A stretch of DNA of 63,936 nt, the filler included, from Polymyxa betae A26-41 (lineage: Eukaryota; Protista; Endomyxa: Phytomyxea): the NCBI GenBank assembly GCA_003693705.1. It is 5 parts of 5 records of this genome, joined end to end, with 100 filler letters (N's around TTAATTAATTAA, not from the genome) between each part and the next. Parts side by side here need not be neighbours in the genome. Positions count along the whole stretch, not along the records: positions 1 to 30,094 come from RBZT01000992.1; 4 more parts are not named here. One strand, given 5' to 3'. The notes under the pieces were generated by a model. That model was not told the origin of the DNA, did not search any database, and worked only from the letters and a program-made list of their open reading frames with translations. Below are positions 1 to 63,936 of this stretch, piece after piece (the first letter of the stretch is position 1; each line of letters opens with the position of its first letter). The translations under genes were made by a program, and so were the position numbers.

Positions 1-74
1 TACTGGCCCTTCCTGAGGGGCTGCGCAGAGGGCTGCGCCCCTGCTGACGATTCCTATAGGGGAAGAGCCCTAAC

Positions 75-490
75 TGTCACGGACTGCGCGGGTCCCCTCG
101 TCTCCCTACTATGAATGGCGAGGAGCGGCCTCCACGCAACCATTCCGATCAACTCCAAAATTCATACGTTTCTCATCTCGTCTCCGACTCTCTATTTTCT
201 TCGTTCTCTCGCCTCGCCTCACCTCCGACTCCCCTCCGACCTTCGTCTCCGCTCCGCCTCCGTCTCACCGGCACCGCTCCGTACGTCCTTCATACGCTCC
301 ACTACGATCCCCTCACCGCTCCACTCCGACCCTCTCTCCGCTCCACTCCGTGTCCCGCCGCTCCGCCTCCGAGGACTCCCTGACGTCGCTCCGTTGCAGG
401 ACACCGGTCCCCCGCGTCCTACCCTCTGCTCCCGAGTCATCGCACCGCTTATCTAACCAATAAAAGGGGATTTTTTACTCGATCCTAACA
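75..490 (+). repeat. LTR (probably 3' LTR) of an LTR retrotransposon
   Basis: Starts TGTCAC after a purine tract (GGGGAAGAG) and ends ...CTAACA. It has AATAAA near 458 and a pyrimidine-rich CTCCG-repetitive body. The ORFs called here are low-complexity artefacts. Confidence 0.55.
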
Positions 491-589
491 CTCGCATAAT
501 TACCAGTGGAATCTGATATACGAGATGATCTCTCAGGCTAAGTTAGATATACGCCAGCTGCAATACCTGATAGTATAGTCACAGAAGAT

Positions 590-1134
590 GCTTTGATGTA
601 TTGGCGAGCTTCATCTAGACCTGAAATCATTGTGACTGATATGGCATCATATTTTATGTCTCAAGTCATGAAAGATTTAAGCCAGTGGTGTAACATGAAG
701 CATCATTTTACAGTGCTTATGGTCGTTATAGTAATGGTTCCTTTGAGGTAATCAATAAGCATTATCTAGCCCTAATCCGAGCTCTAATTTCTGAGTTACA
801 TTGGAAAAGAGTGACTGGTCTTGGCTCAATAAGAATATAGATCATACCTTGAATCATCGCACGCAGTCTAGACTGCGTGGGAAGGCTCCAGTGACAATTG
901 CTACTGGTCAACGTCCGGATATTCCCTTAGACTAAATATTTGGAGAGGTTAAGGATGGTTCACTGAATTATTTTAAAGTCCCGTTAGAGAAGTAACACAG
1001 GAAGTGGAAAAGTTACTAGATTCACTAGCAAAGATGCATAAAGGAATAGTACTTATCTCAGAGGATGTACGTCGGAAAAACGTATCGATCCGATCTCGAA
1101 TTAAAAAAGAACCTAATTTTACTATTGGGGATTA
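590..1134 (+). pseudogene. Degenerate Gypsy integrase core fragment
   Basis: Frameshifted translation PEIIVTDMASYFMS...HHFTV.YGRYSNGSFEVINKHYLALIRALISEL...EPNFTIGDY resembles the integrase at 30546-31540. It stops at the pogo TIR. Confidence 0.7.
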
Positions 1135-1318
1135 CCGTAATTCTTGCCGAAATAACCCCTACTAATGTGCAGAGCGCGGCCTTTTTTCTGTATGAAGGGG
1201 GTTATTTGGGCAAGAAATAAATTCTTTATTTGCATAAATTCGTCTGAAAACAGCGCCAAAAAACGGCGCGGGCTACGACGATTCGAACCATGTGCGGATT
1301 GCATATCATCATTGTACC

Positions 1319-2619
1319 ATGGGCCGCAATATCTGTCGTTTTACAATTGGAGAGAAAATAGCCATTGTCAATGAAGCATTTGAACGGCCTGGGGCGCTGT
1401 ATCAAACAGGAAAGAAATATGGCGTCGACTGGCGAAATATCAAGAGATGGAGGAAGCTGCTGGACATCAGCGATGACATCGACCGTCGGGCCAGAATGCA
1501 CCGGCCGCTGTCTTCCATTCAAGCCATCGTAGAGGGCCAAGATGTTTGGGATCATCATCGAGATTTTATTGATCAAATACGGCTGCGAGACCATGCTGTC
1601 ACTGGATCGATGCTTTTTCATGAAGTTCGTCGGTAATGGCTTTTTGTTTTCACGATTATTAGGATAGTATTATAAGAATAAATTCATTTTAGCTATAGAT
1701 TCCAGCCATCTTTTTGTGTCGGCAATGATTGGGCTCTGAGGCAACGAATTTATCGGTTTGTCGAGAGAGAAGGGTTTGTACAGAGGCGTGCAACCCATGT
1801 CTCCCAGAACACGCGACACGAAGCTACCATCATTGACGACTTCGTTGCTGCTGTCAATGATCATATCACAATGATGGCAATTCCACCAGAGTTCGTGGTC
1901 AATATCGACGAAACAGACCTTCAGTTTGATCTTCCGGCCAAAAAAACTTTGTCTCGTCGTGGTCGGCGAACCATTGCTGTGACCGGAAACGGCTCCTCCG
2001 GGCGTGCCACCGCTCTGCTGGGGGTCACGTTAACGGGCGAGAAGCTTCCGGTTTTCCTCGTCTTCAAGGGAATAAGCAAGGGAAAAAACCATCGTGAGGT
2101 GGTCGGTGACTTCATCAGTCGCGGATACCCTGGAGGCATTGTCATGACTGTGCAGAAGAACGCTTGGATGGATGTAGAAATCATGCACGAGTGGATTAAA
2201 CGGGTTTGGCAACCTTGGATTCTGGCTCGACTAGCTCGTGCCTCCTACCTGTTGCTTGACAGCCTTTCGGCTCATCTGGAATCCACCGTAATCGACAAGC
2301 TTGCCGAACTTGGGACCGAAGTATATGCAAAAATGTACATTTCGTTACCTTGACATTGTTTTCAGGCCGAAGTCATTGTGGCTGGTTATACCTCCAAGCT
2401 GCAGGTACTTGATCTAGGTATTAACCGACCGTTTAAATTCCACTTTCAACAGAAGCATACCGAGTTTCTTATCAATCGGACAGCGCCGAATGAGAAACCT
2501 CGTCGGCAGGACATCGCTCACTAGCTCACTGGGCGTTGCACGCCTGGAGCCAGGTATCGACTGCCGCAATTGTTAACACATGGAACCATGTGGGAATTAA
2601 GGCTGCCTCACAAGAGTGA
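1319..2619 (+). CDS. pogo transposase (HTH + DDE_1), two introns, C-terminal frameshift
   Basis: N-terminal HTH (FTIGEKIAIV...KYGVDWRNIKRWRK), NIDET, GEKLPVFLVFKG, QKNAWMD, and LLLDS..35 aa..QVLD. GT-AG introns at about 1634-1708 and 2321-2365. A GCTCACT duplication near 2516-2530 shifts the last ~30 codons. Confidence 0.88.
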
Positions 2620-2628
2620 CAGTGTTTT

Positions 2629-3060
2629 TTATTCTAATAAAGGAATAGCATCCAGGAGCACACACGACGCCATTCCACAATTTCGGGCATCTTTTCGACG
2701 TTTGTGGGAATTATCGGAAATGGAATATAATTCTACCACCTGAGCGAACTTCCCAACAAATCGCTCGCGAATAGGCATGCAGCTCTTGGGGAGGAATGCG
2801 ACACGACAAGATTCGTTACCGCTGATTACTGCATGGGCGGCCACTGCTTCTTCGATTAAACCATTCCCTAGTTAAGAGAATCGTGTAAACAGGGGTTAAT
2901 GTTTATAGAAAAAATTGGAACAGCTACTCTCAATGACTGTGAATTTGAACCGCAACAGCGTGCCGACACCGACTACCACCCCACAGGCCTCATGCAGCTC
3001 ACACGAGCGCCCATTCTCAGGCTTTCGAAGGCCAACGATCTCAGCGTTGGCTTGCGACAT
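2629..3060 (-). CDS. Transposon-borne ~123-aa HIRAN-like protein (2 exons)
   Basis: Splicing the GT-AG intron 2927-2868 joins two ORFs into MSQANAEIVGLRKPENGRSCELHEACG...ESCRVAFLPKS...FAQVVELYS...RNCGMASCVLLDAIPLLE. It lies inside the pogo TIRs, tail-to-tail with the transposase. The HIRAN call is inference. Confidence 0.72.
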
Positions 3061-3363
3061 TTTTCCTCTCTTTGCACCGACGATAGAGATGCTGAAATTC
3101 CGTAACGAGCGCAATAAAAATGTGCACCATTGGGGGCTATTTGGGCAAAGGGGTTATTCCTGCAAGAATTACGGTACTACGCCGACGTTGTATTAGAACG
3201 AGTACGTTACTACCGGTACTTAGATCAGGCTCTATGTTCAAGGGATTATGCTGTTATGAACAAAAATATAAGGCATATGCCTTATAACAAGCACTCAATA
3301 TCATTATTATTTGTAGTTGCATTTACTAGAAGTAATACAGTATATATAACAATCAAAGATGAA

Positions 3364-6300
3364 TTAAGATTTGGACATATGATCGAGGTCATCAGTAGAT
3401 TTATCTATAGAACTGACCTGCTCTTGTGTAGACAGCTTCTTCTCGTAAGTAACAATCCACTGTATGCCAAACAATCAGTTCTCTCAACACAACTGAAATA
3501 AACTGAGCGAGTATCACCTGTTTCAATCTGGTATTCTCTTCTTGGATTCGCTGCAGTTCAGACGAGGTGTTTTCGTCTTTGGCACGTTCAGCAGCAAGAA
3601 GCGATTCAAACTCCTCAATTCGCTTTATCAAGCCATCATTTTCATTCAATTGTGATCGTATTTTCGCTTCGAGCTATATACTGATTAATAGTGCAAGAGA
3701 ATAAGCAAAAGCAGTGATGCCATGCCTCCTCAATCCGATTCTGTAATTGATTTTTTGAGCTTTGATCCATTAACAGTCGTCGCTGCAAACTTTCACGATC
3801 AGACTGCAAATCGACCGATAATGATCTTGATGTATTTAAGGTGCCCATTAGCGATGATTTCTCATCAGTGATGGCAGTTAATTGTTCTGGGAACGGATAA
3901 ATCAAAGAAAGAAGGAAGCAGAACACAATAGAACCTTGTAATGTAGCAAGAGATCGTGTTAATCGCTCATTAGTACGTTGGTATTGTTCAATATCCAGAT
4001 TGAGACGTCCATTGATATCATTGAGCTCTTTAGATTTAGATTCTGCTATTAAAAAACGTTGTGTCAAACGCTGAATTTCGAAAAGCTGTGCTTGACACTT
4101 GGATTCCAACTAGAGTACAAGTTAATTACAATAGTGTATATCTAGATATAAAATACCTCAGAGGCAGTATCTAACAGTTTCTTATTCTCACTAACAAGCA
4201 TCTTATAATTAGTAAGAAGTTCTTCTTTCTCACTATAACGCATCACTAATGCATCAATATCAATGAAATATTACTGACAGTTTCTGTACACGTAATAATT
4301 CTTCCAAGTAGAGACATTTATTGACCGCACCGAATGCTTCTTGAGATTTGGCTTCCTTCTCTTGTAATGCCAACTGAAACTCTCCATTCACGAATTGATT
4401 CTATGAATGACCAGAAATTAAAAGAGACGTTAAGCAGACAAAGTGTTACCTCGCTGGTCATATTCCTTAAATCTTCACTTAAGGTGTGAATCTCAGAATT
4501 TTTTAGCTGAATCTACAGAAAGTTTGAATGAAATAATGGATCACACTGGAAACTCACTTGAGCTTCGAGTGATTGTTCATTCTGTTGTAACTGCTCAATA
4601 ATATCATTCTGCTCTCTGAGATTTTCCAATGTTCTTGAATGTTGTACAGACAGCTGATCAAAACGTTCTTGTAGCTGATTTGCAGCACGTTGAGCAGTTA
4701 GTACGGCTTCATCATCATGTTTAAGATGTTCCTGAGCTTGAACAAGCTGCTCACATTTCTCATCAAGTAAATGACACAGACGATCACGTTCTGTATCCAG
4801 ATTCTATAATAATCTCAGTCAATTGTCAGAACCAAAAAAGTAAAAGTTTAGCGTTATCCCAATCAGAGAAACCTGTAAACGACATAGATCGTGAGAGATT
4901 GACTTGAAGTGATGGAAATGTTGACAAATAGATTAAGATGCAGTACTGAAACATGTAAAGTGAAATAAAGAGATGACCATCTAACCTGTGTAACATGCTT
5001 CAACGACTCCAACTGATTATTTAACTCTGTTAATTGCATTTCACATTGAGCAATATGTTGATCTCGTTGAGTAACATCATCATGAGCTGTCTGAGTACAT
5101 AAATTAGATATTCGGCATGATTATATAGGGCTTTGATACCTGCAGTACAGTACGAAGACGTGATACTTCTGTAGATTCGTTGGTCTTCACATTCTCTAAC
5201 TGTGCTACCAACGATTGAAATTGATCAACTTCACCTCGAAGTTTGGAAATTGTCCCTAAAATGAATGGATAAAATTTTAACAGAGAGAATATGTTTTATG
5301 TCAGATAAAGAGCACAAGAGAAGCAGTAAATTCAAAGAACTTATTCTGACCTCTCTGCTGTTCAATAGTGTGTTGTAATGTAGCGATCTGTTTGTTCATC
5401 CTTGTAAGATCCTGTTTAGATAGATCAAGTTGATTTTGTAGCTCAGCGTTGCGTGTTGTAGATTGTGATAATAGACGACGTTCATTTTGTAAATCGCGAA
5501 GTAAATTATCACGTGACGACTATCAAAGCAATTATTTAAGTAAATTAAAATTAATCTCAAATCAATCTTACTTGTAGATCACTCAGATCAGCACGGGCAC
5601 TTTTCAAGACAGCCTCATTATTGCGGGCGGCGTCTTCCAATTGACGAACAACGGCAACCAAAGAGGCATTGTCCGATTTCAGTTGTGACAGCAGCTGTAA
5701 ATAATTTAGAGCTTTGACGAGCAATACAATATGGTAGTTTGAGAGAAAATATTACAAAAATGAAAAGAACAATAATATATTTGGAAAAGCTAGATATCAA
5801 CCATCAAAGCAATATATTATAGATACGTATAATATTTGCAAATGACATGCCAACAATTAGATAAATCTGATTTTTTTGCAAATGAATAAACTTGACCTGT
5901 TGCTCTTGATGGCGACGACTTTGAAAGTCAGATTGAGAATGTTCACGGACGTTTAATTCGGCCAGCAGCTAAATCGTTATTATGGGGGAAGATTCACACC
6001 CGATTCATGTACAAGGTACCTGAGAATTTCGAAATTGTAGATCATCGCGCTCACGAATCAGGTTTTGAACCTAAATAACAATGAATGTTTAGTGTCAACA
6101 AGTAAGTATATATTCACCTGAAGCTGAATAGAGATGGAATGAGCATCGAACTCTCTTAAGACCATCTGAAATGAGTTAGATCGATGCAATTTTAGACAGC
6201 CGATGTTTTTAAAATTCGATTGCAGTTATTCATCAACCAAAACCAGAACTTTAAAATGTTACACAGGTGATAAAAGGCCCAAACATGGTGAAAAGAGCGA

Positions 6301-9300
6301 ATAGATTGAAACGCGACCTTTATGATAACTGAAAAAAGCAGAAAAATAATAGAAATGAAATCATATACCGTTAATGCATCACGATGTCCGATAACACCAC
6401 GAAACTGCTTCTGTAAATGTTCCGTCTCATTGTGTTGTAATTCTAGATTCTGTTTCAAAGTATTGAGTTCACGTTGTAGTTCAACACATTGAGCTGTGGT
6501 CTCCCGTAGTTTATCACTATTAGATCCAGATGATGAGCACAGATTCTATTTGACGTTCACTTGGAGTATGTTCATTGATATAATACAATACACCAACCTT
6601 TAGTGTAGCAATCTCTTGCTGCTTATCAGCAACCTCATGACTTAAATCTTGTAATTCGCGTTTCAAATCCAGAAGGGCAGTATCACGTTGGGCCAGTGCA
6701 TCTCGCAGATCCTCCTCCTCTTGCAGAGCTTGCGTCAACTGATTCTCTAGGAGTAATCAACAAATCGATATGATAAAATGCACAAAACAAGAATTGTTGC
6801 ATTTCAATAAATTTGTAGTATGGCATGAGTAGATTATCAACAGACCTGCATCATTAAGTGATTGTTTCTCGAGATTAAGTTCACGTTCAATAGAAGATTT
6901 CTGTGAAGAGACTTGTGTTAACAAATCATTCATATCACTGATCTGAGATCTATCAGATATGAAATTATTCAAGAAACATAATGGAATATGAATAGCATGT
7001 AATATTACCTATATTGATCTCGTTCTAATTGAAGACTACGAATAATAGCAGTCTGACGTTGTGTAGTGCACTTTTCAGCTGCTTCTTTCCTGGCCACTGA
7101 TGCAGCTGCTCCAGCATGATCCTGTAATAATCATGTCAAAGTCGATCAACCACAAATATACAATACTTTCAAATCGGGATAAATGTAAAACAAGATCATG
7201 GAACTCATTCAATAAGCAGATTGCAAAGGATAGAACCACGAGCTCAGAGAGTATAGGGAACAAAATAGAAACGAAATGACAATCAAACTAAAACATTGTT
7301 CTTCGATAAATCAATTAAGAATGAAATAAAGTTGGGAAATATACCTGAATGGCCTCATTTAACATCTTATTATCATTATTAGCCTGTGACAATTTCCTGG
7401 ATAATTCTTCAGCATCACGAGATAGTGTCTCAATTGTTTCCTCCAATGTGGATACTTCTTTAGACAACAGCTCATTATTTGCCTTTTGTTTGCTCAGATC
7501 GGCCTATTCAGTACAACGAAATGAATGGATTCGCTGTGTAACGACTTCAATGGCGAAAACGGTTATTGTTAAACAGGACTTGTAGATAGATATTAATGAG
7601 AGTAATGAAACGATACGACAATACAAAAGATATGACCTTAACAAAGTATACTAACTGACCTGTTGATCAGCAATTGTTTGCTGGTGAAGTTCAATCTGAT
7701 TCTGATATGATTGAATACTTTGTCCTAATGATTGCATCTGCGTATTTAGTTTGCAATTTTGCAACTTGAATTCCTGACATTGCTCTTGCAATCCAGATAA
7801 CTGCTGCTGTGCTTCTGCAGCACGATTCTCAGCTTCTTCCACTAATGTTGATAGAAGCGCCTTATCAGATGAATACGACTATATGATGAAGATTAGATAG
7901 TACCCAAAACTTGATCGCAACGAATGCAACAGAAAGATGACAGCAATTATATATAGAGTGTGGAAATGAAGAGAAATATATGGCAGAAAGGGTCACAAGT
8001 AATTCGATATGAAATATGAAATTTGAAGCAGTAACAAAGAGATTGTTCATGATGTAAATTAATTAATACTAAACTGTATATAACTGCTACAAGTTAAGAT
8101 ACAAAATCATCCATACTAACTTGATAGATCTTCTTGACTTCGTCATGCTCTTGTCCAATTTCTGCTTTTTCTCGTTCAAGTTGTTTAATTTGATCTTGAA
8201 GTCGTCTAATCGTGTTTTGAGCTGCCTCTAAATCTTTAATAGCTCGCGGTATACGACTTCTATAAACAGATTAGATTCATATCGTCCAATAATGAATAAT
8301 ATTGAATCGAACTTGCTGGAATGAAGATCACATTGCTTCTCATCCACTAATGACGATACTGTGTTCTTTTCATGAGCCAGCTCATCCCGTAATGTTCCAA
8401 TCTCCTAAGCATAAATAATGTTAAAATTCAATGTTAGATATCATAATCATGATTTGTATTACTTGTTGGTTATTATTTACAATGTCAGTTAAATCATCAC
8501 GCTGCTTCTGGAGCTGTTCAATGAGTGGTTCCATTGAACTACAATACACGAGCAACCAGTTAACAATATGCCAACACTGTTTGAAACGATATCACAGATC
8601 ATGCAGAGATACTTAATGACATGAAAAATGACAATAGAGAAAATATGCTGAGCTCAAAATTGAAAGATAGACGATCTTACCGATATCGTTTAAGTTCAGA
8701 TTCCAATGTGATCATCTCTTTAGTTAAGAAATCGACCTGTTCTGATAATTGACGACATTTTCTGTCATCCAGGCTGCGAGTCGCCGATTCCGATTCTTTT
8801 CTGCGAATTTCAACATCCCGTATTGAAATTGCTTTTTCAAGCGCCTGCTACATTTTACACATTGTATAATCATGATAATAAGACGTACGAGTTTGTCGTT
8901 CTCAAATTGACCACAAACATTCCTTAAATGTGACACCTGATCTTGCAATGCGTCTATTTTCGACTGAGCAATTTCCAGCAATTCGGAAAAATGAAGCGAA
9001 TTATTTGAGTCGGCAGTGATGTTGAATTTCTCTGGAAATAAGTCATTGACATATCGTAACAGAACAAGCAGATATTTGTCTCATACCAAATCGTTCATCA
9101 TTGAGCTCAAGAGTTTGGCTTGAATTGATATTCACTGAATATTAAATAAGCCAATCGAATAACGAATAAGCAAAAATTTACCTGAACAAAGAATTTCAAT
9201 CATCGAAGTGAAACCAATTTAGTTAACAAAATCCATCGAATATTAATTAAAAAAGAGAATCAAACGCAAGCAATACACAAAGCCATTGTAAGTAAATAAA

Positions 9301-10022
9301 TATTGCTTTGCTATTGATTATACCTGGGTCGGATTTGACAAAAACCTTCGATTTGTCAAGTAATGACATGACTTTCTGTTTAAGACGATTAATATCAGTC
9401 TCTTGTTGTTTCACCTGATACATTGCTGTATTCAGTTGAAATCTGTAATTATTAGCAGCTGCCTGAGCTGATGAGATCGCCTCGCGAGCTTTACGTTCTA
9501 CTTCATCCATTAATTCACCATAACGACAAATTTCAGCATGTAAGACGTTCTTCGCCTCAATTAAATTGCTATTTTCACGTCGCAGTGAGTTTGCCTAAAA
9601 CATAATATGAGGAACCCATTTGCGGATTTTACAGATATGAAGCTGATCTGAGCAAGGAAGCATGGAAAACTAAACCAAAAAACAAATTAAACTAGACGAT
9701 GATTGATTAAAATCTTTATTGAAGAGATATGGCTTACTGTATCAGAGAGCTTCTCTTTAGAGCGGTTCACTTCTTCAACCTGTTCTAATGCTTCATCTCG
9801 CTCTAATTGGATCTAAAATTTAATAAGGAACAATTGCCTATTAATATGGAAAACTGTGAAAACAATAAAGAATAACTGAGCGATTCTAATTGTCAGAATT
9901 GTCAATACCTTTTCAATATCGCTATACAATTGCCTAACTAATTCCGCTGATTCAATCCCCAAGGGTGCAGCATAACCAGATGACTCCAATAGTTTTTTCA
10001 GCTCATGGAAGGAGGCGTCCAT
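3364..10022 (-). CDS. CEP135: CEP135/BLD10-like centriolar coiled-coil protein, >25 exons
   Basis: The N-terminus MDASFHELKKLLESSGYAAPLGIESAELVRQLYSD follows the CEP135 pattern (L..LGY...L..E...LV..LF.D). Many Q/E/L-rich coiled-coil exons with GT-AG introns follow. The last exon ends ...DDLDHMSKS*. Confidence 0.75.
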
Positions 10023-10272
10023 TTGTATAAGATCATTTAGAGGAAATCTGAAGAAGAAAGCTCTCAGTAGAGAATAAGAATCAGTGAATGATGTTAATAG
10101 AATACAGATCCATATAGCTCTAGACAGGGAATGCGGCGCTACCATCTGTAACATTACAAATTGCGAGTTTCTTTGAATTCTTGACATGATGTCACACTGT
10201 ATTCGACTCAACATATTTGAAACTTTTCTACTGGTTTGCTCTTTATCCAGTTTCAGCATTATCCATATCACG

Positions 10273-11853
10273 TTAGTCGTCAATCTGCTGCTTCACCTGG
10301 CATTTTAAATTCAAATTTATTACCAACGACCATCGATTTGCTTGCTGAGTTCTAATAAAGCTTATTTTAATCCATATTATATCTAGATTGCTTCATTGTC
10401 AGGTTGACTTAATGTAGCCCATCTTGGTGAAGTCCATTAACTACTTTCATCATCAGAGCTGAGCGATTTTGGGGAAATACTCTGAATCAAAATGTCAATA
10501 AACTAAATAAGACATATTATAAATTGAATTACCCCAACAGAAGATTTTCTCCATCCTCCCCATGGACCCATTCCCTATAACAACACTTAGGGAATCTCCA
10601 AACCGTAATAGTTTGTCATTGATGACTAATATTACCGCCCAAATGTTGAATGGAGATCCATTCTTTGACGGCCTGTCCACTTCAGGAGTGCGATCTTCCT
10701 ATCAAGTATGCTAAAGTTGGATATTTGAAAAACAAACGACATGAAACTCACCATCTCTTCAGAAACAGATGTGTTATGATCAATTCCTATATTCTGATTC
10801 TAGTCATAATGTTCACATCCAACATCAGAATATCGAAGTGAGATTCTTACAGGATTATGCCAGAATAAAGGACGTCGTCTGCATAAACATTTGATTTGAT
10901 ACAAACGCTAATTTAGCTATCTTACCTGCTGCTTCCAAGTTCTGAACCAACTTCACTGTCAAATCTTGATGATTCACTTGGAGCATTATTCTTCAAATGT
11001 AATTAAGAGATACTCAATTAATGGAAAATCAAGACATCTATCACCTCAACTGCATGATCGTGTAATTGTTGAAGCTGGTCTGAGCTAACACCTAGAGATG
11101 TCAATTCCAGCTCATTATTCTTAACAGTGATCTCATGACAATTCAGTATCACAAACGGAATAATTCAATTTTTCAATCTCACCTCATTCTGGATAAGCCT
11201 CTGCTGCAATTCTTCGATCTGACAATTGTAGATAAATTTATAGTGATGTGAGATGAGTACAGATTGACCTGTTCTTGTCGCGGTCTATCGATGTATTCTA
11301 ATTCAGATGACATCTTTTTATCGAGTTTCTGAGATTGAGTTCGAACTTTTTCCAGATATTTGGCGACACCTCCTTCATCTTCGTAATTATCCATAACATT
11401 CAAATTCTGAGAAAGGATCTTCAATTCGGTCTGAATATTCACAACTTCCTATTTAAATAAATAAATAAACTACGAGATCCCAATATAACAAACCGATATA
11501 ATGACATCAACATCTTTCATAATATCTTTAACAGAGATAGAATACTCGAATCCGGATTTCATGTTTTCCTGTAAGCAGTTGAGGTCCCGATGGTTATGTG
11601 TGATAGAATTGACTACGAGAGCAGTATCAAAGTGTGATAGCTAAGCAGATGAAATTACTATGACTGAGATTGCAGTAATACAAAGTAAAATTACAGATTT
11701 GCCAGATTCCGAATAAAGCAAGTCATAAAGAAAATGGACATCGGCACGAAAGAATGCATCATCAATGATGACGACGGGATCCGGCTCTTTGTCGACCGGA
11801 GACCCAGCTGCAACAATTGCTCCTAGAAGGTAAACAATGGGCAAAGATATCAT
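10273..11853 (-). CDS. Putative secreted protein of unknown function, multi-exon
   Basis: Signal-peptide-like MISLPIVYLLGAIVAAG followed by several GT-AG exons (e.g. ELKILSQNLNVMDNYEDEGGVAKYLEK). The 3' end is tentative. Confidence 0.6.
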
Positions 11854-11929
11854 AACTCAATACAAGATATAAACACAATTGATCTGGCAGTAATATATGA
11901 ATTCTGTAATACGTCATGCTTGTTACTCA

Positions 11930-12456
11930 TGTTACAGACATACTGGTAAGCACATTCTGGATAACAAAGGGTCTAACTCGACCACATCACCAGGCCCTAC
12001 TCCGCTGAATACTGAATCGATTCTGCGGCGTTTTGTCCGGGACTCTAGGGCGTCTATAACGGTAACGGTAGCTAAACTCGTAAGTGCACCCTCTGTAATA
12101 CCCAGAGCGACCGCTCTTAGTTGGTTTAATATGGGCTCTGAATTCTAAGGTGTTGGATCGAATTAAAGCCTAGGCATTGGTTTTTGGCCATACATCATCC
12201 CAAAGCGGTAACAATTATGAAGCTAGCGAAGCACGGCGGGCGACTCCCTGTTCAAATTGCTCCAGTCACTATCCTGTTCACGTTGACAAGTCTCTACACC
12301 TTTACAAGTGCTCTTAAAGGCTGTTGGATGAAGGTAACGCCGTCTTAAAGTTGTCGTGAGCGCAAGCTGCAAAGCGAGTCCCCTGATGGTTGAACTGCAT
12401 TTCGACATGATCAGGCGCCCCAGTGACAGCGAAAACGCATATTATAACAAACATAT
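11930..12456 (-). CDS. Possible small secreted protein or gene relic
   Basis: Hydrophobic start MFVIICVFAVTGA and a coding-like downstream segment NSEPILNQLRAVALGITEGALTSLATVTVIDALESR. The exon joining was not resolved. Confidence 0.28.
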
Positions 12457-12718
12457 GAACTCGACAATTGAGTGCGGGCCCCGTCCTGCCTGGCTGCCCT
12501 TGCCCTACCAGTACCACTCCTATTTGTCTACTTTGTCTACATCGGGTCATAATAGTAATATCTATTTACGACTCCTAGTAAGTTAATACTACCGGTAGAC
12601 GTTTTATACAAAGTTATACATATCTTTATAAACTGGAACTGGATTTACGCTTAAACCATGATCGGGCTAATTTCCTTCCCAAACAAATTAGAACCGAACA
12701 CTAAAGGTTTTGACGCAT

Positions 12719-14591
12719 TTACCACGAGAAATTCTTCTTGGGCAGTTCTGCGACCTTAATGAACTCCTAGTTTCAATGAGCACATTTACACAGTGTAAAA
12801 TTGATAAAAAAAATCTTACTGAGAAGGAATCGGGTTTCAGATCAGAGACGATTTGGCCTTCCAGCAGTCTAGGGACCTGTAAAAGCTTATCTGTACTTCT
12901 TGAACCGCCAACTTTTTTTCGCGATATCTTCTCAATGGGTTGGTTTTTGTTTGAATCTGATTTGCTCCTTAATGTCTAGTTCCAGATTAGATATATCAAA
13001 GGAATAATACCTTCAGTATTAACTTTATCCTCAGCTGTTGATTTCCACCTAAGGAATCTACTGCCTTTTGCCTTTCGTGGCTCCGGTTCTTGTTTGGAGC
13101 TTTTCTGAGGGATTGCAAGCTTATAAATACTGCTGAGCTCACTGGAGATCTACAGCCATTCTCACATATTCAAACATTGACAGCAACAAGACTTTTACAC
13201 TTTGACTCCGACTACGGCGGCGAGCCCGCTCAACATCCATGCGCTGCGAATAGCTTAAAGAAGCACTGTCTCTAGGGCAACATCACTGAATAGTTGTTTT
13301 GAAAATTTTGAACGATTTACTCAAGTTCAGTAACCGAACGAGTTTCTTGTCCGTCATTCCTCTATACCGGCACAAAATCAGTACAATTGAGAGGGAGAAC
13401 TGTTATGGACAAGGACCGACACTGTCTTTGTTGTCATCGGATTCATTTTGAACTGATACTTGATCAGATTCGGTTTTCCATGATTTAAACATTTCAGACA
13501 GATACTTCTCCAAGGTTTCACCACTGAACTCCTATAAATTCTAGTCAACTGAATATGTTCAGCCACAAGATTCGTTGGTAAAATTCAACCGGTGGTAAGG
13601 ATAAGCTCATCTCGTCTGAGTGCACTTCAGTTGCCAGTTGAGGCGTTCCCAGTCCATCTGGCATCAAACGAGGAGGTTCTGTTTCGACATCAAGATGATC
13701 ATTATTGTGGTACTTCGCTAGAAAATCCTCTTGATATGCAATCAAACTCTGTAAGTAAGCTCAATCATGATAAAGCTAGATGGAACAATGACCTCCCGAA
13801 CCTCACAATAGCGTATCTGGTTTTTCAAGGATACAACCTAGAACTAATTCAGTATAACATGCTTTCTCTGTGATTGATACCATACTAAGGCTAATCTTGA
13901 TTTTCTCTCTGCCTTGTAAGTTTCGAGTTTATTTCTCGTCGCAATGATATGATCAAGTTCCCTTCGTGCAGGTTAAGTATTGGTATTCCATTTGACATTG
14001 TAGGACCAATACCTCTGAATCGTGTCGTGTTGATATATTACTAGATCAGACTTTGCACGAAGCTTGCTTAGCGTTCCGTTCAGTCTTGCTCGATACTATA
14101 ATTCAAATTCAATAACTAAAACATTCATTAGTTGAAATAACCTTAGACAATGCAGAACGTTCATTTGACAGCACATAATGAATATCAGATTCTGATTTTT
14201 GTGCGGCAACCGCTGCTTTCAAAATATTCAGACGATTCTGAAGTCTCAATAAATAGTAATCAATAATCAATGGAATCTGACAAACCAAAAAAGCTTGAAA
14301 TGAGATATTTTCCGCTATTTGACGCATCTCCCAAATCTGCGATTTCTTATCACGAGACGATCTATATTAACACATTCAAACTGATACCGTTTGTGCATAT
14401 TCGTCAGAAAGCGGATTATTGCTCACTTCCTGCTCATGATTAAGGACTTGATGGAAGTGGTTCAAAAAATCAGATGATAGCAGTTGCCGCAATCCATATT
14501 CGACAATAAGGTCCTCAGTAGAAGACCCCTGAAATGCAGCCGCTACTTGATGGGCGCCTGCAATGACCAAGATGAATAACCATAAAGCCAT
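12719..14591 (-). CDS. Putative secreted protein of unknown function, multi-exon
   Basis: Signal peptide MALWLFILVIAGAHQVAA, coiled-coil-like middle exons and a low-complexity basic C-terminal half. The last exon is EFIKVAELPKKNFSW*. Confidence 0.62.
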
Positions 14592-15070
14592 GTGATCGTG
14601 TCGAACAGTGTCTGTCTAAGAGCAATGATTGATTTAGATTCAGGGACAGGGGGTTACTTCAATTTCATCTTATGATTGTTGGCCTCTGGCGTAACCTCGC
14701 TATATATTAACTCAGGTTAATACATAACCACATTATATAATACCTACATGTTGTCATGTTGACATCAACACTTGGTTGTTCTGCAGATGATCGAATGGAA
14801 ATCGTAATCGAGAATAGCCACCCAGGTAAATTCTAATCTCTACTGAATGAGACCGGTCTATTCTGTGATCATATCATATATAAATACATAATTCTTGAAA
14901 ACCCGAGCTTTATACAATCTATGCTCTCTGAACTATAAGCGTCAATCACAAGTTACCAAAGCAATTTTGCTTCTGCTCATGCATAGCAATTGTCAGTTTA
15001 TCGGAACCAATTATTATGAGCTGTTCATATTTTGACTCGCTGTGCGTGTCTGCACAAATCAGTCATTATT

Positions 15071-16036
15071 ATGAAGACGGAAGATCTGCTCAGTCTCGAG
15101 CTTGATGTTCGTCGTGATCTGGCATCTTTGGCTACTGATACTGTTAGGGTCTCTGAGGCCCATGAGATCAGTATTCGGGTCAGATTGGCACTGGGACGTT
15201 TGACACAAATGGCTGAAGCTTCGACAATTCCTGTTTCGACTACAGAGGCGCGACGCTTTCAAGAGCATTATCGTCAGCAAGCTGCTCAAATACTTCAACA
15301 GTATGCTTTCAAACCAAAACGATTATTGTTTGAGCGATGCTAGTATCGTCATGAATTTAGATCTTAGTCAAATATTCTCAATTCAATCCATTATCCTTGG
15401 TAATTATTTACCGTAGGTTAAAAATTGAGCTTCGGAAAGCTAATATCAGTTTTGAAAGGAACCGGCTAAAGTTTAGTGAAAGGGAACGTGAAGATTTAAT
15501 GAGCAGGATCACAAGGTTATATTTTATGGCATTCGTAACATGCAAATTCATGTCAAAACGCAGATCGTCAAAGGACGCTGACAGAACCGATTTCAGTGAT
15601 GATGCAGCATTACAGCAAGCTCGAAACGTCACCGCGGCCCTAGAACGCACTCGGCAAATGCTGCAGGATCAAATTCAGTTCAGTCAAGATGTTCATGAAA
15701 AGATGGATGAAGGCACTGAGCTCATCCTTCGAACTGAAGATACACTTGGTTGGCAACAAGTTTCTTTTACTTAACTCCCCAAGCTGAGCTTCTAAACGGT
15801 TGATAGGTGGGATCCGTAGCTCTTCAGATTTGACAAGAGAAGCTCAAGCCCGGATTAGACGTCGAGAGAAAACTGACCGGCTACTGATTGCAATTGGATT
15901 TCTGTTTTACTTACTTGTAATTGTCTATATATTCAACAAGCGAGTTGGTCTTCGAGTTTGGTTCATTATCGATTCGATCATCGGTTTGATTACTTCTGTC
16001 CTGTCATCTAATAACGACGACGTTAGAGACATCTAA
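15071..16036 (+). CDS. SEC20: Sec20/BNIP1 ER SNARE
   Basis: SNARE segment ARNVTAALERTRQMLQDQIQFS..., then RRREKTDRLLIAIGFLFYLLVIVYIFNKRV (typical Sec20 pre-TM/TM region). About 3 introns. Confidence 0.85.
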
Positions 16037-16368
16037 ACATAAATATGCTCATTGATAAATATCACATTGGTGAGTTTTATGGATTATATTTTTTCTACAG
16101 TGAGAATCGCGACGGCTCTACCAACGTTCTGTGATAACATTCTTAAGGCTGAAAAGTGTGACCGCGCCGGCTTGAATTGAAAAAATTTGTGCGCGCTGGA
16201 ACCATTTTCTGTGTTGAAGATTTTTTGCACTTTCGTTTAGCTAGCAGCATTGTATCTGACCGATCATCCTGTGACTTCCTCCCTGCTCGTCATTGCAAGC
16301 CGTCAATTTTCCAGAATCACTTTGGGACATCCAATCTTGCGAAATCTTGTTACCCGCCGCCTTCCTAA

Positions 16369-16773
16369 ATGCAGGTAGTGCCTATATAATGCTTTCTGGA
16401 AAAATATTGAATTTGGCTTCTAGTCGGCAGAATCCAAAAAAGAAGAATTTCAGTCGTATCTTGAAAAGAGCGGTGTTATAGACGCCCTCACCAAAGTGCT
16501 GGTTGGACTTTATGAGGTCTTACAAAGTTTTGCCTTTGATTTTCGGGACTAAAACTCTATCAGGCGCAAGAAAGGCCTGCAGCTGAAAACGCTATCGATT
16601 TTATCAAAGATTATTTAGGCGCTCCGATCGGCGTTGATATTGATGAACTACGTAAAACCTGTGAGCGACAAAAGGAAGAAATTACCTCCAAAGATAAAAC
16701 TATCGCAGAGCTGACCGCTAAACTCGAAGAACTTATGAAACAGATTCCGGCACAAGCAGCTGCCGCTCAGTAA
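16369..16773 (+). CDS. MYCBP: c-Myc-binding protein (AMY-1) homolog, 3 exons; absent from the ORF track
   Basis: Spliced: MQ|SAESKKEEFQSYLEKSGVIDALTKVLVGLYE|AQERPAAENAIDFIKDYLGAPIG...AAAAQ*. It contains the EEF..YLEK.GV.DALTKVLV.LYE hallmark. Confidence 0.92.
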
Positions 16774-16892
16774 TATTTCGTCTATTCATATAAAACATCA
16801 TTTCAAAGCTCTTTTTTTGCAGTGAAACTGTGATAGAAGAGCTGAAATAGGTGTATTATGTTGAACAATGATTATTGACAGAAAAAATGGGA

Positions 16893-17789
16893 TCATTTTC
16901 CTCTTTTACGTCTGTCGCCACGTCCTCGACGAGATCCAGCACTGGACCCGCCTCGCTTCTCGCTTTTTCCTGTCATCCGTACACTCGCCTGAAACAACAG
17001 AAAGTGAGCTACACAAAACGCAATAGTATGTTAACGGATAAGATAATCAGTGGCATATCCAAAAAAATTGAGATACCTCGCCATAAAGCTGCATCTCAAG
17101 GCTAACAAGTTTCGACTGAAATCCAGGATTAATATTGACATGGTCGTATTTCGATTCCAGATGCTTGATAGCTTGACTTAAGGGCAGTTTCTTATTCTGG
17201 CGTTCAGTAGCTATCATCATGTAAGCAATCACAATGCAAGGCGCCTACAACAGCAAGCATATAAACAACGGTCGCAAATCAGTAGGCGATTATTACGCGA
17301 CTAAAGCCGTCTTCAGAAAAAACCAGAACTTTTTTCTCCTACGAACCGACATCAACTCAGATTTAGGCACAGTCGATAGAGCGTCTTACGTCTTGTTTGG
17401 CCTTTAGAATCATTTCAAACGCAGATTGAAAATATTTGGAAATATCCTCATCAATGACCTGAAAAGGCTTTAACGATAATCGCATTAATAAAAAATACTG
17501 ACGTTCTCAATGGGTAGGGTGGAATACGTTTCGTACAGATGTACGATGTCATCATCGAAATTCACGTCTTCTGAACTGCAATTTAAAGCATAGTGGATGC
17601 CTGGAAATTGATATTAGCAAGTTCAAAGCCGAGAAGAAAACGCCAACCTAATTCCTTAATCTGCTGCGCGTTGCAGGCAGCAGAAGCATCACCAATATAA
17701 AGATAAGGTAGAACTTGGGCAATGACCCCAGGAGAGTCCTCAACTTCATTGTCGGATTCGCTTGACACTAAAACATCTTCATGATTCAT
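16893..17789 (-). CDS. Dual-specificity phosphatase-fold protein, predicted catalytically dead (STYX/MK-STYX-like)
   Basis: DSP motifs QVLPYLYIGD, IHYALNC, DISKYF, IVIAYMM and INPGFQSKL are present. The P-loop reads KVLVFSEDGFSRA instead of VHCxxGxSRS. Confidence 0.85.
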
Positions 17790-18086
17790 GGCAGCAAAAT
17801 GCAAAGGAGGTCACTCGCTGATGGAAATAGAATTCGCAAATACGCAAAATATTCAATAATCTTACACTACTTATAAACCCTAATACAGTTACCGAATACC
17901 AGTAGACAGTAGGCGTTAAACCAAATGATCCGATCAATTTTGGAAAACGCACGACTTTTGATTTGTTTATTGCCCTATCAATAGATAAAAATCGCTGAGG
18001 TTGCTGATTAGCCATAATGATTTATCAAATATGGAATTTGGTGAGTCATTTGAAAGTTCCGGAGTGCAAACCGAATCTTGTTGCTG

Positions 18087-19679
18087 ATGAGAATATTGGT
18101 GTTGGTACTGCTCTTGGCATTCGGTGAATGTCACTTCTCTCACTCATTTTCCGATTCAGACTCACACCAAGTTCAAGGTACCAAGACGACTAACACTCCA
18201 ACTACACAAAAAACTGTCAAATTCGATCACAAACACAGAAACAGCATGGGGTATTCACATCATGACGACCATCTCTGGTAATAAACAGACTGTCAAACCG
18301 AACAGAATTCAATCTTTCGATGCTCTCATTGAGACAACACCGGTCTCATTGCTATGTTCTACAAGGCAAAACAGTAACCAACCGCAATTAGGAAAGCAAT
18401 TTTTGGCAAGCCGGCCAGGCTGGCCGACATCTCGGTCGTTTAGCAAGAAGTTATCACGATATTTTGTTAAGAAAGTTATTTGTAAAAATTGCGAGGTGGT
18501 GTCTAATATATAGCTACGGTGCCGGCTTGGGGTCAATCAACAGTCGTGAGTTGAGACTCAATCAAGCTCAGAGGTATTGTTCTCTTCTCCTTCATTCTGC
18601 TTCTTATCCCATCTCTTACCTCCAATATTTTCTCCATTTCTCTCTGGTTAGAGATGACCCTCACTTCTACTGCTACCTCCCGAACCGCCACACCAACATT
18701 CGAAAAGAATCTCAATATCCAGAAGATACCATCGCTCAGTGTCAATCCAAAACATTTCATCGACTTACTTCGTAATCAAACGGCTTTGATTCGGCAGACG
18801 CCACTGCCTCAAGGGCTGGCCTATGAACCATGTGATCTATCAGTATTCGGTCCAGACATTGCTGTCACTGTTCGTAAATTTGTTCCCGTTAATTCTCGTT
18901 CATCAACAATTGTTGCATCTACACAACGTCTCGTTAATGCACTTCAAAACTATTTATCCAACTCTGGATCTGCATTCCATTTGGCTGATTCTATCTGTGA
19001 TTTCTGTCAAACGGTGCGAATGTCCCGATTTACAGCTCCATCGTTACTACAATCGTTAATAGATCAGGAAGCTGAAAACGGCGTCCTTCTGCCACTTACG
19101 AATGCTTTGAAGGCACTTTCACAGAACAATCATTCTGAAGCGTTCGCCTGCGTTCAGCAATTACGAAATTCGAACCTGTATCGGGAAGCTGTTACTATTT
19201 CCATGACTGATATTGCCTGTAACAAGATTCGACGCCATCTTCACACTTTGCAGAAACTCATCTCTTCTTGGAAATCTCGAAGCGATTCCGACGCCTTCCA
19301 GTCGTATATTCCATGGTCGTCTTCATCGTCTCTTCTGTTAGAAACCACTCTACAAATCATAACCTGGCTTCACAAGTTCGTGATTCAATCGTATATTCCT
19401 GACGAACATGAAGATTCTCTTATGTCAAATCTATGTTTGTTATCTGGATCTGTAGCCAGTGCAGCGCAGGATCTCCTCCTGGCCTCTACAGCTGATGAAG
19501 CTCGCATGGAATTATCCTGTTTCTGGGTGTCCGTCAAAGCGTTAATTGATCTCTTGGCTAGTGAAGAGCAATTCGGTGACGAATCCCTGCAAGGGACACA
19601 TACAGGGCGCCAACTAGTGTTTCACCATTTAAAAAGAATGCAATCGGCCAGGAACAAAATCAGAGAATGCCTCAACTAA
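18087..19679 (+). CDS. Putative secreted/helical protein of unknown function
   Basis: Signal peptide MRILVLVLLLAFGEC, short 5' exons and a 341-aa terminal ORF (18654-19679). Joining them into one gene is inferred. Confidence 0.55.
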
Positions 19680-19898
19680 ACTGTCGGGATGATCTATGCT
19701 GGCAACTTTAAAGTGTGACTTCTTAATCCGATTATTAAAGTTCATCTACCTACAGATTTTCATGTAAATTATAAACCGAACTTTCCGAGAAAATATTATC
19801 TGAGGGCAGATTACGTTTCAGATTTGTATACTTAGTTGGTCAGAGGTAATACTTGACAGTTATCTACCTAGTTAAGCTATTTGTTTAGAGATAACATC

Positions 19899-20884
19899 AT
19901 GCTGCTGCTTGTTATCGTTGTGATCTTTGTGTTGGCAGTCAATGCACAACTGGATCCTCAGCTGCCAGATGCCGTTCAGTATCCATCAAAAGGCATAAGG
20001 CTAGCTCAGTGTTGCAATGCTATTCTTTCAAGGGTACCTGGACTGGATTATTTCCCATCGCACTCAACATTGCTCGGGCTGCATCATTTCAACCAAATAC
20101 AGCCCTGGGATACATCCATAGATTTCTCTTTCGACTCCTCGACATTTCGAGTACGCATATGGTTTAGGTTGGATTGCAGACTAATCACTCGGTTTAGGAT
20201 GTTGTTATCGAATTTGTGAGATCCAGCGACTGCTTAGACGCCGAAATGCTTATCTGGAACTGGAAAACCAGTTCCTTTGTCAAAGCAGAAAAAGCACCAT
20301 CAGAATACCACTTATGGAATGGAAATTATGCAGAGTTGTTTCATAGGATGAGGTTTGTGTGGAGAGATAAGGATCCATTACTGGTAAAAGCTTTGACCGT
20401 TTCGCCTTTCTTCTTAACCTAACTAATATCCACAAGACACCAGCCGTAAACCTTTACTCGATCGCCCGACAGGCCGACTCTGAACTTCGCTGGACGGTTG
20501 TTCCTTATGGTAGAGCCAAGCAGAAATTTTATCAGTTTTTTTAATGAATACCCAGAGAAATCTCAGCAGACAAAGTTTGCTTCAGACCTACCTCCGACTC
20601 TGTTTTTCCCGACCATTCCATGCAATCTTGCCGAACTTGGCCGAACGCGATGTCCTTCAGATATCGAGTTGTATTTGAATACGATGTTCAGTGGTCAATG
20701 GCGAACGCCATGGAAAGTCTGGGACGACGAGTCTGAAAAATATGTTGAGCTAATTGTGGTCAAGACGGCAGGGGACGAATCAATGTCTTTTGTGACCAAA
20801 GATTGTGCAATATTGCTGGGCGTGTTCGTGGGCTTTTTTATGACAGCAATTTATAGACGAAGAGGCGTTCCCAAGAAAGAGTAA
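19899..20884 (+). CDS. LicD/fukutin-like nucleotidyltransferase-fold membrane protein (divergent motif)
   Basis: Signal peptide, YFPSHSTLLGLHHFNQIQPWDTSIDF (cf. GTLLG.....IPWDxDxD), CPSDIELYLNTMFSGQWRTP (cf. P...E.YL...YG..W..P), and a C-terminal TM with a basic tail. Confidence 0.68.
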
Positions 20885-20971
20885 TTACTTAGATATTGTA
20901 GTTTTTTAAATAATAGAACATTAAGCTAAAGAATTTATTTCAATCAATATCAATCGTATCAAAGATTTCGC

Positions 20972-21806
20972 CTAAATGTTTTCCCATGCTGCCTGTTTGT
21001 TATTGAAAGGAGAATGGATAAAGTTTTTCGTTTCCATGTAGGTCGATATCTGTGGGATATCTTCAATTCTGGTACAGAAATTACGAAGATTGCCATATTT
21101 ATCCATCATATTGTTGCTTAGCGTGCTATACTGCTGCACCATTTCGTATAACAGGAAATCTATCACAAACCATTAATTAGCTGAAAGATTAATGAAGAAA
21201 GAACATAGAACAAGCATACCAGCGTAAGAGATGTAATCACCAGCGAGAAAATCACTTTTTAAGTATCGATTGAATTTATCCAAGACAGGAGCAGCAGTCT
21301 CAACCATAAAGTTGGGTAACAATTCTCTGAATTTTTGATTATAGCATAGGCCAGTATACTTAGAGCGGCAATCAGCAATCTCCTGAGCCACCATTTCAAG
21401 TTTAGCACGCTCTTTAGCATTACGACCACACATATCATGGAGCCTATAACACTGTGTAAGTTCAAGCTCTAGTTGCAAAGTGAGTAATGACGTACTCGGC
21501 AATGTATTTCAAAATCGCCATCGATTGGGTGATCTTGAAATTCCCGTCAAGTAAATAAGGAAGATTTGGAAAATCCAGGCCGAGAGTCTCTTTCTCGTTA
21601 AACCATTCACTTCGATCCCAATTAGGCGCCTCTCCCTTTAGATGATACAGGTTGTCCTTGAAATCGGTGTCGGTATAGCCTATACGGTATTCCCATCAAG
21701 AAACTGGCAATAATCCTAGTACGATGTGCTTACTCAGCAGTAGACGAATAGGCTGGGCAAGACCCCGAATGGCCCAATAGCCCAGAATGACTTGGTTAGA
21801 CGACAT
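20972..21806 (-). CDS. Glutathione S-transferase, mu class
   Basis: ILGYWAIRGLAQPIRLLL, mu-loop GEAPNWDRSEW, LGLDFPNLPYLLDG.KITQSMAILKYIA, and C-terminal PFNNKQAAW. Confidence 0.93.
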
Positions 21807-22197
21807 AGAATGTGATACAAAAGACGCAATTTGGTTGGTGCTCTTTCCACTTACCGGCAATGACTGCTCATTAAAATTCAGCAGGAACATTCGTCTACGT
21901 TATCAGTTTAATACGATCATCTGTTCTTTCATTCCTGCATAGTTCTTGAAAGAAAATGCACATGTATCTCTAAGTAGCAATTTCATCCTTTGTAACCTTT
22001 TCACTTTGTGCACAGATGCCGTCATTAGAATTTGCGATTCTTTCCAGTGTCCGATTCTCATCCAGAAGGTGGATCTCGATAAATCTGGCTTGGTTAGAAC
22101 AAGAGACAGAGCGAGATAGACCGACGAATCGTGTTGTTGCTTAAGAAAGAAAGTTACTGGGAATCCTACGGACCATTTCCTCATTTACAGAGCAAAC

Positions 22198-24852
22198 ATG
22201 ATACTACTGAGCTCATATCGCATTAATCGACATCTAATATCACGATCTTTGAATACATACTACTATACATCTATTCGAACTACTGCTAACATCGCCCACA
22301 AAAATGACGATCAATCGCCTTCTGCCATGGCCTTGTTAAAGCTAGCCAAGCCTGAATGGCGTCTATTGAGTGTTGGTTTTGCAGCACTTGTTACTGGAAC
22401 TGCAGCTCAAATCGCCATTCCTATCGGGTTCTCAGCAATGGTCTTTCAACTAACAAATCTGTCAAAAGTGAACTCATCAGATTGCGCTCAGGTGGATTCA
22501 GCTACAGCTGGCAATGTAATTGGCAACCTGCCAACTGTTCCCATATTGAATCTACCTTTTCTCAAAGAGGTTCATGATCTTCTTTCTCAGCTTTAGGTTT
22601 TTGACACGTTATCTTAGAATCTATCGTTTCCAACCTCTTTAGCATCTCTATTCGTTATTACCGGTGTAGCAAACGCAGCACGAATTCAATGCTTCGCCAT
22701 GGCTAGTGCTCGATTAGTAATGCGGTTACGACAGAAATTATTCGATCAGGTAATTTCTTTCTAAACAGTCTTCACTAATTTAACCATAGTCAGATTCTGA
22801 ATCAACCAATGTCGTTTTTTGACAAAAATCGTTCAGGCGGCTTGGTATCTCGATTATCCAATGATGTATATGGTAGATATATGTTGATGCATGACTCTGT
22901 TCAATATAACGAGATTTCAGTAATGTCGGATGCGATATCGGGTGAGACAGTAATGAATGGTATCAGACACTCTGTACAGCTTGTATCAACGAGTGCTGTC
23001 ATGGTTTATATTTCACCTTCATTATCCTGTATATTATTAGGTATCATACATTTCAAACAGACTTTTCCGATTTCGTAGTTTCATGTATTTCAATCTGATA
23101 AAGTATTCATGTACAGCAATTGGACCAGCTGTAGCTGGTAGTGGATACTTCTATGGTCGCTATGTTAAACGGGTAATGTCCAAATTGAAGTATTCCCTAA
23201 TTTTTGATTATGTAATTAGATCAGTAGTGAAGTTCAACGTAGTTTAGGAGCGGCATCTGCAACAGCCGAAGAACGATTTAGTGCCATTCGAATGGTGAAA
23301 GCCTTCACAGCTGAATTGTATGAATCACAGCTCTACCGAAAGTGTATTGTTGATGTATATGACAATTCTGTATGACCAGACTCGTTTTAAACTTCAAAAT
23401 CGATCAATACTAATATGCCTTTAGTTGCGTTATGCACGAGCCACATCTGTTTTTAATTTATTCACATCGATGGTTGGAAATGTGTCATTACTATCAGTAT
23501 TAGCATATGGGTCATATCTCATTGGTACTGGACATCTAACAGCTGGTCAACTGACAGCTTTCGGACTGTGTAATGCGTTCCTCGACAATTCCTGATATCA
23601 GTGTTGACATTGTTTCTATCAGATACATTGTATTTCGGTATCAGTATTGTGGGCCTATCAAAGTTCTGGGGTGATTTCATGAAAGGAATTGGATCATCGC
23701 AGCATGTATGGGCTTTATTAAATCAACCCATGAATTTGAATGCCGGTATGGTGTATATATTCATTAACAATGCTGTTAGTTCTAATTATGCAAAGAACCT
23801 CTAAAACCGCTCTTGATTCCAAATCAATGTTTCGGTCGAATTCAGATGAAGAATGTGACGTTTCGATATCCAGCACGACCAACCCTGCATATTCTTGGTA
23901 GGACCGATATGATGTTGTTTCGTTAGATGTCCAATGAAATGTATCCACAGATAATGTGTCTTTGAATTTTGAGCCAAATTCGATAACAGCGTTAGTTGGT
24001 GAAAGGTGTGCTTTTCATCTCATTGATCTTTTTTTTTTTATGTAAATCCTGACTATTTTCATCTAGTGGTAGTGGGAAATCAACGCTGATCTGGCTACTG
24101 CTAAAACTTTACCAATTAAAGTCTGGTTCTATCCTATTAGATGGGATAGAAATAGACACTATCGATTCAACATGGATAAGACAACAAATCGGTACAATGC
24201 ATCTTTGGAACAATTGGTATCTAGTATTCAACAACAATGAAGGTATTGTGAGCCAAGATTCTGCCATATTTTATGGGACAGTAGCTGATAATATTCGATA
24301 TGGCCTACCTACTGCCTCCATGGATCAGATTGAAAATGCAGCCAGGACAGCACAAGCTTACGAGTTTGTTCAAAGTTTACCACTACAATTTCAAACTGTA
24401 TCTGCTCTAAAAAAACCTGTCCTAGTTCTTTAAATATGCTGTGCTAGATTATTGGCCAGAATGGAGTTGATTTATCTGGAGGTCAACGGCAACGGTTAGC
24501 AATTGCTCGAGCTATTTTAAAGAATGCCCCTGTATTAATCCTTGATGAAGGTATTTGTCTTGAAATCTTGAATTGCTCTAATACCTGTTGGGATCATCTA
24601 ACACTGTATATAGCAACAAGCGCATTAGACGCCCAGAATGAGCGCCTAATCAACAATGCTCTGGAAACTGTGCTAAAAAGTCGGACAACCATTTTAATAG
24701 CACATAGACCAAGTACATTCAAAAAGGCCAACAGAATAGTCTTGTTAAAAGAGGGTCATGTCGCTGGTCAAGGCACATATGATGAACTTATCGCTGATCC
24801 AACCGATATTGGCAGGTATTTCCGAAATCTTATTCAGCATAATAATAAATAG
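22198..24852 (+). CDS. ABCB10: Mitochondrial ABCB10/MDL1-like ABC half transporter
   Basis: Presequence-like N-terminus, [29 protein letters not shown], Walker [24 protein letters not shown] and ILDEATSALD. Many GT-AG introns. Confidence 0.88.
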
Positions 24853-24920
24853 AAAAAGTGCGCGTACAATACAAGTGCGAATTTTTTGTGCGCGATTTAT
24901 CGGGTTGCTGCATTATGCTA

Positions 24921-26037
24921 CCAGTAAATTTTTTTACGCGTAATTCACGAAATACCCCAAATCCGCAGTTTTAAAAATTACAGTGGCGCACTTTCGACTG
25001 GGCGCACGATTCTCGATTATATTAAAGCTAGCTTGAGACATGGCAGAGCACACCAAGGAATCTTTACAGAATGGATAGTGAATGTTGCAGATTGCGAACT
25101 TTCGCCTTAACAGAGCCGTCTCTCTGCCTAACCCGGAAGTTTACGTTCTTGAACAGATAAACTGATTACTGAACGACAAAGAGCTATAAATTTTGGTCTG
25201 TTCACTTTTGTGGACGAAATAATCGCAGTTCATCCTAACGCATTTTAATCGTAACCTCTGTCGGAAAGCTGTAATGCTCCCGAAGGGCGACTGCAGCTCT
25301 TGGAAAGGCTCACAGCTCGTGACAACTTCAAATGAAGCCATTACGTCTCTAAAGACAAAGATACGTTAAAATACTCGAAAATCGTGCGTCCATTCGAAAG
25401 TGCGCCACTGTAATTTTTTAAACTGCGGTTTTGGGGTATTTCGAGAATAAAAGATTCAGATTTGGGGTATTTTGTGAATTACGCGATTTTTTTATTAAGA
25501 CCCTGAAACATTTTCTCAGGGTTTAGGGTGCTAGAGACGTTCAGGGTCTTATTCTTAGGCCTTCAGCAGCGTTTCAGGGTCTTAACATTATGAAAAAATA
25601 GCGGTTTTTATTATTGTTTGAGATGAAAGTCTGGCTCAAAATCTAACTTCATGCAAATAAAGGTTGATTCCTTAATACACTTTCGAGCTCGGTCAGCTAG
25701 AACCGCCATATAGGCTCTAGGACCGATAGGTTCACCGTAACAGTCACATCCCAGAGTTTCCTTAGCAGAACCGTTAAATACATTGATCCAGTGATCCTAC
25801 TAAAACTAAAAGACCGTGTTGCTAAAATCTTCGAAAGCACATCAATATAATGATATTTCCTAAAAATCCTTCAATTTTCAGGTTTATTGCTTCTTTTAAG
25901 ACCCTGAAAGCACAATATTCCGGGGATTTTTTTGTTAAGACCCTGAAACCATTCTGAAAGTAGGGTTCAGGGTGTTAAGCCATCAAATTCAGGGTTCAGG
26001 GCTTATTAAAAATTGTCTTAACAAAAAAAAAATACTG
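24921..26037. mobile_element. Non-autonomous TIR element (Tc1/pogo-type MITE) with internal TTAAGACCCTGAAA repeats
   Basis: After removing the nested MITE, the ends are CAGTAAATTTTTTTATTAAGAC and GTCTTAACAAAAAAAAAATACTG, with TA flanks (left one offset by 1 nt). Direct and inverted AAGACCCTGAA repeats lie inside. Confidence 0.6.
24937..25485. mobile_element. Mutator-type MITE
   Basis: TIRs CGCGTAATTCAC..AATACCCCAAATC extend into an ~85-bp inverted repeat. Exact 9-bp TSD ATTTTTTTA at 24928-36 and 25486-94. Confidence 0.85.
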
Positions 26038-26097
26038 TACCGGTACTGTAGCGATTAATTAAACGTGCCCATGCCGCGTAAATTAATTTGCTCTCTA

Positions 26098-27523
26098 CCG
26101 TCGCGGACATCTTAACTGTCATAGATTACTAAGGGAGTAACATGATTCAATAAGGCTTGCCCGGGCAACCCTTCTGTCAATATCAAAGGCCGTTTTCGAA
26201 TAGATCTCGTCGAAAGGAACAAAGCAACGGCCCCGGTTTTTTAAATTTCCAAATACTCGCGCAGTTTTAATGGTTTTTAGTTGTAAGGGGACCGTCGGAA
26301 TGCACCAATAGGCGCATATCTAGGTTTCTCACTAGCAAAATAAAGTGCGTCAGTGTAGGGAAAAACGTGCGCTGTCAGAAAAGTCCGGAGAGTGCGCACT
26401 TCTTTTTTAACTTGATTTTGATCATCCTGGCTGGCGCGGTGCGGCAGACTTCTATCGTTCGCCATGCCTCGAAAGCGAAAGCTTTTCGCTCACCTGACTC
26501 GAATGAATGCGGAAAGAGATAATAGGGCTTCTTTGCGCTCTGAGGGCGGCCCCGCCGCTGCTATTGAAATTGCAGAGAGCCAGCGTCCAGATTCTGAAGA
26601 TTCGGATAACGACGAACTTCCATATTGGCCAGCCGAAGATGATACTGAGCCTATTTGCCTTTCTGATGGGGAGATCGAGTCGCTGAAGCTAAAATGGGTT
26701 CCAGAAGCGCGGTCAATTGACAGAAGGCCCCATATTGGAACTAGCCGAGGGACGCGCTGGTGGCTTCAAGGTTAAATCTAAAGGATGGAGGGGCAAACAT
26801 AAAGGTAGTAATGAGAGATGGTTGGTTTATCAGCGAAACTGGTCAGCGGATCGTCCACTCGAACAGCAATGCGAAGGGTGAGCAGAAGGGTTTACGGACA
26901 ATTTTAAAGAGAGAAATCTCTGGAGAGAAGGAATGAAGCGGCAAGAAGCTTTGAATCTTCTCAAGAGCCAGCCTGATTTCCTCGCGCAAAAGGAATGGCT
27001 GACCGAAACTGTGACGGCTTATAGTGGTTTCGCTATTGATTTCTTTCCAAAATTTCATTGCGAATTTAATTTTATTGAAATGTTTTGCGGAGCTGTTAAA
27101 CATTACACGCGTTTGCATTGCAATTATTCTTTTAACGGTTTGGTCAATATATTACCCTTGGCTTTATCTTCTGTTTCCATTATCCAGATTCGCCGATTCG
27201 CTCGAAAATGCTTTAGGTTGGTACTATTTGGCGTTATGGTTTTGTTTGCTTAACTTTGCATAACTGTAGATATATGGATGCATATCGGGAGAAAAACGGA
27301 GAATTTTTATCAGTTAAAGATGTGGAGCGTGCTGTTCGCAAGTTTACAAGTCACCGAACGATCCCGTCGTGGTGGAACAGAGAGGAGCTCAAAATAAAAA
27401 ACTGAGATTTTGCGTCCGCAATTTTTATTGCGAAGTCACGCAATAACGTTTTCTGCGTGCGCACTTTTGGATTCAGATTGCAACAACCCGGTCAGTTTAT
27501 GACAGTTAAGATGTCCGCGACGG
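26098..27523 (+). mobile_element. IS630/Tc1/mariner-superfamily element (PKFHCELN type), internally deleted
   Basis: Perfect 26-bp TIR CCGTCGCGGACATCTTAACTGTCATA with TA TSDs. Transposase pieces: N-terminus 26464-26775, then KGLRTILKER...QPDFLAQK...FFPKFHCEFNFIEMF...RRFARKCFR|YMDAY...KFTSHR. Confidence 0.9.
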
Positions 27524-27843
27524 TACCTTAAGGCTTAAACCGTCAACTCCGTGACTGGTGACATGAAATTGCTTATAGATTTTTGTCAACCAGGAATCTC
27601 AAAACTATATCAACAACAATCAATAGATCTCATCAATAAATCAAACCCTGTTCTCAGAATTTTAAATTTCCAAATTCCTACGCACTTATAGTCAGTTGAA
27701 GTATGTATGGGGAGGCTGGGATCTGGACTATGCTAGGAAGTAATGAAACTGGTATACACCGATGCGACTTACATTTTCTTCTATCTTCTATATGATTCCG
27801 ATAAGTTTAGGTTTTGAGCAGTTGCGCACTTTAGGTTTGCGTA

Positions 27844-29237
27844 CGGTAAACTCTTTTTTCCAGTCGATGGAAAACAGGCTGCGCTTCTGTCGACGGAAGC
27901 GCAACCTCCTTTCCGTCACTGAATCCTCTATCCTTCTCTTTTCTCTTTCTCTCCTCTACGAATAGATTTGGTCGGTTAGGTTCTCTCCTCTACTCTACGA
28001 AATGTTTCTGTCTGTTAGGTTCTCTTTTTCTCCTCTACGAATAGATTCTGTCTGTTAGGTTCTCTTTCTCTCCTCAAAAAGATTCTGTCTGTTAGGTTTT
28101 TTTTTTCTCGTCTACGAATAGATTCTGTCTGTAAGCCTCGTGATTCTTTGCCGATGTGGAATCGAGTGCGGAATTGGATCAACCGGTCGCAAGGCGATTC
28201 CCAGGTTGAAGCTTTCCCTTTCTTTTCCAAAGAGACCGCAGCTCTCAGCGGGGACAATCTCCTTCACCTGTTGACCAGCATTCTCCCTCGCCAGAAGACA
28301 GATTTGACAACCTTAATGTCCCAAATCGTGAAATCATCAGCACCATTCTAATACATGAGGAATCACAATTCCGATGAGGCCTCTATAGACAATCACAGCA
28401 GTTGTGGGAACCAAAATACCTCAAGTGTATTAACACCACAGTCTGCCTTTTCTGGATAGTATTCTTCGTTTCTGGAGTTGCATGAAGCCGCCCAAGCGTA
28501 CGCAAATTCTCATATTTTTGGGTTATCTCGTAATCTTCGAAAATTTACAAATGTTGAAAAACCGTCCCCTTTATCGCTTAGTGGTCAAAGATATTTCCTT
28601 TTCATTCATTCCACTTATCACTCAAGATACAAAAATGGACGTTGAGCAAACCCGACACGATTCAAATCTGAAAGCCTATCGCCAAATTCCGGTCCCTCAC
28701 AGCCAGGCTAACCGTTATACTCTGTTGTTATGAGATTGCAAGGAACTCATCAATTTGGCAGTCAATGATAACTCATTTTTCAATCAACGTATGTCGAATG
28801 GCCATTGCCGATCTAATGGCCAAGCATGGGATAGTAATCATCCGACAAGGATGTTTCTGTGATGGAATCAGCGGAAGAAGGGGGGAAGAATCAAGGCCTT
28901 GGAAAGGAGTAAACGTCAACCGGGGCGGCTGCCGGTGAGTGAGCTTCAGAATCGCCAAGCGAAAGAAGAAACGATTACCAGCATCATGCAAGGTTTGCGT
29001 TGCTAAGAACGCTGTCCCAACAGATAATCACAGAGCAAGACGCTCTCGGTGCCCCTTCACTGTAACCGGATAATACAACAGAGGTGTCGCAAGAAGGGTG
29101 CGAAAGGGAACGAGTTAGGTAGAGACATCATCAGTGTAGATGAGCGAAAGGGATAGAGCGATTTGTGACGGAAAGAAGGTTGCGCCTCCGTCGACTGAAG
29201 CGCAGCCTGTTTTCCGTTGACTGAAAAAAGTTTACCG
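27844..29237. mobile_element. Old Mutator-like non-autonomous element
   Basis: ~85-bp TIRs (CGGTAAAC...AAAACAGGCTGCGCTTC.GTCGACGG). The 9-bp flanks GTTTGCGTA / TTTTGTGTA match at 7/9. An internal relic includes CKVC...H....RCP. Confidence 0.65.
27945..28135 (+). repeat. Subterminal tandem repeat (~40-bp unit, ~5 diverged copies)
   Basis: Recurrent CTACGAATAGATTCTGTCTGTTAGGTTCTCT units. Confidence 0.8.
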
Positions 29238-29579
29238 TTTTGTGTACGCACTTTTGAATTTGGAATTGGACTGGAACAAACATTACGTACTCACGGTACC
29301 AAAAACAAAGTGCGTGGAAAACAAATTGCGTTAAACAAGTGCGTGGCAGACAATCTGCGGTGTGACGTTTTCGGTCATTGAAATCGGCGCATATTTTCAT
29401 TCACCAATTCGTGCCGGTTACATTGTTGACAGTCTCATAGACCTCCATCTAAATGGAGATCCCCAATCTCAGTCTGCATCACCAATATACAGATCGTATA
29501 CGGCTATTATGTGTGCCCAATATACAGAGGTGTCTAGAGAGAGCTCTCTCCCGCCAACATCTAATCACGTCTCTATAGC

Positions 29580-30094
29580 GATCAGGAACGTCTCGAGACT
29601 CGACTTGCATTACGGCGTTGGATGTCATACTGGATTATCACGCTGATGCTGATATGGATTACAGAACTGATCGAGGTGACAAAGATATCGAAAGGAGCCG
29701 TCACGGCCGGCAACCAGAAACTGTTCGAACAGCTGGACGACGCTCACGGCGACCTGCCTAAGAAAGGTCCATCTGATGTTACACGCGTCGGTACGGTAAC
29801 AGTTTGCCGACCTTACGATACACAGTGCTGTTCCCATCGGAGGCGAATCTGAACCTACAGGAGCTTTCCCTCCTATCTGATATCACAGCCCTTGTGCTCA
29901 AGAATGCCGCCGCCAATCTCAACGCCGTTTCCGCAGACGTACTGTCCCTATTCTTTGTTGATAATCTTTATTGAATTTTTTCCTCAAATTTTCAGGAATT
30001 TGCGGCCAGAATCCTGCGCAAGTTTTCGTCGGGAAATCGCAGCAATTCGGACCGTATTATGAAGTCCGAATCCGGAACCTGTGATAATCTGATT
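29580..30094 (+). CDS. Possible NSE4 (SMC5/6 kleisin) N-terminal exons, truncated by contig end
   Basis: Spliced pieces QERLETRLALR..LIEVTK...QKLFEQLDD...EANLNLQELSLLSDIT...VSADEFAARILRKFS loosely follow the Nse4 N-terminal pattern. Confidence 0.35.
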
Positions 30095-30194
30095 NNNNNN
30101 NNNNNNNNNNNNNNNNNNNNNNNNNNNNNNNNNNNNNNTTAATTAATTAANNNNNNNNNNNNNNNNNNNNNNNNNNNNNNNNNNNNNNNNNNNN
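30095..30194. other. Artificial contig spacer
   Basis: 44 N + TTAATTAATTAA (six-frame stop) + 44 N. Confidence 0.98.
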
Positions 30195-30210
30195 AGACGA
30201 AATAGACACG

Positions 30211-33200
30211 TGTTGAGAGAGTGACAAAGAACTCTAGCTGTATTATTAGAAAGGAGAAGCGGTTGCGGTGTCCGCAGAGAGATTGGGGGGAAACCTCATA
30301 TATCAGTAGCAGAATAAACAAATAAAAAGTAAAAATAAAAACTTCGCGTCACATTGCTCTCTTCATTTGAGTTAGACCGAGTCAGAACAGGAGCGGGAAG
30401 GAATATGAAGATGGCATAGATCCAGGGTTGCCAAGTTGGGACAGCATGAACACAATCATCATGAACAGGAAAGAACACTTCAGGAACAGAACAGGAGAAA
30501 ACGAATAGTAGGATTTAAGTATCGGACAGGACACAATCGATGAGGTTAGACGTCGAGCAGAGAGAGTAACTCAGGGGGACAGAATTCTGCATGCCGGAGA
30601 CGGCGCTTGATGAAGACGGGACAGTCCTTCAGAAGTTGCGAAAGCGGCTCCCAGGTATTCTCTGCAGATTCAAAGCCAGACCACGAGATGAAAATTTCCC
30701 AATCATTAATTTGGGAATTGAAACGAACATTTAAAATATCCTCAATCTCAAAGCCATAACCATCATGACCAAATTGTTTTAAAATCTCCTCAGTAACATT
30801 TAATTGAAAATCAGAATAAAGACGAAGACGAGAACAATGACAATCAAAAAGTCTCTCAGACAATAAATCTCGAACAGTGAAAACATAATCAGATTTGACG
30901 GAAACGATTTGAAAAGGTCCAGACCAACGAACTTGTAACTTATTTCGATTAACTTTCAATGCATTCGAAACCAAAACATAGTCACCGATAGAAAAGTTAG
31001 GCAGGACTGCCTTACGACGTCGATTAGCAGCAGTTTGTCGCGACGACCGAGATTCATCAACATCTTTATGCCATTGAAGAAGCGACGCTTGCAAGTCAGA
31101 TACAAGCTCTTGTAATTGAAGAGGCGTCAACGGTACAGGAACAACACCTTTCGTTCGAGGATTGTAGACGCCATTAAGCGGAGAGGAAGGAGGTAGACCC
31201 ATAAACAGGGTAACAGCAGCAGGTCGATCAGGGGGAGTAGAATGGTTCAAAGCAATACGGATCAGAGGAACAAGAATATGCCAATCAACCAAGTCAAGGC
31301 GAAATTCAGAAATTAAAGAGCGAAATACATGCAAAATATGACGATTAATGACTTCAATAGTGCCATTAGACTAAGGACAGTAAGCAAGAGTGAAATGATG
31401 ATTAATGTGCAATTATAAACATAATTCTTCAATAAGAGAGTTTAGAAAGTGAGAACCACGATCAGAAACAAAGATAGAAGGGATGCCATATCCGGTGATC
31501 CAATCAATCAAACATTCAGCGGCAAAAGACGCAATAGGATTTAAGCAAGGAAATAATCAACAAAAGATGATAAATCGTCACGAACAACGAAAAGGTATTT
31601 AAATTGCTTCTTACGAGATAGATCTATTTGTAGATAATCGAAGTGAAGCACTGAGTTGCGAACAACAGCATGGGTAGCCGGGCCAAAGGGACGTGGAACA
31701 ACTTCTCCTCCTCGATTTACAGTGCAGTGCAGACACTGTTTACAAAAAGAGGATACATGTTCGGCAAGTCCACTCCAGTAAAAGCGATCCTGATTAGAAG
31801 ATAAAGTAGCTTTGATGCCTCGATGTCCAGAAATACCACAATGTGAAACCACCAAAATGCGAAACTTTAATTCGAAAGCATCAGGAGAATGAAAACAGTA
31901 CGAGATTGAGTTAAATAAACCTCATTTTCAACAGTAAAATCGGAACGAAGATGATCATTAATAGAAAAATAATTAGACTGAATGGAAGAAATTTCAGATA
32001 AGCTAGGCCAAACGAAATCAGTTTGTTGTAAAGGTTGAACTATAGCATTTGTAACAAGACGAGAACCAAAAACAGTTAAGAAAACACGAGAAGCAGAATG
32101 AGAATCCGAAAATCCCCAACTTGAGCAATTATCGGCCCAAACATTGTCCTCGCCCGAAATAGATTCAATGCAGTAATTTACCGTCCAGATTGAGACGCCA
32201 GCGATGGACTTTGTCCAGAGAATGTCGGTTAAGGAATGCAGATACACTTTCAGGATTATAAATAAATACTAAAGTTCGATGATCAGTAAAAATACGAAAC
32301 GGATGTTTACCGGTACAAAGAAGATAATCAAAGCGACGAACAGCATACTGAATGGGATAGGCTTCTTTCTCTGGGACAGACCAGTTTGAAAAAGGACCTT
32401 TAAAAGCGCCAGAACAGAAAGCAAGCGGCTGATGCGACTGCTCTTTAAATGGTAGATGTAAATCCTGAACAGGAACTCGAGTTATCACGATCATCCAAAA
32501 TCCTTACTAGCATCCGTAGAGGAATGGGACCAGATCTTCAGACAGCAACGCATATAGGTCCTAGCAACAGAAGACGTAATACGAGAATTGGCTAAAATAG
32601 GAACTATACCAGGTAATTGTTTTAAAATCAAAGGAGTAACTTTGACAGGAGGATCAGAACATAGAGAAAAACGAAATATATCAATAAATTCCAACAATAA
32701 AGAGCGAAGATCAGAAATTAAAGATTCAGGGGCGTTGCAGCGAATGCATTCTTGAATGCGTTCTTCCAACGCTGTACAGATATCATCTAAAGCATTAGAG
32801 CTTAGAGAAGGAGCATTTTCAGAAACATGATCAACAAAGTTTTCAGAATTAGAAATAACATTAAAATCGGAAGCTTTGCCAACTAAAAGACAAATTTGGG
32901 ATTCAACATCAGCGCCTAGACGATGCACGAACTGACGTCCAAGCAAAGCTTCAGACATGGTAATGTCAGCAATATATATTTGGTGACGACGAACAGTAAC
33001 ATTCCCAGCTTCAGTAGGAAGCGTAACATCAAATAAAGCAAATCGTGAACAGGTAGCTAAATCATCATTAGCAACACGAAACTCTAAAGGAATTTGAGAA
33101 ATTGCAAAAGGTTCAAATTTTCCAAGATTGTTAAAACCCATTATTGAGAAATCAGCCCCATCGTCAACTGAGACAGGAACCGTAGAGGAAAGGTTACCAA

Positions 33201-34045
33201 CCGACAGTAGGGCTCTTCTTAAAGAGCGAGATGTTGTCATCTCAGGTCCAGATTCAGGAAAAGGATCAGGCACTAAGGACGGCGGGTCAGGCGGCGAGAC
33301 AGCAATTGCACAAGACATCTGAGATTCAAGCTCAGTAGAAAAAGACATCCGAGAAATAGAGCGATTTTCAACAGGTAAATCTTCAGCATAGGCATGGGAA
33401 CTTACAACCTCAATTTTAGAAGCCGATTCACCGGGATCTGTCGATGATGAGATACGATTAACTTTAGGCTTCGATTCTGAAGAGGAGTTAGAAGTACGAT
33501 TAAAAGAATTAAATCGTGAATTTGAATTTGGAAACGGACGAGAATTAGAACCAGGTTTTGTGGAGCTGTTTGAATTAGACACATAGTCGCGGCGAGAACT
33601 GGACTGATTAGAAGGGGAAAGGCTGTGTTACGAGAAGCGTTCTCAGCAGCCTCGATGGCTTTAAGGTTGCTATCACATTCACGAGCCAAATCGAAGATAG
33701 TATCAAGAACAGTAAGCTTCCTTGCATTGGCATTAACCATGGCAACGAAGAGACTAGAACGATTGCGAAGTGAGTGTAAGAATAAACGAGTGCAAGTAGC
33801 TTCAGAGATAAGGAAGTCAGGAATAACTTCTTGTGCTTATCGGAAGTATTGCGAGAATCGAAGGATATAATCAGATTGAGGCTCGTTCTGAAATGGAAAG
33901 GCAGTTTCCAACTTGCCACGAAGAATGTCCTCTAAAGCACCAGGGTCAGCAGAAGATGCATACCATTTACCTAAACGTTCGAGAAGTTCATCAGAAGACG
34001 AAGCAGTCTCAACTATGGCGCGGTCTTGAGCCGCTCCAGTAAGAC
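30211..34045 (-). mobile_element. Gypsy chromovirus-type retrotransposon, RT deleted, 5'-truncated
   Basis: gag, protease (VDDGADFS), RNase H (TDAS...WSVPEKEAYPI...FTDHRTL), integrase (HCGISGHRG, CLHC, HFDY, SDRGSHF) and chromodomain (FEIEDIL...WSGFESAENTWEP). 3' LTR 30353-30211 (TGTGAC...AACA) follows a purine tract. Confidence 0.9.
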
Positions 34046-35635
34046 AGCAGCAAATTGTTTGATATCCAGCAAGACGCAACCGTGATCGAGATTGCCGATA
34101 ATAATAATATGTACTCTGAAGCAAAAGGAAAAATCGAACTAGCTGGACAAGTTTTGGAAACCTTATACGTACCTGTACTAGGAAAAACAAATCTGCTATC
34201 AACGATATCTGCTGTGAATGGTGGGAAATCCATGATTTTCATAGAAACGGACTGCAAACTAAAGGATAAGAATGGAAAAACCCTGATTCTAGGATATGTC
34301 GAAGGAAAAATCTACGTTATCGATGGTGAACAAAGTCTAAAGAAAGAGAATTCGCTCAAGTCGAATTCCACAGTCAGCGATCTCGAAGCACTTCATCGAC
34401 GTCTTGGTCATAGAAATTTTGGCGACATAAAAAGCTTGTGAATACTAAAGCTGTTCAATTGACAGGCAGCTGTCCCCTTAAGAATGAGAATCCCTTCTGC
34501 GCATCCTGTGTCAAAGGAAAAATGAAAAAGACACCTTCTCGCCCGAAGAGGAAATCAAGAACTAGACCACTGAATGAACTATGGCATTTTGACGAATGCG
34601 GTCCATTACCTGTCGAATCCTTTGGTGGAGCAAAATACTTCATTACGTTCACTGAGGATTATTCTAGGCTCAAAGGCACGTATCTTTTGAGACACAAGAA
34701 CGAAGCATTCCTAAAGTTCAAGACATTGCATACATGTGCTGAAAAATGGGTCGAGAGCAAAATCAAAGTTTTAAGAGATGACAGCGTCAAGGAGCTCCTA
34801 AGTGCAGAATTCCAGCACTATCTACAGGAAAATGGAATTAAGTGGGAGTCGACAGTACCGGGTTGTTCCGAGCAGAATGGTGTAGCTGAAAGAGGTCATC
34901 GGACGCTGATTGACATGGCTAGAACCATGCTTATCCAAGCCAAGCTATCAAAGCATTTCTGGGGTGCTGCAATCCTGACAGCCACACATTTGTTAAACCT
35001 CTGCCCTCATCCACATCAACCAGCAACTCCATACGGATTGTTCTACCGGACAACAGCAGATATCAGCTATCTTCGCGAGTTTGGGTGTGACGCATATGCT
35101 CATATTCCTGAAAACAAGAGATCTAAACTTTGCCCTCGAGCGAAAAGGTACATACTGATCGGGTATTCTGACCATCAGAAGGGATACAGGCTCTTTGATC
35201 CAGAAACCCACCAAGTTACAATTCATCGTGACGTTTTCTTTCGTGAGGGAAGTTATGGAGACAGGACCGAGCTGGGTGCCCAGCTCGATGATGACGAAGA
35301 TGCAAATAAAGGAGAACGAGATTGGAGTCTGGATGATTGTGACAATATCGATGATGATGAATTGGACCGCGACGAAGAAAATGAAGAAAATGATAACGTC
35401 GACGATTGTGACAGCAGCAGAGACGATGAAGAAACTATCAGTCAACGAATCGAAAGTGATAATGAAAATGTAGACGATGGGCATTCAATAGATAGCACTG
35501 ACAAATAAAAAAGACCCCAAAGAGCAAGAAGGCAACGAGACGTTTACGGTAATATGGTACCTAGTGAATGGGTGAAAATCGCTACGCGTTCAGAACCTGC
35601 AGCGTTTGACGAAGCAGTTACTGGCACTGACTCCA
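34046..35635 (+). mobile_element. Copia retrotransposon fragment (end of protease region, integrase)
   Basis: LHRRLGH, CASCVKGK, HFDECGP, EQNGVAER and CDAYAHIPENKRSKL...GYSDHQKGYRLFD, then an acidic linker and EPAAFDEA. It is cut by the LTR at 35636. Confidence 0.92.
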
Positions 35636-35913
35636 TGTCAGGAGCGGCAAGGAACTAGGGAGAATCGAACAGGAGACGTGGAACTAGGAGATCTCGGGGC
35701 CGTGAGATGGTAAGGAACGAGGACGATGGAACGATAGGGTCTCTTAGGAGCAGACGGGAGTTGGAAGATGTGATAGTTTATCAAGCAATAACAAGTCTGG
35801 AGCGCAGTCGGGTTGTGCAACCAACCCTGAAGCCAAGACGAAGTGCGTAGAATGTTCTTCGGCTCCACGCACATTCTCGGCACGGACATTCTGCAATACG
35901 CACATTCCTGACA
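35636..35913 (-). repeat. 3' LTR of the Tf2/Ty3-like chromovirus
   Basis: Terminal 8-bp inverted repeat TGTCAGGA...TCCTGACA, preceded on the minus strand by PPT AAGGGTGGGAGAA. Confidence 0.88.
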
Positions 35914-38800
35914 TTCTCCCACCCTTAAAACCGGTTTTATCGATAGCCTGGACCTGGCTTTCCAGGGTTCTCAATGTGGAATTTCTCGATCATCCCCTTA
36001 ATCAATAAATCCCTTATCAACTCAGATGCAGGCTCCCATGAATTGTCCTCAGGGCCATATCCTTCCCAGTTTACCAGATACTGAAGACGTCCCCTGCGTA
36101 ACCGTGAATCCAAAATGCTCGAAACAATGTAGTAGGGATCTTGTCATCCTCTAGATAGATCGGAGCAGGAGGGTGATGGGCACCTACAGGAATTTTTCTC
36201 TCAAAAACGGTGATAAAAGTGATGAGTGAAAGACTGGATGAATCTTCATGTGCGAGGGGAGCTCTAGTTCGAAAGCGTTATTGTTAATTTGGCGCTTAAT
36301 TTTGAATCGGCCGAGTCTGCAATAGTCCAACTTCTTACAGTGTCGAGTTGTTTTGATGTTACGAGAACTTAACCAAACCTTCTGGCCCAGTTGGAAAGGA
36401 GCTTCTCTAAGCGATTGATCTGCATACTTCTTGTAGCTCTCTTTGGCTTTTGCGATTTCCTGTTTTAACATTTCATGAATTTCCTTCAAATTGGCAATAA
36501 ATGACTCCGCTTTTGAAACGATTGAAACTGAAGGTTCTTCCAGGCTGAATCTAGGATGAAAGCCAAAATTGGCAAAGAAAGAAGATGTTTTAATCGAAGC
36601 TTGCCACGCATTGTTATACGCAAATTCAGCAAGAGGTAAGTAGTCATACCAGTCATTCTGACGATAATTGACAAAACAACGTAAATACTGTTCTAGGGTT
36701 TGGTTAGTCCTTTCGGTTTGACCATCGGATTCGGGGTGAAAAGCCGTTGAAGGTGAACGATGATTATTAAGGAGCGTTGCCAAAACTTTGAAGTAAACTG
36801 TGAACCCCGATCCGAGACAAAATCATCAGGCAGTCCGTGTGATCGAAACACAAATGCAATAAAGGCCTTTGCAGTGCTTAATGCATCGGGAATCGAAGGA
36901 AACGGTATAAAGTGGGCCATTTTTGTAAGGCGACAAACCACAACGATGACGCATGTCATACCAGAAGAGCGCGGGAGGTCTGTAATAAAATCGACCGAAA
37001 TCCCAGACCATGGCCTCTCAGGTGTAGATAAAGGCATAGGGTCCCGTACGGAAGTTGGCGTACCTTTTTTGAGCGACAGCATACCGAGCAAGAGGACACA
37101 TAACCCTGGATGAAATTCCTCATACCAGGCCACCAATAATATCTCTTTAAAAGTTCATAGGTTTTGGTTTGACCGTAATGTCCTCCCGTTAACGAGTCAT
37201 GATGTTGCTTTAGAGCTTCCAAGCGTAAAGGTCCGCTAGGAATATAAATCTTGTCAACATAGAATAAGAGGTCAGCGGAAGCTCTGAAATATGGGCTCCC
37301 CTGTTGCGACGTCAGATTTGCAAACATTTTGGCAGCAAAACTATCCATTTCAGTAGCAGCCCCAATTCGATCGACGAACGGTAGAGTAGTAGTTGCGAAA
37401 GAAAGTAACCGGAAGTTCTCTGGTTTAAAGATAGTCTCGGGTTCCGGTGAATCTAAAGGTTGATAGTCGGACCTTCTGCTCAAAGCATCAGCCTTTCCGC
37501 TCTTAACGCCAGGACGGTAATTTATAACGAAATTGAATCGACTAAAGAATTGGGCCCACATAACTTGGCGCTACGAGAGCGATTTCATAGTTTGGAATTC
37601 CTTTAACGACTGATGATCGGTTAAAACAATACCGGGAGATAACAGCCTTCCAATAGATGCCTCCACTGCTCAAATCCAGTCTTTATAGCTAGAAGCTTCT
37701 TATCTCGCGTGTTGTAATGCTTTTCGGCCGTAGCAAAAGCTTGGGAATCAAATCCAACCGGATGTAATGTATGATCAGAATTTTTTGTGATAATACCACG
37801 CCCAAGGCAAATCCGGAAGCATCTGTTTCAAGGAAATATTGCTTCATTGGATCGGGATGAGATAATACCGGTGCAGAGGAAAACTTTTCCTTTAAACAGT
37901 CAAATGCACTCTGCTGGAAGGGGACCCAAGAAACTTGGCATTCTTGCGTAAGAGATTAGTAAGGGGAGAAACAATACACGAAAAGCGATCGATGAATCGG
38001 CGGTAAAAATTCGCAAAACCCAAAAACCGCTGTAGATCTTTGAGGCTTTTTGGAGGAGGCCAGCTTCAAATACTTTCGACTTTGGAAGAGATCATTGATA
38101 TACCATTCAGAGAAACCCTGTATCCGACAAATTCAATACACTTTTGGTCAAACTCACATTTACTTAGGTTGCAGTAAAGACCATTCTCTCTGAGCCTTTG
38201 CAATACAATTCTTACATGCGTTTGGTGTTCATGTTCGGACCGTGAAAATATTAGACTATCATCAAGATAGACGACAACAAACTGATCCAAAATGTCACGG
38301 AATATATCATTCAAAAAATGCTGGAATGTAGCTGGGGCGTTGGATTGGCCAAAGGGCATTACCAGATATTCGTAGAAACCATATCGTGCACGAAAGGCGG
38401 TCTTCCATTCATCCCCCTTTCTGATTCGGATAAGATTAAATGCCGACTTTAGATCTAATTTCGTAAACTTAACCGAACCGGATAATCATCGATCAGAGGC
38501 AATGGAGAGCGGTTGCGGACCGTCATCATATTTAGTCTTCGATAACCTATACATGGCCGAAGTGATCCGTCTGTTTTCTTCTCAAATAATAGCGGAGATC
38601 CCTTTGGAGACCGAGAATGCCTAATGAAACCTTTCCTGAGAAAGTCATCTAGATAATCACGTAAACATTGGAGCTCTGGCTTTGATAGGGAATGTATTGG
38701 ACCAAAATATGTTGGAGCTCCAGGTAACAGGTCAATCCTATAACCATAGGGCGATGAGGAGGGAGTTTACTTGCTTCTTTAAGATCGGTTATTTCTTCAT
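35636..38800 (-). mobile_element. Tf2/Ty3-like Gypsy chromovirus (RT-RNaseH-IN-chromodomain), decayed
   Basis: [61 protein letters not shown] and chromodomain [18 protein letters not shown]. Many frameshifts. Confidence 0.93.
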
Positions 38801-39115
38801 TGACTGATACCCTGGCGCAGCGGATCGTTTCGGGCCCTGTCCAGAGCAGCCCTGCACAGCACAGCTTGATGCGACGCGTAGCCTTAGCTCTGTTCCCGAT
38901 CGTCGCGCTCGTGCCGCCGTCGGCTTTCAACATCCGACTAAACGTGGCCTATCTACTTCCGATAGCCTGAGTCACCCACCCGATTAATTTCATTTTAGAA
39001 TCGGTTTGTTGTATATTAACCGATTTCTTGAGTTAGTCACCTTAGAGATCGCAGCGACAAATCCGTTTCTAAAATCAATGCACGTTAATTCCCACCATGC
39101 CTGTTTACCATTCCT

Positions 39116-63936: not shown

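What the first reader, a model, noticed from the sequence alone, without database searches (positions are those of the whole stretch)
1135..3174. pogo DD35D transposon with a second, intact, spliced HIRAN-like passenger gene
Seen: complete TIRs and TA TSDs enclose two convergent intron-containing genes whose stop codons are only 9 bp apart. The passenger (EIVG...NGRSC..H..CG...CRVAFLP...FAQVVELY) is intact while the transposase has a late frameshift. Known: pogo/Tc1 elements normally encode one protein, and HIRAN domains bind 3' DNA ends at stalled forks. Inference: a two-gene pogo lineage whose accessory protein, with a C-x2-H-x2-C cluster that may bind metal, could target or protect transposition intermediates.
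Basis: partly seen in the sequence, partly recalled or inferred. Interest (0 to 1): 0.7.

Follow-up and report, generated by a model that had tools for sequence, protein, structure and literature searches.

The report
Two-gene pogo transposon, HIRAN-like partner
This is a cut-and-paste pogo transposon whose transposase gene is broken by eight extra bases but which also carries an intact second small gene for a widely conserved cysteine/histidine protein that is predicted to fold like the DNA-end-binding HIRAN domain and would likely assist transposition, a design I found in none of the papers searched.

Summary
Window 1133-3176 is a 2,040-bp element with TA on both sides and 26-nt terminal inverted repeats. 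On the + strand lies a three-exon pogo transposase (Pfam DDE_1, DD35D), stopped early by 8 extra bases near 2516-2531. On the - strand lies an intact two-exon gene of 123 codons. The two stop codons lie 9 bases apart.

The small protein belongs to a large unnamed eukaryotic family: 440 cluster representatives at E<=1e-3. It keeps the family's invariant Cys/His/Cys/Cys and Gly residues. A relative 49% identical folds with high confidence (pLDDT 89.5). In an exhaustive search of 48,161 solved chains, the only three with Z>=5 are HIRAN domains. By sequence it is not a Pfam HIRAN member.

Contigs of a related organism show the same element ends next to other flanks, and some copies lack the 8 extra bases.

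DNA-end binding, zinc binding and a role in transposition are inferred. I could not test here whether the gene rides in pogo elements of other genomes. The intron of the small gene rests on homology only; no spliced contig was seen.

The parts
1133..1134 (.). TA target-site duplication, left
   Evidence: Sequence. Contigs of run X1 with other flanks begin to match exactly at 1133 (table 7).
1135..1160 (+). Left terminal inverted repeat (26 nt)
   Evidence: 24 of 26 bases match the right TIR. The pattern is found only at the two ends; 0 expected by chance.
1144..1159 (-). 16-nt end motif, copy 1 (inside the left TIR); predicted transposase binding site
   Evidence: 4 matches in the window, all in the element's ends. 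Shuffles gave a mean of 0.01.
1198..1213 (+). 16-nt end motif, copy 2 (left subterminal, inverted relative to copy 1)
   Evidence: (pair I2).
1319..1632 (+). Transposase exon 1 (N-terminal DNA-binding part)
   Evidence: ORF and ATG. Weak BrkDBD match, E 0.033, below the cut-off. The exon end is set by a GT at 1633 and by frame continuity.
1633..1692 (+). Transposase intron 1 (60 nt, GT..AG; inferred)
   Evidence: Inferred from the frame only. Copies in X1 read T at 1692, where the next AG at 1697-1698 would serve in frame. One contig of X10 crosses it unspliced.
1693..2320 (+). Transposase exon 2 (DDE_1 core, first two catalytic Asp)
   Evidence: Pfam DDE_1 4.6e-12. 34% identical to a protein named DDE superfamily endonuclease of Phytophthora infestans.
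2321..2365 (+). Transposase intron 2 (45 nt, GT..AG)
   Evidence: A 413-nt contig of run X3 (run type not on record) joins 2320 to 2366 (table 5). A contig of X8 runs on into the intron.
2366..2619 (+). Transposase exon 3 (third catalytic Asp and C-terminus). It is broken here by 8 extra bases within 2516-2531, which give TAG at 2522-2524.
   Evidence: Contigs of X1 and X10 lack 8 bases at 2516. Weak DDE_1 continuation, E 0.14.
2620..2628 (.). 9-base spacer between the two convergent stop codons
   Evidence: Sequence.
2629..2867 (-). Partner gene exon 2, with stop TAA at 2631-2629
   Evidence: ORF. Relatives P0001 at 77% and P0002 at 73% identity. A profile of this exon finds 440 representatives.
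2868..2927 (-). Partner gene intron (60 nt, GT..AG, phase 1); supported by homology only
   Evidence: Contigs of X3 and X10 cross it whole and unspliced, and one of X4 begins inside it.
2928..3060 (-). Partner gene exon 1 (ATG at 3060; carries the C-x2-H-x2-C cluster)
   Evidence: It aligns with the N-terminal halves of uninterrupted relatives.
3133..3148 (+). 16-nt end motif, copy 3 (right subterminal, direct relative to copy 4)
3149..3174 (-). Right terminal inverted repeat (holds motif copy 4 at 3150-3165)
3175..3176 (.). TA target-site duplication, right
   Evidence: Sequence. Three X1 contigs leave the match just behind 3176 into unlike flanks (table 7).

Best explanation
Window 1133-3176 is a pogo-superfamily (DDE_1, DD35D) cut-and-paste transposon that carries, convergent to its transposase gene, an intact second gene. 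That gene's 123-residue protein is predicted to have a HIRAN-like fold with a likely zinc site. It would probably act as an accessory transposition factor by holding single-stranded 3' DNA ends made when the element is cut out.

Shown:
- the ends, the TA duplication, both gene models and the DDE_1 identity;
- the 8 extra bases that end the transposase frame early in this copy, while other copies lack them;
- membership of the small protein in a large conserved family;
- other insertions with the same ends.

Predicted: the HIRAN-like fold, modelled on a 49%-identical relative.

Inferred:
- Zinc binding by Cys20, His23, Cys26 and Cys65.
- Binding of 3' ends.
- A helper role. Tc1/mariner-type excision leaves short 3' overhangs with free 3'-OH on the element and on the donor flanks (established knowledge, recalled). 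The partner would cap these ends, either keeping them for strand transfer or steering repair of the donor break.
- The broken copy here would be moved in trans by intact copies.
For: Element and transposase:
- TIRs and TA.
- DDE_1 at 46.3 bits. DD35D counted on the translation.
- 4 of 4 copies of a 16-nt motif lie in the two ends.

Partner gene:
- The 123-aa spliced product aligns gaplessly with P0011 (49% over 116 aa), P0013 (43% over 121 aa) and P0036 (residues 1-123 on 1-123).
- It scores 157 bits, E 7e-51, against the profile of 42 relatives. It keeps 31 of the 34 columns that are at least 70% conserved, including C20, H23, C26, G27, G61, C65 and G109.
- Family size: 440 representatives at E<=1e-3 and 87 at E<=1e-10 among 1.84 billion.
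- Many relatives are complete 120-135-aa proteins on contigs of 570-2,300 nt.

Fold:
- AF2 model of P0011 with a 42-row alignment: pLDDT 89.5, pTM 0.81.
- VIA-align against 48,161 chains: only 3 reach Z>=5, and all are HIRAN. They are lp_0118 3k2y (Z 6.7, 91 aligned, rmsd 3.7), HLTF 4xzg (Z 6.2, 86, 4.3) and K. lactis Rad5 6l8o residues 179-290 (Z 5.0). The next chain scores 4.7, and rank 50 scores 2.6.
- In the second look, the top 5 entries are all HIRAN at Z 6.2-6.6, and the next is 3.5.
- A source names relative P0013 'HIRAN domain-containing protein'.

Mobility:
- 87 contigs of run X1 lie on the stretch: 39 at >=99% identity, 29 at 95-99%, 15 at 90-95% and 4 below 90%.
- 2 contigs start at 1133 and 3 end at 3176, with unlike flanks.
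- Copies without the 8 extra bases occur in X1 and X10.
Against: - No Pfam family matches either exon of the window's partner gene at E<=1. Only 1 of 42 relatives gives a HIRAN match, at E 0.12, below threshold.
- A profile search of all PDB sequences gave 0 hits at E<=10.
- Foldseek gave no match at E<=0.001. The HIRAN rows have TM of only 0.39-0.46, with probability 0.75-0.97.
- The tool itself warns that Z under 8 may mean only a common arrangement.
- The model is of a relative, not of the window's own protein.
- Whether the residues that hold the 3' end in HLTF are kept was not examined.
- No spliced contig of the partner gene was seen. Two contigs cross its intron whole and unspliced (X3 2685-3120, X10 2755-2989), and one begins inside it (X4 2882-3068).
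- One X1 contig lacks 2676-2822 of the partner gene, so some copies do without it.
- Linkage to pogo in other genomes was not tested here. It is stated only in unchecked earlier notes of this scan.
Confidence: 0.5

Rival explanations
1. The partner protein is a regulator rather than a helper. It, or the overlap of the two convergent transcripts, would dampen transposition, as a transposon-encoded inhibitor or through antisense RNA, keeping copy number tolerable.
For: - The stop codons are 9 bases apart, so any 3' untranslated regions must overlap.
- AATAAA words stand on both strands at the junction, at 2636-2641 on + and 2633-2628 on -.
- The partner gene is intact in a copy whose transposase is broken, so its product is made, if at all, independently of a working transposase in cis.
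Against: - No data on RNA overlap or small RNAs.
- A HIRAN-like DNA-binding fold is not what known transposition inhibitors look like (recalled).
- Conservation of a full protein with invariant Cys/His is not explained by an antisense role alone.
Confidence: 0.2
2. The small gene is a hitch-hiker. It would be a cellular HIRAN-like gene captured once by this pogo lineage, kept by chance or because it benefits the host or itself, with no part in transposition.
For: - Relatives are listed as ordinary hypothetical proteins in proteomes of Spongospora subterranea and Blyttiomyces sp..
- I could not show their genomic context.
- One X1 copy has lost 147 bases of the gene.
Against: - The gene lies inside the TIRs of a multi-copy element whose other insertions share the same ends.
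- Close relatives P0001, P0002, P0011 and P0018 sit on contigs of 1.7-2.3 kb, about the element's size. This is suggestive only.
- Unchecked earlier notes of this scan report the same pair in other genomes.
Confidence: 0.15
3. The second reading frame is not a real gene, only a chance open frame on the strand opposite the transposase's downstream region.
For: No spliced contig was seen, and neither exon of the window's gene has a Pfam match.
Against: - 440 related representatives.
- Gapless alignment across the exon join.
- 157 bits to the family profile with all invariant residues kept.
- A confident, compact predicted fold for the family.
Confidence: 0.02

Closest known systems
pogo superfamily of IS630-Tc1-mariner transposons, DD35D groups (Passer, Fot/Fot-like), as surveyed in PMC7386202 (passages read) and PMC7325037 (passages read)
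   Same: DDE_1 transposase, DD35D spacing, TA duplication, short TIRs, about 2 kb in length, and presence in stramenopile-type genomes. The nearest named relative is from Phytophthora infestans (34% identity).
   Different: In the passages I read, those surveys describe a transposase between TIRs and no conserved second gene. This element has a convergent second gene. I did not place the transposase in a tree, so the subfamily is open.
HIRAN domain (Pfam PF08797): HLTF, Rad5 and the standalone bacterial protein lp_0118 (PDB 4xzg, 4s0n, 6kcs, 6l8o, 3k2y)
   Same: It is the best, and the only, structural match at Z>=5 for the family model, covering residues 10-129. Like lp_0118, it is a small standalone protein.
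   Different: There is no significant sequence match. The family has a conserved Cys/His/Cys/Cys set, which is not part of HIRAN as I recall it. The end-binding residues were not checked. It is carried by a transposon.
PIF/Harbinger transposons with a second, Myb-like DNA-binding protein needed for transposition (recalled, no paper read here)
   Same: A eukaryotic cut-and-paste element with two genes: a DDE transposase plus a small protein that is, or here is predicted to be, DNA-binding. This is the design I think it works like.
   Different: A different transposase superfamily, a different fold of the second protein, and a different target duplication. The need for the partner is shown there and is only inferred here.
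Tn7 TnsE, a transposon-encoded target selector that recognises recessed 3' ends at replication forks (recalled, no paper read here)
   Same: A transposon-borne protein that reads 3' DNA ends. This is an analogue for the targeting variant of my explanation.
   Different: It is bacterial, unrelated in sequence and fold as far as I know, and part of a five-protein system.
TBE and Tec elements of ciliates, Tc1/mariner-related elements with three ORFs (PMC7325037, passage read)
   Same: Members of the wider Tc1/mariner group that carry extra genes beside the transposase.
   Different: Their extra ORFs are a zinc-finger protein, a recombinase and an unknown ORF in DD34E elements of ciliates, not a HIRAN-like protein in a pogo element.

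Membership tests
pogo superfamily (IS630-Tc1-mariner) | Transposase with the Pfam DDE_1 (PF03184) catalytic domain | tested here: met
   exon 2 product scores 4.6e-12, 46.3 bits against a cut-off of 22. Exon 3 continues the profile weakly (E 0.14).
pogo superfamily (IS630-Tc1-mariner) | DDD triad with 35 residues between the last two Asp (DD35D, as in Passer and Fot/Fot-like per PMC7386202) | tested here: met
   Hand count on the spliced translation, with the join 2320|2366 seen in an X3 contig. The assignment of the catalytic Asp rests on motif position, not on a structure.
pogo superfamily (IS630-Tc1-mariner) | TA target-site duplication and short terminal inverted repeats | tested here: met
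   Other insertions in X1 begin at 1133 and end at 3176.
pogo superfamily (IS630-Tc1-mariner) | N-terminal helix-turn-helix DNA-binding domain (CENP-B_N, HTH_psq, BrkDBD and others) | tested here: inconclusive
   BrkDBD at E 0.033, 14.5 bits against a cut-off of 23.4.
pogo superfamily (IS630-Tc1-mariner) | One protein-coding gene between the TIRs (the usual organisation, not a formal criterion) | tested here: not met
   A second, convergent, intact gene lies at 2629-3060.
HIRAN domain (PF08797) | Match to the Pfam HIRAN profile above its gathering score | tested here: not met
   No hit at E<=1 for either exon of the window. 1 of 42 relatives hits at E 0.12, 12.7 bits against a cut-off of 24.7.
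HIRAN domain (PF08797) | The HIRAN fold, as in solved HLTF, Rad5 and lp_0118 structures | tested here: met
   Tested on the model of relative P0011 (49% identical), not on the window's own protein. Z is 6.7, 6.2 and 5.0, the only three chains of 48,161 with Z>=5. The top 5 entries of the second look are all HIRAN. Z below 8 is moderate.
HIRAN domain (PF08797) | A pocket that binds a free single-stranded 3'-OH DNA end | not testable with these tools
   No coordinates or residue alignment were available, and there is no binding assay.
Unnamed eukaryotic family of about 125-aa Cys/His proteins (found) | Full-length match to the family profile with the invariant C, H, C, C and Gly residues | tested here: met
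   157 bits, E 7e-51, residues 3-121 of 123. 31 of 34 conserved columns are kept, including C20, H23, C26, G27, G61, C65 and G109. The invariants are listed.
Two-gene pogo/mariner elements with a HIRAN-like partner (earlier unchecked notes of this scan) | The partner gene lies beside a transposase gene within TIRs in many genomes | tested here: inconclusive
   Met for this element and its copies. For other genomes, none of the 6 answered collection scans gave a locus.

The most novel reading that the evidence does not exclude
The small Cys/His HIRAN-like protein is an obligatory second subunit of a widespread, undescribed class of eukaryotic pogo/mariner transposons. It is a transposon-encoded sensor of free 3' DNA ends. 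It either guards the excised element's ends or aims integration at replication forks, making it the eukaryotic counterpart of Tn7's TnsE.
Probability: 0.3. Interest if true: 0.8.

Novelty: new variant of a known kind. Interest (0 to 1): 0.6.

Why it matters
Tc1/mariner and pogo elements are the textbook case of a transposon that needs only its own transposase, and they are used as gene-transfer tools on that basis. A conserved second gene would mean that some lineages rely on a dedicated DNA-end factor. That bears on several questions:
- how excised ends are protected;
- how donor breaks are repaired;
- how targets are chosen;
- where cellular HIRAN proteins such as HLTF and Rad5 came from, or what they exchange with mobile elements.

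The protein is small (123 residues). Natural copies with an unbroken transposase frame at the site of this copy's break exist in related organisms, so the idea is directly testable.

Tried and rejected
Context in other genomes
- The search for related loci ran with the exon-2 product, P0002, alignment A1 and alignment A3. It covered metagenome contigs, genome contigs and viral contigs.
- Patterns matched, but no relative was confirmed, so there were no loci.
- Alignment A2 was too diverse to search with.
- No whole genome is held for the window. The window holds only this one copy.

Other searches without result
- ESM Atlas: no usable hit.
- PHROGs: nothing meaningful for 42 relatives.
- Longer or fused forms of the partner: only 2 proteins (290 and 345 aa), without Pfam domains.
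- Longer relatives of the transposase: only 2.

RNA evidence
- No RNA holder is listed among the 18 runs.
- The type of the four organism-B runs is not on record.
- They leave parts of the element without cover, which I do not interpret.
- No contig joins 2928 to 2867.

Other steps
A per-codon tally of differences among copies could therefore not be made.
- The loose end behind 1134 in X1 and X6 is not an empty site. Its letters are found nowhere in the window, and the left flank is itself repeated.
- The bacterial promoter and terminator scan is irrelevant for a eukaryotic element.
- I sent no complex prediction.

Literature
Searches, and passages of PMC7325037, PMC7386202, PMC1636448 and PMC3417536, gave no description of a HIRAN-like or other conserved second gene in pogo elements.
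- The Lemi1 'proteins' come from one split transposase ORF.
- I did not see the supplements of these papers. The element tables of PMC7386202 could hold such elements without comment.
Full report
**What is there.** Window 1133-3176 is bounded by TA on both sides and by 26-nt terminal inverted repeats, 1135-1160 and 3149-3174, with 24 of 26 bases matching. A 25-nt pattern of the repeat occurs only at these two places in the 63,936-base window, with none expected in 100 shuffles. A 16-nt motif occurs four times in the window, always in the element's ends: 1144-1159 (-), 1198-1213 (+), 3133-3148 (+) and 3150-3165 (+). Shuffles gave a mean of 0.01. So each end has an outer and an inner copy, which are probably transposase binding sites (inference).

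**The transposase.**
- The + strand carries a three-exon gene: exons 1319-1632, 1693-2320 and 2366-2619, with introns 1633-1692 and 2321-2365.
- The exon-2 product matches Pfam DDE_1 at 4.6e-12, 46.3 bits against a cut-off of 22. Exon 3 continues the profile weakly. Exon 1 gives only a sub-threshold BrkDBD match.
- On the spliced translation I count 35 residues between the second and third catalytic Asp. According to the passages I read in PMC7386202, this DD35D spacing marks Passer and Fot/Fot-like pogo elements.
- The nearest named relative is a 'DDE superfamily endonuclease' of Phytophthora infestans at 34% identity.
- The join 2320|2366, with GT..AG ends, is seen in one 413-nt contig of run X3, whose type is not on record. 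Intron 1 is inferred from the frame only.
- The frame breaks late. The heptamer GCTCACT stands twice within 2516-2531 and gives TAG at 2522-2524.
- A contig of X1 and one of X10 lack 8 bases at 2516, while a contig of X4 has them as the window does. Without them the frame would run to TGA at 2617-2619 (ORF 2494..2619).
- So this copy is defective, and copies without that break exist in related organisms.

**The second gene.**
- On the - strand, ATG at 3060 opens an exon that ends at 2928. A 60-nt GT..AG intron in phase 1 follows, at 2927-2868. The second exon, 2867-2632, ends at TAA 2631-2629. This is 123 codons with no break.
- Its stop lies 9 bases from the transposase stop (2620-2628).
- Neither exon matches a Pfam family at E<=1.
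- The exon-2 product has two close relatives, at 77% and 73% identity. A profile of the three finds 440 cluster representatives at E<=1e-3 and 87 at E<=1e-10 among 1.84 billion proteins.
- Many of these are complete proteins of 120-135 residues in which the match fills the C-terminal two thirds.
- The spliced window protein aligns end to end without a gap across the exon join with P0011 (49% over 116 aa), P0013 (43% over 121 aa) and P0036 (residues 1-123 on 1-123). That is the evidence for the intron.
- For alignment A2, I picked 42 of the 150 listed representatives by length (116-159 aa) and by a match reaching the C-terminus. One of them, P0070, has an unrelated N-terminus.
- Against A2 the window protein scores 157 bits, E 7e-51. 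It keeps 31 of the 34 columns that are at least 70% conserved.
- The family's invariant or nearly invariant residues are a Cys, a His and a Cys spaced C-x2-H-x2-C, the Gly after them, a fourth Cys, and further Gly residues. In the window protein the Cys/His set is C20, H23, C26 and C65.
- Of 20 relatives looked up, two are from Spongospora subterranea, one of them named 'HIRAN domain-containing protein' by UniRef. One is from the chytrid Blyttiomyces sp. The rest are unnamed environmental sequences on contigs of 570-2,630 nt.

**Fold.**
- I could not hand in the spliced window protein, so I modelled P0011 with alignment A2: mean pLDDT 89.5, pTM 0.81.
- Foldseek against the PDB gave no match at E<=0.001. 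Its only rows with high probability (0.75-0.97) are HLTF HIRAN entries and lp_0118, with TM 0.39-0.46.
- VIA-align on Foldseek's top 1,000 put five HIRAN entries first at Z 6.2-6.6, with 81-89 residues aligned and rmsd 2.7-4.7. The next row scores Z 3.5.
- The independent search of 48,161 representative chains found only three with Z>=5: lp_0118 (6.7), HLTF HIRAN (6.2) and the HIRAN region of K. lactis Rad5 (5.0). The next is 4.7, and rank 50 is 2.6.
- The match covers residues 10-129.
- The tool warns that Z below 8 can be a common arrangement. I read the result as a HIRAN-like fold, moderately supported.
- By sequence the family is not a Pfam HIRAN member: 1 of 42 relatives hits at E 0.12, and a profile search of PDB sequences gives nothing at E<=10.

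**Mobility and copies.**
- Of 18 runs listed, I laid seven.
- In X1 (organism A), 87 contigs lie on 1000-3300: 39 at >=99% identity, 29 at 95-99%, 15 at 90-95% and 4 below 90%.
- Two X1 contigs begin to match at 1133 and three stop at 3176, with mutually unlike letters outside. These are other insertions with the same ends.
- One X1 contig lacks 2676-2822 inside the small gene.
- All four organism-B runs hold a contig that bridges 3176 into the window's own right flank without a difference.

**Splicing evidence against my gene model.**
- No contig joins 2928 to 2867.
- Contigs of X3 (2685-3120) and X10 (2755-2989) cross the intron unspliced, and one of X4 begins inside it.
- Other contigs of these runs also run into the transposase introns.
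- The run types are unknown, so this neither confirms nor excludes splicing.

**How it most likely works.**
- Shown: a pogo transposon that moves as a unit holding both genes, and a conserved small protein.
- Predicted: a HIRAN-like fold.
- Inferred: the four Cys/His ligands hold a structural zinc. The protein binds free single-stranded 3' ends, as HLTF's HIRAN does (recalled).
- Tc1/mariner-type excision leaves short 3' overhangs on the element and on the donor flanks (recalled). So the partner would cap those ends and help integration or donor repair.
- I give this 0.5, taken together with the structural claims. The end-binding helper step alone I put at about 0.35.
- Rivals are a regulator or antisense role (0.2), a hitch-hiking captured gene (0.15) and a chance ORF (0.02).

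**Comparison and novelty.**
- The element is a member of the pogo superfamily by every feature tested, except the usual one-gene layout.
- The partner works, I propose, like the second protein of PIF/Harbinger elements or like Tn7's TnsE (both recalled), but it is no relative of either.
- My paper searches and the passages read describe no such second gene in pogo elements. I did not see the supplements.
- Eight earlier notes of this scan report the same pair in other genomes. They are unchecked AI notes.
- I confirmed independently the fold and the conserved Cys/His set for this window's family. I did not confirm the linkage in other genomes.

Noticed in passing
window 1004-1134: The left flank of the element is itself repeated. 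Up to 8 contigs of run X1 cover it. Contigs of X1 and X6 leave it behind 1134 into the same unlike sequence, which is absent from the window. The pogo copy seems to sit in or beside another repeat.
   Followed up: partly
window 2624-2641: AATAAA words stand on both strands at the junction of the two convergent genes, at 2636-2641 on + and 2633-2628 on -, the latter overlapping the partner gene's stop codon. Any 3' ends of the two transcripts would overlap.
   Followed up: no
window 30549-43119 and 60710-61342: Fragments of LTR retrotransposons are present:
- chromodomain ORF, 30549-31370 (-)
- integrase core plus SH3-like domain, 34414-35505 (+)
- Tf2-type SH3 domain, 36187-36822 (-)
- RNase H plus integrase zinc domain, 42322-43119 (+)
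- Pol beta-barrel domain, 60710-61342 (-)

The window is rich in repeats.
   Followed up: partly
window 30001-36000: Strong AT skew (0.17-0.27) and positive GC skew over about 6 kb, unlike the rest of the window. It coincides with the retrotransposon fragments.
   Followed up: no
window 3404-3673 (-): An open frame with a coiled-coil-like, Glu/Leu-rich product lies 230 bases from the right end and points towards the element. It has only a sub-threshold SSXT match. All four organism-B runs cover the stretch between it and the right TIR.
   Followed up: no
window 1692: All 4 X1 contigs that cover this place read T instead of G, which removes the AG that I use as the acceptor of transposase intron 1. 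The next AG, at 1697-1698, is in frame and would drop two codons.
   Followed up: partly
window 47513-48181 (+): An open frame of 223 codons, the same length as the transposase exon-2 frame, is unrelated to it. There is no tblastn match and no Pfam family.
   Followed up: partly
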